Made by a program: the position numbers and the translations under genes. 63,435 bases of DNA from Patescibacteria group bacterium. Lineage in GTDB: Bacteria; Pseudomonadota; Alphaproteobacteria; Micavibrionales; UBA2020. Within the stretch, counting starts at the first letter, position 1, and the number at the start of each line of letters is the position of its first letter. This document shows positions 1 through 63,435 of the stretch, one piece after another. The notes below the pieces were generated by a model. That model worked only from the letters and a program-made list of their open reading frames with translations, made no database searches and had not been told where the DNA came from. Location of the stretch: assembly GCA_035626855.1 (NCBI GenBank), contig DASPMW010000106.1:1-63435 (forward strand). The letters are read 5' to 3'.

Positions 1-89
1 GATAAAAAAGTCCCTGAACCTACCCGCGATAGGGCGGGTGGTTCCCGAAAGGCTTGACGGACTGTTATCCTTGAGAGGAAGCGGTGTGC

Positions 90-893
90 TTACGCGCCGC
101 CGTAACTTTTGACCAGCGATCCGGCGATCAGCGCCCAGCCATCGACCAGTACGAAGAAGATGATTTTGAACGGCAGCGCGATCATCACGGGCGGCAGCAT
201 CATCATCCCCATCGACATGAGGATGGAGGCGGTCACCATATCGATAACAAGGAACGGCAGGAAGATCAGGAAGCCGATCTCGAAGGCGCGGCGCAGCTCC
301 GAGATCATGAAGGACGGAATGACGACCTGCAGCGGCGTGTCGATCGCGGCCTTCGGCTCCGGCACTTTCGCGAGCTGGATGAACAGGTCGAGGTCTTTCT
401 CGCGCGTATGGGCGAGCATGAACTGCTTGAACGGCACGACCGCCTTCTGGAAGCCCTCGATCTCCGTCACTTCGTCATTCATGAGCGGCCGCAGTCCCTG
501 TTCATAGGAAGCGGTAACCGTCGGCATCATGATGAACAGCGTGAGAAACATGGCGAGCGAGATCATCACTGTGTTGGGCGGGGTCTGCTGCGTGCCCAGC
601 GCCGTGCGCAGGAAGGAGAGCACGACCACGATGCGCGTGAACGAGGTCATCATCATAAGGATGGAAGGCGCGAGCGAAAGGATCGTCAGCAGCGCGACCA
701 TCTGCACGACGCGGCTTGCAACCGACCCGCCGCCCGCATCTTCGCCGCCCTGGCCGAGATTGAGGGTGAGGCTTTGCGCAAAGGTGTGTGACGGGATGAA
801 AAGGATCGCAGCGACAATGAGAAAGGCAATGCCTGGGAGCAGGAAGGACAATGCCCTTTTCCAGACAGCCCGGGACTCTCTCTTGCGGTCCAT
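90..893 (-). CDS. fliP: Flagellar type III export protein FliP
   Basis: LAPSILMMMTSFTRIVVVLSFLRTALGTQQTPPN and MGMMMLPP motifs. Start placed at MDRK (893, GAGG upstream); 911 is an alternative. Confidence 0.95.
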   Translation of the reverse strand: MDRKRESRAVWKRALSFLLPGIAFLIVAAILFIPSHTFAQSLTLNLGQGGEDAGGGSVASRVVQMVALLTILSLAPSILMMMTSFTRIVVVLSFLRTALGTQQTPPNTVMISLAMFLTLFIMMPTVTASYEQGLRPLMNDEVTEIEGFQKAVVPFKQFMLAHTREKDLDLFIQLAKVPEPKAAIDTPLQVVIPSFMISELRRAFEIGFLIFLPFLVIDMVTASILMSMGMMMLPPVMIALPFKIIFFVLVDGWALIAGSLVKSYGGA

Positions 894-903
894 GTTCAGC
901 GCC

Positions 904-1230
904 TCAACCATTCTTGACGTCCTTCTGGTCGGCCAGTTCAATGACATTATCGGGCAGCTGGATGTTGCTTTCAATCACCGTCTCGCCACCGGGGCCGAGC
1001 ACCAGCAGGTGTTCCTTGTTGTCGCGGCGGACGATCACCAGCTTGCGGCGGGGGTCGATGGCAAGGTGCTCGACCACCTTCAGCCGCCGCTTCGCGCCCG
1101 GCAGCATCACCGGCCCGCCCAGACCCAGCCGCTTGATCACGTAAGCCAGGAGGTACATAAGGCACATGACGAAGGCGAAGGCGGCGAGCGCCTTGAAAAT
1201 CGCGGGATCCCCGCTTAAGCCCTCGGTCAT
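904..1230 (-). CDS. fliO: Flagellar biosynthesis protein FliO
   Basis: One N-terminal TM helix, then RRLKVVEHLAIDPRRKLVIVRRDNKEHLLVLG; directly upstream of fliP. Confidence 0.85.
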   Translation of the reverse strand: MTEGLSGDPAIFKALAAFAFVMCLMYLLAYVIKRLGLGGPVMLPGAKRRLKVVEHLAIDPRRKLVIVRRDNKEHLLVLGPGGETVIESNIQLPDNVIELADQKDVKNG

Positions 1231-1487
1231 GCCTCTTCCCCGAATTTTTCCTGCTGCTCGCGCATGGCGTTCGCCAGCTTTTCGAGATCGCCGATCAGCG
1301 TGCCCATCTGCGCCTCCAGTTCCTGCCCCTCTTTCGGCGGCAGTTTGGCGATGCTGTCGCAGACTTCCACGACATTATTATCGAGCCCCTGCAGATCCAT
1401 GATCTCCCCCTGCATCACGCGGCGCTCGCAGTCGCGCACGTAATCGGTGATGGCTTTCAGGCGCTTGGCGATGTCGTCCTTGCTCAC
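1227..1487 (-). CDS. Hypothetical small helical protein in flagellar operon (86 aa)
   Basis: Start and stop overlap both neighbours; host-like codon usage. Confidence 0.7.
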   Translation of the reverse strand: MSKDDIAKRLKAITDYVRDCERRVMQGEIMDLQGLDNNVVEVCDSIAKLPPKEGQELEAQMGTLIGDLEKLANAMREQQEKFGEEA

Positions 1488-1831
1488 GGCTGCTCTTTCT
1501 TGTCGTCGTCGCGGTTATAGGTCTGATTGGCTTTGTAAACATATGCCAGAATTTCGGCAATCGCCACCAGCGCTTCGGAGGGAATTTCGGAATCCATCTC
1601 TATCGCGGCGAGGATCTGCGCCATCTCCTTGTCCTCCCGCACCTTCACGCCATTCTGGAAGGCGATCTCGACGATCTGCTCCGCGAGTTTCCCGTAACCC
1701 GCCGCGACCACTTTTGGCAGTGCGGATTCATCTATTCCATATTTCTTGAGCGCGACAGCAGCCAGCCGGCGGCTTTCCTCGCCTGCCTGTTTCTTGCGGT
1801 CCTCGTCCTCGGTGTCGCGGATGTCGATCAT
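1484..1831 (-). CDS. EscU/YscU/HrcU-family FlhB C-terminal-like export switch protein
   Basis: AVAL..., PKVVAAGYGKLAEQIVEIA, VREDKEMAQIL, EIPSEALVAIAEILAYVY match the stand-alone FlhB cytoplasmic domain pattern. Confidence 0.85.
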   Translation of the reverse strand: MIDIRDTEDEDRKKQAGEESRRLAAVALKKYGIDESALPKVVAAGYGKLAEQIVEIAFQNGVKVREDKEMAQILAAIEMDSEIPSEALVAIAEILAYVYKANQTYNRDDDKKEQP

Positions 1832-2403
1832 CAGGAAACCAGCCCCCAGCAAAGCATTATAGCCAACGCGCTGCTAACAGCCGCCAAAATGACGTTCAGA
1901 TTACCGAAAAATTTTACGGGTAGTGCTTTCCCCGTCATTTGATCAATAGGCAATATCTCTATTGGTCGTTTAATGGCGGTTGCGTCATGAACAGCGGAAA
2001 TAACACTACTTAAAACCAAAAACGAAACCCAGAGTAAAACCGCCGGCCATACCCGCAGCATTTCATCAGCCGCTAAGCAAAAAGCGAAGAGAACGCACCC
2101 CAAGTTTAAAAATACGAAGCATAGGGGCCAATACGCACCCGGGTATTTTAGCACAAACCTGACATGGTGAAGCAGAGCATGCGCAGCTAACGTTATTATC
2201 AGCATAATGATAAGGCTCAGGTTTATGGCTATAACAGGGACGGTGTGAAATCCGAAAATAACGTCGAAATGTTTGTACCCGAATATTTCGGAAGACATAT
2301 GAAACAACCAGAGAAACACGACAGCTAGGTACTGCGTAGCCGTGAATCTGGCGAGCTTACCGCCTAGCCACTCCCATCGAAACGTCCTGCTATCGGATTT
2401 CAT
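1831..2403 (-). CDS. Hypothetical polytopic membrane protein, lower GC than flanks
   Basis: About five hydrophobic segments. Its TGA overlaps the next ATG (TGATG at 1833-1829). ATG at 2403; the ORF is open to 2418. Confidence 0.65.
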   Translation of the reverse strand: MKSDSRTFRWEWLGGKLARFTATQYLAVVFLWLFHMSSEIFGYKHFDVIFGFHTVPVIAINLSLIIMLIITLAAHALLHHVRFVLKYPGAYWPLCFVFLNLGCVLFAFCLAADEMLRVWPAVLLWVSFLVLSSVISAVHDATAIKRPIEILPIDQMTGKALPVKFFGNLNVILAAVSSALAIMLCWGLVS

Positions 2404-2422
2404 GCCCCACCCTAGCAAACTC

Positions 2423-2438
2423 TTAACAAAGCCTTAAC
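2423..2438. promoter_or_regulatory. CtrA binding box TTAA-N7-TTAAC
   Basis: ttaa caaagcc ttaac, an exact consensus, in the divergent gap between the leftward flagellar export operon and flgB. Confidence 0.85.
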
Positions 2439-2519
2439 ACCAAAACACGACGCAACCGAAATCTCGCCCCACAGGATTCGCGACCTATGTTAGTCTTTGG
2501 TCTGGGGAGACCTGTTACA

Positions 2520-2535
2520 TGGCACATGCGTTGCA
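2520..2535 (+). promoter_or_regulatory. Sigma54 (-24/-12) promoter of flgB-flgC-fliE
   Basis: TGGCAC-atgcg-TTGCA with GG at 2521-22 and GC at 2533-34; 27 nt before the flgB ATG. Confidence 0.85.
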
Positions 2536-2561
2536 TATGTAATAGCGAGGGGAGATTTATC

Positions 2562-3002
2562 ATGGCGATGCAAGACCTGAATTTACTGGGCGCGATGCTG
2601 AAAAAGATGGACTGGCACGAAGAGCGCCAGAAGCTCATCGCGCAGAACGTCGCCAACGCGGATTCCCCCGGCTACCGCCCGATGGATCTAAAAGAGATTG
2701 ATTTCAAACAGATATTGGGAAGTTCTGCCAGCGCGCTTTCAATGAGCGCGGCGGGCACCGGCGGCGGCGGCGCGATGGGCATGGCGGTAACCTCCGCGAA
2801 CCATATGACGCCGGGTGGCGGCACGATCGGGCAAAATCTGCCGAGCGCGAAGCAGAAAGATACCTATGAGGTCGCTCCGGGCGGTAATTCGGTGGTGCTC
2901 GAAGAGCAGCTTCTGAAGATGAACGAAAACTACACCGATCATGCCTTCGTCAGCAATTTGTACCAGAAAAACATCGCCATGCTGAAAATGGCTCTGAAGT
3001 AA
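2562..3002 (+). CDS. flgB: Flagellar basal-body rod protein FlgB
   Basis: IAQNVANADSPGYRPMDL and GNSVVLEEQLLKM motifs; GGGAGA RBS before ATG 2562. Confidence 0.92.
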   Translation: MAMQDLNLLGAMLKKMDWHEERQKLIAQNVANADSPGYRPMDLKEIDFKQILGSSASALSMSAAGTGGGGAMGMAVTSANHMTPGGGTIGQNLPSAKQKDTYEVAPGGNSVVLEEQLLKMNENYTDHAFVSNLYQKNIAMLKMALK

Positions 3003-3018
3003 GGTCAGGAGTTTTAAG

Positions 3019-3432
3019 ATGGATCTCGTCAAGGCAATGACACTCGCGGCGAAGGGCATGAAGGCCCAGGGCACGCGCATGAAGGTGATTTCCGAAAACC
3101 TTGCGAATGCCGAAACCACCGGCAAGAGCAAGGGCGCAGACCCCTATCGCCGCCAGATCGTGACCTTCAGCAACCAGGTGAACCGCGCCGACAACACCAA
3201 GGAAGTGACCACCGGCAAGGTCCAGTACGATCCGGCCCCCTTCGTCACGAAATACGACCCGAGCCACCCGGCGGCGGACGAGAGCGGGTATGTGAAGACG
3301 CCCAACGTCAACCCGATGCTTGAAATGATGGATATGCGCGAGGCGCAGCGGTCCTACGAGGCGAACCTCGGCGTGATCGAAATGGCGCGCTCAATGCTCA
3401 TGAAAACCATCGAGCTGCTGCGCGCCTCTTAA
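3019..3432 (+). CDS. flgC: Flagellar basal-body rod protein FlgC
   Basis: ISENLANAETT, DPYRRQ, YDPSHPAAD, PNVN, YEANL motifs. Confidence 0.95.
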   Translation: MDLVKAMTLAAKGMKAQGTRMKVISENLANAETTGKSKGADPYRRQIVTFSNQVNRADNTKEVTTGKVQYDPAPFVTKYDPSHPAADESGYVKTPNVNPMLEMMDMREAQRSYEANLGVIEMARSMLMKTIELLRAS

Positions 3433-3459
3433 GTTTTAATTTAAGGAGCTTTGAATATC

Positions 3460-3759
3460 ATGGCCAATGTAACCGATGCTTCAAAAGCATATCTCAACAC
3501 TCTGAAATCAATGACAGAGCCAAAGCCCGCGGAAACGGGCGGCCCCTCCTTCGGCGAGGTCCTGAAAACCGCGGCGGAATCCGCGATCAACGCCCAGCAC
3601 CAGTCCGAAAAAGTCTCCGCCGCCGGCCTCGTCGGCAAGGCGGATATGACCGACGTCCTTTCCGCCATCAACAACGCCGAAATGGCCCTCAACACCGTCC
3701 TTGCGGTACGCGACCGCGTGGTGCAAGCTTACGAGCAGGTGATGAGGACTTCCATTTAA
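3460..3759 (+). CDS. fliE: Flagellar hook-basal body protein FliE
   Basis: FGEVLK...AEMALNTVLAVRDRVVQAYEQVMRTSI; AAGGAG RBS. Confidence 0.92.
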   Translation: MANVTDASKAYLNTLKSMTEPKPAETGGPSFGEVLKTAAESAINAQHQSEKVSAAGLVGKADMTDVLSAINNAEMALNTVLAVRDRVVQAYEQVMRTSI

Positions 3760-3760
3760 G

Positions 3761-3919
3761 GTCATCCCGGACCAGCGAGCCGTCAGGCGAGCGCACGATC
3801 CAGGATCCAGGAGTTTCTTCAAACCGCCTTTGGGCGGTTTGCCTCTGACGAGCGCCTGCGGGGCGAGCATAGCTGGATCCCGGATCAGCGCTCGCTTCGC
3901 TCACTTGTCCCGGGATGAC
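3761..3919. repeat. REP/MITE-like palindromic element (GTCATCCCGG...CCGGGATGAC)
   Basis: 10-bp terminal inverted repeats with nested internal hairpins, between fliE and fliQ. Confidence 0.8.
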
Positions 3920-3932
3920 AGAGGGGTTGATT

Positions 3933-4199
3933 ATGGAAGAAGCTGACGTCATCGATTTCGCCCGCGAGGCGATCATCCTCACGATCCAGCTCTCCGCCCC
4001 CGTCATGATGATCGGTCTGGTCGTCGGCGTAGTGATCGCGCTGATCCAGGCGCTCACCCAGATTCAGGAAATGACCCTCGCGTTTGTGCCGAAAATGATG
4101 GCGATCTATCTCGCCATCTACCTGCTCTTCCCCATGTTCGCGACCTCGATGAAGAATTTCACCGACGTGATCGCCGACAAGATCATCGGGATGGGGTGA
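3933..4199 (+). CDS. fliQ: Flagellar export protein FliQ
   Basis: LIQALTQIQEMTLAFVPK motif. Confidence 0.95.
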   Translation: MEEADVIDFAREAIILTIQLSAPVMMIGLVVGVVIALIQALTQIQEMTLAFVPKMMAIYLAIYLLFPMFATSMKNFTDVIADKIIGMG

Positions 4200-4264
4200 C
4201 GCCCCTTCCGCTGCCCGGCGAAGTCCGGCATGGCGGATAGACAAGGTTCGGTTATAATAAAGAT

Positions 4265-5041
4265 ATGCAGTCCCTGCTCAATGAACTCGTCACCGGCCAT
4301 GTCGCGGCCTTTCTGCTCATCTTCATGCGCACCGGCCTCGCATTGATGATCATGCCGGGCATCGGGGACAGTTTCGTGTCGCCGCAGATCCGCCTCCATT
4401 TCGCGCTTGGTTTCGCCTTCATCCTGACCCCCTTCCTCGCCCCGAACCTGCCGCCCCTGCCCTCCGCCGCGCCCGACATGATCGCGCTTCTGGTGTCGGA
4501 GGCGTTTATCGGGCTGTTCATCGGCACGGTTATGCGCATCATGATCACGGCGCTCGATACCGCGGGCGGCGTCATTTCCATCCAGTCGAGCTTTTCCAAC
4601 GCGCTTGTCTTCAACCCGATGACCGCAACGCAAGGCTCGGTCATCGGCGCGCTCTATTCGATCACGGGGGTCACGCTGCTCTTCGTCACCAACCTGCACC
4701 ACTACATGCTGGCCTCGGTCATCGACAGCTACACGATGTTTCCGGCGCTCGCCCAGGCGCCCGACATGCAGCCGATCATCGAGGTCGTGATCGCGACCGT
4801 CAGCACGGCCTTCAAGATCGGCGTGCAGCTCGCGATGCCCTTCCTGATCGTCGGCACGCTGGTGCAGTTCGCCTTCGGCCTCGTCGGGCGGTTGCTGCCG
4901 CAGATCCAGATATTCTTCCTCGCGATGCCGGTGCAGATCCTGCTTTCCCTCGTCATGCTGACGATGGTGATCTCGGCCGGCATGCTCTTCTGGCTTCAGG
5001 GCTTCGAGGATCTCGTCAACGGCGCGCTGAACCCGAGGTAG
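4265..5041 (+). CDS. fliR: Flagellar export protein FliR
   Basis: Polytopic; PGIGDSFVSPQIRL, GRLLPQIQIFFLAMP. Confidence 0.93.
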   Translation: MQSLLNELVTGHVAAFLLIFMRTGLALMIMPGIGDSFVSPQIRLHFALGFAFILTPFLAPNLPPLPSAAPDMIALLVSEAFIGLFIGTVMRIMITALDTAGGVISIQSSFSNALVFNPMTATQGSVIGALYSITGVTLLFVTNLHHYMLASVIDSYTMFPALAQAPDMQPIIEVVIATVSTAFKIGVQLAMPFLIVGTLVQFAFGLVGRLLPQIQIFFLAMPVQILLSLVMLTMVISAGMLFWLQGFEDLVNGALNPR

Positions 5042-5047
5042 GAACCC

Positions 5048-6124
5048 ATGGCAGAAGGCGACGACCAGGACGACAGCCAGAAAACGGAAGAGCCGTCAGC
5101 CCGGAAACTGGAAGAGGCGCGCAAGCGCGGACAGATCGTCTACAGCCGCGAAGTGACGAACTGGGTCATGCTGTTCGCGATCACGCTGCTGGTCGTGATG
5201 ATGGCGCCCGGCATCATGCTGGACCTGCAGGGCGTGCTGAAATCCTTCATTTCGGAATCGCATGCCTACCCGACCGACGCCCACGGCCTGATGGGGGTTG
5301 GCAAGATGCTGTTCTGGCGCGTCATGGGACAGCTGCTGGTTCCCTTCGGCATCCTGATGGTCGTCGGCGTGCTCGCCGCCTATGTGCAAACAGGGCCGAT
5401 CTTCACGGCGGAGCCGATCAAGCCCGACCTCAAGAAAATCTCGATCATGAGCGGTTTCCAGCGCCTGTTTTCCATGCGCTCGATCAGCGAGTTCGTGAAA
5501 AGTCTTGTCAAGCTCGTGGTTATCTCCGCCGCGATCTACCTCGCCCTTTCGCCCTATTTCCCGACGATCGACCATTTCGTGGGCCAGGATATCGGACCCG
5601 CGATGTTCGACCTTGAAGACCTGTTCGTCAAGATGATGGTGGCGGCGCTGATCGTGCTCTTCGTACTCGCCATCGCCGATTACATGTACCAGCGCCACGA
5701 TTTCATGCAGAAGATGCGCATGAGCAAGCAGGAGCTGAAGGAAGAATACAAGCAGACGGAGGGCGATCCGCAAGTGAAGGGCCGCCTGCGCGCGCTGCGC
5801 GAGCAAAAGGCCCGCCAGCGCATGATGCAGGCGGTGCCCGAGGCAGATGTCGTCATCACCAACCCGACCCATTACGCGGTCGCGCTTAAATACAATTCCG
5901 CCGAAATGGACGCGCCCGTCATGGTCGCCAAGGGGGCCGACCTCGTCGCGCAGCGCATCCGCGATATCGCGAACGAGAACAAGGTGCCGCTGGTCGAAAA
6001 TCCCGCGCTCGCCCGCGCGCTGTTCGATTCCATGGAGATCGAGCAGACCATACCGCACGAGCATTTCAAGGCGGTCGCCGAAGTGATTTCATACGTCTTC
6101 AAGCTGCGGGGTAAAAAACTGTGA
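5048..6124 (+). CDS. flhB: Flagellar export switch protein FlhB
   Basis: KTEEPS, RMSKQELKEEYKQTEGDP, and the NPTH autocleavage motif. Confidence 0.96.
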   Translation: MAEGDDQDDSQKTEEPSARKLEEARKRGQIVYSREVTNWVMLFAITLLVVMMAPGIMLDLQGVLKSFISESHAYPTDAHGLMGVGKMLFWRVMGQLLVPFGILMVVGVLAAYVQTGPIFTAEPIKPDLKKISIMSGFQRLFSMRSISEFVKSLVKLVVISAAIYLALSPYFPTIDHFVGQDIGPAMFDLEDLFVKMMVAALIVLFVLAIADYMYQRHDFMQKMRMSKQELKEEYKQTEGDPQVKGRLRALREQKARQRMMQAVPEADVVITNPTHYAVALKYNSAEMDAPVMVAKGADLVAQRIRDIANENKVPLVENPALARALFDSMEIEQTIPHEHFKAVAEVISYVFKLRGKKL

Positions 6125-6789
6125 CCCGTTATCTGCTTCTTCTGGCCTTGCTGGCCGCGACGCCGGCGCTGGCCTACAGCGCCAGGCCCGCCGCCACCAG
6201 CCCATTATACATCGCCATGCTCTATCACAAGCTTGTCGGCGACAAGCCGGATTTCCCAGGCTGGACCCGCGCCTGGACTGGTTATCAGAAAACCGACATG
6301 GCGGAGCGGCCCGCCCTTCTCGAAAAACGCATCGGCGAGATGCAGAACACCTTCGACCTCATGACTCCGTCCGAGCCCATTATCATCGAAGCGAAAATCC
6401 GCCTCTCGGGCTACAGCCCCGTCGAGAAGGGCTTCCTTGTTCAGGGGTTAAGCGAAGGCTCCTTCTATCCCTACACATATATGGGCAAGCGCTATGCGCT
6501 GATCCCGGGCGGCATCGCGAAATTCCAGTGGCTGCGCGCGCCCGCGAGCATGGCCGAAGCCATCATGCGCGAGACGGGCAACGGTCATGAAGGGCTTGTG
6601 ACCCTCACCCTGATCTCGATGAAGGCCGACCCGAAGCCGCTCGACATGAACGGCAAGCAATACAATCTCCTCATGGCCGATATCTCCAAGGTCGAGCTAT
6701 GGTCCAAAGACGGCAAGAGCCTTGTCTGGGACAGCCAGATCGGCGAGTCCGACAGGACCCGCAAGGAACTGCTGATCATGCGGCAGTAG
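6121..6789 (+). CDS. Secreted hypothetical protein (possibly DUF4852-like)
   Basis: Sec signal peptide (ALA|YS); start overlaps the flhB stop. Family guess is from memory only. Confidence 0.6.
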   Translation: MTRYLLLLALLAATPALAYSARPAATSPLYIAMLYHKLVGDKPDFPGWTRAWTGYQKTDMAERPALLEKRIGEMQNTFDLMTPSEPIIIEAKIRLSGYSPVEKGFLVQGLSEGSFYPYTYMGKRYALIPGGIAKFQWLRAPASMAEAIMRETGNGHEGLVTLTLISMKADPKPLDMNGKQYNLLMADISKVELWSKDGKSLVWDSQIGESDRTRKELLIMRQ

Positions 6790-7801
6790 CCGCCGCCGCC
6801 GCCTGCGCCAGCGGCGCGATCGCGCGGGCGAGCGCCTGCCGGAAAAATTCCTGCAGGGCCTCCGTCGTCGTAACGCCGGAGGCAGCGAAAATTTCAAGGA
6901 TATCGGTCGCCTGTCCGCGCGCGAAAAGCGCCTGCAGCAGCTCGGGACTGCGGGGGGCAACATGGTACAGCCCAAGCCCGATCAGCGGCGCGGAAGAATA
7001 GGTATGCAAATCATAAGCGCCGAAGCCGGCGCGTCCCGCCGCGCGGAAATACATCCATTCCGGCCCCAGCGCCTCTTCCAAGCGCGCCTTGTAGACGGAA
7101 GATGTCGCAGCCGCGTCGAGCCCCTGCGCCGCATAGGCCGCCTTCTGCCCGTAGAGGGAACGCGTCAGTTCCCCCGCCGCATGCGCGAAACCCGCGCGGC
7201 GCAATGCCGGATCAGGATGTGACGCCAGATAGTCGTAAAACATGACTTGCGTATAAAACGCCGGCAACTCGATCGCATGGCGCGGCATCATGTCTCCACC
7301 GCTGCCGGCTTCTTCCGCCATGTCAAAGGCGAGCATATGGCCCAGCTCATGCGCGAGATAGACCGCGTCGCTGATCGTGCCGTCCGATTCAAATGTAATC
7401 TCCACCTGCTTGCGCCCTTTCCAGCCCTTTGGCGTCGTGAAGGCGGCACAGTCGCCGGTCGCGGTTTCCGTGCGGTGCAGGCGTGTTTCGTCATCAATAA
7501 TGGCTGCAGCCTGCGCCGCAAGCTCTCCGCCAACTAATTTAAAAGCGTCCCGCACCAGAGCGACGCTTTGCGCCCAGTCGAGGCGCGGCTCCGGCCAGAG
7601 CAGCCGGTGACGGTTGAGCGGCGGCACCACGCCTTCGCGCCGGTCAAGCGCCACATGCCGGGCAAATATTGCGCCAGTCGCTGGCTCCGTCACGGCGCGC
7701 TGTGCTGCCAGCACATCGTCGGGCAGCATCATCGGCTCGGTCATGGGCGCGTTCCAGGCCGAACCCGGATACATGCCGCGCTGTCGGGTCAGGGTCGTCA
7801 T
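6776..7801 (-). CDS. M3B (oligoendopeptidase F)-like zinc peptidase, short form
   Basis: AHELGH zinc motif with downstream AIELPAF Glu; resembles the C-terminal half of PepF. Confidence 0.6.
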   Translation of the reverse strand: MTTLTRQRGMYPGSAWNAPMTEPMMLPDDVLAAQRAVTEPATGAIFARHVALDRREGVVPPLNRHRLLWPEPRLDWAQSVALVRDAFKLVGGELAAQAAAIIDDETRLHRTETATGDCAAFTTPKGWKGRKQVEITFESDGTISDAVYLAHELGHMLAFDMAEEAGSGGDMMPRHAIELPAFYTQVMFYDYLASHPDPALRRAGFAHAAGELTRSLYGQKAAYAAQGLDAAATSSVYKARLEEALGPEWMYFRAAGRAGFGAYDLHTYSSAPLIGLGLYHVAPRSPELLQALFARGQATDILEIFAASGVTTTEALQEFFRQALARAIAPLAQAAAAATAA

Positions 7802-7872
7802 GATCCCATCGTAACATGAAGCATAATAGATCGCATCACCGCGCTTCCCATATCACATGAAAGCGCGCTGTA

Positions 7873-10446
7873 GTGGCTTGGAAATCATGGATTTGTTTAT
7901 CCGAAGAAGGTAACATATTCCTGATTAGGAACCCGACCGACGTGACCGCACCCAACACCCATAACGACGGCTTCTTCCTCGAGAAAAAGCCCGAGAAGCT
8001 CGATACCGCCGAAAGCGTTCGCAACGCCAAGGCGCTGTTCCTGTTCATGTGCGGCGTTGCCTATGTTTTTCTGGCGATCGGCGTCGTTTATATGCGGCTT
8101 CATGGCGGCTTCGGCTGGTCGCTGATCGGCATATATTTTTACGGCCTCATCGGCGGGCTTGCCTTCCTGATGCTCAACCGCAGCTATTCGGACGCCGACC
8201 GCAGCCGCAAGATCCTGACCGAGGTGCTGGAAAAAAGCGCGGAGGCGCGCGCGATCAGCGACGCAGCCGGCAAGACGATCTACAGCAACGCGCGCTTTAA
8301 CAAGATGGTCGAAGGTCTCGGCACGCCCTCCATCTCCGCCTTCACGCGCCTGTTCGAGCATTCCAAGAAAATCGAAAAAACGCTGGAGGACCTGCAGAAC
8401 AAGGCTTCGCCCGCCGGTTCCGCCGCGACCGAGGTGCAAACCCGCCTGCGCGGCAAGACCGTGTGGTTCCAGGTCACCTGCCAGTACATCATCGGCTGGC
8501 CGGGCTATGTCCACTGGCGCTTCGACGACATCACGCATCGCTACCAGATGGAAGCGGCGATCCGCGAGGAGCGGGAAAAGCTGCGCGACTTCACCGACAA
8601 TGCGCCGGTCGGTTTCTTCTCGGTCGACGAGGAAGGCCGGCTGCAATTCGCGAACGATACGCTGCTCCGCCTGCTCGGCGCCGACGCGCGCACCATCATC
8701 GGCAAGACCAGGCTGCACGACTTCCTCGTCAACCCGCCGATCGCGGGCAAGCCCTATGACTGCTTCGAGGGCGGCGGCTACCACCAGCATGGCGAGCTGT
8801 TGATGAAGGGCGCGGGCGGCCGCGTTTTCAAGGCCGCCATTACCCACTCGATCACCAAGGACGAGGAAGGCAAAGTCATTTCCCGCTCCGTCGTCTATGA
8901 CATGACGACCGAGCAGAAGATGCAGCAGGCTCTTCGCGAATCCGAGGACCGCTTCGAGCGGCTGTTCGAGGAAGCGCCCGTCGGCATCTGCATGCTGACC
9001 GCGGGTGGTATTATCAGCGACGCGAACGCGACGCTTGCGACCATGCTGCGCCTGCCCGTCAACGCGCTGAACGGCAAGTCGCTGCTCTCCTTCATCGCCA
9101 AGGACGCGCAGCACAAGGCGGAGGACTGGCTGAAGCACCTCGCCCGCGGCGAGCAGTCGGAGCCTTTCGTCGAAGTCCCCATCAAGGGCTCGATCGAAAT
9201 CGTCGCCCAGATCTACGCACGGAAATTCAAGGCGGGCGATAATTTCGTGCTGCATTTCATCGACCTGACCGAGCAGAAAAAGCTCGAAAAGCAGATGACG
9301 CAAAGCCAGAAGATGCAGGCCGTCGGCCAGCTCGCGGGCGGCATCGCGCACGACTTCAATAACCTGCTGACCGCCATGATCGGCTTCTGCGACCTGCTGC
9401 TCCTGCGCCACAAGCCCGGCGACCCCAGCTTCGCCGACATCATGCAGATCAAGCAAAACGCCAACCGAGCCGCCAACCTCGTGCGCCAGTTGCTTGCCTT
9501 CTCCCGCCAGCAGACATTGCAGCCGCGCATGCTCGACCTCGCCGAAGTGCTGTCCGAACTCTCGCACCTGCTGCGCCGCCTGATCGGCGCGAATATCGAG
9601 CTGCGCCTCAACCACTCGGCCGATATCAGCCTCATCAAGGCCGACCAGGGTCAGATGGAGCAGGTGCTGATCAACCTTGTCGTCAACGCGCGCGACGCGA
9701 TGCCCGCGGGCGGCAAGCTCACCATCCGCACCTCCAACCTCGCCACGAAAACGCCGACCAAGCTCTCGAACGACGAACTGCTGCCGCCCGGCGACTGGGC
9801 GATGATCGAGGTCGAGGATACCGGCACCGGCATCAACCCCGATATCATGCCCCGCATCTTCGAGCCGTTCTTCTCGACCAAGGAAGTCGGCGCGGGTACC
9901 GGCCTTGGCCTTGCGACCGTGCACGGCATCGTCCACCAGACGGGCGGCTACCTGTCGGTCAAATCGACGGTCGGCCAAGGCACAACCTTCATCATCTACC
10001 TGCCCCGCTTCGCCGAAACCGCGGGCGCGAAAAAACCGGAAGCGGTCGAGGAAAAACCGGCGACCAGCGACCTCACCGGCTCCGCCAAGATCCTGCTGGT
10101 GGAGGATGAAGACGCGGTGCGCACCTTCTCCGCCCGCGCGCTGTCGAACAAGGGCTACCAGGTGATGGACGCGCCGGGCGGCGTCGCGGCGCTCAAGATT
10201 CTCGACGAGAAAAAATTCCAGCCCGAGATCCTTGTGACCGACGTCATGATGCCGGAAATGGACGGCACGACGCTGGCGAAACAGGTCAAAGAAAAATATC
10301 CGCAGATTAAAATCATCTTTATTTCCGGCTATGCCGAGGACCGCTTCAAGGAGCATCTCGGCGCCGACGTCTATTTCCTTCCCAAGCCATTTACGCTCAA
10401 GCAACTGGCAACAAAGGTGAAGGAAGTCATCGAGAACAAGGGCTGA
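7873..10446 (+). CDS. cckA: Cell-cycle hybrid histidine kinase CckA (TM-PAS-HisKA-HATPase-REC)
   Basis: QKMQAVGQLAGGIAHDFNNLLT, GTGLGL, C-terminal receiver (TDVMMPEMDG); located after flhB. True start may be GTG 7942. Confidence 0.88.
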   Translation: MAWKSWICLSEEGNIFLIRNPTDVTAPNTHNDGFFLEKKPEKLDTAESVRNAKALFLFMCGVAYVFLAIGVVYMRLHGGFGWSLIGIYFYGLIGGLAFLMLNRSYSDADRSRKILTEVLEKSAEARAISDAAGKTIYSNARFNKMVEGLGTPSISAFTRLFEHSKKIEKTLEDLQNKASPAGSAATEVQTRLRGKTVWFQVTCQYIIGWPGYVHWRFDDITHRYQMEAAIREEREKLRDFTDNAPVGFFSVDEEGRLQFANDTLLRLLGADARTIIGKTRLHDFLVNPPIAGKPYDCFEGGGYHQHGELLMKGAGGRVFKAAITHSITKDEEGKVISRSVVYDMTTEQKMQQALRESEDRFERLFEEAPVGICMLTAGGIISDANATLATMLRLPVNALNGKSLLSFIAKDAQHKAEDWLKHLARGEQSEPFVEVPIKGSIEIVAQIYARKFKAGDNFVLHFIDLTEQKKLEKQMTQSQKMQAVGQLAGGIAHDFNNLLTAMIGFCDLLLLRHKPGDPSFADIMQIKQNANRAANLVRQLLAFSRQQTLQPRMLDLAEVLSELSHLLRRLIGANIELRLNHSADISLIKADQGQMEQVLINLVVNARDAMPAGGKLTIRTSNLATKTPTKLSNDELLPPGDWAMIEVEDTGTGINPDIMPRIFEPFFSTKEVGAGTGLGLATVHGIVHQTGGYLSVKSTVGQGTTFIIYLPRFAETAGAKKPEAVEEKPATSDLTGSAKILLVEDEDAVRTFSARALSNKGYQVMDAPGGVAALKILDEKKFQPEILVTDVMMPEMDGTTLAKQVKEKYPQIKIIFISGYAEDRFKEHLGADVYFLPKPFTLKQLATKVKEVIENKG

Positions 10447-10450
10447 TCTC

Positions 10451-10999
10451 ATGGCTTACGACTTCAGTGACGTCAAGGTACTGGTGGTGGAAACCTCCCC
10501 GCCCCTGTTCGACCTAGTCAAAGGCGTGCTGACATTTTTCACCGTCCCTGAATCCTCGATCCATTCTGCCTTCGGCGTGGAGGAAGCCTATGCCAAGTTC
10601 GCCGCGGAAAACCACGACCTGCTGATCGTCGACTGGCTTGAAAACCCCGATCGCGGGCTGACGCTGACCAAGCGGCTGCGCAGCGACAGCACCTGCCCCA
10701 ACCCCTTCGTGCCGATCCTTATGACCGCGGGCTCGGGCCACCAGAACCGCGTCATCAAGGCGCGCGACGCGGGCGTTTCCGACTATCTTGTGAAGCCCTT
10801 CACCGCCCGCGCCCTCGCGCTCAAGATCGAGAATATCGTCGAGCATCCGCGCTCCTTCGTGCTGGCCGAAACCTATACCGGCCCCGACCGGCGCCGCAAG
10901 AACGTCAAGATCGACTTCCCCGACCGCCGCGCCGAGCTGATCAATCCCGCCATGCCCGTCGCCTTCCGCAAAGACATCGACGGCAAGGGAAAGAAATAG
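10451..10999 (+). CDS. CheY-like response regulator with C-terminal Arg-rich YTGPDRRRK motif (Cle-like)
   Basis: Receiver fold (LIVDW, PILM, YLVKPF) followed by YxGPDRR. Confidence 0.75.
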   Translation: MAYDFSDVKVLVVETSPPLFDLVKGVLTFFTVPESSIHSAFGVEEAYAKFAAENHDLLIVDWLENPDRGLTLTKRLRSDSTCPNPFVPILMTAGSGHQNRVIKARDAGVSDYLVKPFTARALALKIENIVEHPRSFVLAETYTGPDRRRKNVKIDFPDRRAELINPAMPVAFRKDIDGKGKK

Positions 11000-11001
11000 C
11001 G

Positions 11002-11559
11002 ATGTTCTGGACCAACCTTGCGGTGACGCTGCTTGCGCTCGTGCTCGCCGTGCTGCTGCGGGACTGGCGCAACCGCTGCCGCAGGCCGGTCATCTATATC
11101 GTTCAGGGCTTCCTCGCCGCCGGTAAGACCACCTATTCAAAACAGCTTGCCGCTAAAACCGGGGCGCTCCGCCTCAACGCTGATGAATACTGCGCCGGGA
11201 ATTTTACGCAAGGACAGCTCGACGCGGACTGGGAATCCTGTTTCGCCGCTGCCGTCGCGGCGCTCTGGCAAGTCGCGGAGGCGCAGGTAAAATCCGGCAA
11301 CAGCGTCATCCTCGATTTCGGATTCTGGGACCGCGCCTCCCGCGACCATGCCCGCGCCCGCGCGGCCGAATGGAAGGCGAAGGCATCGCTCGTTTATCTC
11401 GATGTACCGGCGGATGTACTGCTGGAGCGGCTCAAAACGCGTACCAGCGCTGTCGCCGAGCGCAACCGCGCCAATTTTCACGAGATCAAAAAGCACTTCC
11501 AGCCGCCACAGCCGGACGAGCATGCCGTCGTCATTCGTGAAGATGTGGGGGTCCGATAA
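11002..11559 (+). CDS. P-loop kinase / AAA_33-like protein with N-terminal hydrophobic anchor
   Basis: Walker A GFLAAGKTT, VILDFGFW, RD...R lid pattern. Confidence 0.7.
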   Translation: MFWTNLAVTLLALVLAVLLRDWRNRCRRPVIYIVQGFLAAGKTTYSKQLAAKTGALRLNADEYCAGNFTQGQLDADWESCFAAAVAALWQVAEAQVKSGNSVILDFGFWDRASRDHARARAAEWKAKASLVYLDVPADVLLERLKTRTSAVAERNRANFHEIKKHFQPPQPDEHAVVIREDVGVR

Positions 11560-11725
11560 GCGGATATCACGGTTGCGCGGTACTCGTCCGTCCATCCCCC
11601 TGTAATCACGATCAATATATATTCCCATAACGTCGATTTTCGTTGACAGAATCAGGTGAAAACTGTTCTCATGCAAATGGCCGGCAGCCAGCCCCCGCAG
11701 TACATAATGAACAGGAACCCGACGC

Positions 11726-13396
11726 ATGAAGGATCATCAGCGCCAGACTCTTGTGAAACTCTCGGCGGTTGCGGCCTTTGCCTCGGTCGCGGCGACTGCC
11801 CTGTTCGCCCCCTTTGCGATGAAAAATAACAATAAAACGCCGGCCCCGCCGCCGCCCAAGCCGAGCGGCAAAACCGTGAAAGTCACCCCGCCCTTCCGCA
11901 CGGCCGCCGAAAAGAAAACAACGACGGTTACCGCTCCCTCCGGCTTCCTGTGGAATGTCACAGAGACGAAAGCACCTGATTTCTTCGCACAGAACAGTTC
12001 GCTCTCGCTCTCGCTGGCGACACCGCAGCCAAATCCGCTTTTCAACATCGATGTCAAGCTCGGCCCGACGCCGCAGGAAACGGCAAAACAAAAGGCCTAT
12101 GCCGAACACCTGAAACGCGCCCAGAAAATCCGGGCCGCGCATGAGGCGAAGGTAGACGCGCTGCGAGACCGCCTCAATGACGGCCTCATGGCCTATACCA
12201 ATGCCGCGCTGTCTCAGGGCATCGGGCGCAACATCCCAGCCGAAAAGGGCCCTGACAACGCCGCAGCCGCCTTCGTTTACCAGGCGGCGCAGCTGGCCTT
12301 CCACGGCTTCACCAGCGCCGCGCCCGAAAAAGGCGTGAAGAAAAAAGACATCAAAGTATTCGACGGCACCGCCGTCGCGCAACTCACCGGCTCCTCCGCC
12401 CACCAGATCAACGCGGTTGCCGCCGCCGTCAAGACGCCGCGCCTCGCCAGGGACAGCGTCAACATCGAAACCCTGAAGCCCGGCATGATCATCGGCATCG
12501 AGGAAAATAAAAGCGGCAAAATCGACAAGACCGCCATCACCTATCTCGACGCCGAAAAAGGCCGGCTGATCGTTGCGATGGGCGTCGCGGGCGCGGGCGT
12601 CAAAATCATGACGGCGCGCGACTTCCTGCAACAGGCGGCGGAGCGCGGCGATATCTTGCAGGCGGCCGATATCGTCCCCTATATCGCCGCCAAGGGCGCC
12701 GCGCCGAAAACCAAATTCAAATACGATACCTCGCCCGACGCGCTGGCCGGCATCGGCGCCGATGAAGGCGCGTTCCTGCGCGCCACGATCAGCATGGGCA
12801 TCGAGCAATACACCAAGGACGCGGTCCGGCGCGGCGTCACGTATTCATTCGGCGACGACAGCGGCAAGACCTCCATCGACTGCAGCGGCTTCGTGCGCAA
12901 ATGCGTGCTGAATGCGCAGGCGCACGTCGTCGGCAGCCCGATCGTGAAGGGCGCGGACGAGGAATTCCCACGCGTTTCGGTCGACCAGTTCACGAAACTC
13001 GAAACTGTCACCGGCGCAGTGCTCGCGGGCGATACACTGTCGGTCAAGACGTTGCGCGAAGGCATGGTCATCGCCATGGATCACGGCCCCAGCTTCAAGG
13101 ACGGGGAGCAGTGGGATGCGGGGCGCGAGCGCGGCATCGACCATATCGGCATCGTTTACCGCGACTCCGCGACACGCCAGCTGATGCTTGCCGAAAGCTC
13201 GGGCGGCATCGGCGTCCATGCCACGCGCCTGCCCGATTTCCTCGAAAAGAAAAAGGACCGCGGCGCGAAACTCTATGGCGTCGATCTCGTCGCCTATGCC
13301 GCGAAGCAGGGCTGGAAACCAACCGAAAAAACCATTACCGTGAAGGCCGCGAAATCCAGAAAGCCCGCCGGGGCGGCAAAGCATAAAAACTCCTGA
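11726..13396 (+). CDS. Exported or anchored NlpC/P60-family cysteine hydrolase with two tandem domains (first degenerate)
   Basis: C-terminal domain has YSFG...IDCSGFV (C386) and DHIGIV (H473). Residues ~150-315 align to it without the catalytic residues. N-terminal hydrophobic helix and Pro/Lys linker. Confidence 0.75.
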   Translation: MKDHQRQTLVKLSAVAAFASVAATALFAPFAMKNNNKTPAPPPPKPSGKTVKVTPPFRTAAEKKTTTVTAPSGFLWNVTETKAPDFFAQNSSLSLSLATPQPNPLFNIDVKLGPTPQETAKQKAYAEHLKRAQKIRAAHEAKVDALRDRLNDGLMAYTNAALSQGIGRNIPAEKGPDNAAAAFVYQAAQLAFHGFTSAAPEKGVKKKDIKVFDGTAVAQLTGSSAHQINAVAAAVKTPRLARDSVNIETLKPGMIIGIEENKSGKIDKTAITYLDAEKGRLIVAMGVAGAGVKIMTARDFLQQAAERGDILQAADIVPYIAAKGAAPKTKFKYDTSPDALAGIGADEGAFLRATISMGIEQYTKDAVRRGVTYSFGDDSGKTSIDCSGFVRKCVLNAQAHVVGSPIVKGADEEFPRVSVDQFTKLETVTGAVLAGDTLSVKTLREGMVIAMDHGPSFKDGEQWDAGRERGIDHIGIVYRDSATRQLMLAESSGGIGVHATRLPDFLEKKKDRGAKLYGVDLVAYAAKQGWKPTEKTITVKAAKSRKPAGAAKHKNS

Positions 13397-13418
13397 CGGT
13401 TTCGCGCGAAGGTCATCC

Positions 13419-14093
13419 ATGCGCGACACATCCCCGCTCGACAATCCGATCTGGCATGCGCTCAACGAAGCGCACCGGCCGCTTGCCCGCGCCGCGGGAC
13501 TGGCCGCGCGCTATCCGGCCGATGTCTCGCCCTTCGCGGGTCTTCAGGAATACACCCAGGCCGCCTTCGACGACCTGGCAGCATTGGTAGAGCCCGGCCA
13601 GACCATTGCGCTGTTTACGCGCCAGCCAGTCGCCGTCCCGGACGGCTGGGCCATCGAGCGTGCCGTGACGATCGGCCAGATGCTCTGCCACGACCTGCAG
13701 CCGCAGGAGGGGCCTCATCCCTTGCGCCTGACAGACGACGACGTGCCGGAAATGCTCGATCTCGTGAAGCGCACCGAGCCGGGGCCGTTCCTGCCCCGCA
13801 CCAACCGCATGGGCAGCTATTACGGCTATCGCGATAACGGCAGGCTTGTCGCCATGACGGGCATGCGCCTTGGTCTTGCCGGCTTCGCGGAAATCAGCGC
13901 GGTCTGCACCGATCCCGATTTCCGCGGGCAGGGTCTAGCCGGGATGCTCAGCACCTATGTCGCGCGGGAAATCATCAGCGGCGGCCGCCATCCCTTCCTC
14001 CATTACCGGCTCGATAACCCCGCCCGGCACCTGTATGAGAAGCTGGGTTTCCAGCCCAATGGCACGATTGAGCTGACAATCTGCACCCGCTAG
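13419..14093 (+). CDS. GNAT family acetyltransferase (FR47-like)
   Basis: LDNPIWHAL, EISAVCTDPDFRGQGLA, LYEKLGF. Confidence 0.88.
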   Translation: MRDTSPLDNPIWHALNEAHRPLARAAGLAARYPADVSPFAGLQEYTQAAFDDLAALVEPGQTIALFTRQPVAVPDGWAIERAVTIGQMLCHDLQPQEGPHPLRLTDDDVPEMLDLVKRTEPGPFLPRTNRMGSYYGYRDNGRLVAMTGMRLGLAGFAEISAVCTDPDFRGQGLAGMLSTYVAREIISGGRHPFLHYRLDNPARHLYEKLGFQPNGTIELTICTR

Positions 14094-14135
14094 GGCTCGT
14101 GGGAAAATTTTCCACATAGTTTTCAATAACTTAGC

Positions 14136-14161
14136 GGAACTTATGTTCCTGATCAGGCGTT
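14136..14161 (+). promoter_or_regulatory. EcfG (general stress sigma) promoter GGAAC-N17-CGTT
   Basis: Exact motif upstream of the single-domain response regulator. Confidence 0.75.
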
Positions 14162-14199
14162 TTCATTGGGAACAGGGGTAAGTTTTGGGCTTTTTGAAC

Positions 14200-14589
14200 A
14201 TGTTACAACCGCCGACATGTAACGCCTCCGCGCAGAAGACCATCCTGCTCGTCGAGGACGATGATGATCTGCGCGACATGATGCGCAACATTCTAGAAAC
14301 AGCGGGATTCCACGTTATCGAGGCGACGACGGCAGACAGCGTCATCGCCGTCTTAAGCGCGCCGCACGATGTGGCTCTTGTCTTTACCGATGTCGCCCTG
14401 CCCGGCCAGGCCGACGGCTTTACCCTCGCCCGCATGGTGCGGGAGGCAATGCCGGATGTACCGGTCCTTGTGACCTCCGGCAAAGTGCCGCGCAACCAGG
14501 TGCCGGACGGGGTCACTTTCATCCCCAAGCCCTATATCCTCGCCAAGGTCCTCCAGAACATCCAGGAAGCCCTGCATACGGCCTGTTAG
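14200..14589 (+). CDS. Single-domain response regulator receiver
   Basis: ILLVEDD, LVFTDVALPG, VLVTSG, FIPKPY. Confidence 0.9.
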   Translation: MLQPPTCNASAQKTILLVEDDDDLRDMMRNILETAGFHVIEATTADSVIAVLSAPHDVALVFTDVALPGQADGFTLARMVREAMPDVPVLVTSGKVPRNQVPDGVTFIPKPYILAKVLQNIQEALHTAC

Positions 14590-14591
14590 GC

Positions 14592-15698
14592 TTATTGTGG
14601 CCGCGGCGCTTCCTGCGCGTCCCGGTCGGCAGGCACCTCCATCTCACGCGTCACAACGGTTTCGCTCGTGCTGCGCGTATGGGCGAGGAATTGCGGGTAA
14701 TTGTCGCGGATAAAGACGATCATGTTTTCGCGCAGGTATTGCTGCAGGTCGGAATTCGCGCCCGAATTGTCGGCGCTTGCCAGCAGCCGGATCTGCATGG
14801 CCTTGTCGTTGGTGTCGGTCACCGCGACCGTCTTGACCTTGCCGTTCCAGAGCGGCGTCGCCTTCAGCAGGCGGTCCAGTTCGGCGCGGATCGGCTCGAG
14901 CGGCATCATGTAGTCGACCCACAGGAACACCTGCGTCAACAGGTCCTGCGTCTGGCGGCTCCAGTTCTGGAAGGGCTTTTCGACGAAGTAGTTGATCGGC
15001 AGAATCAGGCGGCGCAGGTCCCAGGTTTTGGCGACGACGTAAGTAAGATTGATTTCCTCGATGGTCGCGAAATCGTTCTCGACGATGATGGAATCGCCGA
15101 TGCGGATCGGCTGCGTGACCGCGATCTGCAGGCCCGTGAAGAAATTCCCCATCGTCTTCTGGGCGGCAAGGCCAAGCACGACGCCCGCAAGACCCGCCGA
15201 AGCAAGCAAGCTGGTGCCGAGCGCGCGCACGGCGTCGAAGGTCATCAGCGCGGCGGAAATGCCGACAATCGTGATCACGGCGATGGCAAGGCGCTTGAGC
15301 ACCCGCACCTGGGTAATGACCATCCGCGCCTCGAGCGTCGTCTGGTCGACGGCGCGGCGGCGGCGCAGCACAACATACGATAGCAGGTTGACGCCGCGAA
15401 TCGCCGCCCAGGCCGCCAGCCAGATAAAGCACATGGTCGAGACGCTGCGCACAACATCTTCATCGAGCCAGTCAAAATCAAAGAATTTGGTCAGCGCCAC
15501 AAGGCAGCCGAGCGCCACCAGCAAAATCGCCGGCGTCTTCAGTTCCGTATAGATGCGGCGGCCGAATTTGGCGTAGCTGAGATCCTTGTGCAGGAGGCGG
15601 TGGCGGATAACGGCAAGCGCCCCCATCAGCGCGAGCCCGGCCAGGGCGACGAGCGCGACTTTCATGAGCTGAGAGGTTTCCGGCATATCCCACTGCAT
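14592..15698 (-). CDS. MscS-family mechanosensitive channel
   Basis: LLASAGLAGVVLGLAAQ, NFFTGLQI, PIRIGD; start placed at MQWD (15698). Confidence 0.9.
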   Translation of the reverse strand: MQWDMPETSQLMKVALVALAGLALMGALAVIRHRLLHKDLSYAKFGRRIYTELKTPAILLVALGCLVALTKFFDFDWLDEDVVRSVSTMCFIWLAAWAAIRGVNLLSYVVLRRRRAVDQTTLEARMVITQVRVLKRLAIAVITIVGISAALMTFDAVRALGTSLLASAGLAGVVLGLAAQKTMGNFFTGLQIAVTQPIRIGDSIIVENDFATIEEINLTYVVAKTWDLRRLILPINYFVEKPFQNWSRQTQDLLTQVFLWVDYMMPLEPIRAELDRLLKATPLWNGKVKTVAVTDTNDKAMQIRLLASADNSGANSDLQQYLRENMIVFIRDNYPQFLAHTRSTSETVVTREMEVPADRDAQEAPRPQ

Positions 15699-15731
15699 AG
15701 CGATTTTCCTTTGCTGATTCACTCGAACGAA

Positions 15732-15756
15732 AATGCGTGGGAAGCGGGCAGGTTCC
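15732..15756 (-). promoter_or_regulatory. EcfG-type promoter GGAAC-N16-CATT (mscS)
   Basis: Minus-strand motif 34 nt upstream of the mscS ATG. Confidence 0.6.
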
Positions 15757-15792
15757 CTGGCACTTCTACATTGGGGCGGTTTATTAACCGCC

Positions 15793-15817
15793 GGAACCCC
15801 TGCAGGACCTTCGCGTT
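15793..15817 (+). promoter_or_regulatory. EcfG promoter GGAAC-N16-CGTT (yciF-like gene)
   Basis: Exact motif. Confidence 0.8.
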
Positions 15818-15859
15818 GGCGGGGCAGTTCACCCACCCTCAAAACAAAAGGAACCAGTC

Positions 15860-16366
15860 ATGAACGTCAAATCATTCGAAGATCTCTTCATCATGGAACT
15901 CAGCGATGTGTACAGCGCCGAGAAACAGCTGACCAAAGCACTCAAAAAAATGTCGAAAGCGGCCTCGGACGAGATGCTTGCGGAAGCCTTCATGATGCAC
16001 CTCGAGGAAACCGAGGGCCAGGTGGCGCGCATCGAGGAGCTTGCGAAGAAGGAAGGCCTCACGCTGAAACGCATCAAGTGCGAGGCGATGGAAGGCCTGA
16101 TCGCCGAGGGCCAGGAAGCGATCGACGAGGTCGAGGAAGGCCCCCTGCTCGACGTCGCGCTCATCATGGCCGCGCAGAAGGTCGAGCACTACGAAATCGC
16201 CGCCTACGGCTCGCTCGTCGAACTTTCCAAGCTGCTCGGCTATGCCGATGCGGAGGAACTGCTGAACGAGACGCTGGAGGAAGAAAAAGCAACCGACGTC
16301 AAGCTGACCGAAATCGCGGTCGGCAGCGTCAACGAACAAGCCGAGGCCATGCGCGCCGAGGCATAA
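15860..16366 (+). CDS. Ferritin-like DUF892 (YciE/YciF family) stress protein
   Basis: ELSDVYSAEKQL, HLEET, CEAMEGL, AAQKVEHYEIAAYG, LEEEKATD. Confidence 0.92.
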   Translation: MNVKSFEDLFIMELSDVYSAEKQLTKALKKMSKAASDEMLAEAFMMHLEETEGQVARIEELAKKEGLTLKRIKCEAMEGLIAEGQEAIDEVEEGPLLDVALIMAAQKVEHYEIAAYGSLVELSKLLGYADAEELLNETLEEEKATDVKLTEIAVGSVNEQAEAMRAEA

Positions 16367-16387
16367 TCCGGCTTTTGCCAGAAAGAA

Positions 16388-16422
16388 CATCGCCGGAACC
16401 CACGGTTCCGGCGGTGCTTTTT
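16388..16422 (+). terminator. Rho-independent terminator after the DUF892 gene
   Basis: catcgccggaacc-cac-ggttccggcggtg followed by ctttttc. Confidence 0.7.
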
Positions 16423-16424
16423 CA

Positions 16425-16449
16425 GGAACTTGCCCGCGACCACCGCGTT
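16425..16449 (+). promoter_or_regulatory. EcfG promoter GGAAC-N16-CGTT (DUF3606 gene)
   Basis: Exact motif. Confidence 0.8.
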
Positions 16450-16479
16450 GACCTACTGACAACCACACCGGAGGCTAAA

Positions 16480-16650
16480 ATGACAGATGACAAAAATCTC
16501 AAAGGCCAGGACCGCAAGCGCATCAGCCTGCAGGAGGACTACGAAGTCCGCTACTGGACCAAGGAACTTGGCGTGAGCGAAGAAGAGCTTCGCCAGCTAG
16601 TCGCGAAAGTCGGCAACTCGACCGACGCCGTCCGCCAATCGCTACGATAA
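16480..16650 (+). CDS. DUF3606 family small protein (56 aa)
   Basis: MTDDKNLKGQDRKRISLQEDYEVRYWTKELGVSEEELRQLVAKVGNS; GGAGG RBS. Not listed separately in the ORF track. Confidence 0.88.
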   Translation: MTDDKNLKGQDRKRISLQEDYEVRYWTKELGVSEEELRQLVAKVGNSTDAVRQSLR

Positions 16651-16661
16651 TTAATGCGTCG

Positions 16662-16696
16662 AAAAGGGGCCCCTGGTATTCGGGGGCCTCTTTTTT
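16662..16696 (+). terminator. Rho-independent terminator (possibly bidirectional)
   Basis: aaaaggggcccc-tggtattc-gggggcctctttttt. Confidence 0.7.
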
Positions 16697-16716
16697 CGTG
16701 AAGACGGAAAAGCCCC

Positions 16717-17670
16717 ATGAAAAAGAACCAGAAGACCCATCACACCAAGCCCGCGCCCGGCATAAAAAAAATCCCGAAACGCGGGACGCCGCGCGGCAAC
16801 ATCATTGTGATCGGCGGGCATGAGGATAAAGAGCAGGACAAAATCATCCTCGAGGAAATCGCAAAGCGCGCGGGCCGGGGCAAACTCATCGTCTCGACCA
16901 TGGCGAGCGAGGTCCCCGACCAGCAGTGGGAAGATTATCGCAAGGTGTTTCGCGAACTCGGCGTGAAGCGCGTGGAGCGCCTGGACATCCGCCAGCGCGA
17001 GGACATCATGGAAGACCCACGCACGGAAATCTTCGACGGCGCCAACGTCATGTTCTTCGCAGGGGGCGACCAGCTGAAAATCACCTCCAAAATCGGCGGC
17101 ACGCCGCTCTGCACCGCGATGCGCAAGATGTATCATGAAGGCGGCACCATCGCCGGCACCTCGTCGGGCGCCTCCGTCATGGGGGAAACGATGCTGATCG
17201 CGGGGCCGGGCGCCACCTCGCCCGAGCGCGAAACATCAGGGCGCATGGCGCCCGGGCTCGGTTTCCTGTCCGACGTCCTGATCGACCAGCATTTTGCCGA
17301 GCGCGGGCGCATCGGACGCCTGATGGGCGCAGTCGCGCTCAATCCGAGGGTGCTGGGCCTCGGCATCGACGAAGACACGGCGCTGATATTCGCCCGCGAT
17401 TTCTTTACCGTCGTCGGCAACGGCTCCGTCTACGTCATCGACGGCCGCGGCATGAAGCATTCCGGTTTCGCGCAGGATGAAGAGCAGGAAAAAATCTCGA
17501 TTTACGGCCTGAAACTGCACTTGCTTACGCAATCCGACAGGTTTCTGTTGAAAGACCGCCGCCCGGTGCCTGTCGGCCGCGACAATGTGGAAGCCGAGCT
17601 CAAGAGGCTCCGTCCCAAGCCGCGCGCCGCCCGCAAATCCTCCCCCACCAAAAAAAGGAAAAGCAAATGA
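16717..17670 (+). CDS. cphB: Cyanophycinase (peptidase S51)
   Basis: IIVIGGHEDK, FAGGDQ, AGTSSGA (Ser nucleophile), IDQHFAERGRIGRL, GIDEDT. Confidence 0.9.
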   Translation: MKKNQKTHHTKPAPGIKKIPKRGTPRGNIIVIGGHEDKEQDKIILEEIAKRAGRGKLIVSTMASEVPDQQWEDYRKVFRELGVKRVERLDIRQREDIMEDPRTEIFDGANVMFFAGGDQLKITSKIGGTPLCTAMRKMYHEGGTIAGTSSGASVMGETMLIAGPGATSPERETSGRMAPGLGFLSDVLIDQHFAERGRIGRLMGAVALNPRVLGLGIDEDTALIFARDFFTVVGNGSVYVIDGRGMKHSGFAQDEEQEKISIYGLKLHLLTQSDRFLLKDRRPVPVGRDNVEAELKRLRPKPRAARKSSPTKKRKSK

Positions 17671-17897
17671 CCAACAATAACCCGACGAACATGGAGTCCG
17701 GCAAGAACGCAGGACAGGAAACCGGCATCGAGAAAAACCAGCAAAAGAAATCCGCCCAATCGAACGGCGAGATCGAAAACAATGTCGAGAACGATCCCGG
17801 CGCGCAGAACTCCGGCGGCGATGAATCCATCAAAGGCATGGGCATGCGTAAATCATCGCAGACCGGCGTGAACAAGAGCAGCGATCATCCGGCCTGA
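17667..17897 (+). CDS. Small hydrophilic, probably disordered protein (76 aa)
   Basis: ATGA overlap with the cphB stop; rich in N/G/E/Q/S/K. Confidence 0.65.
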   Translation: MTNNNPTNMESGKNAGQETGIEKNQQKKSAQSNGEIENNVENDPGAQNSGGDESIKGMGMRKSSQTGVNKSSDHPA

Positions 17898-17927
17898 AGA
17901 TAGGTTGCGGCCGCGACGCCAGTCCTC

Positions 17928-18018
17928 GTCAAACCCGCAGAAGCGGGATCGACGGTGCTGACCCTAAGACCGCATTGCATGTTATAGGCTGTTGGATCCC
18001 CGCCTTCGCGGGGATGAC
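17928..18018. repeat. REP-like palindromic element (GTCAAACCCGCAGAAGCGGGATC...GGATCCCCGCCTTCGCGGGGATGAC)
   Basis: Two inverted CCCGC-NNNN-GCGGG hairpins with GTC/GAC ends, between convergent genes. Confidence 0.75.
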
Positions 18019-18048
18019 GGAATGACGAGGCCGGAAGCAGTCGCCCCG

Positions 18049-18945
18049 CTACGTCATCGAGGCCTTCCCGTCGCCATCGGTACGGCGCTCTTCCCTGCCC
18101 GTCTCTTCGCTTTTCTTGAGAAATACGGCAGGCTCGTCCATGTCGTCGGTCTGGTAGGCCACGGCGAAATGGGGACTGTTATGCGCCCAAGCCGGGTTTC
18201 CGTCGGAATCGAGTACGATGCCGCCCGCCTCGCCGTCGATACGCTCCAGTCGCTGCAGCGCGTAATCGATGGCATGCTGCACGGGCATCTGCTCCAGCCG
18301 GTGCATGACTTCAGCCGCCAGCATGGTGCGCGCGATATCCTCGCCCTCGCCCGACATGCACACGCCGCCCATCTTGTTATCGGCATAAAAACCGCACCCG
18401 GGCAGGGCTGAATCCCCGACGCGCCCCGGCGCGGCTTCTTCCAGCCCGCCTGTCGAAACGCCGGAAACGATATTGCCGTTCACATCGCGCGCGACGCAGC
18501 CGACGGTGTCGTGATTGCCGTCATTGCTCTCGCCCTGCGAAACCGCCGGCTCCATCTTTTTCTGTTTTGCGAAGGCTGTCGCATCCTCCCCGACCAGCAG
18601 GATGGGATCGTCGTTGAAGACCGCCTGCGCCACCTTGATGGGGTTCTTCACATCCATGATCGCCGCGACCGCGCCGATATTGAGCGTATCGCCGTCCATG
18701 ATCGAGGCATCCGTCTGCACCGAGCCGTCCTTGCGCTTCACGGCGCCCGCCCCGGCATTGAAGGTCGTATCATCCTCCAGCGCGCAGACGGCGGCCACCA
18801 CCGCGTCAAAGGCCGACCCGCCCGTGCGCAGGATGGCAGCCCCTGCCTCCAGCGCCGCCGCGACCCCCTTGCGGTTGTCTTCCTCTTCCTCCGGCTTGAT
18901 TTCCTTCGCGCCGCCGTGAACGATGATCGACCAATGCGATGTCAT
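18049..18945 (-). CDS. iaaA: Isoaspartyl peptidase / L-asparaginase (Ntn hydrolase, IaaA-like)
   Basis: IIVHGGA, LEDDTTFNAG, HD|TVGCVARD (Thr nucleophile), STGG, GRVGDS. Confidence 0.9.
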   Translation of the reverse strand: MTSHWSIIVHGGAKEIKPEEEEDNRKGVAAALEAGAAILRTGGSAFDAVVAAVCALEDDTTFNAGAGAVKRKDGSVQTDASIMDGDTLNIGAVAAIMDVKNPIKVAQAVFNDDPILLVGEDATAFAKQKKMEPAVSQGESNDGNHDTVGCVARDVNGNIVSGVSTGGLEEAAPGRVGDSALPGCGFYADNKMGGVCMSGEGEDIARTMLAAEVMHRLEQMPVQHAIDYALQRLERIDGEAGGIVLDSDGNPAWAHNSPHFAVAYQTDDMDEPAVFLKKSEETGREERRTDGDGKASMT

Positions 18946-18993
18946 GGGTTACTCCTGTTCCGCCGGATAACACCGGGCTGTTCCGATAGCGTC

Positions 18994-19018
18994 AATGCGC
19001 TGCCGGGCCACAAGTTCC
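18994..19018 (-). promoter_or_regulatory. EcfG-type promoter GGAAC-N16-CATT (iaaA)
   Basis: Minus-strand motif 49 nt upstream of the iaaA ATG. Confidence 0.6.
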
Positions 19019-19042
19019 AAGGCGGGGGATTGATATAAAAGA

Positions 19043-19606
19043 CTATTCGCCGACAGTCTTGCTGTGCAGGGAGCACAGATGCGCCATCGAATCCTGCGGA
19101 TCCTGCGTGAATCCCGATTTCGGGTAGGCGCAGAACAGCGGCAGGTTTTCGCGGCGGCAAAGTTCGGTCCACAGGTGCTCGAGGCGCACCGTGGCCGCGC
19201 ACTGCCCCTGCGCCCACATCAGCGCGACCATCTCGCCAAAGGCGCGTACCTTGCGGCCCTTGGCCCCTGCACGGCGCAGCGTATCGGTCACAACGGTCTG
19301 AAACTTCTCTTCATCCGGCCAGTCGTTGACCATGAATTTGCCAATGGTTTCCTGCGCATCCAGCAGCACAAGCTGCTCGTTGTCGATGTAGAAGGACAGG
19401 TCGAGGTTTTGCGCCGTCAGGCGGCGCTCCAGCTCATGCTGGTGCGCGAGGGTTACGATCGCAATGACCCCCTCCCCCTTTACGAGACCGTCATGCACGA
19501 AACTGGAAAGGGTGTCGAGGAAGGCGCTTTCCTTCTCGTAAACCTGGACAAAATGCTCAAAAGCCGACATTTCGCCCCAGAAGGCGGTATATGGACGCTC
19601 GATCAT
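19043..19606 (-). CDS. Stand-alone MEDS domain protein
   Basis: HFVQVYE, LLDAQETI, VRAFGEMVALMW, VRLEHLW, LFCAYP match the MEDS pattern. Confidence 0.85.
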   Translation of the reverse strand: MIERPYTAFWGEMSAFEHFVQVYEKESAFLDTLSSFVHDGLVKGEGVIAIVTLAHQHELERRLTAQNLDLSFYIDNEQLVLLDAQETIGKFMVNDWPDEEKFQTVVTDTLRRAGAKGRKVRAFGEMVALMWAQGQCAATVRLEHLWTELCRRENLPLFCAYPKSGFTQDPQDSMAHLCSLHSKTVGE

Positions 19607-19661
19607 GTGTTCTGCTCCCGTAGGTTAACATAACACGATGTGTCACGTCTTAATGCTTGCA

Positions 19662-19686
19662 AACGCCTACCACATTATCCGGTTCC
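19662..19686 (-). promoter_or_regulatory. EcfG promoter GGAAC-N16-CGTT (MEDS gene)
   Basis: Exact motif on the minus strand. Confidence 0.75.
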
Positions 19687-19740
19687 CGGATTTCCCTTAT
19701 TCGGCGAAATATCGCCGGTTCACCCGGTTATGAACCGGCG

Positions 19741-20049
19741 CTAAACAGTCGTGATTTTCTGGCACAGGATGAGGATCTTCTTCTGCCCGAAACCGGCTTC
19801 CAGTTCGCGCCGGTAGCCCTGCCACCATTTTTTGTTCAGCCGCTTTACCATCACTTCAAAAATGACAATCTGGTCGCGCTCGAGTTTTTTTCCGGCGGGC
19901 TTCCACAATCCTTCTGCGGGCGCGCGCGTAAAGGCGGTCAGCCCGCCAAAGCGGCGGGTGAGCAGGTCCTTCGTCTCGCCAAATTTGGTTTTAGCGATGC
20001 GCCGGCCGGCGCTGTCGCGCAAGGGAAGAAATATCTGGACCAGGTACAC
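19741..20049 (-). CDS. Conserved hypothetical protein (102 aa)
   Basis: MYLVQIFLPLRD...RFGGLTAFTRAPAEGLW...IVIFEVM...WWQGYRRELEAGFGQ; co-oriented with the upstream heme-binding gene. Confidence 0.7.
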   Translation of the reverse strand: MYLVQIFLPLRDSAGRRIAKTKFGETKDLLTRRFGGLTAFTRAPAEGLWKPAGKKLERDQIVIFEVMVKRLNKKWWQGYRRELEAGFGQKKILILCQKITTV

Positions 20050-20078
20050 TTTGCAGGCCTCGTTAAGGAAGACCGGTG

Positions 20079-20846
20079 CTACTGCGGCTTCACCGCCGGC
20101 AGCTTTTGCACAGGCGACAATTTAGCGGCGAGGTCATGCTCGCGTCCGCCGCAGGCGGGATGGCCAAAGCCGCCCGCGCTTTTGCCGTCCGTAATGTCGA
20201 AGATGATGGCATCGCTGCCGTTCGCGGCCACGCCCTTCGGCACGAAATCGAGCTTCAGCGCGTTGCGCGCGCGCCAGGCGATGTTGTGGTCGGCGCAGGA
20301 GGTGTCGCCCGACACGCCGAGGCCGCCGACGATCTCGCCCTTTTCATTGTAAAGGGCAAGGCCGCCACCGAAAACGTTCACGCCGCCGATTTTCTCGCCG
20401 ACCAGCGCGTCGCTGTTGGAGCCGTATTGGGGCGCGTCGCCCGCATAGGCCGCCGTGACGTTCACAGGGTTGCTTTCCTGCAGCCCGAACAGGGGCCCGC
20501 CCGGCTGCGTCGCCGAATAAAGATTGGCGGTCGAGAGCGACAGGCCCTTGAGGCTGAAGGCATTCGCGGTATTCGCCTTCTGCGCCGAAATGACACGGCT
20601 GCCCGGCCACTGCGCATCGACCGCATCGCCGGTATAGGCAACCGCGCAGACGGTGCCAGCGCGATCAACGACGGTGCCCCACATATCGAGGTTCAGCCCG
20701 CCATTATCCTCCTTGCGCGCCTGGCTCAGCGCCGCTTTCAACGCCTCATGATCCGGCAGCGCTGCGCAGTTATCGGCGGCAGCAGCAGGAGATGCAAAAA
20801 GGGCGAGCATAAAGGCGGCAGAAACAAGGCGGGTCGCGTTCGTCAT
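20079..20846 (-). CDS. Secreted GlcG/HbpS-like heme-binding protein
   Basis: Signal peptide; SRVISAQKANTANAFS, LSTANL, GGGLALY, VGGLGVSGDTSCADH. Confidence 0.75.
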   Translation of the reverse strand: MTNATRLVSAAFMLALFASPAAAADNCAALPDHEALKAALSQARKEDNGGLNLDMWGTVVDRAGTVCAVAYTGDAVDAQWPGSRVISAQKANTANAFSLKGLSLSTANLYSATQPGGPLFGLQESNPVNVTAAYAGDAPQYGSNSDALVGEKIGGVNVFGGGLALYNEKGEIVGGLGVSGDTSCADHNIAWRARNALKLDFVPKGVAANGSDAIIFDITDGKSAGGFGHPACGGREHDLAAKLSPVQKLPAVKPQ

Positions 20847-20965
20847 GATTTTTCCTTGGAATCGTGGAGGGAGGAAGAGTTGATGCGCAGCGAACAGCCT
20901 AACGCTGTACGCGGTGATTGAACAGCCTCTCTGTTCGCTCATCCGATGGAATTGGGGGGATGTGG

Positions 20966-21484
20966 TTAGAGCAGCCGCTCCGCCTCTTCGGCATCCGGCA
21001 ATTTACCGGCGGGCGTCAGGCTGTCGATGGCATCGGGCAGCGTCTGGCTCAGGCCTTCCAGCAGCTCGGCGCGGCTCTTGCCGGTCTGCACCATCAGCCA
21101 TTCGATGCGCGATTCTCCGAGCGCGCGTTCGAGCTCGCGCGTGGAGATTTCCTTGTTTTCGCCCGTGCCGATCCAGCTTTGCACGCGGTCTGCATAGGGA
21201 GTTTGCTGGAAGCGCGCGACGAGGTCGGCGAGCCCTTCGGCCAGTGCGCCGCCCGACAATGCATGCCGCACCGGCACCTGGATCGCGCGCGAGGACGGTT
21301 CGCGGAAGCCGTCCGCGCCGCCGATACCCGTCATGTCGGCGAGCCGGCCCTTGCCCTTCATCGTGCGATAGGCGAGCAGCGCGAGGAGCGCCTTGGTGCT
21401 GAACGACATACCGCCGCCCGCACCGCGCATCATGCCCGGCTGGAAACCGCCGCGACCACCTACCATGCCATCGAGAAAACCCAT
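20966..21484 (-). CDS. YidB/DUF937 family protein
   Basis: LADLVARFQ...VQSWIGTGENKEIS...LSQTLPDAIDSLTPAGKLP; AGGAG RBS at MGFLDG. Confidence 0.85.
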   Translation of the reverse strand: MGFLDGMVGGRGGFQPGMMRGAGGGMSFSTKALLALLAYRTMKGKGRLADMTGIGGADGFREPSSRAIQVPVRHALSGGALAEGLADLVARFQQTPYADRVQSWIGTGENKEISTRELERALGESRIEWLMVQTGKSRAELLEGLSQTLPDAIDSLTPAGKLPDAEEAERLL

Positions 21485-21532
21485 TTTCCGCTCCTGAAAT
21501 TCACACCCTTTAAGCACCCGGGATTATGTACG

Positions 21533-21557
21533 AACGACAGAAAAACCGTCTTGTTCC
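21533..21557 (-). promoter_or_regulatory. EcfG promoter GGAAC-N16-CGTT (yidB-like gene)
   Basis: Exact motif on the minus strand. Confidence 0.78.
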
Positions 21558-21691
21558 TGTATTGCCTGTCTGGGCGGCATTTGCACAGGAGCCAGCCGCG
21601 ATTTGCGCACAGCGTCTTTTTTAAATACTGAAACATTTCAATGACTTAAAAACAGAGCGTTGCAGGTTTTTCGGTCCCCGGTTTCGTTGTA

Positions 21692-21704
21692 TATCAATGA
21701 CTTG
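21692..21704. promoter_or_regulatory. IHF-consensus site TATCAATGACTTG (related copies at 21636-21648 and 14121-14133)
   Basis: Matches WATCAANNNNTTR exactly; the other two copies have one mismatch. Confidence 0.5.
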
Positions 21705-21855
21705 CGAAGGAGAGGTGCAGGATCCACGGCGATATGCCTATATAAACTGTCCGGATGCTAAAGTATTCTATTTATTCGCAAATACTGGATAGGTTTGACG
21801 TATTGCGCAGCGGGTGCGAGGATGGCTTACAAACAGGAAAAAGGACAATTTGCGG

Positions 21856-22683
21856 ATGAAAAATTTTCCCGGCACCCTCGCCGGTCTCGTTGAAAAAGCA
21901 AAAGCGGCCACCGCCAGCGAAAGCGCCGCGCTCACAACGCTTCATTCGCTCGACCTCACCAGCCTGAACGACACCGACACCCCCGCCGTGATCGACACGC
22001 TCATCGCAAAAGCGGATCAGGGAAAACTCGGCCATGTCGCGGCGACTTGCGTCTATCCGCAGTTCCTCACGCAAACCTTTAATGCCACTGCGAAAAAGGG
22101 CATCGCGCGCGCGACTGTCATCAATTTTCCAAGCGGCCATGGCACGCCCGACCAGACGGCGGCAGACACGAGAACAGCAATAAAATCAGGCGCAAATGAA
22201 ATCGACATCGTGCTCGATCATGAGGCGTTTCTATCGGGCAATAGCGAAAAAGCCGCGCAGTTGCTGCGTTCCTGCCGCGACGCCTGCGGCCCCGACGTAA
22301 AGCTCAAAGTGATTTTAGAAAGCAGCGCCTTCACCGATTACAAGGATCTCTACGCCGCCTCCGTCCTCGCGCTCGACGCAGGCGCCGATTTTTTAAAGAC
22401 ATCGACCGGCAAGCACGCCACCGGTGGCGCCTCGCTCGACGCCGTCGCCACCATGCTCCAATCGATCAGGGACACCGGTTTCGATGCCGGCGTAAAGGTC
22501 TCGGGCGGCGTTAAAACCGTGACGGACGGCGCGCAATACATCGCCCTCACCGAAAGCATGATGGGCGGCGACTGGATCCGCCCTGAAAAATTCCGCATCG
22601 GCGCAAGCGGTGTGCTGACCGATATCCTGAAAACGCTGGGACAGAGTGCAGGCCCTCCGCCCGCCATGCCGCCGGTTTATTAG
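21856..22683 (+). CDS. deoC: Deoxyribose-phosphate aldolase
   Basis: LDLTSL, ATVINFP, GANEIDIV, DFLKTSTGK, GVKVSGGV, RIGASG. Confidence 0.95.
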   Translation: MKNFPGTLAGLVEKAKAATASESAALTTLHSLDLTSLNDTDTPAVIDTLIAKADQGKLGHVAATCVYPQFLTQTFNATAKKGIARATVINFPSGHGTPDQTAADTRTAIKSGANEIDIVLDHEAFLSGNSEKAAQLLRSCRDACGPDVKLKVILESSAFTDYKDLYAASVLALDAGADFLKTSTGKHATGGASLDAVATMLQSIRDTGFDAGVKVSGGVKTVTDGAQYIALTESMMGGDWIRPEKFRIGASGVLTDILKTLGQSAGPPPAMPPVY

Positions 22684-22758
22684 CCGCCTAACTCCCTGAT
22701 TTTGCGTTGTCAATGAATATTTGTATCGTTTTTGTTCTGTTTTGTTCTTGAAAGAACA

Positions 22759-22773
22759 GAACGGAACCGGTAC
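22759..22773 (+). promoter_or_regulatory. LexA/SOS box GAAC-N7-GTAC upstream of recA
   Basis: gaac-ggaaccg-gtac, the alphaproteobacterial type; extra GTTC/GAAC half-sites at 22734-22767. Confidence 0.7.
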
Positions 22774-22838
22774 ATTTAATCATGAGATTCGTTTTCGGAA
22801 TGAAGTTGAACAACGCGAAGAAAAAGGGGTAAACCACA

Positions 22839-23972
22839 ATGGCATCTGTTACCGCACTGCGTCCTGAAGGGAAAAACGATATGAACGCCGCTGAAAAGCA
22901 AAAGGCGCTGGAGGCCGCGCTCGGCCAGATTGAACGCGCGTTCGGCAAGGGCTCGATCATGAAGCTCGGCTCGGATGCGAAGCAGGAAGTCGAAGTCATT
23001 TCGACCGGCTCCGTCGGCCTTGACCTCGCGCTCGGCATCGGCGGCCTGCCCCGCGGCCGCATCATTGAAATCTACGGGCCGGAAAGCTCGGGCAAGACCA
23101 CGCTGGCGCTGCAGGTCATCGCGGCCGCGCAGAAGGCGGGCGGCCAGTGCGCGATCATCGACGCGGAACATGCGCTGGATCCCTCCTACGCCAAGAAACT
23201 CGGCTGCGACATCGAGGGGCTCCTCGTCTCCCAGCCCGATTGCGGCGAACAGGCGCTTGAAATCGCCGATACCCTCGTGCGCTCGGGCTCGCTCGACGTA
23301 CTCGTCGTCGACTCGGTCGCGGCGCTCGTGCCCCGCGCCGAACTTGAAGGCGAGATGGGCGACAGCCATATGGGCCTGCAGGCCCGCCTGATGAGCCAGG
23401 CGCTCCGCAAGCTGACCGGCACGATTTCCAAATCGCGCACGATCGTCATCTTCATCAACCAGATCCGCATGAAGATCGGCGTCATGTTCGGCTCGCCCGA
23501 AACGACGACGGGCGGCAACGCGCTGAAATTCTACGCCTCCGTGCGCCTCGACATCCGCCGCATCGGTTCCCTGAAGGACAAGGAAACCGTGGTCGGCAAC
23601 CAGACCAAGGTGAAGGTCGTCAAGAACAAGCTGGCGCCCCCCTTCCGCGTCGTCGAATTCGACATCATGTACGGCGAAGGCATTTCGAAAGAGGGCGAGA
23701 TCATCGACCTCGGCGTGAATGCCGGCATCGTGGAAAAATCCGGCGCATGGTTCGCGTTTGACGGCGAGCGCATCGGCCAAGGCCGCGAGAACACCCGCAA
23801 ATACCTGAAGGAAAACCCGAAGGTCGCCGAAGCAATCGAGCGCAAGCTGCGCGAGAACGCGGGCGTGGTCGCCAACACCATGCTGCAGGGCTCTGAAGAA
23901 ACAAACGACGACGGCGATGACGATGCGCCGGCCGCGTCTTCCAAAGCGAAAAAAGGGAAAGCCGAAGACTAA
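22839..23972 (+). CDS. recA: Recombinase RecA
   Basis: [47 protein letters not shown]. Confidence 0.99.
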
Positions 23973-24030
23973 CCCCTGACGACCCCAACGAGATTATCTC
24001 TCGTAGCCATTGCTTTCCCTTTGACCCCGA

Positions 24031-24062
24031 AAGGCCCGCCTTCTTCCCGAGGCGGGCCTTTT
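24031..24062 (+). terminator. Rho-independent terminator after recA
   Basis: aaggcccgcc-loop-ggcgggcctttt. Confidence 0.75.
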
Positions 24063-24075
24063 ACTTTCGCCCAGG

Positions 24076-24110
24076 AAAAAAAGCCCGCCGGTTTCCCGGC
24101 GGGCTTTTTT
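24076..24110. terminator. Bidirectional terminator
   Basis: aaaaaaagcccgccgg-tttc-ccggcgggctttttt. Confidence 0.8.
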
Positions 24111-24126
24111 GTGCTCGTGATATGCC

Positions 24127-24480
24127 TCAGTCGCTGCCGGACTTGTCGCTGCCGCCATGGTCGTCATCATGGTCGCCTTTATGGTGATCATCATCGTGAT
24201 CGCCGGATTTGCCATGGTTATGGTCGTCGTGCTTGGCCTTCATATCTTTATGGGCCGCTTTCATTTCTTCCAGCGTGACAGAGCCATCGCCGTTGGCATC
24301 CGCTTCCTTGAACATCTTGTTGCCGAAAGCGTCATGTTCGCCCTGGGTCAGCTTGCCGTCGCCGTCTTTGTCCATTTTCTTGAACCAGGCGTCGGTTTTG
24401 CCGTCCATATGCTTGTCGCAGGCCAGCGCGGGCTGCGCCGCCATCAAAACCGCTAGCGCGGCGAGAGCGAAGTATTTCAT
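24127..24480 (-). CDS. Secreted EF-hand protein with His/Asp-rich tail
   Basis: Signal peptide; DKDGDGKLTQGE and DANGDGSVTLEE loops; HDDHNH...DHDDDHH tail; GGAGA RBS before ATG 24480. Confidence 0.85.
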   Translation of the reverse strand: MKYFALAALAVLMAAQPALACDKHMDGKTDAWFKKMDKDGDGKLTQGEHDAFGNKMFKEADANGDGSVTLEEMKAAHKDMKAKHDDHNHGKSGDHDDDHHKGDHDDDHGGSDKSGSD

Positions 24481-24520
24481 ACATGTCTCCATAAAAGGTC
24501 GTTTCCAACTTACAAGCGAT

Positions 24521-24545
24521 AACGCCCCCACGCGCCAAGCGTTCC
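24521..24545 (-). promoter_or_regulatory. EcfG promoter GGAAC-N16-CGTT (EF-hand gene)
   Basis: Exact motif 41 nt upstream of the ATG. Confidence 0.75.
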
Positions 24546-24581
24546 CGCGCTCGGAAAGAAATCCGCGGGCGCGCTGTCGTC

Positions 24582-25046
24582 TTATAGGCGTTTTTTAGAA
24601 AAAGAAGCGGCCTTCGGCGCGGCGACCGGCTTTTCCAGCTTTGCCATCTGCTGCGCCGTGTCGGCGAGGCTCTGCTGGCGCAGCGCGACATAGTGCTGAT
24701 ATTCGCCATCGAGAGCCTGCTCTATCGCGCGAACATCCGGCCGCCACTTTTCCGGCGCCTCGAAAGTCAGGCGATGCACCTCCGCGAGCGTCAGGCTGAA
24801 AAGCCGCCTGTTGCTGCCGGTGTCACCATGTTGGCTTTCGTGCGTGCTGTGGACCTCAATATCGGCAACGACTTTTTCTGCCCAAGGGTCGTAGCTGTAA
24901 CCCGCGAGTGTAATGGCGTCGATGGTTTTGGACGGACCGACCGAGATAGCGCTATCAAAGCCGCTCTTCAACTCGCGGATGACGTCAGCCACCGCGTCAG
25001 CGGCCTGTGCGGAAAATTCGTCGCTGAGCGAAGCAACCGGAGTCAT
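24582..25046 (-). CDS. Hypothetical protein (154 aa) with basic C-terminal tail
   Basis: Clean ORF between co-oriented genes; no recognised family. Confidence 0.6.
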   Translation of the reverse strand: MTPVASLSDEFSAQAADAVADVIRELKSGFDSAISVGPSKTIDAITLAGYSYDPWAEKVVADIEVHSTHESQHGDTGSNRRLFSLTLAEVHRLTFEAPEKWRPDVRAIEQALDGEYQHYVALRQQSLADTAQQMAKLEKPVAAPKAASFSKKRL

Positions 25047-25099
25047 TGGAGTGCCCTATTCGAATATCCAATTTTACCCCTCCCGTCATCTTATGTCAA

Positions 25100-25831
25100 T
25101 CAACCGACGTCTTCGCTATTGCTGACGAGCTTTTCCAGCACATCCGTCATCAGCGCGCGTGCGCGGTGCCCGGCAAAGCCCGGACCTTCATGGTCGACAA
25201 GCGCGGCGAATAGCAGGCGCCGCTGTCCGCGCTCGCACCAGCCGATAAACCATCCGCGCTGCTTCCCTGCCGCGCGATCCGTATAGCCCGAGCCTGTCTT
25301 GCCGAACATCCGACCGCCCGCGAGGTCGCCGGCGAAAATGAGCGGCGCGGTTTTAGCGAGGGCGCTTTCGGAAACCGGCAATTGCAGAAGCAACAACCGG
25401 CGCAGGAACTGCACCTGTTCGCGCGGCGAGATCTGCAGCGAGCTGACGAGCCAGCTATTCGTGAGGCCGTTATTTTTTCCGGGGTCGCCCGAAATATCGC
25501 CGTTGCCGTAGTCGAACTCGCGCAGGTAATGGGCGAATTTTTCCGCGCCCAGCGTTTCGGTGATGACCTGGGAGTACCAGAGACAGGAATGGTGCATCCA
25601 GCCCATTGGATCAAAGCTCTGCCGCCAGCTCTCCAGCATCACGGGCACGCGCGCCTCGTAGTTCGCGGCGAAGGGCCAGACAGGATTCTTGGCGTCATGT
25701 AAAATTCCGCTGTCGAAGCCCATCAGCGCCAGCGGGATCTTGAAGGTCGAGCAGGGTGACCAGCGGGCGTCGATATCGCCTTCCGCTTCGAGAATTTCAT
25801 CGGTATCAAAATCGGTGACGAGCCAGGGCAT
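25100..25831 (-). CDS. Class D (OXA-like) serine beta-lactamase/transpeptidase-fold protein, no signal peptide
   Basis: S28-T-F-K31, SCLWYSQ, YGNGDISG, WLVSSLQISP, FGKTGSG, GWFIGW; GGAGG RBS. Confidence 0.88.
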   Translation of the reverse strand: MPWLVTDFDTDEILEAEGDIDARWSPCSTFKIPLALMGFDSGILHDAKNPVWPFAANYEARVPVMLESWRQSFDPMGWMHHSCLWYSQVITETLGAEKFAHYLREFDYGNGDISGDPGKNNGLTNSWLVSSLQISPREQVQFLRRLLLLQLPVSESALAKTAPLIFAGDLAGGRMFGKTGSGYTDRAAGKQRGWFIGWCERGQRRLLFAALVDHEGPGFAGHRARALMTDVLEKLVSNSEDVG

Positions 25832-25850
25832 TGGGTTCCTCCGGGAAATC

Positions 25851-25922
25851 TCACTGAGAGCGAAGCGAAGAATCTCCCTTCTGGTTCCACAACAGGGAGA
25901 TCCTTCTTTCGCTCAGGATGAC
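25851..25922. repeat. REP-like palindromic element (..GAGCGAAGCGAAGAATCTCCCT...AGGGAGATCCTTC...GCTCAGGATGAC)
   Basis: Long imperfect inverted repeat ending in GGATGAC. Confidence 0.7.
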
Positions 25923-25928
25923 AGGGAG

Positions 25929-26426
25929 TTAAGCGTTCTTGTCGCTCATCACGCGGGATTTTTCGCGCTGCCAGTCGCGGTCTTTTTCCGCCGCGCGCTT
26001 GTCATGCTGCTTTTTCCCGGTCGCGATGCCGAGTTCGACCTTGGCGATGCCGCGATCGTTGAAATAGATGGACAGCGGGATCAGCGTCGTGCCCTTGCGC
26101 TGCACCGCGCCGATCAGCTTGTTCATCTGGTTCTTGTGGAGCAGCAGCTTGCGCGGACGGCGGACGTCATGCTGCCACTTCGCGTTCGATTTCGTGTATT
26201 CGGGGATATGCGCGTTGACGAGGAAAATCTCGGATCCTTCAACGGCGGCGTAGCTTTCGTTGATGCTCGCCTGGCCGGTGCGGAGCGATTTGACCTCGGT
26301 GCCGGTCAGGATGATGCCGGCCTCCATCGCATCCTCGATAAAGTAGGTGAACCGCGCCTTGCGGTTCTGGGCGACGGTCTTGTTATTGGGGTCTTTCTTG
26401 CCCTGGCTTTTGTTTTTTCCCGTCAT
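25929..26426 (-). CDS. smpB: SsrA-binding protein SmpB
   Basis: [41 protein letters not shown]. Confidence 0.97.
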
Positions 26427-26435
26427 GGCGGCGCA

Positions 26436-27353
26436 TCAGCGCTTTCCCGCCTTTTTCAGCGTCTTCTTGCCGAGCTTGAAGATGCCGGCGAATTCCATCG
26501 CCTCGTCGAGTTTGGCGCGCGTCGCTGGCGTCACCGGCACGAGCGGCAGGCGGGTTTCTTCGGCGCATTTGCCAAGGCGCGACAGGCAGTATTTCGCAGG
26601 GCTCGGGTTGGTTTCGGCAAAGAGGTATTTATGCAGCGGCAGCAGGCTGTCGCGCGCTTTTTCAAAGCCCTTCCAGTTCTTTTGCTGCCAGCTGATATGC
26701 AGGTCGGCGCAAATGCGCGGCGCGACGTTGGCGGTGACGGAAATGCAGCCATGGCCGCCCTGCGCGAGATAGGCGGCGACTGTCGCGTCCTCCCCCGAGA
26801 GCTGGACGAATTCGTCACCGAGCGCAACGCGCAAGGCAAGCGGGCGGCTGAGATCGACCGAGGCGTCCTTGATGCCGGCGACACGCTTCAAACCCGCGCA
26901 GCGGATAACAGTTTCCACGGAAAGATCGACGCCGGTGCGGCCCGGGACGTTATACAAAATGATCGGCAGGCCCTGCGCGTCGTTCACCGCCTTGTAGTGC
27001 TGGAACAAGCCCTCCTGCGTAGGCTTGTTATAATAGGGGGTAACGACTAGAATGCCATCAGCACCGCTTTTGTCGGCGAAGCGCGCCAGATCAACCGCAG
27101 TTTCGGTCGAGTTGGAGCCTGTCCCCGCGATGACCGGCACCCGGCCGTCCGCGGCCTCGATGCAGGCTTTGATGAGGGATTTGTGTTCGCTTTCCGACAG
27201 GGTCGGCGTCTCACCCGTTGTCCCGCAAGGAACAAGCCCATGAGTCCCGCTGGCGATATGCCACTCGACAAGCTTCTGGAACGCGTCGACATCCACCTTG
27301 CCCTTGCGGAAGGGGGTGACGAGTGCGACGTAGGATCCTTTAAAGCGGGCCAT
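26436..27353 (-). CDS. dapA: 4-hydroxy-tetrahydrodipicolinate synthase
   Basis: ALVTPF, CGTTGE, PYYNKP, YNVPGRTG, GIKDAS. Confidence 0.96.
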   Translation of the reverse strand: MARFKGSYVALVTPFRKGKVDVDAFQKLVEWHIASGTHGLVPCGTTGETPTLSESEHKSLIKACIEAADGRVPVIAGTGSNSTETAVDLARFADKSGADGILVVTPYYNKPTQEGLFQHYKAVNDAQGLPIILYNVPGRTGVDLSVETVIRCAGLKRVAGIKDASVDLSRPLALRVALGDEFVQLSGEDATVAAYLAQGGHGCISVTANVAPRICADLHISWQQKNWKGFEKARDSLLPLHKYLFAETNPSPAKYCLSRLGKCAEETRLPLVPVTPATRAKLDEAMEFAGIFKLGKKTLKKAGKR

Positions 27354-27401
27354 GGCAGTTCTCCGGTTGCGCCCGCTGTTGCGGACATACGCGGCCAGAA
27401 T

Positions 27402-29456
27402 ATGTCATTTTTAGGCGGATTGGCAAGGGTCTTGGCCGTGGTGGCAGGCTTGGGAATCGCCGGTTTTGCAGGCATTTCTGCCACATACGGCGCGGAAACG
27501 AAGCATAAGACCGCGACAAAAACCGCAACCGCCAAGCCGGCGGCAAAGAAAACCGCCGCGAAGCCGGCCAAAAAAACCGCCGCTAAAAAACCCGCGCCGA
27601 AGCAGCCCGTCGCATCATCGATGGATGCCGACTGGCCGAAAACCTTTGCGCTCATCAAGAACCATGCCGACCCGATCGGCGCGAAGCTGATCACCTGGAT
27701 CTATGTGACGGAAACGAACCTGCCGGTCGCGCCGCACCAGCTGATCGAGTTCGTGCGCGCGAACCCAGACTGGCCGAAGCTTTATATCTTCCGCCGCAAG
27801 ATCGAGGAGAACCTCGCCCGCGCCGGCAACGCGGCGGAAACCGTGGCCTGGTTCTCCCAGAATCCGCCGACCACCTATACCGGGGAGAAGGGCTATATCG
27901 ACGCGCTGATCCGCACCGGCAAGGTGCTGGAGGCCCGAACGGCGCTCAATAAATTCTGGAAGGATGCCGAGCTCAACAAGAACCAGACCGCCGCGATGAT
28001 CGCCTCCTACAAGAGCGGCTTCGCGCCGCACGCGCATGCCGAGCGGCTCGATCACCTGATCTGGGAAGGACGACATAGCGAGGCTGAATACATGCTCGCT
28101 TTCGTTGATCCGGGGCAGCGCGCGGCTGCGCAGGCGCGCATCGCGCTCGCGCGCATGTCGAAGAACGCCGAGGGCCTGCTTGCCGCCGTGCCCCCCGCCT
28201 ACCAGAAAGGCGAAGGCCTGATGTTCGAGCGGCTGCGCTGGCGCCGGCGCAAGAACATGGATGCGGGCGCGCTGGAAATGCTCGCGCAGATGCCAGCGAA
28301 AACCCTGCGGCCGGATATGTGGTGGGGGGAGATCAATATCCTCGGGCGGCGGCGGCTGGAATTGCGGGACTATGCCGGTGCGTTCAAGATTGTCTCGCGC
28401 CACCAGCTGACCGAAGGCATCGAGTTCGCGCAGGCGGAATGGATGCTCGGCTGGCTGCAGCTGCGTTATATGAACCAACCGCTGAAGGCCTATTACCATT
28501 TCGAGGCCATGTACAAGAAAGTCTCGACCGCGATCAGCCATTCGCGCGGCGCCTACTGGGCGGCGCGCGCGGCGGAGAAGGCCTTCCCCGGCCAGCCGAC
28601 CGCCGTCGAGTGGGAGAAAATTTCGGCGCGCTTCGTCTCGACCTTCTACGGGCAGCTGAGCTACGAGAAGCTGTATGGCCGCCCCTCCCCCGCCATCTTC
28701 AAGGAACCACCGGTTTCGCCAGCAGCGGAGGCTGCGTTCAAGAACAACGAGCTGGCGCGCGCGGTGCGCGTGCTGAACGGGCTCGGGCTCAAGACGATCC
28801 TCGATCCTTTCCTCGCCCGGCTTATTGCCGACGCCAAAACCAAGGATGATTACAATCTGGTCGCCCGCCTCGCGCGGGAGACGGAGCGTTATTACTACGC
28901 GGTGCAGGCGAACAAGGACTGCCAGCAGCATCTCGGCCAGTTCCTATTTTTCGAAGGGTATCCGACCCTGCCGCCGCTGCCCCTTGCCTCGCCGGAAAAG
29001 GCGCTTGTGCATGCAATCATCCACCGCGAGAGCATGTTCAACCCGCAGGCGATGTCGCCGGTCGGCGCGCGCGGGCTGATGCAGCTTATGCCCGGCACCG
29101 CGCGCATGATGGCCAGGCAGACGGCGCAGGCCTATGACGAAGCGAAGCTCACGCGCGACCCCCGCTATAACGCGCTGCTCGGCGAGGCTTACCTGCAGGG
29201 CCTCATTTCCGATTATGCCGGCTTCTACCCGATGGCGATCGCCGCCTATAATGCCGGTCCCGGCAACGTGCGGAAATGGAACCTGGCCTTCAGTGACCCG
29301 CGGCTCGGGCAGATCGACGTCATCGACTGGATCGAGCATATCCCGATCTACGAGACGCGCAATTACATCCAGCGGGTGATGGAATCCTATTATATCTACC
29401 GGCTGCGTTTCGGCGAAAACCCGAAAACCATTCTCGATTTCGTGCCGAAGCGCTAA
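27402..29456 (+). CDS. slt: Soluble lytic murein transglycosylase (Slt70-like)
   Basis: Helical repeats then SLT domain AIIHRES, GARGLMQLMPGTA, AAYNAGPG, IPIYETRNY; start placed at MSFLGG. Confidence 0.9.
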   Translation: MSFLGGLARVLAVVAGLGIAGFAGISATYGAETKHKTATKTATAKPAAKKTAAKPAKKTAAKKPAPKQPVASSMDADWPKTFALIKNHADPIGAKLITWIYVTETNLPVAPHQLIEFVRANPDWPKLYIFRRKIEENLARAGNAAETVAWFSQNPPTTYTGEKGYIDALIRTGKVLEARTALNKFWKDAELNKNQTAAMIASYKSGFAPHAHAERLDHLIWEGRHSEAEYMLAFVDPGQRAAAQARIALARMSKNAEGLLAAVPPAYQKGEGLMFERLRWRRRKNMDAGALEMLAQMPAKTLRPDMWWGEINILGRRRLELRDYAGAFKIVSRHQLTEGIEFAQAEWMLGWLQLRYMNQPLKAYYHFEAMYKKVSTAISHSRGAYWAARAAEKAFPGQPTAVEWEKISARFVSTFYGQLSYEKLYGRPSPAIFKEPPVSPAAEAAFKNNELARAVRVLNGLGLKTILDPFLARLIADAKTKDDYNLVARLARETERYYYAVQANKDCQQHLGQFLFFEGYPTLPPLPLASPEKALVHAIIHRESMFNPQAMSPVGARGLMQLMPGTARMMARQTAQAYDEAKLTRDPRYNALLGEAYLQGLISDYAGFYPMAIAAYNAGPGNVRKWNLAFSDPRLGQIDVIDWIEHIPIYETRNYIQRVMESYYIYRLRFGENPKTILDFVPKR

Positions 29457-29529
29457 GCAATCCTGAGTTGTCGCAAGAATGAAACTCGCGTAATATTTGC
29501 GTGTTGGTCCCTTTGGGAAAACATCACGC

Positions 29530-31122
29530 ATGGCGCAGACGCTGACCGAGAATTCCACCGCTCCCCCCGGCGAAGGCGCCGGGTTCAAGGAAGTGACTGG
29601 AGCGATTGCATACGATGATATTCCGCCACTGCGCGCCAGGGTTACGGACTTCCTGAAAAGCCAGCGCGTCGATAAAGCCTATGCCAGCATGGTCGCGCTG
29701 ACCGTCACTGAGATCCTTACCAACCTGGTCCGCCATCCGCCCCAAAAACCGACCCACATCGAAATCCGCCTGCGCATGGCGGGGCGCAATGCGCTGATTG
29801 ATATCGCGGATAACAGCACGCCTTTCGCGGATTTCGAGGCGAAATGCAAAACTGCGCTCGGGCGGCTCGACGCGGCGAACCTGCTGTTGGAGGATGGTTA
29901 CGGCCTCGGCGTCATCCTGAAACAGCACAGCCAAGCGAGCTATACGCCCGCCGATAAGAGCCCCGACCAGCTGAATCATTTCCGGGTGCGCGACACGAAA
30001 GCAGGCGAGGCACCCGCCAAAAACCGCCTGTTCCTCGTGGATGACGACCCGATCGCGCTGAAGCGGCATGCGGAGATGCTGGGCGATATTTACGATATCA
30101 CCACCTTTGACACGCCGGCTGAGGCGATCCGCGCCTTCCGCGCCGGGCGCCCGGACCTTGTCGTTTCCGATCTCAATATGCCGGAGATGGACGGGGCGGA
30201 CCTGCGCCGCGCGCTGTCGGCCCTGCCCGGCGGCGATACGACGCCGTTCATTTTTCTCTCCGCCGATCACGATAGCGAGCACAGCCAGTATATCAGCGAG
30301 CTCGGCGTCGACGATTTCCTGACCAAGCCGGTCGCGCGCGAGCGGCTGCGCAGCGTGGTCGCGCGGCTGATCACGCGCAGCCTGCAAGTGCGGCAGGGGT
30401 TGGAGGGAAAATTCCAGCAGGACCTGACCCGCGCGCTGGCGCCCGCGCTGCCGGAAAGCTTTGGCGGCTGGCGGCTGACGGTGCTGACGGAGGCGGCAGA
30501 GGCCGGCGGCGGGGATTTCACGCTGCATCATGAAACGCCCGCGCATATGCTCTGCGTGCTTGCCGATGTGATGGGCCATGGGCCGCAGGCGAAGTTCTTT
30601 GCCTATGCCTATGCCGGCTATCTGCGCAGCCTGTTTCGCCAGCAGGCGAAGGATAGCGCCGATCCTGCGCAGTTCCTGAAATCCCTGAGCGCGGCGATTG
30701 ACGGGGACCCCTTCCTCGAATCCGTCATCCTGACCGCGCAGGGGTTCCAGCTGTTCCCGAAGGGCGCGGTCGCCATCGCATCGGCCGGCCATCCCGCTCC
30801 GATCCTCGTGCGCGCGGAAGGCGCAGAAGCGATTGCGATTGCCGGCCCCCTGCCCGCCCTCGGCAGCGTCGGCGGCTATGCGCTGAAGACGCTGCAGCTC
30901 GACGAAAACGACAAGATTATATTCGCAACAGACGGCTTCCTCGACGCATTCGAACAAGGCAGAGACCGCGCGGCGCTGCTGCGGCTCGCGTCGGAGCATG
31001 CGGCCGCCCCTCCCGCCGAGCTTGGCGCGGCGCTGTGGCGCGGCTGGCGCGCGGGCGCGGAAAAGAATCGCAACAAGGACGACGCTACGCTGATCGTCGC
31101 CGCATTCGGAGGCAACACATGA
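29530..31122 (+). CDS. Fused RsbW-like HATPase - receiver - SpoIIE/PP2C phosphatase
   Basis: TEILTNLVRH and DGYGLG (kinase-like), LVDDD/VSDLNMP (REC), GGDF, LADVMGHG, ATDG, DDAT (PP2C). Confidence 0.85.
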   Translation: MAQTLTENSTAPPGEGAGFKEVTGAIAYDDIPPLRARVTDFLKSQRVDKAYASMVALTVTEILTNLVRHPPQKPTHIEIRLRMAGRNALIDIADNSTPFADFEAKCKTALGRLDAANLLLEDGYGLGVILKQHSQASYTPADKSPDQLNHFRVRDTKAGEAPAKNRLFLVDDDPIALKRHAEMLGDIYDITTFDTPAEAIRAFRAGRPDLVVSDLNMPEMDGADLRRALSALPGGDTTPFIFLSADHDSEHSQYISELGVDDFLTKPVARERLRSVVARLITRSLQVRQGLEGKFQQDLTRALAPALPESFGGWRLTVLTEAAEAGGGDFTLHHETPAHMLCVLADVMGHGPQAKFFAYAYAGYLRSLFRQQAKDSADPAQFLKSLSAAIDGDPFLESVILTAQGFQLFPKGAVAIASAGHPAPILVRAEGAEAIAIAGPLPALGSVGGYALKTLQLDENDKIIFATDGFLDAFEQGRDRAALLRLASEHAAAPPAELGAALWRGWRAGAEKNRNKDDATLIVAAFGGNT

Positions 31123-31469
31123 GCATCACCAGCCGCTTCGAGGTCAAAAACACGCCGCTCTACGCGCTGATCAAATTCATCGGCTTCGTCGATGCCAGCA
31201 CCGTGCTCTCTGCGCGACCTGCGCTGCAGCAGGAAGCGCCGCCATCCTGCGTCAATTTCGTCGTGGACCTGAGCGAGGCGGATTTCCTCGACAGTCATGG
31301 CGTGGGCCTGTTCGTGTCGCTGCTGAAGCGGGCCCATGCCAATCGCGGGCGCATCGTCTTCGCCGGCGCGACGGGGCAGCCGGAATCGGTGCTGCAAATG
31401 GTGGGGTTCAACGGCGAACTGGTGACCTATGTCGAGAGTCTGGCCGCTGCGGAAGAATTGCTGGCCTAA
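31119..31469 (+). CDS. STAS-domain anti-anti-sigma factor
   Basis: VVDLSEADFLDSHGVG with conserved phospho-Ser (S59); ATGA overlap with the upstream gene. Confidence 0.9.
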   Translation: MSITSRFEVKNTPLYALIKFIGFVDASTVLSARPALQQEAPPSCVNFVVDLSEADFLDSHGVGLFVSLLKRAHANRGRIVFAGATGQPESVLQMVGFNGELVTYVESLAAAEELLA

Positions 31470-31489
31470 AACATTAGACCTTCCTCGCC

Positions 31490-31515
31490 GTCCTCCCCGC
31501 CTGCGCGGGGATGAC
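31490..31515. repeat. Short REP-like hairpin GTCCTCCCCGC-CTGC-GCGGGGATGAC
   Basis: Same GCGGGGATGAC end as the 17928-18018 element. Confidence 0.6.
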
Positions 31516-31522
31516 GATAAAT

Positions 31523-31554
31523 AAAAACGCCGGGAATAAATCCCGGCGTTTTTT
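31523..31554. terminator. Bidirectional terminator
   Basis: aaaaacgccggga-ataaa-tcccggcgtttttt. Confidence 0.8.
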
Positions 31555-31575
31555 ATTGCATCCGCGAAGATGCGG

Positions 31576-31698
31576 TTACTTGGTCGGCGTCTTGGGCGCG
31601 TCCTGCGCGGGGCCCGAGCGGTTCTGGGTAGGCGCACCCGGAACGAATTGTTTTTGCTGCGAGGGGTTTTGACCCAGTTTAGCTTTCATGCTTGCCAT
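31576..31698 (-). CDS. Candidate 40-aa small protein MASMKAKLGQNPSQQKQFVPGAPTQNRSGPAQDAPKTPTK
   Basis: Translated by hand. It has an upstream sigma70-like promoter, a GGA RBS-like motif and a downstream terminator. Confidence 0.5.
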   Translation of the reverse strand: MASMKAKLGQNPSQQKQFVPGAPTQNRSGPAQDAPKTPTK

Positions 31699-31750
31699 AG
31701 CGTTTTATCCCTGTGGTAAGTCTCAATGATTCCGCGAACCAGTGTTGTTG

Positions 31751-31778
31751 ATTGTATATAAATACCTTTCGCTGTCAA
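31751..31778 (-). promoter_or_regulatory. Sigma70-like promoter TTGACA-N16-TACAAT
   Basis: Near-consensus hexamers on the minus strand, pointing at the 40-aa ORF. Confidence 0.65.
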
Positions 31779-31819
31779 AAAGTTTCTGCAAATCACTCGC
31801 AATTGCGGCGGCGCAGCGG

Positions 31820-33901
31820 TTACTTGGCACCGCTCTCCCGCCACCACATCCAGACCGCGCCGAGCAGAATAATTAATAAACTCAAGGCATTGGGCAGGAG
31901 TGCGAGACTCTCGATATTATCGATCGTATAAGCCGAGTTGCGCTTCATGCCGATCCAGTCATCGCCGCCCATCGCGCGGACATTCGACGAGACGTCCCGC
32001 AGCGCGAAATCCCGATTCTCCTGGAACCAGACGATCCCGCCGCCTGTCGCGTGGATGACGGGCTTCAGCTTTTCCTCGGTCGTATGGACATCGGCGAATT
32101 CCTCGTTGCGGGCCGAGCCTACGACGACGAATGCCTTCTTGAGGCCGTTGTCGAAGCTGTAAATGCCGTGATCGGGCGCCTGCACATTCGCGCGGATCCA
32201 GCCAGGTTCCTTGTCCGTCATTTTAACAAGTGACTGCGCGCCGGAGGGTGCGGTCATCATCACCGTCTTTTCCTCGGGCGTCAGGTCGCGCTCGGACACG
32301 GTAATCGTGTTGCCGCGGGCTTCGGCCTTGATGAAGTCGTCCTCGAGCTCCGGTTCCTTCATGAGCCAGTGGGCGAGATTGCGCAGGAGCTCGGTGTAAG
32401 GGCCGGACTGGCCGCCGATGCCCTTGCCCCAGAGCCAGACGTTGTCCGAGGCGAGCACGGCGGCGCGGCCCTCCGCCACTTTGTCGATGACCAGCAGCGG
32501 GCGGCCGTCGATGCCGGTCATGAGCGTTTCGCCGCGCTGTTTCATGGTTTCGGCCTGCGCGTACCACTGGCCCCATTTCTTTTCGCGGAACTGGCGCATC
32601 AGGTCGGCGGTGATCGGGTGCTGCGCGCCGAGTGTCGAGAGCACGGGGCGGAATGGCAGGCGCGCAGTTTCGCCGCCCGTCGCCACCAGCGGCAGCTGGC
32701 TGTCAAGCGCCGCGCTGATGCTGCCGCCCGTAATGCCGAACTGTTTCGCCTCCGCCGTGCCGAGCGCCATGAGGAACGCCCCGCCCTGCCGGATGTAATT
32801 GGCGATATTCGTGAAGTAGGAAGGCTGCATGACCATGTTATATGCCTGGTAGCGGTCGAAGACGATCAGGTCGAAGTCCTTGATCTTTTTCTCGAACAAT
32901 TCCTCGACCGGGAAGACAATCAGCGACAACTGGTTCGGCGGCGTGGCATCCATCGATTCCGGCGAGCGCAGGATGGTGAAATGCACGAGGTCGATCGCGG
33001 GATCGGATTTCAATAGGTTGCGCCAGGCGCGTTCGCCCATATGCGGAGAGCCGGAGACCAGGAGCACGCGCAAACGGTCGCGGATGCCGTTGACGATGAC
33101 GGGCGCGCTGTTATTCCCGCCAGAAAGCTCGCCTTCCTCCACCGGCATCACGAATTCGAGGATGTTCTGGCCGGGATGGGAAATGCGGAAGCTGAATTCG
33201 CGTTCCTCGTTCGGCATCAGGCTTGCGACCTGCTCCGTCTGGCCGTCCTGCTTGATCGTGACGGTCGAGGGGGCATTCATGCTGCGGCCGAATTCCTCCA
33301 CCTTTACGCGGACGGTGACGTTTTCATTCAGCACGCCGTATTTAGGCGCGGCGACGACGGTGATCTTGCGGTCGAATTCCTTTCTGGTGCCGGTCAGCAC
33401 GGCATGAAAGGGACCGAGCCGGTCGAGCGCGCCGAGATCCTTCGGCACGTCATGCACCTGGCCGTCGGTGATGAGTACCGTGCCGGCAACCTGCGACATC
33501 GGGATGGTCGAGAGATTGTTACGCAGGAGGGTGAACAGGTTTGTTGATTCACTTTCCTGCGCCGTTGAGGAGCGGATGACCACTGGCTCGACATTCGACT
33601 TCTTGGCGAGCGTGGACTGGATATATTGCAGCGCTTCTTCGGCCACCTTGTCCCTGCCGCCGAGCTTCTGGCTGGGGCTGTCGTCCAGGATGATGACCAG
33701 CTTGTCAGGCAACCCCTGGCGGATTTCGTTCAGGATGACGGGGTTCAGCAACACCCCGATCAGGATAAAAAAGAACGCGGCGCGCCAGAAGAAATCGCGC
33801 ATCCGGCGGAAGACGGCCAGCGTCAGCGCGAACACCCCGAGCAGGCCGAGATAGATGTACCAGAATTGCGGCAGGTAGGGCGACCATTCGAAGGTTGTCA
33901 T
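31820..33901 (-). CDS. Conserved membrane protein with vWA-like and glutamine amidotransferase-like regions
   Basis: GTVLITDGQVHD, LRVLLVSGSPHMGERAWRNLLKSDPAIDLVHFTILR, RNLAHWLMKEPELE; last gene of the DUF58 operon. Confidence 0.75.
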   Translation of the reverse strand: MTTFEWSPYLPQFWYIYLGLLGVFALTLAVFRRMRDFFWRAAFFFILIGVLLNPVILNEIRQGLPDKLVIILDDSPSQKLGGRDKVAEEALQYIQSTLAKKSNVEPVVIRSSTAQESESTNLFTLLRNNLSTIPMSQVAGTVLITDGQVHDVPKDLGALDRLGPFHAVLTGTRKEFDRKITVVAAPKYGVLNENVTVRVKVEEFGRSMNAPSTVTIKQDGQTEQVASLMPNEEREFSFRISHPGQNILEFVMPVEEGELSGGNNSAPVIVNGIRDRLRVLLVSGSPHMGERAWRNLLKSDPAIDLVHFTILRSPESMDATPPNQLSLIVFPVEELFEKKIKDFDLIVFDRYQAYNMVMQPSYFTNIANYIRQGGAFLMALGTAEAKQFGITGGSISAALDSQLPLVATGGETARLPFRPVLSTLGAQHPITADLMRQFREKKWGQWYAQAETMKQRGETLMTGIDGRPLLVIDKVAEGRAAVLASDNVWLWGKGIGGQSGPYTELLRNLAHWLMKEPELEDDFIKAEARGNTITVSERDLTPEEKTVMMTAPSGAQSLVKMTDKEPGWIRANVQAPDHGIYSFDNGLKKAFVVVGSARNEEFADVHTTEEKLKPVIHATGGGIVWFQENRDFALRDVSSNVRAMGGDDWIGMKRNSAYTIDNIESLALLPNALSLLIILLGAVWMWWRESGAK

Positions 33902-36642
33902 TGGCGATGCAACCTTTCGAGGATGTAGGGCACGTGGACCTGGTCGGATTTATAATTGCCGGCAAGCGCCATCATCATGACGTTGACGCCGAAGCGGTAT
34001 GCCATTTCGCGCTGCATCTCCCCGCCCGGCACGACGGGGAAGCGTGCGCGGTCTTCGTAGCTTTGCGACCAGGCGGCCGCCCAGTCATTGCCGCCGATGA
34101 GCGCGGCGGTGACGCCGTCGTTATTCGCGCTCGGCTCCTTCTCCATCCACAGATGTCCGCCGCCATAGGCGCCCGGGAATTCATCGAGCAGGTAAAAAGT
34201 CTTGGTCAGGATGTCGCCGCGCGCGACTTCCTTCAGCTCCGGCAGATTGATGCCGGCCAACACCGTGCGCAGCTGCTTGGTGCCGATGGTCGCGTTCCTG
34301 ACCTCGCCGTTCTGATCCGCGAATTGCTGGTCGCGCGTGTCGAACAGCACCAGGCCGCCCTGCGCCATGTAATTGGCAATGTTGCGCGCGGCGACCGTCG
34401 AGAGGGGCGGCTGCACGGGCGTCATCGGCCAGTAGATCATCGGGTAGAAATAAAGCGGGTCGGCGGCGAGGTTCACGCCGCGCACGCCCTTGATCCTGAT
34501 CGTGGTGCGGCTGTTGATGACCTGCATCAGGCCCATGAGGCCGTTATAGCTGACCATATCGAGGCCGCTGTCGCCGGTCTCGACATAGGCGAGGTAGATA
34601 TTGGAGGAAAGATCGATGGCGGTCATTTCATCCTGCGCCTGCGCAGGCGCAGCGCCGAGCAGCGCCGCGAAAACAATCACGGCCGCGCCGCGGCGCACCT
34701 GCGCGAAGGCGCCGCGCATCCAGAGCGTGAGGAGCGTGTCCACGAGCAGCAGCAGGAGCGCCCATTTCAGGAAATCGGGTTTCATGCCCCGCTCGCCGGA
34801 GAGTTTGTATTCGTCAACCGTGACGCCCGCCGGAATATCGCCGAGCGCCACCATCTGCGGCAGCGCGTCGCCCAGGTTGAAGACCGAAAACTGTTTTTCC
34901 GTCCCGTACAGCCCGGGGGGCGTGACAGCGGTGGGGGTAAAGCCTTTTTTCGGGTCGAGCGCAGAAATGATGGATTTCGGTCCCGGCGGTTGCAGTTTGC
35001 CGAAGCCGTCCAGCACCATAAAGGGCGAGAGCAGGGATTCAGCTTTGTAATCGCTGATGCCGGTCGAGAGCGAAATCATGCGCTGCAGCGCGGCGACGTA
35101 CAGGCCCGAATAGCAGAAATTCGACCAGTCGGTGCCGGCGGTGGTGTGGATCAGCACGATCTCGCCCTTGCCGATGGCGGCACCCGTCAGCAGCGGCGTG
35201 CCGTCGTCCAGCTGGAGCCAGGTATGCTCGAAGGTTTCGGGCGTCGGCTCCGCCAGCACCTGACGCGTGACGAGCACATCGGGCGGAACTTCCAGGCCCA
35301 GCAGCGGGCTGCCCTCCGGGATCGTCTGGTTCAGCTTGACCGGCTTTTCCCAGGTCATCGCGCCCTCAAGCGCGCGCAGGCCGAACCGCAACCGAACGGG
35401 CAGCAGCGGATCCTCCGGATTGGCGGCGAGGTTGGGGCCGGCGAAGCGGATGAGGAAACCGCCTTGCTCCACCCATTTCAGCAGGTCAACGCGCTCGATC
35501 GCTGTGAGCGGCGCAGCGTCCGGCCAGATGATCGCGGAGAGCGACTTGCCGAGCAGCTTGTCGACATCGTCGATTTCAAGCCCGCCACCGGTTTCGAGCG
35601 CGCGTTTCAGGTAATAGACCTCGTTCAGGAAGCTGTCGCTTTCCTTATGGGCGATATCGGCGATGATGCCGACCGGGCGCTGCTGCCACTGTGAATCCGT
35701 CAGGTAAGTGGCGGAGGCCATCGGCGTGCGCTGCAGCCCGATACGGCTGACCTTGCTGCGCATCTCGTTCAGCACGTCCCATTTCACGTCGGTCGTGCGC
35801 TGGCCGGCGCCGAATTCAACCTTGACGTTGTCGAGTACGCTGCCGTCCGGCGCATAGGCCGCGAGTAGCTGCGCCTCCTGCGTGAGCGCGCCGTTCAGCC
35901 GCTCAACGGTCAGGTCGAGGGAGCCGGGCTTTACAGCCTTTTTCCGCAGGATATAGGGCGTGTTGACTTTCTCGTCCTTCACGAGGGTCAGGCCGCCGCC
36001 GGGACGCAAGGCATCCATGAAGGCGCGGCCATCCGCGGTCTGCTGCGTGACGCCGTCGCTGAGGAAGACGGTATGCGAAATCTTGTGCTTGCCATTCACC
36101 TCCGCGGCGAGCGCGGCGGCGGCTTGGTGATCGGTCGGCCAGGCGACAGGCTTCAGGTGCGCGGCGAAGGCTTGCGCCTCACCCTCCTCCATCGGCCCGA
36201 AATAATGCAGCTTGCCGTCGCCTTCGTCGGCCGCGGTCAGCAGGAAGATCACAGGGCGGTCAGAGCGGCGCACCTGCGAGAGGAACTCCCGCAGCTTTTC
36301 CTGCCGCTGCAGCCAGTTCGCCGCGGATGCCCAGCCGTTATCGATGGCGACCATCACGTTGCCGCCGGACCCTGGCAGTCCGGCGGACAGCTTCATGATC
36401 GGCTCCGCCATCGCGAAGATGAAAAGCGCAACGATGATCGAGCGCAGCAGCAGCAGCCACCAGGGCGTATGCGCCGGCGTGCGCAAATCGGTTTTCAGGT
36501 CCTGCAGCAGGAAGAAGGCGGGAAACTTGACGGCCTTGGGACGCGGCGGCATGACCCGCAGGATCCACCACAGCACCGGAATGCCGGCCAGCGCAGCGAG
36601 CAGGAAGGGTGAGAGGAAACTGAGGCCAGCGAGGGAAAACAT
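33898..36642 (-). CDS. BatA N-terminal / DUF4159 domain membrane protein
   Basis: LWWILRVMPPRP..VKFPAF..L, TPWWLLLLR; C-terminal LYFYPMIYWP, GGNDWAAAW, AYRFGVN, GNYKSDQVH. Confidence 0.85.
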   Translation of the reverse strand: MFSLAGLSFLSPFLLAALAGIPVLWWILRVMPPRPKAVKFPAFFLLQDLKTDLRTPAHTPWWLLLLRSIIVALFIFAMAEPIMKLSAGLPGSGGNVMVAIDNGWASAANWLQRQEKLREFLSQVRRSDRPVIFLLTAADEGDGKLHYFGPMEEGEAQAFAAHLKPVAWPTDHQAAAALAAEVNGKHKISHTVFLSDGVTQQTADGRAFMDALRPGGGLTLVKDEKVNTPYILRKKAVKPGSLDLTVERLNGALTQEAQLLAAYAPDGSVLDNVKVEFGAGQRTTDVKWDVLNEMRSKVSRIGLQRTPMASATYLTDSQWQQRPVGIIADIAHKESDSFLNEVYYLKRALETGGGLEIDDVDKLLGKSLSAIIWPDAAPLTAIERVDLLKWVEQGGFLIRFAGPNLAANPEDPLLPVRLRFGLRALEGAMTWEKPVKLNQTIPEGSPLLGLEVPPDVLVTRQVLAEPTPETFEHTWLQLDDGTPLLTGAAIGKGEIVLIHTTAGTDWSNFCYSGLYVAALQRMISLSTGISDYKAESLLSPFMVLDGFGKLQPPGPKSIISALDPKKGFTPTAVTPPGLYGTEKQFSVFNLGDALPQMVALGDIPAGVTVDEYKLSGERGMKPDFLKWALLLLLVDTLLTLWMRGAFAQVRRGAAVIVFAALLGAAPAQAQDEMTAIDLSSNIYLAYVETGDSGLDMVSYNGLMGLMQVINSRTTIRIKGVRGVNLAADPLYFYPMIYWPMTPVQPPLSTVAARNIANYMAQGGLVLFDTRDQQFADQNGEVRNATIGTKQLRTVLAGINLPELKEVARGDILTKTFYLLDEFPGAYGGGHLWMEKEPSANNDGVTAALIGGNDWAAAWSQSYEDRARFPVVPGGEMQREMAYRFGVNVMMMALAGNYKSDQVHVPYILERLHRQ

Positions 36643-37524
36643 TTACGTCTTCCCCTTCTTGACCGCGAGATCGTCGTAGAGGCGCGTCAGCACGTCTTCC
36701 GGCTTCGCGGCCGTGTTTGTATGAAAGAATTTCCAGCCTATGCGCCGCGCGAGTTCCGCAAGCTTGTCCTGATGGGCGAGGAAGCGGCGGTGGTATTCTT
36801 CCGCGATTGCCTCCACCTGGGGCACGTCGATGGGGGCGGCGCCCGACGCCTCGATATCGTAGAATTTCGTGCGGCCCTTGAAGGGCAGGTTCTTCTCGGA
36901 CGGATCGTAGACCTGCACCAGACTTCCGCTGACGCCCCGCAGCGCCAGCTTCTGGCAGAAATGCGCCACTTGCTCGACGGGGTAATAGAAGTCGCTGATC
37001 AGGATTGCCTCGGACCGCGCGGCAATCGCGCGGCCGGTTTCGGCCATCTGCTTCTGGACCGGAAGATATTCGAAAATGCGCTGCACGGAATTGTAATTGG
37101 TCTGCGGCGCAAGATCGGTGCCAAGCAGGCTGACCTGTTCGCCGCCGTTCAGCGTCACGATGGCAAGCGCGAGCAGCAACGTTTCGGCGAATTCCTTTTT
37201 CGTCGGCAGGTTCTTGTAGCCGCGATAGTTCATGGATTCCGTTGCGTCGCGGTAAAGCCACAGTGTCTGCGAAGCTTCCCACTCCATCTGGCGGACGAAA
37301 GCTTCGCCGCGCTTGGCGGATTGCCGCCAGTCGATGTCGCGGCGCTGGTCGCCGGGCTGGTACTGGCGGAACTGCCAGAAGCTTTCGCCCTGCCCGACGC
37401 GCCGGCGGCCATGGACGCCCTTCATGAAGGTATGCGCGACCTTTTCGGCCTCGAGCAGCAGCCCGGGCAGTTTCCCCGCAAGGCGTTCGGCTTCCGCCAG
37501 CGTCTTGTGGTCGTTGGTCGTCAC
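36643..37524 (-). CDS. DUF58 family (vWA-like) protein
   Basis: GVHGRRRVGQGESFWQFRQYQPGD...IDWRQSAK, ILISDF. Confidence 0.92.
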   Translation of the reverse strand: MTTNDHKTLAEAERLAGKLPGLLLEAEKVAHTFMKGVHGRRRVGQGESFWQFRQYQPGDQRRDIDWRQSAKRGEAFVRQMEWEASQTLWLYRDATESMNYRGYKNLPTKKEFAETLLLALAIVTLNGGEQVSLLGTDLAPQTNYNSVQRIFEYLPVQKQMAETGRAIAARSEAILISDFYYPVEQVAHFCQKLALRGVSGSLVQVYDPSEKNLPFKGRTKFYDIEASGAAPIDVPQVEAIAEEYHRRFLAHQDKLAELARRIGWKFFHTNTAAKPEDVLTRLYDDLAVKKGKT

Positions 37525-38822
37525 GCCGCCGCCTCCGATTTGTTGCGCACCAGGACAGCCGCGAAAAAGCCGTCGGTGTCGTGCTGCGCGGGGGTGAGCT
37601 TGAGGTAATCGCCGGCGCCCTTGATGTCCACCAGTTCCTTCGCCGGCTTCAGCGTGAATTCGGGATGCGCGGCGAGGAAGGTTTCCACCTGCCGCTCATT
37701 TTCATCCGGCAGCAGCGAACAGGTCGCGTAAACGAGGCGCCCGCCCGGCTTCACCATCCGGTAGGCAGAGTCGATAATGTTTTTCTGCAAGGGCACGAGC
37801 GAGGAGATGCCGGGGCCGAGCATGCGCCAGCGCTTGTCGGGGTCGCGCCGCCAGGTGCCGACGCCCGTGCAGGGCGCATCCACTAGGACGAGGTCGAAGT
37901 GCCTCTCGTGCCGTTTCACATACTTGTCCCGCTCCGATGTCAGCGCGCGGGTTTCGATGTTGTGCAGCCCTGCGCGGCGGAAACGTTCCTTGGCCCGCTC
38001 GAGACGCTTGTCGAGCACGTCCATCGCAACGATGCGGCCCTTGTTGTTCATCGACGCGCCAAGCGCGAGCGTCTTGCCACCCGCTCCCGCGCAGAAATCG
38101 GCGACCTGTTCTCCTGGTTTTGCCTGGGCGAGGAGCGCGACCATCTGCGAGCCTTCGTCTTGAATCTCAACGAGGCCGTTTTTATAAAATTCATGCTGCG
38201 CAATCGGCGGGCGGTTGCGCATGCGGATACAAAGCGGGGAAATTTTGCCTGGCTCCGCATCCAGTCCGTCGCGGCGGAATTCGGCCAGCAGCTCGTCGCG
38301 CGACGCCTTGATCGCATTGACGCGAAGATCGAGCGGCGCAGGCGTCATCATCGCCTGCAGCTCGTTTTCAAGGTTCGGCCCGAGCACTTCCTTCAGGAGC
38401 GGGTATGCCCATTCGGGACACTCGAGGCGCTCGCGCTCCGGCATTTCCGGCGTCTCGAGCCCCTTGCCCATCAGCGCGCGGGTAAGGTCACGCTCCGGCT
38501 TGGTCATTTCGAGCGGCGCATATTGCGCGCCCGAGAAAATCTCGTTGACCGCTTTCGCGTCGAATTCCTTGTGCAGGATCAGGTCGGCGATGGTCAGCGT
38601 GCGCGCGTCGACGCGGCCGCCGTTCTGCGTGATCCACCAGGACAGGCGGTGATATTCGCGCATGACGCGAAAGAAGCGCAGCTGGATCGCCGCGCGATCC
38701 TTCGAGCCGATGAAGCGGCGGTTGCGGAAGTAAAAGCTGGCGACCGCGTCGGCCGGTTTTTCGACGGCGAGAACTTCGGTCAATATCTCGATAACCGCCT
38801 GTATTCTTGCAGCTGGTGTCAT
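37521..38822 (-). CDS. RsmB/NOP-family RNA m5C methyltransferase
   Basis: QDEGSQ, DFCAGAGGKT, VDAPCTGVGTWRR, YATCSL. Confidence 0.92.
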   Translation of the reverse strand: MTPAARIQAVIEILTEVLAVEKPADAVASFYFRNRRFIGSKDRAAIQLRFFRVMREYHRLSWWITQNGGRVDARTLTIADLILHKEFDAKAVNEIFSGAQYAPLEMTKPERDLTRALMGKGLETPEMPERERLECPEWAYPLLKEVLGPNLENELQAMMTPAPLDLRVNAIKASRDELLAEFRRDGLDAEPGKISPLCIRMRNRPPIAQHEFYKNGLVEIQDEGSQMVALLAQAKPGEQVADFCAGAGGKTLALGASMNNKGRIVAMDVLDKRLERAKERFRRAGLHNIETRALTSERDKYVKRHERHFDLVLVDAPCTGVGTWRRDPDKRWRMLGPGISSLVPLQKNIIDSAYRMVKPGGRLVYATCSLLPDENERQVETFLAAHPEFTLKPAKELVDIKGAGDYLKLTPAQHDTDGFFAAVLVRNKSEAAA

Positions 38823-38843
38823 GGCGGCATTGGCCTTTGCTGG

Positions 38844-40226
38844 TTATTTCGCGCGAACGAATTCGGCGTATTCGCGCAAGTCGCGGAGGTCCTTCGCGCC
38901 GAGATAGGCCATTGAGGTGCGCAGGCCGGTCACGAGCTGGTTGACCATATGCGTAACGGAGCCGCGATAGGGAACGGAGGTATCGACCGGGTCTTCGTCG
39001 ATGCGGTAAGGATCGGCGACCTGCGTCGTATGCGACGGGCGGTGCTGGGCCTTGGCCATCGGATTGACGACCTTGTAGGCGTTGCCGCCCTGATACACGA
39101 CCTCGCCGGGCGCTTCGTCCGTGCCGGCGAAAAGATGGCTCATGACGACGCTTTCGGCACCCGCGGCCAGCGCCTTTACGAGCGCGCCCGCGTCCTCCAC
39201 GCCGCCATCGACGAGAACGGGGATATCCTGCATCTCGCACTGCTCGACAACCGCGAGAATGGCGGAGAATTGCGGCACGCCGATGCCAAGCTGCCCGCGC
39301 AGCACGGCGCCGGGCATCGGGCCCATGCCGACCTTGATCGCATCCGCGCCCGCGTCGATGAGGCTGCGGGCGGCATTCGCCGTCGCGACGTTGCCCGCGA
39401 CGATCTGCACTTCGCTGGAGCGCTGCTGCCGGATGCGGCTGACGGTTGCCGCCACTTCCTTGGTATGACCGTGGGCGACGTCGATGAAGACGACATCGAG
39501 ACCTGCGTCGGTCATGGCGGCGGCGCGGTCGAGCGCGTCCTTGCCAATAGCGATCGCGGCCCCCACGCGCAGGCGGCCGAACTGGTCGCGCGCGGCCGCC
39601 GGGAAGCGCGACAGTTTCTCGATATCTTTCACCGTGACAAGGCCGGTGAGCTTGCCCTGGTCATCGGTCACGACGATTTTTTCGATGCGGTGCTCGTGCA
39701 GCAATTGCTTCACATGCGCCATGTTGGGCTTGCCCTTCACCGTGACGACCTGTTTGGTCATCAGCTCGCTCACGGGCTTGGCGAAGTCCTCGAAGAAGCG
39801 CAGGTCGCGATTGGTGATGATGCCGACCACTTTCTGCGACGGCTGCTCGATAACGGGCAGGCCGGAGATTTTGTAGGTGGTCATGAGGTCGAGCGCCTCG
39901 GCCACGCTGGACTCAGGCGAGACGGTAATGGGGCTCTGAACGATTTCGCCCTCCGCGCGCTTGACGCGGCGCACCTCTTCCACCTGTTTGCCGAGCGGCA
40001 TGTTGTCGTGAATGACGCCGAGACCGCCCGCCTGCGCAATCGTGATCGCCATGGGGCTTTCCGTGACGTTGTCAGACCCAGCCGCGACAAGGGGGATGTT
40101 CAGTTCGATCGATTTCGTAAGCCGGCTCTTGAGGCTGACCTCGCCCGGCTTGATGTTGGTTTCACCGGGCAGCAGCAGCACGTCCGAGAAATTCAGCTGC
40201 TCTTTGATTGTCGCGTTTCTTTTCAT
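38844..40226 (-). CDS. GuaB/IMPDH-like protein with CBS pair; catalytic residues lost
   Basis: Full IMPDH architecture (DVLLLP, GGLGVIH, ITNRDLRF, HRIEK, RLRVGAA, IDVAHGH, VAGNVAT, VPYRG), but the active-site loop reads GMGPMPGAVLR instead of GIGPGSICTTR and YRGMGS is absent. Confidence 0.85.
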   Translation of the reverse strand: MKRNATIKEQLNFSDVLLLPGETNIKPGEVSLKSRLTKSIELNIPLVAAGSDNVTESPMAITIAQAGGLGVIHDNMPLGKQVEEVRRVKRAEGEIVQSPITVSPESSVAEALDLMTTYKISGLPVIEQPSQKVVGIITNRDLRFFEDFAKPVSELMTKQVVTVKGKPNMAHVKQLLHEHRIEKIVVTDDQGKLTGLVTVKDIEKLSRFPAAARDQFGRLRVGAAIAIGKDALDRAAAMTDAGLDVVFIDVAHGHTKEVAATVSRIRQQRSSEVQIVAGNVATANAARSLIDAGADAIKVGMGPMPGAVLRGQLGIGVPQFSAILAVVEQCEMQDIPVLVDGGVEDAGALVKALAAGAESVVMSHLFAGTDEAPGEVVYQGGNAYKVVNPMAKAQHRPSHTTQVADPYRIDEDPVDTSVPYRGSVTHMVNQLVTGLRTSMAYLGAKDLRDLREYAEFVRAK

Positions 40227-40276
40227 ATTTCCCCCAAAGCGCCGCAGAACGCGGGCCGCCGTTTAACCGCCTGATT

Positions 40277-40978
40277 TTAGCCCCGGAACCCCATTGCCAC
40301 AACATACATTTCCGCTGAATCGCTGCGGCTGGCATGGGGTTTAACGTGCTTCACTCGCGTAAAATCTTTTTTCAGCTGCTTGAGCAGCGTCTCGGAGGAC
40401 CCACCCTGGAACACCTTGCACAGGAAGGTCCCGCCGGGCACGAGGATTTCATGCGCGAATTCATATGCCGCCTCGGCCAGCATCATGATGCGGATATGGT
40501 CGGTTTCACGGTGGCCCATCGTCGGCGGCGCCATGTCTGACATAACGACATCGGCCTTGCCGCCCACGGCATCGGTCAGTTTCTGTGGCGCATCGTTATC
40601 CATAAAATCAAGCTTGAAGAAAATCGCTTCGGCGACCGGTTTCATGTCGAGGTAATCGATTGCGACCACCTTGCCGCCGGTTTTCTTGGGCTTGACGATT
40701 TCGCACGCGACCTGCGTCCAGCCGCCCGGCGCCGCGCCCAGATCGATGACGCGCATCCCCGCCTTGAACAGGTTCAGGTCGTCATGCATCTGCTGAATTT
40801 TGTAGGCGGCGCGGCTGTGGAAGCCGTCACTCTTCGCCTGCGCGACGTAAGGATCGTTCAGTTGCCGCTCCAGCCAGCGCGCGGAGGAAATGCTGCGCTT
40901 GGCGCGCGTCTTCACACGCACTTTTTTCTGTGCGCCGCGCGGGTTGCGGGGTTTGGAGGGGGGCTTTTTGTCGGTCAC
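40277..40978 (-). CDS. rlmE: 23S rRNA Um2552 methyltransferase RlmE/FtsJ
   Basis: WLERQLNDPYV, SRAAYK, DLGAAPGGW, VMSDMAP, KPHASRSDSAEMY. Confidence 0.95.
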   Translation of the reverse strand: MTDKKPPSKPRNPRGAQKKVRVKTRAKRSISSARWLERQLNDPYVAQAKSDGFHSRAAYKIQQMHDDLNLFKAGMRVIDLGAAPGGWTQVACEIVKPKKTGGKVVAIDYLDMKPVAEAIFFKLDFMDNDAPQKLTDAVGGKADVVMSDMAPPTMGHRETDHIRIMMLAEAAYEFAHEILVPGGTFLCKVFQGGSSETLLKQLKKDFTRVKHVKPHASRSDSAEMYVVAMGFRG

Positions 40979-41832
40979 GTTACGGCCTCGGTTTGAGCTT
41001 CTGCGACGCCGGCGGGAATCCGCGCCTGCGATTCCTGTTTGGCGGCAATTGCCTTTTCCCCGCGCTTCAGGAAAAGGTATAGATTAAGCCCGAAGAAAAA
41101 GATGATTGCCGGCATCAGCACCGGCAAATCCCTCGGGGTAAATTCGTGGCGAGCACCATAGAAACTCAAGGGCACGAAGATGATTTGCAATATCAACCAT
41201 GCATCCAGCAGCCCGGACGACTTGCCGCGCTCCTTTTCTATGTCGGAGATGCGCCCGCAACCAAGCACAAATAAAACGAGGGCCGCGGCGAAATTGGCAA
41301 TGTCGGCAACCAAGATGTCATTATGCGACAATTTGACGCTCAAAATTTCTCCGGCTAAGACGCAGATAACCAGCAAGATATAAAGCAGGCGCCCCAGCTG
41401 CGGAATCCCTTTTACTTGAAGGGGAAGACCTGGCCCGCCGCTTGCTTTCTCCCCGCGCTTGAAGGACAGGTAAGTGTAACATGCCATCAAGGGGAGAAGA
41501 GATGCTACGCCCAATGGCAAAAGCTGTTCGTCCACGGGGTAAAAAGCCACATAGGCGTTGAGACAAACCATGATGGCCGTCAATACCAGCCAGACCGGCA
41601 GCAACAGCGTTTTTCTGCCCTGCCCTTTTTCGACGTCCTGAATTCTACCGTATACCAGCGGGAAAACAAAAGGGAGCGAGATCAGGCAAGCAAGCAGCAC
41701 GACTTGCCCATCGCCCTGCGACAGCCGCATGGTCCAAACCTGTAAAACCGTGGGGATCAGGCTCAACGTAAAAAAACGAAGGCGTCCCAAAGGTGGAATC
41801 CAGTCCAGATAAGTGTGGGCAGCCTTCATCAA
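40975..41832 (-). CDS. Membrane protein with two tandem DUF805-like repeats
   Basis: Duplicated IPxLGRL...GRIxDxEK...LxxKRGEKA units; lower GC than flanks. Confidence 0.6.
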   Translation of the reverse strand: MMKAAHTYLDWIPPLGRLRFFTLSLIPTVLQVWTMRLSQGDGQVVLLACLISLPFVFPLVYGRIQDVEKGQGRKTLLLPVWLVLTAIMVCLNAYVAFYPVDEQLLPLGVASLLPLMACYTYLSFKRGEKASGGPGLPLQVKGIPQLGRLLYILLVICVLAGEILSVKLSHNDILVADIANFAAALVLFVLGCGRISDIEKERGKSSGLLDAWLILQIIFVPLSFYGARHEFTPRDLPVLMPAIIFFFGLNLYLFLKRGEKAIAAKQESQARIPAGVAEAQTEAVT

Positions 41833-41839
41833 AGATCCC

Positions 41840-42130
41840 TCAGTCCATCGTGTTGATGTATTCTTTCATCCGGTCGTAGAGCCGGTAGTATTCGCGCTCG
41901 ATAATAGCAGCTTTATTGTCTTTCGGGCCGGATTTCGGCAGCGCCATCTTTTGCTTCGTCGCGTCGATATAATCCGCGATAATCGCGTGTAATTCGTCGT
42001 TGAAAGCGCCGATTTCAGATTCCAGCTCGACCGTGCTTTTGACATGCGCGTCATGCACCTTCAGCAGGTGGCCGGCGAAGAACCACAGCACATGCTCCCA
42101 GTCCTCGAAATCCTTTTTTGCTGCTGGCAT
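41840..42130 (-). CDS. Hypothetical helical protein (about 96 aa)
   Basis: GGAGGG RBS before ATG 42130. The longer ORF start lies inside the repeat element. Confidence 0.65.
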   Translation of the reverse strand: MPAAKKDFEDWEHVLWFFAGHLLKVHDAHVKSTVELESEIGAFNDELHAIIADYIDATKQKMALPKSGPKDNKAAIIEREYYRLYDRMKEYINTMD

Positions 42131-42194
42131 AAGCGCCCTCCGTACAACCTGCCCAGTATAGGAACAACGGGTAAATAATCCCTTTTTAGCGATT

Positions 42195-42268
42195 GTCATC
42201 CCGAGCTGAGCGAAGGTTCTACCTCAGGCGGAAAACCGGAGAGATCCTTCGCTTTGCCCAAGAATGAC
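42195..42268. repeat. REP-like palindromic element (GTCATCCCGAGCTGAGCGAAGG...ATCCTTCGCTTTGCCCAAGAATGAC)
   Basis: GTCAT/ATGAC termini and an internal CGAAGG/CCTTCG inverted repeat. Confidence 0.7.
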
Positions 42269-42320
42269 AAAGGACATATAAAGCTCTGATTTTAAAGACC
42301 TTTCTTATTTTACTTAACGA

Positions 42321-42348
42321 TTGACATATCCATAAACCAGCCTATACT
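42321..42348 (+). promoter_or_regulatory. Sigma70-like promoter TTGACA-N16-TATACT
   Basis: Near-consensus; 35 nt upstream of ORF 42383. Confidence 0.7.
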
Positions 42349-42382
42349 GCCACAAAATCAAAAGTTACGAGGAGCACAGAAT

Positions 42383-42772
42383 ATGGTTGAATGGACACCC
42401 AAAACCGAACAGCTGATCCGCGACATCAGCGATTTCGTCGACAAGCAATTCCGCACCGTTCTCGACCCGAATATCGGCACCACCTCGACCATCGCGAAGC
42501 TCTTCAACGCGAAATCGACGGGCGAGCACCTCTTCAAGCGCGCAGTGACCGAGCTGGAGATCGACCTGAATGCCGATCCCGAGCACAGCCTGAAAAAGGT
42601 CATCGAGCTTGCTGAATCGAACGGCAGCGATGCCGCCGACAAGCTGAAAAAAGCGGCGCCCGTCGCAAAACAGCTTGCCGAGGAATTCGGCTTCGGCCCG
42701 GACACCAAAATGGGCAAGCTGCAGCAGCTGTCCGCGCTCAGCAAGATCAAGAAAAAAGGCATCAAGTATTAA
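42383..42772 (+). CDS. Hypothetical protein (129 aa)
   Basis: GAGGAG RBS, own promoter and terminator. Confidence 0.75.
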   Translation: MVEWTPKTEQLIRDISDFVDKQFRTVLDPNIGTTSTIAKLFNAKSTGEHLFKRAVTELEIDLNADPEHSLKKVIELAESNGSDAADKLKKAAPVAKQLAEEFGFGPDTKMGKLQQLSALSKIKKKGIKY

Positions 42773-42790
42773 GTTGCCACGGAGTAGAAA

Positions 42791-42826
42791 GCGCCCGTCC
42801 CTGTTAACGCAGGGGCGGGCGTTTTT
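42791..42826 (+). terminator. Rho-independent terminator
   Basis: gcgcccgtccctg-ttaacg-caggggcgggcg-ttttt. Confidence 0.75.
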
Positions 42827-42828
42827 AA

Positions 42829-42843
42829 TTAACCCTGTATTAA
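42829..42843 (+). promoter_or_regulatory. CtrA box TTAA-N7-TTAA upstream of the 90-aa ORF
   Basis: ttaa ccctgta ttaa; TAAGCT (-10-like) 11 nt downstream. Confidence 0.6.
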
Positions 42844-42888
42844 TCCTCGCGCCATAAGCTGGGGGCTGGAACCTGTTACGGGGATTTC

Positions 42889-43161
42889 ATGGACGAAAAC
42901 ACCAAGAAGCTGACGATCGACCTGCTGCGCGCCTGGGCGGAAACCAAACAGGACGTCGGTGAGATGATTTTGGGTGGGCGCGGTTATACGGCAGCGGAAT
43001 ATGTCGACGCGGTCGAAAAAGGCACGCCACTCGGCCAGGCCTATCTCGCCTTTATGGACGCCGCGGCGAAACATGCCAAACGCCCGCTGGAGGAATTCCT
43101 GAAAGACAGCATTCGTCCGCAGCCGCGTCCGCAGGTAAATTTCAACAAGCTGTTCGGTTAG
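42889..43161 (+). CDS. Hypothetical protein (90 aa)
   Basis: GGGA RBS; convergent overlap with the glutaminase-like gene. Confidence 0.65.
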   Translation: MDENTKKLTIDLLRAWAETKQDVGEMILGGRGYTAAEYVDAVEKGTPLGQAYLAFMDAAAKHAKRPLEEFLKDSIRPQPRPQVNFNKLFG

Positions 43162-43823
43162 CGCGGCAAAGTTTGAGGTTTGGCGAAAAGCTGCGCACCC
43201 GCAAGGACGGGCCGTAGAGAGCTGCGATGGCGCAGCAGTTTGTATCCCGGATCTTCGGCAAAAGACTCCGCGATTTCGCTCGCGGCGCGGCTGTCGGTCT
43301 TCTGGTCGGTGCGGCCCCAGCCATTGTAATCCCCATGGTGGCCGCGCGGCGCGCTGCCTGCCTCGGCAAACATGAGTTGATCGTCCTTTGCCTCCATCGC
43401 CCTGCCCCACTCCTTCAGGCTCACGGGACCATCGAAAAGCGAGGGGTCGAGAACGAGGTCGGTCACCCGGCCATCCGGCATCCGCACAGGCAATGCTGGC
43501 GCGACATGCGCCCACCAGACCGCCTTGCGCCCGTCTTCAAGCCGGACTTTGAGGGAACCGCCTGACGGCTCAAAGGCCCAGGCCTTTTTCGGTGTCAGAC
43601 CCATGCCGAACATCCGGCGCAGTGACAAATGCGCGCGGGCGAAACAACCCTCGTGCGGCGCGTCGAAACCAAGGTCCTTCATGGCGGCGATGCGATCGAA
43701 AATCTCGATCGCCTGTTGCAGCGTGACCGGCTGCGGCGGAATTTGCGGGAAGACTGGCGCGCGTTGTCCCGTGCCGAAAACGCTATCGGCCGCGCGCGCG
43801 AATATGTCTCCAAGCTTGTCCAT
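43158..43823 (-). CDS. Protein-glutamine glutaminase (Gln_deamidase_2)-like cysteine hydrolase
   Basis: EGCFARAH (C60), WWAHVAP (H106), VLDPSLFDGPV (D126) mirror the protein-glutaminase triad motifs. Confidence 0.75.
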   Translation of the reverse strand: MDKLGDIFARAADSVFGTGQRAPVFPQIPPQPVTLQQAIEIFDRIAAMKDLGFDAPHEGCFARAHLSLRRMFGMGLTPKKAWAFEPSGGSLKVRLEDGRKAVWWAHVAPALPVRMPDGRVTDLVLDPSLFDGPVSLKEWGRAMEAKDDQLMFAEAGSAPRGHHGDYNGWGRTDQKTDSRAASEIAESFAEDPGYKLLRHRSSLRPVLAGAQLFAKPQTLPR

Positions 43824-43830
43824 GCGCGCT

Positions 43831-43862
43831 ATTATAGCAAAACGCGCTTAAAACAGCATTAA
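43831..43862 (-). promoter_or_regulatory. CtrA box plus TATAAT -10, probably leaderless, for the glutaminase-like gene
   Basis: TTAA-N7-TTAA at 43848-43862; TATAAT at 43836-43831; ATG 7 nt later; no RBS. Confidence 0.65.
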
Positions 43863-43881
43863 ACAGTAAGCGGCTGAAATA

Positions 43882-45507
43882 TCAGATTTTCTCGCGGCGG
43901 AGTTCCCAGGCGATTGTTGTCGGGCCGCCTTGCGTCATGCCTGCGATGACGATCTGCTGCGTGCGGCGCGGCGTTTCGCCCTCCCCCGCATAGACGCTTT
44001 CCTCGAGCGCGAGCGCGCCGCCCTGCGCGTGGAAACGCCATCCGGTTCCCGAGCGCGCGCGCAGGAGGATTTCCTGCCCGTCATTGATGAGCGATGCCTG
44101 GATATTCGGATGCAGATGGAAACGCGCGTGAAATTCAACGCCCGACTTCCCATTTAGCTGGTCTTCACCGAGCAGCATTTCGCCGTTGTCGTGAAGGCGT
44201 ACGACGCGCAGGTGGGTGAGCCCGTGGCGCGGCATGTAGCCGTTATGGCTCGCCTCGATCATCGCGATCTCGTCGTCTTCCTGCCGCTTGTGGCGGATAT
44301 CGGGACGGCTTTGCAGCAACCCGTCCTGCCCGATCGTGCAGGAGTTCCGGTGATCGACCGCAACCGTGGTATGCGCGGCTGTCGAGCGCAACATTTCCCG
44401 CCACTTGCCCGACACCTCCGACGTGCCACAGTTCACGAAGACGCGATCCTTGCCGTAGGAATATTCAAAGCTGAGCAGGCCGGCATGGGCGCGGTCGGCA
44501 TAGCGCGACATCAGCGGCTGGCCGACATCCATGATCACCGCTGCGCGGCCGAGCGTGATTTTTTCATAGCCGCAATGGGGCAGCGACTTCATCGCCTTGC
44601 CGCGCGCGCCCGAATGCATCAGCGTTGAATCGCAGATGCCGCTCTGGCCTTCCTGCGCGCCGTTGAAATGGCTGAGCGCGCCGTCGCCGTGGCGGAAGAA
44701 CTTGACGGCGGGCGCGATGCGGTCGATCGCATGCTGCACTTCGGCGGGGAGTTCAACCTTGGCGGCCGTGAGCGCTGTGCGCAGATCGACGAGGATCTGC
44801 AGGAATTCAAACGTTGATTGCGGGCTGCGGGAAATATGCCCACCATCGGCCAGCAGCTGTTCCTTGATCTGGAACAGGATGCCCTTGAACGCCTGCTCGA
44901 GGCGCTGCTCGCCATCCTCGAGGCAAAGACCGGAATAGGCCAGGCCCTTCAGGGCGCGCATGAGCGGAATGCCCGACAGCCCCGCGGGAAGGACTTTTTG
45001 CAGGTGCCGCGCCTGGCGCGCAAGGCTCGAGAAATATTCGTGGCGGAAGTCATCGGCGGCCGCGCCACAGAAAAAATCATGGAAGGAAATCCAGGTTGCA
45101 AGGCGCACGCCCATGATATCGGCGCGCCAGGCGATGGCGTCGGGTTTCTGATAGCGCGACAGCCAGTTGGCCACCATTTCGCGCGCCATGCGCCGCGCGC
45201 GGTCGCCGCCGGCGGAGCGCAGATCGCGCAGCCATTCGAAGCCGTGCAGTTCGGCCAGCCATTCGGGCTTGGCATTCGCAGGGCCCCAAGAGAGGTCGTT
45301 CTTTTCGATCGTCTGGCCGGCGAAGCGGAAGATGCCGTTGATGATATCGCGGCCCTTCTGCGCATCGCCGCCCCAAGGATCTGGCGGCACGCAGCGCAGG
45401 TGATCGGGAACGCGCTGGGGCAGCGAGAGCCCCGCCAGCGGATTGCCGATCGCCAGCCTTTGCAGCGGGCGAATCCCCTTGAAACTGAGTCCTTCAGTCA
45501 AAAACAT
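43882..45507 (-). CDS. Heparinase II/III-family protein
   Basis: LHGFEWLRDL, DGGHISRSP, RHGDGALSHFNG, HAGLLSFEYS, FVNCG, LRSTAAHTT; start placed at MFLTEG. Confidence 0.85.
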   Translation of the reverse strand: MFLTEGLSFKGIRPLQRLAIGNPLAGLSLPQRVPDHLRCVPPDPWGGDAQKGRDIINGIFRFAGQTIEKNDLSWGPANAKPEWLAELHGFEWLRDLRSAGGDRARRMAREMVANWLSRYQKPDAIAWRADIMGVRLATWISFHDFFCGAAADDFRHEYFSSLARQARHLQKVLPAGLSGIPLMRALKGLAYSGLCLEDGEQRLEQAFKGILFQIKEQLLADGGHISRSPQSTFEFLQILVDLRTALTAAKVELPAEVQHAIDRIAPAVKFFRHGDGALSHFNGAQEGQSGICDSTLMHSGARGKAMKSLPHCGYEKITLGRAAVIMDVGQPLMSRYADRAHAGLLSFEYSYGKDRVFVNCGTSEVSGKWREMLRSTAAHTTVAVDHRNSCTIGQDGLLQSRPDIRHKRQEDDEIAMIEASHNGYMPRHGLTHLRVVRLHDNGEMLLGEDQLNGKSGVEFHARFHLHPNIQASLINDGQEILLRARSGTGWRFHAQGGALALEESVYAGEGETPRRTQQIVIAGMTQGGPTTIAWELRREKI

Positions 45508-45572
45508 CGTATAACCCCTTTCGCGCCGGGACCCCTCCCGGACACAAAACCCCTGTATCGCCGTTCTTTTTT

Positions 45573-46223
45573 TTAACCGCGAAGGCGCCGGATGGCGTCT
45601 GCGTAGTCTTTTTCCTTGAACACCGCGGTGCCCGCGACCAGCACATCGGCGCCTGCGCCAATGACCTGTTTCGCGGTTTCCGGGTTTATCCCGCCATCGA
45701 CTTCTAGATCGATCTGCTTGCCGCATGCGTTGATGCGTTCGCGGACCGCTTTGATCTTGTCGAGCAGCGGAATGAATTTCTGTCCCCCGAAGCCGGGATT
45801 GACCGTCATGATCAGCACGAGGTCAAGATCGGGCAGCAGGTGGTCGAGTACGCTGACCGGCGTCGACGGGTTGAGCGAAATGCCCGCCTTCTTGCCGAAT
45901 GACTTGATCAGCTGGACCGTTCGGTGCGGATGCGCGCCCGCTTCGGGATGAAAGGTGATGATGTCGGCGCCTGCTTTCGCAAAGCCTTCGATGAACTGGT
46001 CGACGGGCGAGATCATGAGGTGGACGTCGAAGACTTTGGCCGAAGTTTTCCGTAAGGATTCAAGCACGACGGGGCCGAAGGTGATGTTCGGCACGAAATG
46101 GCCGTCCATGACATCAAGATGTATATAGTCAGCGCCCGCGGCATCAACGGCTTTGATTTCCTCGCCTAATCTCGAGAAATCTGCGGATAGAACTGAAGGT
46201 GCGATGCGAACCCGTTGACTCAT
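45573..46223 (-). CDS. rpe: Ribulose-phosphate 3-epimerase
   Basis: [41 protein letters not shown]. Confidence 0.97.
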
Positions 46224-46291
46224 ATGCTTTTTATAACACCTGCCTACGAATCGGGCAATTTAAAAGTTTGATTCCGGTAAAATTAGACGAT

Positions 46292-46963
46292 ATGGAATCT
46301 CGTATGCAGCGCATCCCCGAACCTGAATTGATGGAAGACATGGCGCAGGCCGAGGCCTATGACCGCGCCGATTTTTCTGCGGCGCATGGCGCGCGCGTGG
46401 AATTGTTTGCGGCAAGATATGCGCGCGAGGTGACAGGCAGCGTGCTTGATCTAGGCTGCGGCTCCGGCGATATACTTGAGCGCTTTGCAAAGAAATACCC
46501 GCGCGCGCAATTCGTCGGCGTCGATGGATCGTTTGCGATGCTGGAATTGTCACGCCGGCGCATGATGCGCGCAAATATTGCGGAGCGCATGGATTTCGTG
46601 GAAGCGCTTATTCCCGCCGGCGACATACCGCTCGAGGATTATGAAGTCGTGATGAGCCACAGCCTGCTGCACCAGCTTCATCAACCGGAGGTGTTGTGGC
46701 GAACGATTTCGCAGGTTGCGCCGAGACACAGTTTCATCTTCGTCGCTGATTTGCGCAGGCCTCAAAGCACGGCGGAGGCCGAGGCGATCGTCGACCGCCT
46801 TTCGCCGAATGAACCGGAAGTGCTGCGAAGGGATTTCTACAATTCCCTGTGCGCCGCGTTCACCAAAGAAGAACTCCAGCAGCAGCTAAATGATGCGGGC
46901 CTGCTGCTGCGCGTCGAGGAGGTGGGCGAGATACATGTCCTGGCGTTTGGCGAGCGGTGTTAA
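46292..46963 (+). CDS. Class I SAM-dependent methyltransferase
   Basis: RIPEPELM, VLDLGCGSGD, VGVDGS, SHSLLHQL. Start is 46292 or 46304. Confidence 0.85.
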   Translation: MESRMQRIPEPELMEDMAQAEAYDRADFSAAHGARVELFAARYAREVTGSVLDLGCGSGDILERFAKKYPRAQFVGVDGSFAMLELSRRRMMRANIAERMDFVEALIPAGDIPLEDYEVVMSHSLLHQLHQPEVLWRTISQVAPRHSFIFVADLRRPQSTAEAEAIVDRLSPNEPEVLRRDFYNSLCAAFTKEELQQQLNDAGLLLRVEEVGEIHVLAFGERC

Positions 46964-47027
46964 ACGCGCAATAAATAACGGGGCAAGCCGTTCAGCCGCG
47001 GCCTTGCCCCGTTACTGCGAGACAACC

Positions 47028-47252
47028 TTAGTGGATCGTGTCGATAGACGCGTCCGTCAGGCCGCTTTTCTTGAGATCTTCGGTCCGGATCTGCGCGGCA
47101 CGGAGTTCGTCCTGCTGGCGGATCTGTTCCGCGCGGAGCTGGTCCTGCTGCTGCAATTCTTTCTTGATCTGGTCCTGGCGCATCTGGTCCTTCATGATCA
47201 TCTCCTGGCGAAGCTGCTCTTGATGGACCTGGTCTTGCATATTGTCGCTCAT
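47028..47252 (-). CDS. Small Gln-rich coiled-coil protein (74 aa)
   Basis: GGAGG RBS; QEQLRQEMIMKDQMRQDQIKKELQQQDQLRAEQIRQQDELRAAQ. Confidence 0.7.
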   Translation of the reverse strand: MSDNMQDQVHQEQLRQEMIMKDQMRQDQIKKELQQQDQLRAEQIRQQDELRAAQIRTEDLKKSGLTDASIDTIH

Positions 47253-47311
47253 AATGTGCCTCCGTTTTTTATCCGGTCGGGAAACATACAAGCGCGCAAC
47301 AGGACGGTTCC

Positions 47312-47326
47312 TTAATTTTTTATTAA
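47312..47326. promoter_or_regulatory. CtrA-like box TTAA-N7-TTAA
   Basis: ttaa tttttta ttaa in an AT-rich gap upstream of the Gln-rich ORF; overlaps the upstream stop codon. Confidence 0.4.
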
Positions 47327-47481
47327 TCCGCTTGCTCGCCTGCCGGAGATTTCACGCTGGCTTTCTCGAGTTCGCGCACGCGCAATTCGGCAGCGGCGCG
47401 TTCACCGTGGCTTTTCAGGCTCTTCACGAGGGGATCCTGCGAAATTTCGTCGCGTTTGGTTTCGGTTTTCTGGTCCGTCAT
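47323..47481 (-). CDS. Small hypothetical protein (52 aa)
   Basis: GGGAGAGAGG RBS; GGAAC-N16-CGTA (EcfG-like, one mismatch) at 47541-47517. Confidence 0.55.
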   Translation of the reverse strand: MTDQKTETKRDEISQDPLVKSLKSHGERAAAELRVRELEKASVKSPAGEQAD

Positions 47482-47544
47482 GGCCTCTCTCCCTTTTGCT
47501 AGGTGTACCGGCAACCTACGCGAAAGGAAGGAAATCGTTCCAAA

Positions 47545-48870
47545 TCAAGCATTACGCCGGAAACGCGCAATGTAAAAGCCGTCGCTGCCCCCGTAACCTG
47601 CGAAATGTTGCGGCAGGCAGCGCACGTCACCGCGTGCGCAGAGCATTTCCTCCATCCCCCCGATCTCGCCCGCAGTAATGGAAGCGAGCTGGACTGGCAA
47701 GGCTTGCTGGAGAAGCCAGGTGGTCTGGCTCTCTCCTTCAGCCTTTTGCAGCGAGCAGGTGCAATAAACAAGGGTACCGCCCGGTTTAAGCATATCGAGC
47801 GCATTCACAAGCAGTCGCCGTTGCAGGGCTGCAAGCTTTTCCTGGTCGCGAATATCTTTCAGCCGCAGCACGTCGGGCTGGTGTCGGATCGTACCCGTCG
47901 CCGAGCAAGGCGCGTCGAGCAGCACGGCGTCCGCTCTTTCCTTCGGCTGCCAGGTTGCGCCGTCCGCGATGACGGTTTCCACGGTGAAGCCGAGCCGCGC
48001 CATGTTTTCGTCAAGGCGCTTCACGCGCATGGCGGAGCGGTCGAGCGCGGTGACCGTCGCGCCCATGGCCGCAAGCTGCGCGGTTTTGCCACCCGGCGCT
48101 GCGCAGAGGTCGATGACCGTTTTGCCTTGCAGGTCGCCGAATAGTTTCGCCGGCAGCGCTGCCGCCGCGCCCTGTATCCACCACTCTCCTTCGGCAAAGC
48201 CGGGGAGATCGGGAATGAAGCCGCCGCCGCTGAGCCGGATGCTGCCGCTTGGCATCAGCGTCCCGTTCAGTTTTTCGGCCCAGCCCTCGGGGTCGCGCTT
48301 GACGGTTACGTCGACAGCACCTTCTTCCAGGTTCGCCGCCGCAATGTCCAGCGCCAGTTCGACGCCGTAATCATTCACCCATTCATGCCAAAGCCATTCC
48401 GGCGTCGCGACACGTCCGGCTTCGCGCGGCGGCAGCGGTTCAAGTCCTTCGCGGGTCAGCCGGCGCATGACGGCGTTGACCAGCGGTTTATGATGAACGA
48501 TGCCCTCCGCCTCCGCGAGCTCGACGGTTGTATTCACCGCCGCATGCGCCGGCGTTTTCAGGAAGACGAATTGCGCGATGCCGAGGCGGAAAATATTAAC
48601 AAGCTGCGGCGGCTTGAGAGTGCTGATCGGTTCGTGAAGCAATGCGGCAAGGGCCCGGTCCATTTCGGGGGCCCGCTTGAGAATAAGTGACACGAGCAGG
48701 CGGGTGAAGGCGCGGTCCCGCGGCGGCAGCGCGTCGAGACCAGTACAGGCGGTGAAGGCATCGTCCATGTTCCTTTTCTGGAACAGGATCTGGTTGACGA
48801 TGTCATAGGCAGCGCGCCTTGCGGGCAGCCCGTTTTCCTCGCCCGTGTTTTGGGGAGCTGTAAAACTCAT
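47545..48870 (-). CDS. rsmB: 16S rRNA m5C967 methyltransferase RsmB/Sun (NusB-like N-terminus)
   Basis: HAAVNTTVELA, DLCAAPGGKT, LDAPCSATG, YCTCSL. Confidence 0.88.
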   Translation of the reverse strand: MSFTAPQNTGEENGLPARRAAYDIVNQILFQKRNMDDAFTACTGLDALPPRDRAFTRLLVSLILKRAPEMDRALAALLHEPISTLKPPQLVNIFRLGIAQFVFLKTPAHAAVNTTVELAEAEGIVHHKPLVNAVMRRLTREGLEPLPPREAGRVATPEWLWHEWVNDYGVELALDIAAANLEEGAVDVTVKRDPEGWAEKLNGTLMPSGSIRLSGGGFIPDLPGFAEGEWWIQGAAAALPAKLFGDLQGKTVIDLCAAPGGKTAQLAAMGATVTALDRSAMRVKRLDENMARLGFTVETVIADGATWQPKERADAVLLDAPCSATGTIRHQPDVLRLKDIRDQEKLAALQRRLLVNALDMLKPGGTLVYCTCSLQKAEGESQTTWLLQQALPVQLASITAGEIGGMEEMLCARGDVRCLPQHFAGYGGSDGFYIARFRRNA

Positions 48871-49523
48871 GGGGATGTGTACTCGCAGATCGGGTCGGCC
48901 CGGAATTGACGGTTCGGCGCGTCCGGCGGCTCCACAGAGGTCAACGCATAGACGGTCACTTTGCCCGGCGCGCGCCGGATTGGATAGCTCCCTGCGAGGT
49001 AAAGAACCATGTCCGATGCCTGAAGCGCGTTGAAAACTTGCGACAGGCTGCTGCCATCGACGCGCATAAAGATAAGCGGATCGTAAACGATGCGGTTGTT
49101 GCCGAGGTTGCGGCGGAGGAAGACCCGCTTCGGCTTGAACTCGTCGTTTATGTTTACAGCACTTTCGCTGATCACGTAGTTCTGGTCGTATTGCAGCCCT
49201 TCGCGCAGAAAGGCATCGTAGCTGTGCGGGTCCCGCTCGCGGAAGATCGCCCAGGTGAGAGGGCGCTGCCAGGTTACCGGATATAAATGATCACGCGTGG
49301 CATTCAGCAAAAATCCGGGATGGCCCCGCCGGAGTCGCAGCGGCTGGGCGGCTTCTGCGGGCGGGTCGTAAGTCAGGTAGCGCGGGCGTTCGCGCAGCAG
49401 ATTGTGGACGGGCAGGCAGATTTCCTTGCGGGCGTTCAGGGTCATGACAACCTTCTCTGCGGCGTGGGTGGCGGCAGCAGGGAAAAGCAGGCAGACGACG
49501 AGAAACAGGTACCGAAGGCGCAC
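48867..49523 (-). CDS. Secreted hypothetical protein (218 aa)
   Basis: Signal peptide (THA|AE); operonic overlap with rsmB. Confidence 0.65.
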   Translation of the reverse strand: MRLRYLFLVVCLLFPAAATHAAEKVVMTLNARKEICLPVHNLLRERPRYLTYDPPAEAAQPLRLRRGHPGFLLNATRDHLYPVTWQRPLTWAIFRERDPHSYDAFLREGLQYDQNYVISESAVNINDEFKPKRVFLRRNLGNNRIVYDPLIFMRVDGSSLSQVFNALQASDMVLYLAGSYPIRRAPGKVTVYALTSVEPPDAPNRQFRADPICEYTSP

Positions 49524-49524
49524 G

Positions 49525-49866
49525 TTATTTTTTCTTCGCCTTCTTTGCGGGCCGGGCCGCGGCTTCGCCCTTCAGCATGTCTTCCGTCGCGCACGACTGA
49601 TAGATGATCAGCGTGTAGAGCGTGCGCATGAACTCCGGGTCAATTCCATATTTCTGCCCGTTGGTCGCTGCGCGTTCGCGCACTTGCGTGACGCGATCGC
49701 CGAGGAAGGCAGGAATATCATGCTTAATCTTGACCTTGGCGACCTTCCTCACTATGTCAAACCGCTCGCCGAGCAGTTTCAACAGCGCGTCGTCAATCCG
49801 GTCGATCTCCTTGCGATAGGGGGCGAGCGCTTTTTTTATGAAGTCGGGATTGCTTTTTTTCATCAT
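49525..49866 (-). CDS. Chorismate mutase (AroQ type)
   Basis: LAPYRKEIDRIDDALLKLLGERFDIVRKVAKVK. Confidence 0.85.
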   Translation of the reverse strand: MMKKSNPDFIKKALAPYRKEIDRIDDALLKLLGERFDIVRKVAKVKIKHDIPAFLGDRVTQVRERAATNGQKYGIDPEFMRTLYTLIIYQSCATEDMLKGEAAARPAKKAKKK

Positions 49867-49936
49867 TAATCTCTGTTAAACATGCTTGTTATAAATATAG
49901 TCTAGCATCATCCCCATTGATAACAAAGGGCGGCCC

Positions 49937-51280
49937 ATGCAGCAGCTTTTCGGTATGTTCCTGGCGTTTTTCCTGCTGGCCGCGTCTCCCGCGGAGGCGA
50001 AGACGTTTAATGCCGAAACCTTCACGCTGGAAAACGGGCTGCAGGTTGTCGTCATCGAGAACCACCGCGCGCCTGTCGTGACGCATATGGTCTGGTACAA
50101 GTTCGGCGCAGCGGATGAAAAGCCCGGCGAGAGCGGCGTCGCGCATTTTCTCGAGCACCTGATGTTCAAGGGCACGCCGAAGGTGCCAGACGGCGAATTC
50201 TCGCTTGCCGTCAAGAAAATGGGCGGAGCGGATAACGCTTTTACCTCTCATGATTACACCGCCTACTACCAGAATGTGCCGCGCGCGAGCCTCGCGAAGG
50301 TGATGGAGATGGAGGCGGATCGCATGGGAAACCTGGTGCTGAAGGAAGACCAGATCGCATCGGAGCGCGAAGTCATCGTCGAAGAGCGCCGCCAGCGCAT
50401 CGACAATCAGCCGCAGGACAAATTCCAGGAGCAGCTGATGAGCGCGCTGTTCGTCAACCATCCCTACGCCACGCCCATTATTGGCTGGCTGCACGAGATG
50501 AAAGAGCTGACGCGCGACGAGGTCCTGTCCTATTATAACACCTGGTACGCGCCCAACAACGCGATCGTCATCGTCTCCGGTGACGTGACCGCGGCGGAAC
50601 TGAAGCCGCTTGTTGAAAAATACTACGCGCCGCTGGCGATCAAGGAAGTGCCGCGCCGCTATCGCCCCCGCCCCGCGCCGATCGTCGCGGAACACCAGAT
50701 CATCATGCAGGACCCGCGCATCGGCCAGCCGGTCGCGATGAAGAACTATCGCGTGCCGCACGGCAGCGACACGATGGAAGTGCTGGCTCAGATCCTGGGC
50801 GGCACCTCGACGGCGCGCCTGTATAAATCACTTGTCGTCGACCAGAAGATTGCGGTGAACGCCGGCGCAGATTATGACGCCATTGCGATGGACGACACGA
50901 CGTTTTCGGTTTTCGCGTCGCCCGCGCCCGGCAGCAGCATCCAGCAGGTCCAAGCCGCGATCGACAAGGAGATCCGCCTGCTGATCGACAAGGGCGTGAC
51001 GCTGGAGGAGCTCAATGCCGCGAAGAACAGGCTGGAGGCGAGCTTCACCTATTATCGCGACAGCCTGCAGGGCCCCGCGACCCTGTTCGGCCGCGTCCTC
51101 TCGAGCGGGATGGACATGGATTACGTCGAGAACCGCATCGACCGTATCGAGAAGCTGTCGATCGACGATATAAATGACGCGATCGACGCTGTGTTCCAGT
51201 CGAACGACCTGCCGGTGACCGGCGTGATGCTGCCGCAGATCAGCCCGCCCCCGCGCGGCGGCAAAGGAGTTAAGAAATAA
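49937..51280 (+). CDS. M16 (pitrilysin) zinc peptidase, catalytic subunit
   Basis: Signal peptide; AHFLEHLMFKGT, NAFTSHDYT. Confidence 0.93.
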   Translation: MQQLFGMFLAFFLLAASPAEAKTFNAETFTLENGLQVVVIENHRAPVVTHMVWYKFGAADEKPGESGVAHFLEHLMFKGTPKVPDGEFSLAVKKMGGADNAFTSHDYTAYYQNVPRASLAKVMEMEADRMGNLVLKEDQIASEREVIVEERRQRIDNQPQDKFQEQLMSALFVNHPYATPIIGWLHEMKELTRDEVLSYYNTWYAPNNAIVIVSGDVTAAELKPLVEKYYAPLAIKEVPRRYRPRPAPIVAEHQIIMQDPRIGQPVAMKNYRVPHGSDTMEVLAQILGGTSTARLYKSLVVDQKIAVNAGADYDAIAMDDTTFSVFASPAPGSSIQQVQAAIDKEIRLLIDKGVTLEELNAAKNRLEASFTYYRDSLQGPATLFGRVLSSGMDMDYVENRIDRIEKLSIDDINDAIDAVFQSNDLPVTGVMLPQISPPPRGGKGVKK

Positions 51281-52653
51281 TGCGTATTCTTCTCGCCATC
51301 CTCGCCCTGCTCGCATGCGCGACGCCCGCGCAGGCCAGTCGCGACAAAATCCTCGATATCCAGGTATTGAAAAGCGCAGGCGGCGTGGAAGTCTGGCTGG
51401 TTGAAGACCACTCGGTTCCGGTGGTTTCGCTCAACTTCTCGTTCGAAGGGGGCCTCGGTTTCGATCCGGAAGACAAGCCCGGCGTCGGGCGGCTCGTTTC
51501 GATCCTGCTGGACGAGGGCGCGGAAAAACTGAAGAGCCAGGACTTCCAAGCGAAGCTTTCCGACAACGCAATCAGCATGTCGTTTACCGCAGGGCGCGAT
51601 GCGTTCTACGGCCGCCTCCAGACGCTGTCGAAGAACCGGGACTTGGGCTTCGACCTGCTGCGCATGGCGTTGACCGCGCCGCGGTTCGACCAGGACGCAA
51701 TTGACCGCATGAAGGCCGCGAACGTATCTGAAATCAGCGAGAATATGGGCGACCCGTCCTGGCTGGTCGCGCGCAGCTTTAACGGCATGCTGTTTGAGGG
51801 CCATTATTATTCGCGGCCCGGCTACGGCAATCTTGCCAGCATGGCGACCATCACCCGCCGCGACCTGCAGCAATTCGTGAAGGAGCAGTTCGGCCGCGAC
51901 GTGCTCAAGATCGCGATCGCCGGCGATATTACGCCTGCGCAGGTAAAGGCCGCGGTGGACCACATCTTCGGCGCCCTGCCGGAGAAAGCGGGCAATGTGG
52001 AACTGCCGCCCGCGACCCTCGCCTATGCAGGCAAGACCATCCTGCTGCCGCTTGAGGCGCCGCAGACCTACATTATATCTGCCCAGCCCGCCCTACCCCG
52101 CAATGACAAGGACTGGCACGCGGCGATGATCATGAACTACATCCTTGGCGGCGGCAGCTTCAACGCGCGGCTGATGAAGGAAATCCGGGAGAAGCGCGGC
52201 CTGACCTACGGCGTTTACAGCTCGATCACCAACATGAAGAATGCCGATATCATCCAGGCAAACATGTCCGCCAGCAATGAAAAGGTCGAAGAAGCCGTGC
52301 GCCTGCTGAAAGAATCCTGGGCGAGCATGGCCAAGGACGGCCCGACAGCGGATGAACTCGCCGATGCGAAATCATACCTGACCGGATCGCTACTGCTGCA
52401 ACTGACCTCCACCGGCGATATTTCCGGCGCGCTGAACGATATCCAGCGGGACGGCCTCGGCCCCGACTACATCAACAACCGCAATGCGATGGTGAACGCC
52501 GTATCAATGGCGGATGTAAAACGGGTCTCGGCAAAGCTCCTGCAGGCCGATAAGCTTACGACGATACTCGTTGGCAAGCCAAAGAACATGAATGTAGATA
52601 TCCTGCTGGACCGCCCACCCGGCATGGACGAACCCCCGGCAGAAAAACAATGA
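51280..52653 (+). CDS. M16 peptidase non-catalytic partner subunit
   Basis: M16 fold lacking HxxEH; REKRGLTYGVYS. Confidence 0.9.
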   Translation: MRILLAILALLACATPAQASRDKILDIQVLKSAGGVEVWLVEDHSVPVVSLNFSFEGGLGFDPEDKPGVGRLVSILLDEGAEKLKSQDFQAKLSDNAISMSFTAGRDAFYGRLQTLSKNRDLGFDLLRMALTAPRFDQDAIDRMKAANVSEISENMGDPSWLVARSFNGMLFEGHYYSRPGYGNLASMATITRRDLQQFVKEQFGRDVLKIAIAGDITPAQVKAAVDHIFGALPEKAGNVELPPATLAYAGKTILLPLEAPQTYIISAQPALPRNDKDWHAAMIMNYILGGGSFNARLMKEIREKRGLTYGVYSSITNMKNADIIQANMSASNEKVEEAVRLLKESWASMAKDGPTADELADAKSYLTGSLLLQLTSTGDISGALNDIQRDGLGPDYINNRNAMVNAVSMADVKRVSAKLLQADKLTTILVGKPKNMNVDILLDRPPGMDEPPAEKQ

Positions 52654-54233
52654 AAGAAACCACCAAGCTGAAGAACTGGCAGGCGCTGCGCGACCATCGC
52701 GCCGCGCTGAAAAATACCTCCCTCAAGGCCCTTTTCGCTGCTGACCCCGCCCGCTTTGGTAAGTTGTCGCTCGGGTTGCCGGGTATACTGGTCGATCTTT
52801 CCAAAAACATCATCAACGCAGAAACGCTCGCGCTTCTCGTCGGCCTTGCGGAAGACGCCGGCCTTGAGGCCGCGCGGACCGAGATGTTCCGCGGCGGCAA
52901 GATCAATACGACGGAAAGTCGTGCGGTTCTGCATACCGCACTGCGTGCCCCGAAGGGCAAGGCTGTCAATGTCGACGGGCGGAACGTCGTCACCGAAGTG
53001 CATGCAGTTCTCGACGTGATGCGCAAATTCACGGATGCGGTGCGGGGCGGCGGCTGGCGGGGCCATAGCGGCGATGAAATCACCGATATCGTTAATATCG
53101 GGATCGGCGGCTCGAGCCTCGGCCCGCAGCTTGTGACGCAGGCGCTTGCACCTTATCATCACAAGCGCCTGACGGCGCATTTCGTTGCGAATGTCGAGGC
53201 TTCGGATCTCGCACGGACACTCGAGAAACTGTCGCCGGAAACGACCCTTTTCATCGTCGCCTCGAAAACCTTCACCACGGCGGAGACAATGCAGAATGCG
53301 CATATCGCGCGCGAATGGCTGCTTTCGCACTACAAGGACGATGCCGCGGTCGCCAGGCATTTTGTCGCCGCTTCGACGAATGCTCCAGAAGTCGCAAAAT
53401 TCGGGATTGCGCCAGAAAACATGTTTCCCTTCTGGGACTGGGTGGGCGGGCGCTACAGTGTCTGGTCGGCGATCGGCCTCTCGGTCATGCTGATGATCGG
53501 CGCCGACCGCTTTGCCGAGTTCCTCGGCGGCGGGCATGAAATGGACGAGCATTTCCGCACCACGCCGTTCGAGAAAAATATTCCCGCGCTGCTGGGACTG
53601 ATCGGCGTGTGGTACCGGAACTTCCTCGACTTTCCGGCCTACGCGGTCATACCCTACAACGCCTGCCTTGGCCGGTTGTCCGCCTTCCTTCAGCAGCTCG
53701 ACATGGAAAGCAATGGCAAGGGCGTCACCCGGGAAGGACAGCCCGTCGCGACCGCAACCGGCCCCATGGTTTTCGGGGAACCGGGCACGGATTCCCAGCA
53801 CAGTTTCTTCCAATGGCTGCATCAGGGAACGAGCACCGTGCCTGTTGATTTCATCGCTGCGGTAAAAACGCCCTACGGTAATGCCGACCAGCAGACCATG
53901 CTTCTCGCCAATATGCTCGCACAGTCGGAAGCGCTGATGGCAGGCAAGGAAAACGCTGCGGAACACCACCGCAACTTCACCGGCAACCGGCCATCAACGA
54001 CCATCCTGCTCGATGAGTTGAGCCCGCGTACGCTCGGCATGCTCATCGCGCTATATGAACACAAAGTGTTCGTTCAGGGCATCGTCTGGGGCATCAACAG
54101 CTTCGATCAATGGGGCGTGGAACTAGGCAAGGTGCTCGCAAAGACGCTCGAGGCAGAAATGAAGACGGGCGCGCCCGGTGCCCATGACGCTTCGACCTTA
54201 GGATTATTGAATTATATCAATGTGAAACGCTAA
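52650..54233 (+). CDS. pgi: Glucose-6-phosphate isomerase
   Basis: VNIGIGGS, SKTFTTAET, DWVGGRYSVW, QQLDMESNGK, FDQWGVELGK. Confidence 0.97.
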   Translation: MKETTKLKNWQALRDHRAALKNTSLKALFAADPARFGKLSLGLPGILVDLSKNIINAETLALLVGLAEDAGLEAARTEMFRGGKINTTESRAVLHTALRAPKGKAVNVDGRNVVTEVHAVLDVMRKFTDAVRGGGWRGHSGDEITDIVNIGIGGSSLGPQLVTQALAPYHHKRLTAHFVANVEASDLARTLEKLSPETTLFIVASKTFTTAETMQNAHIAREWLLSHYKDDAAVARHFVAASTNAPEVAKFGIAPENMFPFWDWVGGRYSVWSAIGLSVMLMIGADRFAEFLGGGHEMDEHFRTTPFEKNIPALLGLIGVWYRNFLDFPAYAVIPYNACLGRLSAFLQQLDMESNGKGVTREGQPVATATGPMVFGEPGTDSQHSFFQWLHQGTSTVPVDFIAAVKTPYGNADQQTMLLANMLAQSEALMAGKENAAEHHRNFTGNRPSTTILLDELSPRTLGMLIALYEHKVFVQGIVWGINSFDQWGVELGKVLAKTLEAEMKTGAPGAHDASTLGLLNYINVKR

Positions 54234-54340
54234 ACACTTCTCCAGGTAAAAAGCGTTGCAAATATTAGCTGCATTATGCATAATACTGGCTGTTCTCATT
54301 ACATTTTATAAATCAAAGTTCTTCCCGCGAGGTGTGTGCG

Positions 54341-56572
54341 ATGCAGTTTAAAAAATCGATCAAAAACCTGGTCAATAAGGTATTCGGCCGCGAAGGCACG
54401 AATGAAAACAACCGGTTCAAATTCGAGATCACGCCCGAGCAGGCCTATCGCGCCGGAGACGCGCCCTTTGACAATAAGGTCGTCGAAGATTATCACGGCA
54501 CCCTGGTATCGGACCCCTTCCGTCCCCTCGAAGACCTCGATGCGCCCGTGACGGCTGCCTGGACGGCACGCCAGAACAAGAAGTTTGAAGATTTTATCGC
54601 GGGCAGCGATGCCAGCATCGCGTCGGCATCCGATTTCATGACCAAGGCGCTTGATTACGACCGCGCCAGCCTCCCGGGCCGCTATGGCGATGTCTACTTC
54701 CGCACCTTTCAAAAGGCTCTCGCGCCGCAGGGCGTGGTGCAGGTGGGAGCGAGCGAGAACGGCCCCTGGGACACGATCCTCGACCCCAACACGCTCAGCG
54801 CCGACGGCACGGTCGCATTGTCGGGCTGGTCGCCATCGAAGGATGGCAAGCGTATCATTTATATGACGTCCGAAGCCGGCAGCGACGAGCAAACGGTGCA
54901 TATCTATGACGTCGAAAAGCGCGAGACGATGGCGGATAAGATCGAAAAGGCCCGCTTTACCGGCGTGTTGTGGGACAAGGACAGCCATGACAGCTTTCAG
55001 TACACCTATCCGAAGCATGACGACACCCGCCGCACCTTCATCAAGCACCATTTGATCGGCGAAAGCCAGGAACAGGACAAGGTCGTGATGGACGCCCTGC
55101 CGGAGGCCGACACCTTCCTCGGCCCGTCGCGCCTGAAGACTGCGAAATATGAATGGGTGCATGTCAGCGTCGGCACCGACAAGAACAGCGGGCTGATGTT
55201 CCGCCCTTATGGCAGCAATGAAGAGTTCAAGGTGCTGCTGGAGCCCAAACAGACATCGATCGACATCGTTGCCGAACTGGCTGACGGCCAGGTGCTGGCG
55301 GTAACGACCAAAAATGCGCCGCATGGCAAGCTTGTGAAATTCGACCCCCGCGACCCTGCGGAGGAAAAATGGCTCACGGTTATTCCGGAGAACAAGGACG
55401 ACCTGCTCGGCAGCGCGATGCTGCACAAGGGCAAGCTGTTCGCGTTCTACTCGCATGACACGGCCGATGCCGTCCGGGTCTACACGCCGGAAGGACAGCA
55501 CCTTCATGACATGCCGCTGCCCGTCCAGAGCTCGGCCGGCTACGCGAAAGTGAACGAAGAAGACGACAAGTTCACGATGCGCATTTCCGGCTTTAAATCG
55601 CCAGGCGACACCTACAGCTATGATATCGAGAAGAACGAGTTGACTTTTGTGGCCAAGACCACCGCCCCCTTCGACCTCAACGAAGCGATCGTCGAGCGGC
55701 GTCATGCTGTTTCGAAGGACGGGACGAAGGTGCCCTATACCATGATCCGCCTGCCGGAAACGGAACTGGACGGCACCGCCGCGACAAAACTCTACGGTTA
55801 CGGCGGCTTCAATATCGCGCTGGAACCCGGCTATTCCAACGGCGTCGCGCATTTCGTCAAGTCGGGGGGCATCTATGTCCAGGCCAACCTGCGCGGCGGT
55901 GGCGAGTTCGGCGAAGAGTGGTATAACGGCGGCCGACGCGAGAACAAGCAGAACGTGTTCGATGATTTCGCCGCGATCGCAGAAGACCTGCAGAAGCATA
56001 AATACACCTCCCCCGAGCGCCTCGTCATCAACGGCGGCAGCAATGGCGGCCTGCTCACGGCTGCGACGATGCTGCAGCGCCCCGAGCTGTTCGGCGCTGT
56101 CATCACCGAAGTGGGCGTCGAAGACATGTTCCGTTTCCATCTCGCGACCTATGGTGCCGCCTGGAAATCCGATTACGGCGATCCCGGCGTGAAGGAAGAC
56201 TTCAACGTTTCGGCGAAATACTCCCCGCTGCACAACGTCAAGCCGGGTGCGAAATACCCGCCGCACCTGATCAAGACGGCGGACCATGACGACCGCGTCG
56301 TTCCCTGGCATTCGTTTAAGCTTGCGGCGACGCTGCAGGCGCGCAGTGACAGCAATAACGTCACGCTGATGCGGGTCGAGGAACGCGCGGGCCACGGCGC
56401 GGGCAAACCGACCGCCAAGGTCATCCAGGCCTATGCCGAAAGCTTCGCCTTCATCGAAAAGGCCATCGGCCCGGTGAATCAGAACGACTATAAGGCGCAG
56501 TTGGCGGCGAAAGCAGCCAAAACGCCGAAATGGAAGAAGGCGCTTGGCCTCGGCGGCAACAAGGCGGCATGA
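54341..56572 (+). CDS. Prolyl oligopeptidase (S9A)
   Basis: DPFRPLED, ANLRGGGEFG, GGSNGGLL, DDRV, GHG triad motifs. Confidence 0.93.
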   Translation: MQFKKSIKNLVNKVFGREGTNENNRFKFEITPEQAYRAGDAPFDNKVVEDYHGTLVSDPFRPLEDLDAPVTAAWTARQNKKFEDFIAGSDASIASASDFMTKALDYDRASLPGRYGDVYFRTFQKALAPQGVVQVGASENGPWDTILDPNTLSADGTVALSGWSPSKDGKRIIYMTSEAGSDEQTVHIYDVEKRETMADKIEKARFTGVLWDKDSHDSFQYTYPKHDDTRRTFIKHHLIGESQEQDKVVMDALPEADTFLGPSRLKTAKYEWVHVSVGTDKNSGLMFRPYGSNEEFKVLLEPKQTSIDIVAELADGQVLAVTTKNAPHGKLVKFDPRDPAEEKWLTVIPENKDDLLGSAMLHKGKLFAFYSHDTADAVRVYTPEGQHLHDMPLPVQSSAGYAKVNEEDDKFTMRISGFKSPGDTYSYDIEKNELTFVAKTTAPFDLNEAIVERRHAVSKDGTKVPYTMIRLPETELDGTAATKLYGYGGFNIALEPGYSNGVAHFVKSGGIYVQANLRGGGEFGEEWYNGGRRENKQNVFDDFAAIAEDLQKHKYTSPERLVINGGSNGGLLTAATMLQRPELFGAVITEVGVEDMFRFHLATYGAAWKSDYGDPGVKEDFNVSAKYSPLHNVKPGAKYPPHLIKTADHDDRVVPWHSFKLAATLQARSDSNNVTLMRVEERAGHGAGKPTAKVIQAYAESFAFIEKAIGPVNQNDYKAQLAAKAAKTPKWKKALGLGGNKAA

Positions 56573-57159
56573 GCGACGTCATCTTCTACGACACCGAATT
56601 CACCACCTGGGAAGGTGCGATGGAGCGCGACTGGTCAGGCCCGAATGAATACCGGGAACTCGTCCAGATCGGTGCGGTGCGCTTTGACCGCGACACGCTC
56701 GTCGAAAAGGAGGAATTTCTCGTTCTGATCAAGCCCGTCAAAAATCCGCTATTGTCGGAATTTTTTACGCAGTTGACTGGCATCACCAACGAGCATGTTG
56801 CAAGGGACGGCCTGGCGTTTCCGGACGCCTACGACAAGTTTCTCGCCTTCACCGAAGGCGACGAAACGTCCTGCTACGGCTGGGATGCGCGGGTCATGCG
56901 CGAGAACCTCGCCTTCAACGGGATGCCCGCGTCGGAAGCGGAATTTGACAGCCACAATATCGGGCCGTGGTTTTTCGAGGTCGGCGCGCCCTATGGCATT
57001 ATCAAGGGCAAGACCAATTCGGGCAGGCTGGCCGCGACGCTCGGCGCGCCGATCACATCCATTCAGGAACATAACGCCCTGCACGACGCGCGATCCATCG
57101 CAGCCGCATACCGTTTTCTGATCCAGAAGGGGGCGAAAAGCCCGTTCGACACCTTATGA
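56569..57159 (+). CDS. DEDDh 3'-5' exonuclease
   Basis: YDTEFT, VQIGAV, LTGIT, HNALHDA. Confidence 0.85.
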   Translation: MSDVIFYDTEFTTWEGAMERDWSGPNEYRELVQIGAVRFDRDTLVEKEEFLVLIKPVKNPLLSEFFTQLTGITNEHVARDGLAFPDAYDKFLAFTEGDETSCYGWDARVMRENLAFNGMPASEAEFDSHNIGPWFFEVGAPYGIIKGKTNSGRLAATLGAPITSIQEHNALHDARSIAAAYRFLIQKGAKSPFDTL

Positions 57160-57866
57160 GTTTATTCAACCGCAAATCTGCCGAGGCCAGAAAGAAAGAC
57201 GCGCGTGACCGCATCCTGCGCAGTCTGGGAGAAGCGACGCGCGACGGCAACCTGGTCGCCATTTACAGTTGCTTCATGAACCTGACCGCCGGCAAACACC
57301 TGGATGCACCCGAGGCGCCCTTTGTGGTGAGCGGCGCAATTGAAAGCACGGCCCGGCGTAATTTTGACGAAGGGCTCGGCATGGCAATTTATGCGCTGAA
57401 CACGATGTCTCACCCGCAGATGACGCCGTTTCTCGTCGACAAGACCTTTTCCCTGATCGACCGCGCGGATCGGGCGAACATGAAGCAGATGGCATCCGTG
57501 GCGATGGCGGCCGGCCTGATCGTGCAGCAGGTCGTTCCTCACGCGCTTGAGCACAAGCGTGCGATCGAGGCGTGGAACGCGGCGGTGGATACGCTGGCGG
57601 CAAACAAGGCGGGACTGCAATATGCCTTCGCCGCTGTGAGCAACGCCGCGCTGGGCGATGGAAACCTTGCCGGACCCCTCGCCCGCATCGGAATAGATAA
57701 ATGGGAAAAGATCGTGACCGACCTTGCGAAATCGGACCGCAAGGGCGCATTTAACGAAGTCGCGCGCGTCGCGACTGGCTACACAAATTTCGGCCCGCAG
57801 GCCTATGACTTCCAGAACCGCGCCATGACCGTTCTTGACAAGATCGCCCGCGGCGGGAAATTCTAA
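57156..57866 (+). CDS. Hypothetical all-helical protein (236 aa)
   Basis: ATGA-coupled to the exonuclease; host-like codon usage. Confidence 0.7.
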   Translation: MSLFNRKSAEARKKDARDRILRSLGEATRDGNLVAIYSCFMNLTAGKHLDAPEAPFVVSGAIESTARRNFDEGLGMAIYALNTMSHPQMTPFLVDKTFSLIDRADRANMKQMASVAMAAGLIVQQVVPHALEHKRAIEAWNAAVDTLAANKAGLQYAFAAVSNAALGDGNLAGPLARIGIDKWEKIVTDLAKSDRKGAFNEVARVATGYTNFGPQAYDFQNRAMTVLDKIARGGKF

Positions 57867-57876
57867 ACAGCCGTCG

Positions 57877-59679
57877 TTACTCGTCGTTCATGCGCAATGC
57901 CGCGATAAAGGCGGACTGCGGAATTTCGACGTTGCCGTGCTGGCGCATCTTCTTCTTGCCCTCTTTTTGCTTGTCGAGCAATTTCCGTTTACGGCTGATA
58001 TCGCCGCCATAGCATTTCGCCGTGACGTCCTTGCGCAGCGCTGAGATGTCCTCGCGCGCGACAATCTTGCCGCCGATCGATGCCTGGACGGCGATCTTGA
58101 ACAGCTGGCGCGGGATGAGGTCTTTCAGCCGCTCGCATAACTGGCGCCCGCGTCGTTCCGCTTGGCTCCGGTGGACGATCATCGACAGCGCATCCAGTGG
58201 GTCACCGTTAACAAGGATGTTCAGGCGCACAAGTTCGCCTTCCTCGAAGCCATCAAGCACGTAATCCATCGACGCATAGCCGCGCGATATGGACTTCAAC
58301 CGGTCGTAGAAATCGAAAACCACTTCGTTCAGCGGTAGACGGTAAATCGCCATTGCCCGGCTGCCGACCCAAGTCAGCTCGACCTGCACACCGCGCCGTT
58401 CCTGACAGAGCGTGAGGATGGAGCCGAGATATTCGTCGGGCACGAAGATCGTCGCCTTGATCCACGGTTCCTCGATCTTCGCGATGCGCACGACATCGGG
58501 CATGTCGGCGGGGTTGTAAAGCTCCATCACCTCGCCGTTCGTCAGGTGGATCTTATAAACCACCGAAGGCGCGGTAGGAATTAGGTCTAGGTTGTATTCG
58601 CGCTGCAGGCGTTCCTGGATAATCTCGAGGTGCAGCAGCCCAAGGAAGCCGCAACGGAATCCCATACCGAGTGCGGTCGAGTTTTCCGGCTCGTGATGCA
58701 GGGAGGCGTCGTTCAGCGCGAGCTTGCCCAGGCTGTCGCGCAGTTTTTCAAATTCGGATGAATCGACCGGGAACAGCGAGCAGAAAACCATCGGCACGGA
58801 AGGCTTGAAGCCCGGCAGGCGTTCCGGCGTCGGGTTGCGGTCGTTGGTGATCGTATCGCCGATCTTGGTCTCGCCGATGTTCTTGATGCCGCAGGTGACG
58901 AAGCCAATTTCACCCGGCTTCAATTCATTGGTGATGACGTGCTTGGGCGTAAACACGCCGACGCGATCGGCTTCATAGGCTGCGCCGTTGCTCATGAAGC
59001 GCAGCTTGTCCTTCACCTTCAGCGTGCCTTCAACGACGCGCAGCAGAACGACGACGCCCAGATAGGCGTCATACCAGCTGTCAACCAGTAGCGCCTTCAG
59101 GATCGCGTTCGGGTCCCCCTTTGGCGGCGGCAGGCGCGTGACAACAGCCTCGAGCAGGTCGTCGATGCCGATGCCCGATTTCGCAGAGGTCAGCACGGCG
59201 TCGGATGCATCAATGCCGATCACATCCTCGATCTGGCGCTTCACGCGGTCCGGCTCGGCGGCGGGAAGGTCGATTTTATTGATGACCGGAATGATTTCGA
59301 GATTGTTGTCGATCGCCTGATAGACGTTGGCGAGCGTCTGTGCCTCCACCCCCTGCGACGCGTCCACCACCAGGAGCGCGCCCTCGCAGGCGGCAAGCGA
59401 ACGGGAGACTTCATAGGCAAAGTCGACGTGCCCCGGCGTATCCATGAGGTTCAGCTGATAGGTCTCGCCGTCTTTCGCCTTGTACATAAGCCGCACGGTC
59501 TGCGCCTTGATGGTGATCCCGCGTTCGCGTTCGATCTCCATATTATCCAGGATCTGCTCCTTCATCTCCCGCGCTTCCAGCCCGCCGCAACGCTGGATGA
59601 TGCGGTCCGCGAGGGTTGACTTGCCGTGGTCGATATGGGCAATAATCGAGAAGTTCCGGATATGCTTATGTTCTGTCAT
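57877..59679 (-). CDS. lepA: Translation elongation factor 4
   Basis: [51 protein letters not shown]. Confidence 0.98.
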
Positions 59680-59740
59680 AATCTTTTCGTCTGGTTGGGC
59701 GATGCGGCAGAATAAAGCCTTGTTTTAGTTGGTGCAAGCA

Positions 59741-60571
59741 ATGAAGTCTTCGTTCCGCCGCGGCGTTTTTATTTTCCTTATTGCCGCTCTTTTTAGCGGT
59801 ATTCCAAGCGCAGCGCAAGCATCAGAGCCCGTTCCTGAAAAGATCCAGCGCAACTGGGCCGCGCCCGACTGCGGCAAATACGACGAAGCCCTTGTCCTGA
59901 GCCGCTTTTTCTACTTTCGCTCGACGAAAAAAGACATGACCCTCCTCCCCGCCGCGCTTGAGGGAAAACAGGGGGATTACTGGCAACTGGAACTGGGAAA
60001 CGACCTTGCCCCCGTGAAGCTTGAAGAGGACGGCGTCCTTAAAATCGGTATCATTGCCGCCGGCAGCAAGAAATCGCAGAAGTGGGATGGCCTTACCCTC
60101 GACAGCACCGAGGAATATATGGGCTGCGTCACTCCGCCGAAGCTGCTGCCGAAGCAGATGATCCGGCTGATGCGCTATATCGACCGCATCAAGCTGCAAT
60201 GCACGGTGTCGGTCACGAATGAATGCGCCGGCGTGCTCTTCAAGCTGGCCGATGAAGACAGCGACAAGAAGGTGACGAAGAAGGAGATTCAGCGCGCGGT
60301 TGCGGCCACGATCATCTTTGCCGAACTCGCCGAACGGCAAACGGTGAGTGACAAGGACTCGGTCGCGTTGATAAAAAAATCGCAGGCGGATGGCGGTAGC
60401 ATCGCCGATGAGCTGATTGCGACCTACGACAAGGACAAATCCAAGAGCCTTGACTACAACGAGCTCATGGAAGACTTCCATGCACCGTCCCTGCCGATCG
60501 TAAAGGTAACGCTGAATAAAGCGGGAGCCTTGTTGCCGTCCTTCAAGGTCGTCGCGATGGGGCTGGATTGA
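59741..60571 (+). CDS. Secreted hypothetical protein with two EF-hand-like loops
   Basis: Signal peptide; DEDSDKKVTKKE and DKDKSKSLDYNE. Confidence 0.65.
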   Translation: MKSSFRRGVFIFLIAALFSGIPSAAQASEPVPEKIQRNWAAPDCGKYDEALVLSRFFYFRSTKKDMTLLPAALEGKQGDYWQLELGNDLAPVKLEEDGVLKIGIIAAGSKKSQKWDGLTLDSTEEYMGCVTPPKLLPKQMIRLMRYIDRIKLQCTVSVTNECAGVLFKLADEDSDKKVTKKEIQRAVAATIIFAELAERQTVSDKDSVALIKKSQADGGSIADELIATYDKDKSKSLDYNELMEDFHAPSLPIVKVTLNKAGALLPSFKVVAMGLD

Positions 60572-60767
60572 TCGTCCGAAATGGGGCTCTCAAACCCGCA
60601 GCGCTGCTTTTACTATTGCTGCACGAGGAAACCTCAGCGGCTATGTATAGCGGCGCACCGGAATGGAAAACACCCGAAGAAGTAGTTTGCAAGGGCTTGC
60701 CCGGTGGAGACTGGGTGCATAGTGAGTATAATGTATCTTGCGCAATCGTGAATTAGACGGGACAGAA

Positions 60768-61766
60768 TTAAGTCTTTTGAGCGCCGGTCGCTCGCTTTAG
60801 CCGGTCATTGATTGCAACGCCAAGGCCCACGTCCGGAATGTCCATCACCGCAATACTGTTAAATCCCCCTCCGTCGAGCTGATGCAGCATCGAAAACAGG
60901 TTGGCGGCAGCGGTGGTCAGGTCGCCGGTCTCGCTCAAATTCAGCAGAGCGCCATCCGGCAGATCACGCGCGGCGCCGCCGCCGCGAATGCCCATGAAGC
61001 GGATGGAGCCGAAAGCCAGCAATGCCTCGCCCGGAGCGACATCGACCGCCTTGAGACGTAGCGGGGTTTTCGGCGCGTAATGATTCAGCAGTTGTCCGGG
61101 CGACCTGGGGGCATCGCTGACGGCTTCAAACTCGATAGCTATCTTTGCGCCCAACTGCATCTCGATCTCGTCGCGCGTAACGCCGCCGGGGCGAAGCATG
61201 ACGGGTGTTATTCCCGTCAGGTCCAGCACAGTTGATTCCAGTCCGACCACAGCCTTTCCCCCCGCCAGGATAAGCCCCGCGCGATCTCCGAGGCTGTTCG
61301 CGACGTGTTGGGGCGTCGTTGGGCTGAGCGTGCCGGAGGCGTTGGCGCTCGGCGCCGCAATGGGCCGCCCGAGCGCAGCTATGAGCGCGCGCGCTATCGG
61401 ATGCACCGGGGCGCGAACGGCTTGCGACGGCAACCCCGCGCTTGTTAGCAGGGACAGGCCGGCATCCGCGCGGCGAGGCAAAATCAATGTCAGGGGGCCG
61501 GGCCAGAAGATGCTCGCAAGCAGGGCAGCCCGGTCGTCGAACGTAACGATTTTTTCGGCCTCGACCTTATCATTCACATGGACGATCACGGGGTTGAAGC
61601 TGGGCCGGCCTTTGGCCTCAAAAATTTTGGCGACCGCGCTGTCATTTGTGGCATCGGCGCCGAGGCCGTAAACCGTCTCGGTAGGAAAGGCGACGAGCTC
61701 TCCTGCGCGCAGGCGGTTAGCCGCGCGCAGGATATTCTCTTCGGTGGGGTTCATTATCTCGGGCAT
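60768..61766 (-). CDS. sua5: L-threonylcarbamoyladenylate synthase (Sua5-type)
   Basis: VAFPTETVYGLGAD, KGRPSFNP, APSAN, SPGQLLNHYAP. Confidence 0.93.
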   Translation of the reverse strand: MPEIMNPTEENILRAANRLRAGELVAFPTETVYGLGADATNDSAVAKIFEAKGRPSFNPVIVHVNDKVEAEKIVTFDDRAALLASIFWPGPLTLILPRRADAGLSLLTSAGLPSQAVRAPVHPIARALIAALGRPIAAPSANASGTLSPTTPQHVANSLGDRAGLILAGGKAVVGLESTVLDLTGITPVMLRPGGVTRDEIEMQLGAKIAIEFEAVSDAPRSPGQLLNHYAPKTPLRLKAVDVAPGEALLAFGSIRFMGIRGGGAARDLPDGALLNLSETGDLTTAAANLFSMLHQLDGGGFNSIAVMDIPDVGLGVAINDRLKRATGAQKT

Positions 61767-61772
61767 TTGGGA

Positions 61773-62858
61773 TCAGGCTGCGTCTGCCACATGATTCAGC
61801 TTGCCGCCGACCATCGGATGTGGCACCCCGGTCGTCTTCGGGAAGCTGATTGGCAGCCCGCGATAACTGCGCACCGCCATAAAGGCAAAAGCCTCCGCCT
61901 CGATCGCATCGCCGTTCAGGCCGATATCGTCGATCGAGAGCACGGGAGCGGCCAGTTTTTCACGCAACATCGCCATGATTGTATTGTTCAGGCGGCCGCC
62001 GCCGGCGACAATCCATTCGCGCGGTTTCTCAGGCAGGAAGAACAGCGCGTTTGCAACGCTATGGGCGGTGAAGGCGGCGAGCGTTGCCGCGCCGTCCTCT
62101 ACGGAAAGATTCTCCCAAGCTGCAGAGACAAACGCGTTGCGGTCGAGCGATTTCGGCGGCTTTTCGGAGAAAAACTTGTCATTGAGCAGGTCGGTCAGAA
62201 TCGGAAGATTGACCATGCCGCGAGCCGCCGTTGCGCCGTAATCGTCGCGTGCCGCACCCGTTTTCCGCAGCATCCAATCATCGATCAAAGCATTGCCGGG
62301 GCCGGTATCAAATGCAATAACCTCGTCCCCGATATAGGTCAGGTTCGCGACGCCGCCGATATTGAGAAAGGCGACAGGCTTCGCGCGGCTGGCGGCAAGA
62401 GCCTGATGATAGACGGGTACGAGCGGCGCCCCCTGGCCGCCTGCCTGCACGTCAGCGGAACGGAAATCGTTTACGACCGGTATCCCCGTCAGCTGTGCCA
62501 GCAACGCGCCATCGCCGAGCTGGCAGGTCCACTTATTCTTCGGGTCATGGGCGACCGTCTGGCCGTGGAAACCGATCAGGTTTATGTCCGATGGCTTCAG
62601 GTTGCACTGTGTCAGCAGCTGCATGACAACCGCTGCCTGCGCGCGTGTTATCTCGCGCTCGACCTCGCCTGCACCCGGCAATTCTGCCGGCGTGATGTTC
62701 AGCGCCGCGCGGATGCGGTCTCGCAACCCGTCTTCGTAGGGCACCGTCAGGAAGCCAAGGCGTGTGATCCGGGTCTCGCCGTCAGTTTCAATCACCGCTG
62801 CGTCAATGCCGTCCAGTGACGTGCCGCTCATCAGGCCGATCGCTTGAAATCTGGTCAT
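61773..62858 (-). CDS. anmK: Anhydro-N-acetylmuramic acid kinase
   Basis: GLMSGTSLDGID, GFHGQTV, GQGAPLVP, NIGGVAN, DTGPGN, EAEAFA. Confidence 0.95.
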   Translation of the reverse strand: MTRFQAIGLMSGTSLDGIDAAVIETDGETRITRLGFLTVPYEDGLRDRIRAALNITPAELPGAGEVEREITRAQAAVVMQLLTQCNLKPSDINLIGFHGQTVAHDPKNKWTCQLGDGALLAQLTGIPVVNDFRSADVQAGGQGAPLVPVYHQALAASRAKPVAFLNIGGVANLTYIGDEVIAFDTGPGNALIDDWMLRKTGAARDDYGATAARGMVNLPILTDLLNDKFFSEKPPKSLDRNAFVSAAWENLSVEDGAATLAAFTAHSVANALFFLPEKPREWIVAGGGRLNNTIMAMLREKLAAPVLSIDDIGLNGDAIEAEAFAFMAVRSYRGLPISFPKTTGVPHPMVGGKLNHVADAA

Positions 62859-62928
62859 TTTTTGGCCGCCTTGGCTTTTAAGGATTGTCCATATATTATA
62901 GTAACCCGCTATAGAAAGGCAGGCAAGG

Positions 62929-63435
62929 ATGCGCTCGGAATTCGTTAAAACAATGCAGGAACGGGGTTTCCTGCATCAATGCACCGATCTCGAGGGGTTG
63001 GACAAAAAACTGAGCGATGGCATCGTCACCTGCTACACGGGCTATGACGCGACCGCGAGCAGCCTGCATGTCGGCAGCCTGCTGTCGATCATGATGATGC
63101 GCTGGTTCCAGAAGCTGGGGCATAAGCCGATCGTATTGATGGGGGGCGGCACCACCAAAGTCGGCGATCCCTCCGGTAAGGATGAAAGCCGGAAAATGCT
63201 GACCGAGCAGGACATCGCCGGAAACATTGCCGGTATCCAAAACGTCTTTTCCAAATTTGTGAAATTCGGCAGCGGCGCGACAGACGCTGTCATGGTCAAC
63301 AACGCCGACTGGCTCGAAAAACTTAACTACATCGATTTTCTGCGCGATTACGGCCGTCATTTCACGATCAACCGTATGATGACGTTCGACAGCGTGAAGA
63401 CGCGCCTGGAGCGCGAACAGCCGCTGACCTTCCTT
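62929..63435 (+). CDS. tyrS: Tyrosine--tRNA ligase (5' part, runs off the window)
   Basis: [14 protein letters not shown]..., [12 protein letters not shown] (HIGH-like), VGDPSGK, NNADWL. Confidence 0.95.

What the first reader, a model, noticed from the sequence alone, without database searches (positions are those of the whole stretch)
14121..21704. Compact general-stress (EcfG) regulon island: seven matching promoters in about 7.5 kb
Seen in the sequence: GGAAC-N16/17-CGTT at 14136, 15793, 16425 (+) and 19686, 21557 (-), plus GGAAC-N16-CATT at 15756 and 19018 (-). Each lies 30-60 nt upstream of a gene start (receiver, DUF892, DUF3606, MEDS, YidB, MscS, isoaspartyl peptidase). Established: this is the alphaproteobacterial sigma-EcfG/SigT consensus, and DUF892, DUF3606 and MscS are typical desiccation or osmotic stress genes. 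Inference: a physically clustered regulon forming an accessory module between cckA and recA that brings unusual members (MEDS, IaaA, probably cyanophycinase and a heme-binding protein) into the stress response. No sigma factor, PhyR or NepR is encoded in the island.
Basis: partly seen in the sequence, partly recalled or inferred. Interest (0 to 1): 0.7.

Follow-up and report, generated by a model that had tools for sequence, protein, structure and literature searches.

The report
Stress-sigma promoter cluster, no PhyR/NepR
Seven to eight real promoters for a general-stress sigma factor are packed into about 10 kb that only this species has inserted between cckA and recA; such clusters are ordinary, but this bacterial order appears to run the stress response without its usual PhyR/NepR switch and places cyanophycin breakdown genes under it.

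Summary
All seven motifs are at the stated coordinates. Each is intergenic, correctly oriented and ends 31-56 nt before a start codon. An eighth sits before an EF-hand gene just past recA.

Genome-wide, 49 of 74 GGAAC-N16/17-CGTT matches lie in the 10.5% of the genome that is non-coding. Only spacers of 16 and 17 show this. About 100 promoter-like sites exist, in front of classic general-stress genes (CsbD, DUF1328, Ku, LigD, DUF892, trehalose genes). The island is the densest cluster: 7 sites in 7.6 kb, against at most 5 in 5000 random assignments.

The block is accessory. Relatives keep cckA...recA but lack these genes there.

The genome has three EcfG-like sigma genes (38% identical to the PDB 5uxx sigma). 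It has no PhyR and no NepR, and neither do 40 relatives of the same order. A conserved 54-87 aa anti-sigma-like protein is linked to the sigma gene and carries the same promoter. It is the likely replacement for NepR.

IaaA and the S51 peptidase co-occur with cyanophycin synthetase, so they act in cyanophycin breakdown.

The island is an ordinary member of a known regulon type; the regulatory wiring behind it is the unusual part.

The parts
14136..14161 (+). promoter GGAAC-N17-CGTT for the receiver gene
   Evidence: intergenic; 39 nt before the ATG at 14200
14200..14589 (+). single-domain response-regulator receiver (129 aa; alternative TTG start at 14185)
   Evidence: Pfam Response_reg, 1.5e-14
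15732..15756 (-). promoter GGAAC-N16-CATT for mscS
   Evidence: 34 nt before the ATG at 15698; the CATT class is 17/42 intergenic genome-wide
14592..15698 (-). MscS-type mechanosensitive channel (368 aa)
   Evidence: Pfam MS_channel_2nd, 5.6e-13
15793..15817 (+). promoter GGAAC-N16-CGTT for the DUF892 gene
   Evidence: 43 nt before the ATG
15860..16366 (+). DUF892 (YciE/YciF ferritin-like) protein, 168 aa
   Evidence: Pfam DUF892, 4.4e-52; paralogue C137 also has a GGAAC-N17-TGTT promoter
16388..16416 (+). intrinsic terminator after the DUF892 gene
   Evidence: 13-bp stem with 9 GC pairs, followed by a T-run
16425..16449 (+). promoter GGAAC-N16-CGTT for the DUF3606 gene
   Evidence: 31 nt before the ATG at 16480
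16480..16650 (+). DUF3606 small protein (56 aa)
   Evidence: Pfam DUF3606, 4.1e-23
16662..16694 (+). terminator-like hairpin plus T-run between the DUF3606 and S51 genes
   Evidence: fold gives -30.9 kcal/mol, z-score -2.8
16717..17670 (+). S51 peptidase, cyanophycinase-like (317 aa); no promoter of its own was recognised
   Evidence: Pfam Peptidase_S51, 3.4e-15; forms an operon with iaaA in G005 and with cphA-iaaA in G038
17667..17897 (+). 76-aa hydrophilic, low-complexity protein; start overlaps the S51 stop
   Evidence: no Pfam match
18049..18945 (-). isoaspartyl dipeptidase / asparaginase-2 family protein (IaaA-like, 298 aa)
   Evidence: Pfam Asparaginase_2, 3.9e-74
18994..19018 (-). promoter GGAAC-N16-CATT for iaaA
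   Evidence: 49 nt before the ATG; the G005 orthologue has GGAAC-N17-GGTT upstream
19043..19606 (-). stand-alone MEDS-domain protein (187 aa)
   Evidence: Pfam MEDS, 3.9e-22; absent from all 40 relatives
19662..19686 (-). promoter GGAAC-N16-CGTT for the MEDS gene
   Evidence: 56 nt before the ATG
19741..20049 (-). 102-aa ORF of unknown family, 30 nt downstream of the HbpS-like gene
   Evidence: my gene caller; no Pfam match; not found at this locus in relatives
20079..20846 (-). HbpS-like (GlcG/DUF336) secreted protein; conserved in the genus at this locus, not island-specific
   Evidence: Pfam HbpS-like, 3.2e-13; 72-80% identical copies in L018-L020 and L029; upstream region differs from relatives
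20966..21484 (-). YidB-like protein (172 aa)
   Evidence: Pfam YidB, 3.8e-24; absent at this locus in relatives
21533..21557 (-). promoter GGAAC-N16-CGTT for yidB (possibly also the HbpS-like gene and orf102 by read-through)
   Evidence: no terminator found in the 119-nt yidB-hbpS gap
24127..24480 (-). secreted EF-hand calcium-binding protein (117 aa), beyond recA
   Evidence: Pfam EF-hand_1/5/7
   Evidence: 41 nt before the ATG

Best explanation
The stretch 14.1-21.6 kb, plus one more site at 24.5 kb, is a dense cluster of independent promoter-gene cassettes. They are read by an EcfG-like ECF sigma factor, the general-stress sigma type of Alphaproteobacteria.

When that sigma is active, RNA polymerase would start 5-8 nt after each xGTT/CATT element and co-induce:
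- a single-domain receiver
- an MscS channel
- a DUF892 ferritin-like protein
- DUF3606
- an isoaspartyl dipeptidase
- a MEDS-domain protein
- YidB (perhaps with the HbpS-like gene and orf102)
- an EF-hand protein.

The S51 cyanophycinase-orf76 pair belongs functionally with iaaA (cyanophycin breakdown). In this genome it is only reachable by terminator read-through or by an unrecognised promoter.

The cluster is accessory. It fills a variable interval between cckA and recA that holds other genes in relatives. It has native base composition and no mobility genes. It therefore looks like lineage-own regulon cassettes reshuffled into a variable spot, not a foreign element.

The sigma is encoded elsewhere in three copies: C128:60888-61448, C102 joined to C40, and C79:18596-19126. 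The genome and its whole order lack PhyR and NepR. Control is inferred to run in two ways. First, two-component regulators may act on the sigma genes, which are preceded by TGT(C/T)ACA repeats. Second, a conserved 54-87 aa anti-sigma-domain protein lies beside the sigma gene and is itself transcribed from a GGAAC-N17-TGTT promoter, giving negative feedback.

Shown: motif positions, enrichment, spacer specificity, gene identities, accessory status, absence of PhyR/NepR by model searches, and the synteny and promoter of the small protein. Inferred: which sigma reads the sites, the inducing signals, operon extents and the anti-sigma function.
For: - Motifs and distances.
- Intergenic enrichment 49/74, specific to spacers 16/17, with -10 variant controls. 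Statistics.
- Regulon content typical of EcfG regulons: CsbD, DUF1328, Ku, ATP-dependent ligase, GSP26-like, DUF892, DUF4142 (list). This matches the S. melonis EcfG regulon, which includes Ku, MscS, trehalose genes and GSP26 (PMC6599016), and the R. etli motif (PMC3892343).
- EcfG-like sigmas: the best PDB hit is 5uxx_A at 97 and 87 bits. In the reciprocal search C128 scores 95 bits, C79 84, and the other five complete ECF sigmas (the split C102/C40 copy aside) 47 or less. Pfam PhyR_sigma2 also hits them at 35 bits.
- One sigma copy (C102) lies downstream of GGAAC-N17-CGTT.
- Accessory status: MEDS 0/40 relatives and IaaA 3/40. cckA-recA synteny is kept without these genes or motifs in 13 relatives.
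- Regulon membership is conserved elsewhere: G005 has DUF3606-DUF892-[GGAAC-N17-GGTT]-iaaA-S51 and a second DUF892 with a promoter.
- No PhyR or NepR: with the Caulobacter control positive.
- Small anti-sigma-like family: found in 24/41 genomes; 16/20 copies have the promoter; 2.2-3.9 kb from the sigma gene on the same strand in 12 or more genomes; 8/18 members hit Pfam zf-HC2; the model is a three-helix bundle whose best PDB fold matches are ChrR, RskA and RsiW.
Against:
- The assignment of the motif to the EcfG-like sigmas rather than to one of the five other ECF sigmas is circumstantial.
- The sigma is only 38% identical to the PDB 5uxx sigma, and scores only about 12 bits higher against it than against M. 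tuberculosis SigH.
- Two of the seven island promoters use CATT. By the intergenic excess, roughly a quarter of intergenic CATT matches could be chance.
- The fold matches of the small protein have non-significant E-values of 3-10, and its PDB profile search found no anti-sigma chain.
- The assembly is fragmented (214 contigs, 97.8% complete), so the absence of PhyR in this genome alone would be weak. It rests mainly on the relatives, including a closed genome.
- Counts of the strict motif in relatives outside the genus are low and do not track sigma presence cleanly.
Confidence: 0.78

Rival explanations
1. This is a canonical general stress response. The promoters are read by an orthodox EcfG held by NepR and released by phospho-PhyR, and those genes were simply missed (assembly gap, or copies too divergent for the models).
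For: The promoter consensus and regulon content cannot be told apart from canonical EcfG regulons. The assembly has 214 contigs and one sigma copy is split across a contig break.
Against: PhyR_sigma2 finds only sigma-sized frames in this genome and in 40 relatives, including a single-contig genome, while the Caulobacter control is positive. None of 62 receiver-containing ORFs has a sigma-like part. The NepR model finds 0 of 41 genomes, again with a positive control.
Confidence: 0.06
2. The motif is read by another ECF sigma of this genome (C10, C73, C83, C88 or C144). GGAAC / CGT-type elements are common to many ECF groups, so the EcfG-like sigmas may do something else.
For: AAC in the -35 element and CGT in the -10 element are shared by many ECF families (general knowledge). 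None of the EcfG-like sigma genes has a clean GGAAC-N16/17-CGTT directly upstream. Instead they carry TGT(C/T)ACA repeats.
Against: The regulon content is that of EcfG regulons. The small anti-sigma-like gene and a DUF1328 gene next to the C128 sigma carry the motif, as does the paralogous response regulator on the C79 sigma's contig, about 7.5 kb from that gene. The C102 sigma copy lies downstream of a strict site. The small protein's promoter and its linkage to the EcfG-like sigma are conserved across families.
Confidence: 0.1
3. The block is a horizontally acquired mobile genomic island that brought its own promoters from another alphaproteobacterium.
For: The genes are absent from the same interval in all relatives examined. 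MEDS is absent from 40 relatives, and its nearest relative found in the genome-contig scan is only 48% identical, in an unrelated MAG.
Against: GC content is flat at about 0.60, equal to the genome mean. There is no tRNA, no integrase or transposase among the ORFs, and there are no flanking repeats. Several cargo families have paralogues or orthologues with the same promoter type elsewhere in this genome and in G005.
Confidence: 0.1
4. The motif matches are chance occurrences in GC-rich intergenic DNA.
For: One of 100 window shuffles reached 6 strict matches.
Against: Spacer specificity, -10 specificity, orientation and distance to start codons, the genome-wide intergenic excess (P about 1e-30) and the clustering permutation test all argue against chance.
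Confidence: 0.01

Closest known systems
EcfG (ECF15) general-stress regulons of Alphaproteobacteria: S. melonis Fr1 EcfG, R. etli EcfG1/RpoE4, S. meliloti RpoE2, C. crescentus SigT
   Same: The promoter architecture GGAAC-N16/17-(C)GTT is the same. So are the short leaders, the regulon size of roughly 50-100 units, and the content: Ku, ligase, CsbD, DUF1328, DUF892, MscS, trehalose genes, GSP26, single-domain receivers and histidine kinases.
   Different: No PhyR or NepR was found in the genome or in the order. The sigma is only 38% identical to the PDB 5uxx sigma, which I recall as B. quintana EcfG. The sigma genes are flanked by an OmpR-type regulator and hybrid kinases. They are preceded by TGT(C/T)ACA repeats rather than by their own promoter type.
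Non-canonical extra EcfG copies (for example R. etli EcfG2, Caulobacter SigU)
   Same: These are EcfG-type sigma genes with no adjacent nepR or phyR, present in several copies per genome (PMC3892343; here).
   Different: In those organisms a canonical PhyR-NepR-EcfG1 core still exists and sits above the extra copies. Here no such core was found at all.
ECF sigma with a class I anti-sigma domain partner (R. sphaeroides SigE-ChrR, M. tuberculosis SigK-RskA, B. subtilis SigW-RsiW)
   Same: The conserved 54-87 aa protein is linked to the sigma gene. It gives weak Pfam zf-HC2 hits, and its three-helix model best matches these anti-sigma domains. It is transcribed from the sigma's own promoter type.
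   Different: It has no zinc ligands, no transmembrane segment and no sensor domain. It is usually not co-transcribed with the sigma gene but lies 2-4 kb away behind a kinase gene. Binding to the sigma has not been tested.
Cyanophycin gene clusters cphA-cphE/cphB-iaaA
   Same: S51 cyanophycinase and isoaspartyl dipeptidase occur together, and only in genomes that have cphA (3 of 3 with a strong IaaA match). The three genes are contiguous in G038.
   Different: Here the three genes are split between two stress-promoter clusters (window island and C132). iaaA has an EcfG-type promoter. I found no paper linking cyanophycin genes to the general stress response.

Membership tests
EcfG-type (ECF15) promoter / general stress regulon | -35 GGAAC and -10 (C)GTT elements separated by 16-17 nt | tested here: met
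   only spacers 16 and 17 are enriched in intergenic DNA. The -10 preference is CGTT > GGTT, TGTT > CATT.
EcfG-type (ECF15) promoter / general stress regulon | Sites lie upstream of, and point towards, genes at promoter distance | tested here: met
   43 of 49 intergenic strict sites have a same-strand start codon within 200 nt. Island distances are 31-56 nt.
EcfG-type (ECF15) promoter / general stress regulon | Target genes are the usual stress set (CsbD, Ku, DUF892, DUF1328, trehalose genes, MscS and so on) | tested here: met
   Pfam on a sample, the full list and comparison with PMC6599016.
EcfG-type (ECF15) promoter / general stress regulon | The genome encodes an EcfG-group sigma factor | tested here: inconclusive
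   Three copies give a reciprocal best match to PDB 5uxx_A (95 and 84 bits, against 47 or less for the other complete ECF sigmas), but at only 36-38% identity. No curated ECF15 model was available, and NCBIfam gave only generic sub-threshold hits. The identity of 5uxx as B. quintana EcfG is from memory.
PhyR-NepR-EcfG partner switch | PhyR: a response regulator with an N-terminal sigma-like domain | tested here: not met
   only sigma-sized frames match PhyR_sigma2 in 41 genomes, and no receiver ORF has a sigma-like part. The Caulobacter control is positive.
PhyR-NepR-EcfG partner switch | NepR: a small anti-sigma factor, usually co-transcribed with ecfG | tested here: not met
   Pfam NepR finds 0 of 41 genomes with a positive Caulobacter control. 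The small linked protein resembles zf-HC2 anti-sigma domains instead.
PhyR-NepR-EcfG partner switch | Transcription of the targets depends on the sigma and starts just after the -10 element | not testable with these tools
Horizontally acquired genomic island | Absent from the same locus in close relatives | tested here: met
   cckA...recA is conserved, but the receiver, MscS, DUF892, DUF3606, S51, IaaA, MEDS and YidB genes are not found there.
Horizontally acquired genomic island | Deviant composition, a tRNA or repeat boundary, and mobility genes | tested here: not met
   GC is flat, there is no tRNA, there are no flanking repeats, and no integrase or transposase appears among the annotated ORFs.
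Cyanophycin catabolism (CphE-type cyanophycinase plus isoaspartyl dipeptidase) | S51 and Asparaginase_2 genes are linked and co-occur with cyanophycin synthetase | tested here: met
   cphA scores 1142 bits against TIGR02068 at C132. cphA is in G000, G005, G038 and G015. IaaA-S51 is in G000, G005 and G038, and is contiguous with cphA in G038.

The most novel reading that the evidence does not exclude
A whole order of Alphaproteobacteria (said in an earlier, unverified note to be related to Micavibrio) has lost, or never had, the PhyR-NepR partner switch. It still keeps an EcfG-like sigma and, in this genus, a general-stress regulon of about 100 promoters. Control would instead run through a minimal soluble anti-sigma-domain protein (54-87 aa, transcribed from the sigma's own promoter type, syntenic with the sigma gene) and through two-component regulators acting on the sigma genes. 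In this lineage the regulon has also recruited the cyanophycin cycle (cphA in one promoter cluster, iaaA and the cyanophycinase in this island) and a stand-alone MEDS sensor.
Probability: 0.5. Interest if true: 0.7.

Novelty: new variant of a known kind. Interest (0 to 1): 0.5.

Why it matters
The island itself is a clear but ordinary example of how general-stress genes travel as self-contained promoter-gene cassettes and accumulate in variable chromosomal spots.

Two points give the finding value beyond that.

1. It gives a clean, statistically well-controlled regulon for a lineage in which the textbook PhyR-NepR switch is absent. PMC3892343 describes that switch as a conserved feature of the alphaproteobacterial general stress response. 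If the small anti-sigma-domain protein and the two-component genes really control the sigma, this is an alternative wiring of a much-studied stress response. It could be tested with a handful of reporter and binding assays.

2. It links cyanophycin turnover and isoaspartyl-peptide hydrolysis to a general stress sigma, which I could not find reported.

Tried and rejected
- PhyR candidates: the two 250-260 aa ORFs with weak Sigma70_r4_2 hits (C120, C147) are LuxR-type autoinducer regulators, not PhyR.
- C144 sigma: a strict motif 354 nt upstream drives a DUF1328 gene, not the sigma.
- orf60 upstream of the C102 sigma copy was considered as a NepR. It has no Pfam match and no NepR-like motif.
- NCBIfam gave no specific name for the sigmas.
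- A literature search for '5UXX' found nothing relevant, so the identity of that PDB entry rests on memory.
- A PDB profile search with the small-protein alignment gave only a spurious repeat hit.
- Strict motif counts in relatives, set against the tool's reversed-pattern control, did not separate genomes with and without the sigma cleanly. I therefore make no claim about regulon size outside the genus.
- No EcfG-type promoter was found for S51 or for the HbpS-like gene.
- Flanking repeats, tRNA and GC shift as island boundaries: none found.

Full report
**Observation**

- GGAAC-N16/17-CGTT is at 14136(+), 15793(+), 16425(+), 19686(-) and 21557(-).
- GGAAC-N16-CATT is at 15756(-) and 19018(-).
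- A further strict site at 24545(-) lies just past recA.

Pfam confirms all the gene calls: receiver, MscS, DUF892, DUF3606, S51 peptidase, Asparaginase_2 (IaaA-like), MEDS, HbpS-like, YidB, then DeoC, RecA and an EF-hand protein. Each motif is intergenic and points at its gene. Each ends 31-56 nt before a start codon with a visible ribosome-binding site.

**Is it more than chance?**

I laid the whole assembly (2.92 Mb, 214 contigs, GC 0.60) in the Python box. I made a crude codon-bias gene call: 2847 genes, 89.5% coding.

- There are 74 strict matches genome-wide, so 0.19 are expected in 7.6 kb and 5 are seen.
- 49 of the 74 lie in the 10.5% of DNA that is intergenic. Of those, 43 have a same-strand gene start within 200 nt. 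The binomial P is about 3e-30.
- The best control is the spacer. Intergenic/total is 26/42 for N16 and 23/32 for N17, but 0-3 of 13-21 for N13-15 and N18-20.
- The -10 element tolerates CGTT (49/74), GGTT (18/33), TGTT (25/48), CATT (17/42), AGTT and CGTA. It does not tolerate CGTC (2/77) or CGTG (1/51).
- With this relaxed motif there are about 101 promoter-like sites.
- The island has 7 in 7.6 kb and is the densest cluster in the genome. Random assignment of 101 promoters to genes never gave more than 5 in 5000 trials.
- Smaller clusters exist on contigs C132 and C128.

**What the regulon is**

The genes behind these sites include CsbD, DUF1328, Ku, an ATP-dependent DNA ligase, a GSP26-like pyridoxamine-oxidase-fold protein, a second DUF892 copy (a third lies in the C132 cluster without a recognised promoter) and DUF4142. 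They also include trehalose and glycogen enzymes, several EF-hand and OmpA-like proteins, single-domain receivers, hybrid kinases and an OmpR-type regulator.

This is the content published for EcfG regulons. In S. melonis Fr1 the motif is GGAAC-N17-20-GTT, and Ku, MscS channels, trehalose genes and GSP26 are EcfG-dependent (PMC6599016). In R. etli the EcfG1 motif is GGAAC-N16-CGTT (PMC3892343).

**Anatomy of the island**

- DUF892 is followed by a strong terminator (16388-16416). The DUF3606 promoter starts 9 nt later, so these are separate units.
- DUF3606 is followed by a 14-bp hairpin with a T-run (16662-16694; -30.9 kcal/mol), only 20 nt before the S51 start codon. I found no EcfG-type promoter for S51. 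Its stop overlaps the start of a 76-aa hydrophilic ORF.
- iaaA and the MEDS gene each have their own promoter on the minus strand.
- yidB has a strict promoter. The HbpS-like gene follows after 119 nt with no recognised terminator, then a 102-aa ORF.

**Accessory status**

- MEDS has no homologue in 40 relatives (14 of the same genus).
- IaaA is found in three of the 40 relatives.
- In 13 relatives the region next to recA was fetched. cckA and recA are neighbours in ten of them.
- Four same-genus genomes have cckA-CheY-like-...-HbpS-like-...-DeoC-RecA. None of the 13 has the receiver, MscS, DUF892, DUF3606, S51, IaaA, MEDS or YidB genes there, and they carry almost no motif matches.
- The HbpS-like gene is therefore ancestral at this locus. 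In relatives it has a conserved upstream region of its own. Here that region is replaced by yidB and its promoter.
- GC content is flat at about 0.60. There is no tRNA, mobility gene or flanking repeat.
- A same-genus genome, G005, carries at a different place a block DUF3606-DUF892-[GGAAC-N17-GGTT]-iaaA-S51 and a second DUF892 with GGAAC-N16-CATT. That block is mixed with orthologues of genes that in this genome lie in the C132, C137 and C119 stress clusters.

So the same cassettes, each with its own promoter, are reshuffled between variable regions within the genus.

**Regulators**

The finding's own refutation test was whether the genome has an EcfG-type sigma.

*Sigma factors*
- Nine ECF sigma genes ring Sigma70_r4_2.
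- Three of them form a distinct group. C128:60888-61448 is the first. A copy 87% identical to it is split between the end of C102 and the start of the reverse complement of C40. C79:18596-19126 is 63% identical.
- Their best PDB match is 5uxx_A (97 and 87 bits). From memory this is the B. quintana EcfG-NepR complex.
- In the reciprocal search they score 95 and 84 bits, against 47 or less for the other complete ECF sigmas. Identity is only 36-38%.

*PhyR*
- The PhyR_sigma2 model hits only these sigma-sized frames, in this genome and in 40 relatives. One relative is a single-contig genome. The Caulobacter control is positive.
- None of 62 receiver-containing ORFs has any sigma-like part.

*NepR*
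- The NepR model finds nothing in 41 genomes, again with a positive control.

*What is there instead*
- The C128 sigma is flanked by a divergent OmpR-type regulator and a convergent hybrid kinase.
- 2.7 kb further on there is a DUF1328 gene and an 81-aa ORF, each with a GGAAC promoter.
- That 81-aa protein defines a family of 54-87 aa proteins found in 24 of 41 genomes.
- 16 of 20 copies have GGAAC-N16/17-xGTT within 110 nt upstream.
- In at least 12 genomes from four families it lies 2.2-3.9 kb from the sigma gene on the same strand. In G013 it lies directly downstream.
- 8 of 18 members give weak hits to Pfam zf-HC2, the anti-sigma N-terminal domain.
- The AlphaFold model (pLDDT 81.5) is a three-helix bundle. 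Its top PDB fold matches are the anti-sigma domains of ChrR, RskA and RsiW. The E-values are non-significant, as expected for so small a domain.
- The sigma genes themselves are preceded by repeated TGT(C/T)ACA half-sites rather than by GGAAC...CGTT, here and in relatives.
- A paralogue of the OmpR-type regulator (56% identical) is itself a regulon member.

I infer transcriptional control of the sigma genes by two-component systems, plus post-translational control by the small anti-sigma-like protein. Neither has been tested.

**Cyanophycin**

- The genome has a true cyanophycin synthetase (TIGR02068, 1142 bits, cut-off 850) at C132:17935-20772. It lies inside the other large stress-promoter cluster. 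It sits downstream of a strict promoter at 15932 and carries a GGAAC-N17-TATT variant 40 nt before its start.
- Among 40 relatives, cphA occurs in G005, G038 and G015.
- IaaA-S51 occurs in G005 and G038, and in G038 the three genes are contiguous.

So the S51 and IaaA genes of the island are the breakdown half of a cyanophycin cycle, not a scavenging route without a synthetase. In G005 they are co-transcribed from an EcfG-type promoter. A library search found no paper connecting cyanophycin genes or MEDS with the general stress response.

**Verdict**

It is right on the promoter type, the regulon and the accessory nature of the block. It needs correction on three points:
- the regulatory system is not the canonical PhyR-NepR-EcfG switch;
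- the HbpS-like gene is not island cargo;
- S51 is not obviously driven from an island promoter.

Clusters of this kind are common: earlier notes of this scan list 93 similar findings in at least 79 genomes. The island alone is therefore a new member of a known kind. What lifts it is the clade-wide absence of PhyR and NepR together with a conserved candidate replacement, and the recruitment of cyanophycin turnover.

Noticed in passing
G000 contig C128:59961-64408 (outside the window): The sigma locus reads: OmpR-type regulator (-), EcfG-like sigma (+), hybrid histidine kinase (-), DUF1328 (-), then an 81-aa anti-sigma-domain-like protein (+). The last two each have GGAAC promoters. The small protein and its linkage to the sigma gene are conserved across four families of the order.
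   Followed up: partly
G000 contigs C102 (end) and C40 (end): A second sigma copy, 87% identical to the C128 one, is split by an assembly break inside the repeated gene. The two contig ends overlap. It lies 418 nt downstream of a strict GGAAC-N17-CGTT site, after a 59-aa proline-rich ORF with no family match.
   Followed up: partly
upstream of the three sigma genes (C128:60720-60885, C79:18470-18595, C102:3010-3130) and loci L032-L035: Conserved repeated TGT(C/T)ACA half-sites and a CTATCCT(T/G)A block precede the EcfG-like sigma genes, where an autoregulatory GGAAC...CGTT promoter would be expected. These are likely response-regulator binding sites.
   Followed up: no
G000 contig C132:2300-22900: A second general-stress cluster holds eight or more GGAAC promoters in about 14 kb. 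Its genes include LigD, a trehalose-synthase-like glucosidase, DUF72, cyanophycin synthetase (17935-20772), a third DUF892 and a Zn-dependent alcohol dehydrogenase.
   Followed up: partly
window 14125-14161: The -35 region of the receiver promoter is a palindrome (GGAACTTATGTTCC). It therefore also gives a GGAAC-N16-TATT match on the minus strand, pointing at no gene. This is probably meaningless.
   Followed up: no
window 47517-47541 (-): A GGAAC-N16-CGTA site lies 36 nt before a 52-aa hydrophilic ORF (47481-47323). It is another likely regulon member in the window, outside the island.
   Followed up: no
window 15777-15802 and 22673-22698: A 26-nt direct repeat (81% identical) links the DUF892 promoter region with the 3' end of deoC. 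It could be chance or a scar of rearrangement.
   Followed up: no
loci L018-L020, L029 (relatives), upstream of the HbpS-like gene: A conserved TGGCATG-N..-CAACGAAAAAA element precedes the HbpS-like gene in genus relatives and is missing in this genome. Its promoter type is undetermined.
   Followed up: no

What the first reader, a model, noticed from the sequence alone, without database searches (positions are those of the whole stretch)
16717..18945. Cyanophycinase plus isoaspartyl peptidase without an adjacent synthetase: a cyanophycin scavenging route inside a stress island
Seen in the sequence: an intact CphB (GTSSG, DQHF, GIDE) and an intact IaaA-type Ntn hydrolase (HD|TVG) facing each other, neither with a signal peptide, and no cphA in the window. 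Established: CphB releases beta-Asp-Arg from cyanophycin, and isoaspartyl dipeptidases of the IaaA type cleave that dipeptide to Asp and Arg. Inference: a complete cytoplasmic two-step degradation module, either for the cell's own polymer (cphA elsewhere) or for polymer taken from other cells, linked to stress or dormancy control by the EcfG-like promoter on iaaA.
Basis: partly seen in the sequence, partly recalled or inferred. Interest (0 to 1): 0.65.

Follow-up and report, generated by a model that had tools for sequence, protein, structure and literature searches.

The report
Cyanophycin breakdown genes in stress island
The two genes are a real cyanophycinase and its partner dipeptidase, but the genome also makes the polymer itself (cphA on another contig), so this is an ordinary nitrogen-reserve cycle; its one unusual trait is that all its genes sit in the genome's two densest general-stress promoter clusters.

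Summary
ORF 16717-17670 (+) is a cyanophycinase: TIGR02069 272 bits against a cut-off of 127, with the catalytic and Arg-pocket residues intact. ORF 18049-18945 (-) is an IaaA-type Ntn hydrolase. They are convergent, have no signal peptide, and the window has no cphA.

The "scavenging" reading fails. The same genome carries an intact cphA on contig C132 (1142 bits, cut-off 850). Among 320 species of the order (Micavibrio relatives), the long cphB and this iaaA were found only in genomes that have cphA. This IaaA subfamily sits inside cphA-iaaA-cphB operons in every outside genome sampled. The cphB-iaaA pairing is already described (Sharon & Schmeing 2023).

Two points go beyond that paper:
- The cphB/iaaA and cphA loci are the only 12-kb stretches of the genome with four or more perfect EcfG-type motifs. 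DUF892 neighbours and EcfG-type motifs in front of cyanophycin operons recur in four related species. No paper in the searched library links cyanophycin with EcfG.
- The window's cphB is a xenolog. It groups with soil iadA-type clusters rather than with its relatives' iaaA-linked cphB (AU p = 0.002).

cphB itself has no promoter motif and starts 20 nt after a terminator. Regulation is inferred, not shown.

The parts
15793..15817 (+). Perfect EcfG-type motif GGAAC-N16-CGTT, 42 nt before the DUF892 gene
15860..16366 (+). DUF892 (YciE/YciF-like) gene. Homologs recur next to cyanophycin genes in relatives.
   Evidence: Pfam PF05974, 177 bits; neighbours in G005, G015, G538 and C132
16425..16449 (+). 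Perfect EcfG-type motif, 30 nt before the DUF3606 gene. It is the nearest recognisable promoter upstream of cphB.
16480..16650 (+). DUF3606 gene
   Evidence: Pfam PF12244, 81 bits; homolog near iaaA-cphB in G005
16661..16697 (+). Intrinsic-terminator hairpin (15-bp stem, U-run) ending about 20 nt before the cphB ATG
   Evidence: fold, centroid -25.7 kcal/mol, z = -2.6; sequence
16717..17670 (+). cphB, cyanophycinase, 317 aa. Ser149-His192-Glu219 triad; Gln119, Asp190, Gln191, Arg196, Arg198 and Arg201 pocket; basic N- and C-terminal tails; a xenolog relative to the iaaA-linked cphB of relatives.
17667..17897 (+). Orphan 76-aa hydrophilic ORF overlapping the cphB stop (ATGA). GC3 is 0.74. It may or may not be a gene.
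   Evidence: no homolog among 1.84 billion representatives
17934..18016 (.). Two GC-rich hairpins between the convergent genes (CCCGCAGAAGCGGG; CCCCGCCTTCGCGGGG, REP-like). Likely a bidirectional terminator region.
   Evidence: about 60 similar hairpins in the genome
18049..18945 (-). iaaA-type isoaspartyl peptidase, 298 aa. Predicted self-cleavage Asp146|Thr147; Thr165, Arg175, Asp178, Ser179, Gly199; Ser198 in place of EcIaaA Thr230. It belongs to the subfamily found inside cphA-iaaA-cphB operons.
18994..19018 (-). One-mismatch EcfG-type site GGAAC-N16-CATT, 48 nt before the iaaA ATG
   Evidence: CATT variants occur in verified EcfG targets (PMC6599016)
19043..19606 (-). MEDS-domain gene, co-directional with iaaA and 97 bp upstream of it
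   Evidence: Pfam PF14417
19662..19686 (-). Perfect EcfG-type motif before the MEDS gene. It could also drive iaaA by read-through.

Best explanation
The window carries the degradative half of a complete, self-contained cyanophycin cycle in an uncultured Micavibrio-related alphaproteobacterium. CphA, on contig C132, polymerises Asp and Arg into cyanophycin. Cytoplasmic CphB (Ser149/His192/Glu219) cuts the polymer into beta-Asp-Arg. The IaaA-type Ntn hydrolase, after predicted self-cleavage before Thr147, splits the dipeptide into Asp and Arg. These steps follow from family membership, conserved residues and gene co-occurrence. It is an inference that the whole cycle belongs to the EcfG general stress regulon. 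On that reading, cphA is transcribed from an EcfG-type promoter through a DUF72/TrxB-like/cphA operon. iaaA is transcribed from its own one-mismatch site and/or the MEDS promoter. cphB is transcribed by read-through of the DUF3606 terminator. The cell would then bank nitrogen when growth stops under stress and release it on recovery. The cphB gene itself was acquired from a different (soil, iadA-type) cluster lineage and replaced the native iaaA-linked cphB.
For: Identity of the enzymes:
- TIGR02069 scores 272 bits against a cut-off of 127.
- Solved cyanophycinases 7UQV and 3EN0 match at E = 2e-57 and 5e-45.
- All nine catalytic and pocket residues are conserved.
- In IaaA, the nucleophile and 5 of 6 Asp-binding residues listed in PMC10206079 are conserved.
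- No IadA and no second Asparaginase_2 gene are found in the genome.

Own polymer:
- cphA on C132 scores 1142 bits against a cut-off of 850, with no internal stops and all domains present.
- In 41 relatives, a match over the cphA cut-off is found only in G000, G005, G015 and G038. These are exactly the genomes with a long cphB; iaaA is found only in G000, G005 and G038, plus a distant 38% hit in G017.
- In the order, 8 of 320 species have cphA.
- cphA-iaaA-cphB operons occur in G038, G128, G538 (Micavibrio sp. MAG), Roseomonas and Mesorhizobium, and an iaaA-cphB pair in G005.

Stress link:
- The genome has 74 perfect motifs against about 41 in shuffles.
- The only 12-kb windows with four or more motifs are on C132 and C106.
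- The motifs precede typical general-stress genes: CsbD, entericidin, DUF3606, DUF892, LigD, trehalose genes and HWE kinases.
- On C132 the motif heads the DUF72, TrxB-like and cphA genes, with no strong terminator between them.
- DUF892 lies next to cyanophycin genes in G005, G015, G538 and at both G000 loci.
- A motif with at most one mismatch lies within 150 bp upstream of 6 of 11 cyanophycin operon heads in the order; two of these are perfect (G005 and G537 cphA). The background is 0.025 per region, giving a binomial probability of about 1e-7.

Xenolog: tree and AU test; the nearest homologs lie in cphA-amidohydrolase-S51-S51 clusters.
Against:
- cphB has no EcfG-type site even with one mismatch, and it sits 20 nt behind a strong terminator.
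- The 102 bp directly upstream of cphA in this genome also lacks a site.
- The iaaA site has a mismatch, and such sites occur by chance at about 2e-4 per strand-base.
- The count of operon heads was made after the pattern had been seen.
- PhyR was not found above its cut-off. Only an EcfG-like ECF sigma was found.
- G038, G659 and alphaproteobacteria outside the order show no motif or DUF892 near their cyanophycin genes.
- IaaA has Ser where EcIaaA has Thr230, and it scores far below the E. coli equivalog cut-off (140 against 567).
- Enzyme activities are untested.
Confidence: 0.72

Rival explanations
1. Scavenging: the cell degrades cyanophycin taken from other cells, for example prey, using CphB and IaaA independently of any synthesis of its own.
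For: - The order contains Micavibrio, an epibiotic predator; the nearest named RecA hits include Micavibrio sp..
- cphB is not next to cphA in this genome.
- Genomes with clustered cphB and iaaA but no cphA are known, and are read as utilisation loci (PMC10206079).
Against: - An intact cphA is present in the same genome.
- Among the relatives, long cphB and iaaA never occur without cphA.
- Neither enzyme has a signal peptide.
- No transporter or secreted CphE-type enzyme lies nearby.
- Cyanophycin is an insoluble polymer that cannot reach a cytoplasmic enzyme intact (background knowledge).
Confidence: 0.06
2. The stress-island location is only a neighbourhood effect. The cyanophycin genes are transcribed from unrecognised housekeeping or nitrogen-regulated promoters and are not part of the EcfG regulon.
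For: - cphB has no motif and lies behind a terminator.
- There is no motif in the 102 bp before cphA.
- PhyR was not detected.
- G038, G659 and other alphaproteobacterial cyanophycin clusters lack motifs and DUF892.
- Variable islands tend to collect accessory genes (general knowledge).
Against: - The two loci are the two top motif clusters of the genome.
- Perfect motifs lie 29-34 nt before the cphA ATG in G005 and G537.
- 6 of 11 operon heads have a site, against 0.025 expected per region.
- The DUF892 linkage is seen in five loci of four species.
Confidence: 0.3
3. The IaaA-type enzyme serves general repair or salvage of isoaspartyl peptides from damaged proteins, or acts as an L-asparaginase, during stress. 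Its position near cphB is coincidental.
For: - IaaA enzymes, even those from cyanophycin clusters, are promiscuous for beta-aspartyl dipeptides (PMC10206079).
- Isoaspartyl damage accumulates in non-growing cells (general knowledge).
- The closest solved structures by score are ASRGL1-type isoaspartyl peptidase/asparaginases.
Against: - This subfamily (Ser at the Thr230 position, VFLKKSEE tail) lies between cphA and cphB in 3 of 3 sampled outside genomes, and also in G038, G128 and G538.
- In the order it tracks cphA.
- The two roles are not exclusive.
Confidence: 0.08
4. The CphB homolog is not a cyanophycinase but another S51 peptidase (PepE-like, or a cyanophycinase-like exopeptidase).
For: - Family S51 holds several specificities; PDB 6NQC, a 'cyanophycinase-like exopeptidase', matches weakly.
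- The gene is a foreign copy, not the lineage's native cphB.
Against: - TIGR02069 scores twice its cut-off, while PepE scores 20 bits against 156.
- All Arg-pocket residues are kept, unlike the genome's short S51 paralog, which has Thr and Tyr at the Gln173 and Arg178 positions.
- Its nearest relatives sit in cphA clusters.
Confidence: 0.04

Closest known systems
cphA1-cphB-iaaA cyanophycin clusters described by Sharon & Schmeing 2023 (Sci Rep 13:8314, PMC10206079), e.g. Roseivivax halodurans, RhIaaA structure PDB 8DQM
   Same: The same three enzymes and the same two-step degradation. An IaaA-type Ntn hydrolase is paired with cyanophycinase. Relatives of this genome (G038, G538) have the very operon cphA-iaaA-cphB.
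   Different: Here the three genes are dispersed: cphA is on another contig, and cphB and iaaA are convergent rather than in one operon. The IaaA belongs to a shorter subfamily with Ser at the Thr230 position. The cphB comes from another lineage. The genes sit in EcfG-motif clusters.
Synechocystis sp. PCC 6803 cyanophycinase CphB (PDB 3EN0) and the 7UQV/7UQW cyanophycinases
   Same: S51 fold family; Ser-His-Glu triad and the Gln/Asp/Arg pocket are conserved; matches at E = 5e-45 and 2e-57.
   Different: About 35-45% identity only. The window's protein has Lys/Arg-rich tails of about 28 aa (N-terminal) and about 35 aa (C-terminal). In cyanobacteria cphB is normally next to cphA.
Cyanophycin utilisation loci / extracellular CphE (scavenging systems; Ben Hania et al., cited in PMC10206079)
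   Same: Cyanophycinase clustered with an isoaspartyl dipeptidase and away from a synthetase.
   Different: Those systems lack cphA and include export signals or transporters. Here cphA is present, there are no signal peptides, and no transporter is adjacent.
Alphaproteobacterial general stress regulon (PhyR-NepR-EcfG; e.g. Sphingomonas melonis Fr1, PMC6599016)
   Same: The promoter motif is GGAAC-N16/17-(C)GTT within about 100 bp of the start codon. Similar neighbours occur: MscS, trehalose genes, Ku/LigD, and a single-domain response regulator.
   Different: No cyanophycin genes are reported in any EcfG regulon in the searched library. PhyR was not detected in this assembly.

Membership tests
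Cyanophycinase CphB (MEROPS S51; NCBIfam TIGR02069) | Full-length match to the equivalog model above its curated cut-off | tested here: met
   271.7 bits against 126.6, covering model positions 1-250 of 250
Cyanophycinase CphB (MEROPS S51; NCBIfam TIGR02069) | Ser-His-Glu catalytic triad (Synechocystis Ser132, His174, Glu201; numbering recalled from Law et al. 2009 and checked against the 3EN0 alignment) | tested here: met
   Ser149, His192 and Glu219 align
Cyanophycinase CphB (MEROPS S51; NCBIfam TIGR02069) | beta-Asp-Arg pocket residues Gln101, Asp172, Gln173, Arg178, Arg180, Arg183 | tested here: met
   Gln119, Asp190, Gln191, Arg196, Arg198 and Arg201. PMC12661447 says His174 and Arg178 are needed to bind the substrate. 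The genome's short paralog fails at two of these positions.
Cyanophycinase CphB (MEROPS S51; NCBIfam TIGR02069) | Releases beta-Asp-Arg from cyanophycin | not testable with these tools
   Needs an enzyme assay
Cyanophycinase CphB (MEROPS S51; NCBIfam TIGR02069) | Co-occurs with cyanophycin synthetase | tested here: met
   cphA is on C132. In the relatives, long cphB occurs only where cphA occurs.
IaaA / plant-type (class 2) isoaspartyl peptidase-asparaginase, Ntn hydrolase (Pfam PF01112) | Family domain over its whole length | tested here: met
   PF01112, 250 bits against a cut-off of 27
IaaA / plant-type (class 2) isoaspartyl peptidase-asparaginase, Ntn hydrolase (Pfam PF01112) | Autoproteolytic site with a nucleophilic Thr that starts the beta subunit (EcIaaA Thr179) | tested here: met
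   HD|T147VG. The beta chains of 1JN9, 2ZAL and 8DQM align from residue 147. Cleavage itself is untested.
IaaA / plant-type (class 2) isoaspartyl peptidase-asparaginase, Ntn hydrolase (Pfam PF01112) | Asp-binding residues Thr197, Arg207, Asp210, Ser211, Thr230, Gly231 (PMC10206079) | tested here: inconclusive
   Thr165, Arg175, Asp178, Ser179 and Gly199 are present. Position 230 is Ser198, as in all four members of the cphB-linked subfamily aligned.
E. coli IaaA equivalog (NCBIfam NF007589) | Score above the equivalog cut-off | tested here: not met
   140.6 bits against 567. The gene belongs to the wider family, not to the E. coli-type equivalog.
Cyanophycin-cluster IaaA (functional grouping of Sharon & Schmeing 2023) | Gene clustered (within 5 kb) with a cyanophycinase gene and, in relatives, with cphA | tested here: met
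   378 bp from cphB here. cphA-iaaA-cphB operons occur in G038, G128, G538, Roseomonas and Mesorhizobium.
EcfG (general stress) regulon | GGAAC-N16/17-CGTT promoter within about 100 bp upstream of the gene or operon | tested here: inconclusive
   iaaA has a one-mismatch site. cphB has none. cphA has a perfect site only at the head of a three-gene operon 2 kb upstream. Relatives have perfect or one-mismatch sites at 5 operon heads.
EcfG (general stress) regulon | The organism has the PhyR-NepR-EcfG module | tested here: inconclusive
   An EcfG-like ECF sigma matching PhyR_sigma2 is present. PhyR (NF006623) is not found above its cut-off in this 214-contig assembly.
Cyanophycin scavenging locus (CphE / utilisation locus) | No cphA in the genome; secreted enzyme or adjacent transporter | tested here: not met
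   cphA is present. There are no signal peptides and no transporter among the neighbours.

The most novel reading that the evidence does not exclude
In Micavibrio-related alphaproteobacteria, the whole cyanophycin cycle (cphA, cphB, iaaA) is a target of the EcfG general stress sigma factor and travels with DUF892 genes. Cyanophycin would then be a stress- or dormancy-controlled nitrogen reserve. This would be the first link between the alphaproteobacterial general stress response and cyanophycin, and a hint that DUF892 proteins act with it.
Probability: 0.45. Interest if true: 0.5.

Novelty: new member of a known kind. Interest (0 to 1): 0.33.

Why it matters
Little is known about what cyanophycin does outside cyanobacteria or how it is controlled there. 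This lineage gives a concrete, testable hypothesis: the general stress sigma factor drives both making and using the polymer. The supporting promoter and neighbour evidence is conserved across several uncultured species. The case also shows that a cyanophycinase can be swapped for a foreign copy while the partner dipeptidase and the synthetase stay native. The enzymology itself is textbook and adds nothing new.

Tried and rejected
- Scavenging without a synthetase: rejected, because cphA is on C132.
- PepE-like identity for the S51 protein: rejected.
- A second isoaspartyl dipeptidase: no IadA and no second Asparaginase_2 gene.
- A PhyR search with NF006623 found only receiver domains of OmpR-type regulators. 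The ECF sigma on C128 lies next to an OmpR-type regulator, not PhyR.
- Rfam over 13-25 kb: nothing above gathering score, and nothing near the two genes.
- Sigma-70-like promoter scan: none before cphB or cphA.
- A remnant of a native cphB downstream of iaaA: none.
- Homologs of the 76-aa ORF: none in Pfam, in the genome, or among 1.84 billion representatives.
- The pattern scan of genome contigs with CphB returned only distant hits of 51% identity or less.
- DUF892 or EcfG motifs near cphA in alphaproteobacteria outside the order: none. The stress link is therefore lineage-specific.
- No structure prediction was run; the sequence evidence was judged sufficient.
Full report
**1. The observation**

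The two ORFs exist exactly as described.

ORF 16717-17670 (+), 317 aa, is a cyanophycinase.
- It matches Pfam Peptidase_S51.
- It matches the NCBIfam equivalog TIGR02069 over the whole model with 271.7 bits (cut-off 126.6). The PepE model gives only 20 bits against a cut-off of 156.
- Solved cyanophycinases 7UQV and 3EN0 match at E = 2e-57 and 5e-45.
- In an alignment with relatives, every catalytic and pocket residue of the Synechocystis enzyme is kept: Gln119, Ser149, Asp190, Gln191, His192, Arg196, Arg198, Arg201 and Glu219, standing for Q101, S132, D172, Q173, H174, R178, R180, R183 and E201. The numbering is recalled from Law et al. 2009 and checked on the 3EN0 alignment. PMC12661447 confirms that His174 and Arg178 bind the substrate.

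ORF 18049-18945 (-), 298 aa, is an IaaA-type Ntn hydrolase.
- It matches Pfam Asparaginase_2 with 250 bits.
- The beta chains of solved IaaA/EcAIII enzymes, including the cyanophycin-cluster enzyme 8DQM, align from Thr147.
- PMC10206079 lists the nucleophile plus six Asp-binding residues for E. coli IaaA. The nucleophile and five of the six are present: Thr147, Thr165, Arg175, Asp178, Ser179 and Gly199. Thr230 is Ser198.
- It does not reach the E. coli-type equivalog cut-off (140 against 567 bits).

The genes are convergent, 378 bp apart. Neither has a hydrophobic signal sequence. The window holds no cphA.

**2. The synthetase is elsewhere in the same genome**

The window is contig C106 of a 2.92-Mb, 214-contig assembly. 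Contig C132 encodes a 945-aa CphA.
- It scores 1142 bits on TIGR02068 (cut-off 850) with no internal stops.
- It has the N-terminal, ATP-grasp and Mur-ligase domains.

No IadA and no second Asparaginase_2 gene are present, so the window's IaaA is the only recognisable beta-aspartyl dipeptidase.

A second, short S51 gene of 230 aa lies on C39.
- It passes the TIGR02069 cut-off but has Thr and Tyr at the Gln173 and Arg178 positions.
- It is present in most genus members whether or not they have cphA.
- It is probably not part of the cycle.

**3. Phyletic pattern and gene order**

RecA's nearest named relatives are uncultured Alphaproteobacteria and "Micavibrio sp." at 88%. One species of the same order, G538, is the NCBI "Micavibrio sp." MAG GCA_028290825.1.

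Cyanophycin genes are rare in this group:
- cphA occurs in 8 of 320 species of the order.
- It occurs in 9 of 401 sampled species of the class.

Among 41 close relatives, a match over the cphA cut-off occurs only in G000, G005, G015 and G038. These are exactly the genomes with a long cphB. The iaaA ortholog occurs in G000, G005 and G038.

Gene orders are:

| Genome | Arrangement |
|---|---|
| G038, G128, G538 | cphA-iaaA-cphB |
| G005 | iaaA-cphB, with cphA 1 Mb away |
| G015, G537 | cphA-cphB |

The IaaA subfamily is 280-298 aa long, with Ser at the Thr230 position and a VFLKKSEE tail. It is widespread in Alphaproteobacteria. All three outside members whose context I fetched lie between cphA and cphB: the Micavibrio MAG, Roseomonas xinghualingensis and a Mesorhizobium.

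The module works on the cell's own polymer. The scavenging reading is not needed, and it is mechanistically awkward for cytoplasmic enzymes.

**4. What is already known**

Sharon & Schmeing 2023 (PMC10206079) surveyed 27,349 genomes.
- Cyanophycinase and iaaA are clustered in 43% of the genomes that have both.
- 32 genomes have cyanophycinase and iaaA without cphA1, and in 94% of those the two genes are clustered.
- An IaaA from an alphaproteobacterial cphA1-cphB-iaaA cluster hydrolyses beta-Asp-Arg but stays promiscuous.

The core of the finding is therefore a new member of a described arrangement.

**5. The stress context**

The perfect motif GGAAC-N16/17-CGTT occurs 74 times in the genome, against about 41 in shuffled sequence. 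It precedes typical general-stress genes: CsbD, entericidin, DUF3606, DUF892, LigD, trehalose genes, glgC and HWE/PAS kinases.

Of 1407 sliding 12-kb windows (mean 0.35 motifs), all those with four or more motifs lie on two contigs:
- C106 at about 8-28 kb, the cphB/iaaA region, which holds 6 motifs at 14.1-24.5 kb.
- C132, the cphA contig, which holds 7 motifs in 28 kb.

On C132 a perfect motif heads a co-directional run: DUF72, an overlapping TrxB-like oxidoreductase, a 102-bp gap, then cphA. No strong terminator lies between them. Another DUF892 gene is convergent with cphA.

In the window:
- iaaA has GGAAC-N16-CATT 48 nt before its ATG. It also lies 97 bp downstream of the MEDS gene, which has a perfect motif.
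- cphB has no site. Its only possible ATG lies about 20 nt after a 15-bp terminator hairpin that follows DUF3606. It can only be expressed by read-through or from a promoter buried upstream.

In relatives:
- DUF892 is divergent from iaaA-cphB in G005, which also has DUF3606 nearby.
- DUF892 is divergent from cphA-cphB in G015.
- Two DUF892 genes, a KGG gene, an ECF sigma and a PAS kinase follow cphA-iaaA-cphB in G538.
- Perfect motifs end 29-34 nt before the cphA ATG in G005 and G537.
- One-mismatch sites that keep GTT stand before G005 iaaA-cphB, G015 cphA-cphB and G538 cphA.

Sites with at most one mismatch occur at 2.0e-4 per strand-base. A 150-bp upstream region therefore has one with P = 0.025. 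Six of eleven cyanophycin operon heads in the order have one, a binomial probability of about 1e-7. This count was made after the pattern had been seen.

The CATT, GGTT and AGTT variants occur in experimentally EcfG-dependent promoters of Sphingomonas melonis, whose motif is GGAAC-N17-20-GTT (PMC6599016).

The caveats are:
- G038, G659 and cyanophycin clusters outside the order show neither motif nor DUF892.
- PhyR was not found above its cut-off in this assembly. An EcfG-like ECF sigma is present.

No paper in the searched library contains both "cyanophycin" and "EcfG", or both "cyanophycin" and "DUF892".

**6. The cphB is a foreign copy**

- Among 5.8 billion proteins, the nearest homolog of the window's CphB is 58-60% identical. 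Its own genus relative is 47-49% identical.
- The closest homologs sit in cphA-amidohydrolase(iadA-type)-S51-S51 clusters from soil metagenomes. Named ones are Bryobacterales and Vicinamibacterales.
- In a maximum-likelihood tree, the iaaA-linked CphBs of G005, G015, G038, G128, G538, Roseomonas and Mesorhizobium form a clade (support 97/96). The window's CphB falls in the soil clade (99/98).
- The AU test rejects uniting it with the alphaproteobacterial clade, p = 0.0018. The group was defined after the tree had been seen.
- By contrast, cphA is 71% and iaaA 56% identical to G005.
- This fits the odd layout: a convergent orientation instead of an iaaA-cphB operon, and a position right behind a terminator.
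- GC3 (0.80) equals that of iaaA (0.80) and is close to the neighbouring ORFs, so the transfer is not recent. No remnant of a native cphB remains.

**7. Verdict**

- The most likely mechanism is an ordinary cyanophycin synthesis and degradation cycle on the cell's own polymer.
- With moderate confidence, the cycle is wired into the EcfG general stress response in this lineage.
- Novelty: a new member of a known kind, with a lineage-specific regulatory context worth a bench test.

Noticed in passing
window 17667-17897 (+): A 76-aa Asn/Gln/Gly/Glu/Lys-rich ORF overlaps the cphB stop codon (ATGA). It has an AGGA-like ribosome-binding site and GC3 of 0.74. It has no Pfam hit, no paralog in the genome and no homolog among 1.84 billion representative proteins. 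It is either an orphan small hydrophilic stress protein or not a gene.
   Followed up: yes
window 16661-16697 and 16717: The only possible cphB start codon lies about 20 nt after a strong terminator hairpin. This leaves no room for a promoter of its own, so expression must depend on terminator read-through.
   Followed up: partly
window 17934-18016: Two GC-rich hairpins lie between the convergent genes. One, CCCCGCCTTCGCGGGG(ATGACGG), resembles a REP-type repeat; about 60 hairpins of the pattern CCCCGC-N3-6-GCGGGGAT occur in the genome.
   Followed up: partly
G000 contig C39:12149-12841 (L013:7150-7842): A short S51 paralog (230 aa) passes the cyanophycinase model cut-off (197 bits) but has Thr and Tyr at the Gln173 and Arg178 pocket positions. 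It lies between a LysR regulator and a Dps/ferritin gene. It is present in most genus members that lack cphA, so it probably has another substrate.
   Followed up: partly
G000 contig C132:15932-21754 (L012:5933-11755): cphA appears to be the third gene of an operon headed by an EcfG-type motif: DUF72, a TrxB-like flavoprotein, then cphA. It is convergent with a DUF892 gene. A LigD-type ligase and a trehalose-synthase-like gene, each with its own motif, lie just upstream.
   Followed up: partly
G000 contigs C128:60888-61448 and C102:3133-3330: An EcfG-like ECF sigma factor is present in two nearly identical copies; one is cut by a contig end. PhyR was not detected above its cut-off anywhere in the assembly, and the C128 copy lies next to an OmpR-type regulator.
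   Followed up: partly
G000 contigs C167:3779 and C128:69453: EcfG-type motifs also precede glgC (glycogen synthesis) and a TreZ/GlgX-like gene. Several storage or protectant polymers may therefore share the stress regulon.
   Followed up: no
window 16717-16800 and 17560-17670: Lys/Arg/Pro-rich N-terminal tails of 20-40 aa before the conserved IIGG motif are common in non-cyanobacterial CphBs aligned here. The window's protein also has a Lys/Arg-rich C-terminal tail of about 35 aa that its relatives lack. Possible roles are granule or nucleic-acid binding.
   Followed up: no
window 14136-14589 (+): A single-domain response regulator with a perfect EcfG-type motif 23 nt upstream opens the island. 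This is reminiscent of the SdrG/MrrA-type regulators of the general stress response.
   Followed up: no

What the first reader, a model, noticed from the sequence alone, without database searches (positions are those of the whole stretch)
38844..40226. Catalytically dead IMPDH (pseudo-GuaB) with intact CBS domain at the usual guaB position
Seen in the sequence: a full-length, uninterrupted 460-aa IMPDH-fold ORF with well-kept CBS motifs (ITNRDLRF, HRIEK, KDIEK). The active-site loop GIGPGSICTTR has become GMGPMPGAVLR, with Ala307 (codon at 39306-39308) in place of the catalytic Cys. The IMP-binding YRGMGS and EGVEG flap motifs are replaced by VVNPMAK and EDPVDT. Many coordinated substitutions argue against a sequencing error. 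Established: IMPDH and GMP reductase both need this Cys, and the CBS pair binds ATP/GTP-type nucleotides allosterically. The rlmE-guaB-rsmB neighbourhood is the usual alphaproteobacterial guaB position as I recall it, and guaA, which often follows, is absent here. Inference: a retained pseudoenzyme repurposed as a nucleotide sensor, scaffold or regulatory subunit of a second active IMPDH, or a lineage that gave up de novo GMP synthesis.
Basis: partly seen in the sequence, partly recalled or inferred. Interest (0 to 1): 0.85.

Follow-up and report, generated by a model that had tools for sequence, protein, structure and literature searches.

The report
Dead IMP dehydrogenase kept as sensor
A soil bacterium related to Micavibrio keeps, in the usual guaB position, an intact copy of IMP dehydrogenase that has lost every part needed for catalysis but keeps its nucleotide-sensing domain. 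The copy is under purifying selection across a whole bacterial family, while a second, normal guaB does the enzyme's work elsewhere in the genome.

Summary
Window 38844-40226 (-) encodes a 460-aa protein with the IMPDH fold and two CBS motifs. The catalytic Cys is Ala307, the Cys loop is rewritten, YRGMGS is deleted, the flap Arg is lost, the GS phosphate loop is changed and the C-terminal K+-site tail is missing.

It is neither an error nor a decaying gene. The same dead paralog sits between rlmE and rsmB in 31 of 33 genomes of one Micavibrio-like family and in none of about 218 genomes from seven sister families. Its dN/dS is 0.03-0.29.

Relaxed sites fall in the catalytic elements. Fifty-nine newly fixed sites fall in the Bateman domain, its hinges and a rebuilt finger/flap. 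All published Bateman nucleotide contacts are kept.

The genome also has a canonical GuaB next to GuaA, plus Gpt and GuaC. Four relatives lost guaB and guaA yet keep the dead copy intact. The only two cases of loss or decay occur in genomes that also lack guaBA.

The best reading is a non-catalytic purine-nucleotide sensor or regulator built on the IMPDH scaffold. The partner and the ligand are unknown. I found no description of it in the literature.

The parts
38844..40226 (-). pGuaB: a 460-aa catalytically dead IMPDH paralog with the (beta/alpha)8 barrel and an inserted Bateman module
   Evidence: ORF. PF00478 at 358 bits with two CBS stretches. TIGR01302 score below cut-off. AlphaFold2 model with pLDDT 81 and TM-score 0.85 to solved IMPDHs.
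39297..39329 (-). Former catalytic Cys loop, residues 300-310 (GMGPMPGAVLR). Ala307 (39306-39308) replaces the catalytic Cys.
   Evidence: The loop is hypervariable across the clade and has low pLDDT at residues 303-316.
39597..39953 (-). Bateman module (CBS pair), residues about 92-210. Nucleotide-contact residues R140, D141, E182, K183, K200, D201 and K204 are conserved.
   Evidence: Pfam CBS with two stretches. Mapping onto PaIMPDH contacts from PMC9462843. Conservation is 88-100% in 144 clade members.
39957..40004 (-). Hinge before the Bateman module, residues 75-90 (NMPLGKQVEEVRRVKR). It is newly constrained in the clade.
   Evidence: The motif is shared with the nearest catalytically intact in-situ GuaBs, L071 and L073.
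38955..39077 (-). Rebuilt finger/flap, residues 384-424 (YKVVNP.AKAQHRP...DPYR.DEDPVDTSVPYRGSV). It replaces YRGMGS and the Arg-bearing flap.
   Evidence: The new sequence is conserved in the clade. Predicted flexible, with pLDDT below 50 at residues 390-411.
40277..40978 (-). rlmE (23S rRNA U2552 2'-O-methyltransferase), 50 nt upstream
   Evidence: PF01728 at 184 bits; TIGR00438. Conserved synteny.
37521..38822 (-). rsmB-like 16S rRNA m5C methyltransferase, 21 nt downstream
   Evidence: PF01189 at 157 bits. Conserved synteny.
33898..37524 (-). DUF58 gene (overlaps the rsmB end by 4 nt) and a 914-aa BatA-N/DUF4159 gene, which continue the conserved gene string
   Evidence: Synteny in about 40 loci.

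Best explanation
pGuaB descends from the ancestral in-situ guaB and has become a pseudoenzyme. It cannot perform IMPDH or GMP-reductase chemistry, because the Cys nucleophile, the water-activating Arg, the IMP phosphate contacts and the K+-site tail are all gone.

Selection still maintains the IMPDH barrel as an oligomeric scaffold, the Bateman module with both canonical purine-nucleotide sites, and a rebuilt, conserved finger/flap surface.

The most likely mechanism, which is inferred, is as follows. ATP and guanine nucleotides bind the Bateman sites and drive the family's usual conformational or oligomeric switch. Instead of gating a catalytic site, that switch is read out through protein-protein contacts made by the new finger/flap and hinge surfaces, and this regulates purine or guanine-nucleotide homeostasis. 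Catalysis is supplied by a separate canonical GuaB next to GuaA.

Shown here: the catalytic losses, purifying selection, conservation of the Bateman contacts, the family-wide distribution, the ancestral locus, and the presence of a second active-type GuaB.

Inferred: nucleotide binding, oligomerisation, and the identity of the partner.
For: Catalytic losses:
- Seen in the window and clade-wide.
- In a comparison of 144 dead-clade sequences with 55 canonical ones, 35 relaxed sites concentrate in the Cys loop, AMD, DGGI..SGD and GS.
- 41 newly constrained and 18 switched sites lie in the hinge, the Bateman domain, barrel helices and the rebuilt finger/flap.

Selection and structure:
- dN/dS is 0.03-0.29, against 0.02-0.20 for the canonical copy in the same genome pairs.
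- Bateman contacts R140, D141, E182, K183 and D201 are at least 99% conserved, and K200 and K204 are 88-90% conserved.
- The predicted fold is intact; only the former Cys loop and finger/flap have low confidence.

Distribution and origin:
- Present in 31 of 33 family genomes and in none of about 218 genomes in seven sister families.
- Always found in the order rlmE-X-rsmB-DUF58-BatA, which is the ancestral guaB slot.
- A canonical GuaB with GuaA lies on C128, and both copies lie on a single chromosome in G001.

Link to the guanine pathway:
- Four genomes without guaB or guaA keep the dead copy. In the two of them that were tested (G018, G020), 83-98% of clade-specific sites are preserved.
- The only loss and the only decay of the gene occur in genomes that also lack guaBA.

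Precedent:
- Deleting the Bateman domain of E. coli IMPDH unbalances the ATP and GTP pools (PMC9375230).
Against: - No biochemical data exist. Nucleotide binding, oligomeric state and lack of activity are inferred from sequence.
- No partner has been identified. The rlmE/rsmB context is inherited from the ancestral guaB locus, so it says nothing specific about function.
- dN/dS is 1.5-3 times that of the canonical copy, and the window's own copy lies on a somewhat accelerated branch.
- The gene is dispensable in some lineages. G021 has a clean deletion and G149 a broken copy.
- Some Bateman contacts (I120, T157) are only 65-68% conserved.
- No RNA evidence of expression was found.
Confidence: 0.6

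Rival explanations
1. pGuaB is a dedicated regulatory subunit of the active enzyme. It co-assembles with canonical GuaB into mixed tetramers or octamers and tunes that enzyme's ATP/GTP response, much as inactive PRPS-associated proteins are understood to act on PRPP synthetase (my recollection, not checked in the cited preprint). It has no function without GuaB.
For: - The two copies co-occur in about 32 family genomes.
- The Bateman and finger regions, which make the tetramer-tetramer contacts in IMPDH octamers (PMC9462843), are the most constrained parts.
- The dead copy is lost or broken only in genomes that lack guaB and guaA: 2 of 6 against 0 of about 32, Fisher p about 0.02 without phylogenetic correction.
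- A review notes that IMPDH isoforms may co-assemble (PMC9375230).
Against: - G018 (100% complete), G020 (99%), G015 and G155 lack canonical GuaB and GuaA yet keep an intact dead copy. Clade-specific sites were checked in three of them: G018 and G020 are as well preserved as their peers, while G015, from a divergent basal genus, keeps only 50% of the switched sites.
- The two paralogs are only about 47% identical, and the dead copy lacks the C-terminal segment that crosses into the neighbouring subunit's active site.
Confidence: 0.22
2. Neo-functionalised enzyme. The barrel has acquired a different catalytic activity that uses the newly fixed residues (Q394-H395-R396, D405, D410, D412, D415-T416-S417) instead of the Cys loop.
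For: - Newly conserved polar motifs occur in loops at the C-terminal face of the barrel.
- DGG and LFAGTDEAPGE are retained.
- There are weak matches to NMO and FMN_dh barrels.
Against: - The phosphate-binding GS and the YRGMGS motif are lost.
- The former active-site loop is hypervariable and even partly deleted in some members (L026).
- The new motifs lie in segments predicted to be disordered, which fits a binding surface better than a preformed active site.
- No cofactor-binding signature was gained.
Confidence: 0.08
3. Non-functional remnant. The gene is a slowly decaying pseudogene, kept open only by chance or by polar effects in the rlmE-rsmB operon.
For: - The evolutionary rate is elevated relative to the canonical copy.
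- The gene has been deleted in G021 and broken in G149.
Against: - Full-length open frames are found in more than 120 independent sequences spanning about 57-100% identity.
- dN/dS is 0.03-0.29.
- 59 sites are more conserved than, or differently fixed from, the active enzyme.
- The gene has been retained across seven genera.
Confidence: 0.03
4. Still an IMPDH or GMP reductase that uses a shifted nucleophile. Some members have a Cys one position earlier in the loop.
For: A few members (L015, L016, L018, L021, L022) carry a Cys at loop position 7.
Against: - That Cys is absent from the window's protein and from most clade members.
- The Arg of the catalytic dyad, the IMP phosphate contacts and the K+-site tail are also missing.
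- All equivalog scores are below their cut-offs.
Confidence: 0.02

Closest known systems
Canonical bacterial IMP dehydrogenase GuaB (e.g. S. pyogenes 1ZFJ, P. aeruginosa 7PJI/4DQW, and this genome's own copy on C128)
   Same: - Same (beta/alpha)8 barrel with an inserted Bateman module, at 42-47% identity and TM-score 0.85.
- Same canonical nucleotide-site residues in both CBS motifs.
- Same ancestral rlmE-guaB-rsmB locus.
   Different: - No catalytic Cys, no flap Arg, no YRGMGS or GS IMP-phosphate contacts, and no C-terminal K+-site tail.
- The Cys loop is hypervariable.
- The finger/flap is rebuilt and conserved, and 59 sites are fixed in a clade-specific way.
- The score is below the TIGR01302 cut-off.
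Mycobacterial IMPDH-related proteins GuaB1 (a GMP reductase) and GuaB3 (TIGR01303/NF052358 and TIGR01304)
   Same: They are extra IMPDH-family paralogs that sit beside the true IMPDH and do not show IMPDH activity (PMC10912719).
   Different: - Scores are far below those families' cut-offs (263 against 549, and 93 against 342).
- GuaB1 is an active GMP reductase that keeps its Cys (my recollection).
- GuaB3 lacks the CBS pair (my recollection).
- pGuaB has a separate, family-level origin within the Alphaproteobacteria.
Bateman-module sensor and adaptor proteins, such as AcuB in Bacilli (PMC13121692), and the Bateman domain of E. coli IMPDH, whose deletion unbalances ATP and GTP pools (PMC9375230)
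   Same: A CBS pair binds adenine or guanine nucleotides and passes the signal on rather than serving catalysis. This is the proposed working mode.
   Different: Here the sensor is carried on a complete but dead IMPDH barrel rather than on a small stand-alone protein. Neither the ligand nor the partner is known.
Inactive paralogs that regulate purine-pathway enzymes, e.g. PRPS-associated proteins (PMC13252144, a preprint on PRPS evolution found in the search but not read here)
   Same: A catalytically dead duplicate of a nucleotide-biosynthesis enzyme is retained next to the active paralog. That the PRPS-associated proteins are inactive regulators is my recollection.
   Different: It is a different enzyme family and a eukaryotic case. 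Hetero-oligomerisation is not shown here, and the dead copy persists in genomes without the active paralog.

Membership tests
IMP dehydrogenase (EC 1.1.1.205; TIGR01302 equivalog) | (beta/alpha)8 barrel with an inserted CBS pair | tested here: met
   PF00478 at 358 bits with two CBS stretches. The AlphaFold2 model has TM-score 0.85 to IMPDH structures.
IMP dehydrogenase (EC 1.1.1.205; TIGR01302 equivalog) | Catalytic Cys in the GxGPGSICTTR loop | tested here: not met
   Ala307 occupies the position, and the loop reads GMGPMPGAVLR. The loop is variable and Cys-less at this position across the clade.
IMP dehydrogenase (EC 1.1.1.205; TIGR01302 equivalog) | Flap Arg (of the Arg-Tyr dyad) that activates water | tested here: not met
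   EGIEGRVPxKG has become EDPVDTSVPYRG, so the Arg is Ser417. The Tyr is kept.
IMP dehydrogenase (EC 1.1.1.205; TIGR01302 equivalog) | IMP phosphate contacts (the GS loop and YRGMGS) and the C-terminal K+-site segment | tested here: not met
   GS has become SH, YRGMGS is deleted, and the last roughly 26 residues are absent.
IMP dehydrogenase (EC 1.1.1.205; TIGR01302 equivalog) | Score above the curated equivalog cut-off | tested here: not met
   452.1 bits against a cut-off of 481.5.
GMP reductase (GuaC, or GuaB1 type) | Catalytic Cys and a score above cut-off | tested here: not met
   There is no Cys. Scores are NF052358 255 against 675 and NF003470 149 against 397. A true GuaC is encoded on C191, scoring 489 against 397.
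GuaB3-type IMPDH-related protein (TIGR01304) | Score above cut-off | tested here: not met
   93 bits against a cut-off of 342.
Bateman (CBS-pair) nucleotide-binding module | Two CBS motifs, each with the ribose-binding Asp and its flanking basic residues (PaIMPDH R136/D137, E180/K181, R198/D199, K202) | tested here: met
   R140/D141, E182/K183, K200/D201 and K204 are present and 88-100% conserved in the clade.
Bateman (CBS-pair) nucleotide-binding module | Actual binding of ATP, GTP or other nucleotides and a resulting conformational switch | not testable with these tools
   Needs binding assays and SAXS or cryo-EM.
Pseudoenzyme (an inactive homologue kept by selection) | Loss of catalytic residues combined with purifying selection and conservation across the lineage | tested here: met
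Pseudoenzyme (an inactive homologue kept by selection) | Demonstrated lack of enzyme activity | not testable with these tools
   Needs an enzyme assay or a complementation test.

The most novel reading that the evidence does not exclude
pGuaB would be the first natural IMPDH pseudoenzyme. In this reading the family's nucleotide-driven extended/compressed octamer switch has been separated from catalysis and reused as a stand-alone ATP/GTP-ratio sensor. Its rebuilt finger/flap would signal to a partner other than GuaB, for example another purine-pathway enzyme or the co-transcribed ribosome-maturation enzymes RlmE and RsmB.

Similar Cys-less, CBS-bearing IMPDH homologues appear to have arisen independently in at least five other lineages. 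That would make this a recurrent and so far unrecognised class of bacterial nucleotide sensors.
Probability: 0.3. Interest if true: 0.8.

Novelty: new variant of a known kind. Interest (0 to 1): 0.66.

Why it matters
The regulatory Bateman domain of IMPDH has long been suspected of roles beyond gating catalysis, including control of the ATP/GTP balance, nucleic-acid binding and disease mutations that spare activity. These roles are hard to separate from catalysis in the normal enzyme.

Here nature has made that separation. A whole bacterial family has kept the scaffold and the sensor for a long time after discarding the chemistry, and the active enzyme is encoded elsewhere. Some relatives have no active enzyme at all.

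This gives a directly testable system for asking what an IMPDH Bateman module does on its own. It also flags that databases name these proteins 'IMP dehydrogenase', which would mislead metabolic reconstructions of these Micavibrio-like soil and freshwater bacteria.

Tried and rejected
- Sequencing or assembly error: rejected. The source-run contig is identical, and the losses are seen clade-wide in more than 120 sequences.
- Contaminant origin of the canonical GuaB contig: rejected. Its GC content matches the genome, and both copies lie on the one-contig chromosome of G001.
- 'The lineage gave up GMP synthesis': rejected for this genome.
- HGPRT search (TIGR01203): no hits in the family. Salvage is through Gpt instead.
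- Duplication versus transfer origin of the two copies: not resolved. The free tree places the dead clade with the in-situ canonical copies L071 and L073, away from the family's canonical copies. The AU test does not reject the two family copies being sisters (constrained tree lnL +11, p-AU 0.605). The shared hinge motif favours descent from the in-situ gene.
- (p)ppGpp-pocket mapping: not possible without the S. coelicolor sequence numbering. The one position I could place, the Asn of TNRD, was matched to StcIMPDH N144 by my own inference and is relaxed in the clade.
- Promoter and terminator scan of the operon: nothing informative.
- RNA evidence: the RNA query listed only four runs of unknown library type that hold a relative, so there is no expression evidence.
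- Literature searches for a described IMPDH pseudoenzyme or an inactive guaB paralog with CBS: none found.
- The Pimkin and Markham papers were not held in the library. Their finding is cited through the review PMC9375230.
- The first multiple alignment of the 150 library representatives timed out. A faster realignment ran but was too gappy to read because of fragment and fusion sequences. Both were replaced by pairwise mapping.
Full report
**Observation**

The ORF at window 38844-40226 (- strand) is intact and 460 aa long. It is clearly IMPDH-family: Pfam PF00478 scores 358 bits and there are two CBS stretches. It nevertheless falls below the curated IMPDH equivalog cut-off (TIGR01302, 452.1 against 481.5), and far below those of GMP reductase, GuaB1 and GuaB3.

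- The catalytic loop GIGPGSICTTR reads G300-MGPMPG-A307-VLR. The Ala codon GCC is at 39306-39308.
- YRGMGS is a six-residue deletion.
- The flap PEGIEGRV reads EDPVDTSV, so the water-activating Arg is Ser417.

I found two further losses. The phosphate-loop GS has become SH. The C-terminal segment of about 26 residues, which in IMPDH reaches the neighbouring subunit's K+/Cys-loop site, is absent.

An independently assembled 19.5-kb contig from the source soil-metagenome run matches the locus without a single difference.

**The rest of the genome**

The assembly is 2.92 Mb, 97.8% complete and in 214 contigs. It carries a canonical GuaB on contig C128 with every catalytic motif intact. That gene lies about 0.5 kb from guaA, with one small ORF between them.

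It also encodes a true GMP reductase on C191 (NF003470, 489 against a cut-off of 397) and a xanthine-guanine phosphoribosyltransferase (NF006613, 237 against 138). No HGPRT of the TIGR01203 type is present in the family.

So this organism has a complete guanine-nucleotide toolkit, and the dead protein is an extra. C128 has the genome's GC content. In a relative assembled as a single chromosome (G001), both copies and guaA lie on the same molecule. The canonical copy is therefore not contamination.

**Distribution and origin**

Record titles of related loci name uncultured Micavibrio sp., 'Bdellovibrionales' and Alphaproteobacteria MAGs. Every source that names the protein calls it 'IMP dehydrogenase' or 'CBS domain-containing protein'.

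In a survey of 251 genomes from the order, covering eight families, the dead copy occurs in 31 of 33 genomes of the window's family. It occurs in none of about 218 genomes of the other seven families, which have at most one canonical copy each.

In roughly 60 loci the dead copy always lies in the order rlmE-X-rsmB-DUF58-BatA/DUF4159. In other families of the order, and in most of 29 class-level alphaproteobacterial loci, the canonical guaB occupies exactly this rlmE/rsmB (or guaA) slot. The gene that went dead is therefore the one in the ancestral position.

The dead clade is monophyletic with 100% support and sits on a long stem of about 0.6 substitutions per site.
- The free trees place it next to the nearest outside in-situ copies, L071 and L073. 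These are catalytically intact and share its derived hinge motif MPLGKQVEEVRRVKR.
- An AU test does not reject the alternative that the dead and canonical copies of the family are sisters. The constrained tree scored 11 lnL units better, with p-AU 0.605.
- Whether the working copy arose by duplication or was acquired from a related family therefore remains open.

**Selection**

Pairwise dN/dS (NG86) for the dead copy is 0.03-0.29. For the canonical copy in the same genome pairs it is 0.02-0.20. The Bateman part and the barrel part give similar values. The more distant pairs are close to synonymous saturation.

I compared 144 dead-clade sequences with 55 canonical ones.
- 35 sites that are invariant in real IMPDHs are relaxed. 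They lie in the Cys loop, the AMD motif, DGGI..SGD and the GS loop.
- 41 sites are newly constrained and 18 are fixed to a different residue.
- These 59 sites cluster in four places: the hinge before the Bateman module; the Bateman module itself (SSVAEAlDLMtTY, RFFEDyAKPV); barrel segments (GKDA.DR, AGLDVvFiD, TVS.IRQQR); and the rebuilt finger/flap (YKVVNP.AKAQHRP, DpyrlDeDpvDTSvPYRGsV).

The residues that contact ATP and GDP in the P. aeruginosa enzyme (PMC9462843) map to V96, I120, R140, D141, T157, V161, E182, K183, K200, D201 and K204. The charged ones are 88-100% conserved in the clade.

An AlphaFold2 model (pLDDT 81, pTM 0.75) has an intact barrel and CBS pair. Confidence is low only in the former Cys loop (303-316) and the finger/flap (390-411). 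The model superposes on solved IMPDHs with TM-score up to 0.85.

**Link to the de novo pathway**

Six family genomes lack both canonical guaB and guaA: G018 (100% complete), G020 (99%), G021, G015, G155 and G149.
- Four of them keep an intact dead copy. In G018 and G020 it preserves 83-98% of the clade-specific sites, like its peers. Active GuaB therefore cannot be an obligatory partner.
- In G021, rlmE abuts rsmB with about 75 nt between them, so the gene has been cleanly deleted.
- In G149 (the same locus as L076), the Bateman module has been excised and the frame is broken.
- About 32 genomes that have guaBA all keep an intact dead copy. The contrast (2 of 6 against 0 of 32) gives p of about 0.02 by Fisher's test. 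This is not corrected for phylogeny. It hints that the function is tied to guanine-nucleotide synthesis without strictly depending on it.

**Mechanism**

IMPDH and GMP-reductase chemistry is excluded on sequence grounds. What selection preserves is the oligomeric barrel scaffold, the two canonical purine-nucleotide sites, and a new conserved but flexible surface. That surface lies where real IMPDH octamers make their nucleotide-dependent tetramer-tetramer contacts (PMC9462843).

I therefore propose a non-catalytic purine-nucleotide sensor. Its Bateman-driven conformational switch would be read out through protein contacts and would act on purine or guanine homeostasis (confidence about 0.6).

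As a precedent, deleting the Bateman domain of E. coli IMPDH unbalances the ATP and GTP pools (PMC9375230). From my own recollection, the 2009 Pimkin et al. paper reported that this role is independent of catalysis. I could not check this because the paper is not held.

The rival explanations and their estimated probabilities are:
- a dedicated regulatory subunit of GuaB (0.22);
- a new enzyme activity (0.08);
- a functionless remnant (0.03);
- residual IMPDH or GMPR activity (0.02).

**Comparison and novelty**

Literature searches found no description of a natural IMPDH pseudoenzyme or of an inactive CBS-bearing guaB paralog. A 2024 review states that most bacteria have a single guaB and cites only the mycobacterial guaB1 and guaB3 as exceptions.

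A profile search of 1.84 billion representative proteins showed one 50%-identity cluster for this clade. It also found about ten other full-length, Cys-less, CBS-bearing IMPDH homologues, which fall in at least five other places on the tree. The phenomenon may therefore be recurrent, although some of these could be artefacts.

Two earlier first-stage notes from other genomes describe the same kind of gene. One of them has the loop GIGGEPHAPTR, which I also see in G015.

I rate this a new variant of a known kind: an IMPDH-family protein that fails the defining catalytic features but keeps the regulatory ones.

Noticed in passing
G000 contig C128:509-4208 (loci L001, L006, L096): The canonical guaB lies downstream of guaA on the same strand, which is the reverse of the E. 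coli guaBA order. A 164-aa ORF with no Pfam match sits between them (C128:2095-2589).
   Followed up: partly
G021 locus L149; G149 locus L148 (the same locus as L076:10001-11088): There are two natural knock-outs of the dead copy. In G021, rlmE and rsmB are about 75 nt apart, so the gene is cleanly deleted. In G149, residues about 124-218 (the whole Bateman module) are excised with a frameshift, leaving two ORFs. Both genomes also lack canonical guaB and guaA.
   Followed up: yes
Proteins P0128, P0162, P0165, P0174, P0129, P0183, P0211, P0136, P0196 (library): These are other IMPDH homologues that lack the catalytic Cys, and many keep CBS motifs. They fall in at least five separate positions on the tree, outside the Micavibrio-like clade. 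They may be independent pseudo-IMPDH lineages, although some could be frameshift or assembly artefacts (e.g. P0175, P0189, P0232, P0261).
   Followed up: partly
window 40975-41832 (-): A 285-aa multi-pass membrane protein lies directly upstream of rlmE, overlapping it by 4 nt. It has no Pfam match. It seems to consist of two similar halves, with repeated RIQDVEKGQGRK / RISDIEKERGKS and FKRGEKA motifs. It is poorly conserved even within the genus.
   Followed up: no
G000 contig C191:35054-36094 (L003:1144-2184) and C43:~4500-5000 (L128): A true GuaC GMP reductase (GIGPGSACMTR) and a Gpt xanthine-guanine phosphoribosyltransferase are present, and no HGPRT was found in the family. Gpt was confirmed in G000, G018 and G020, so guanine salvage is possible even in relatives that lost guaB and guaA.
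   Followed up: yes
window 33898-37524 (-): The rsmB stop overlaps the start of a DUF58 gene by 4 nt. That gene is followed by a 914-aa BatA-N/DUF4159 protein. This aerotolerance-type gene pair is syntenic with the rlmE-pGuaB-rsmB string across the family.
   Followed up: partly
window 38844-40226 compared with relatives: The window's own dead copy lies on a somewhat accelerated terminal branch (0.12). Its dN against its nearest relatives is about 2.5 times that of its canonical copy (omega 0.15-0.18 against 0.06). The closest pair among those relatives (G001 against G010) gives omega 0.03.
   Followed up: partly
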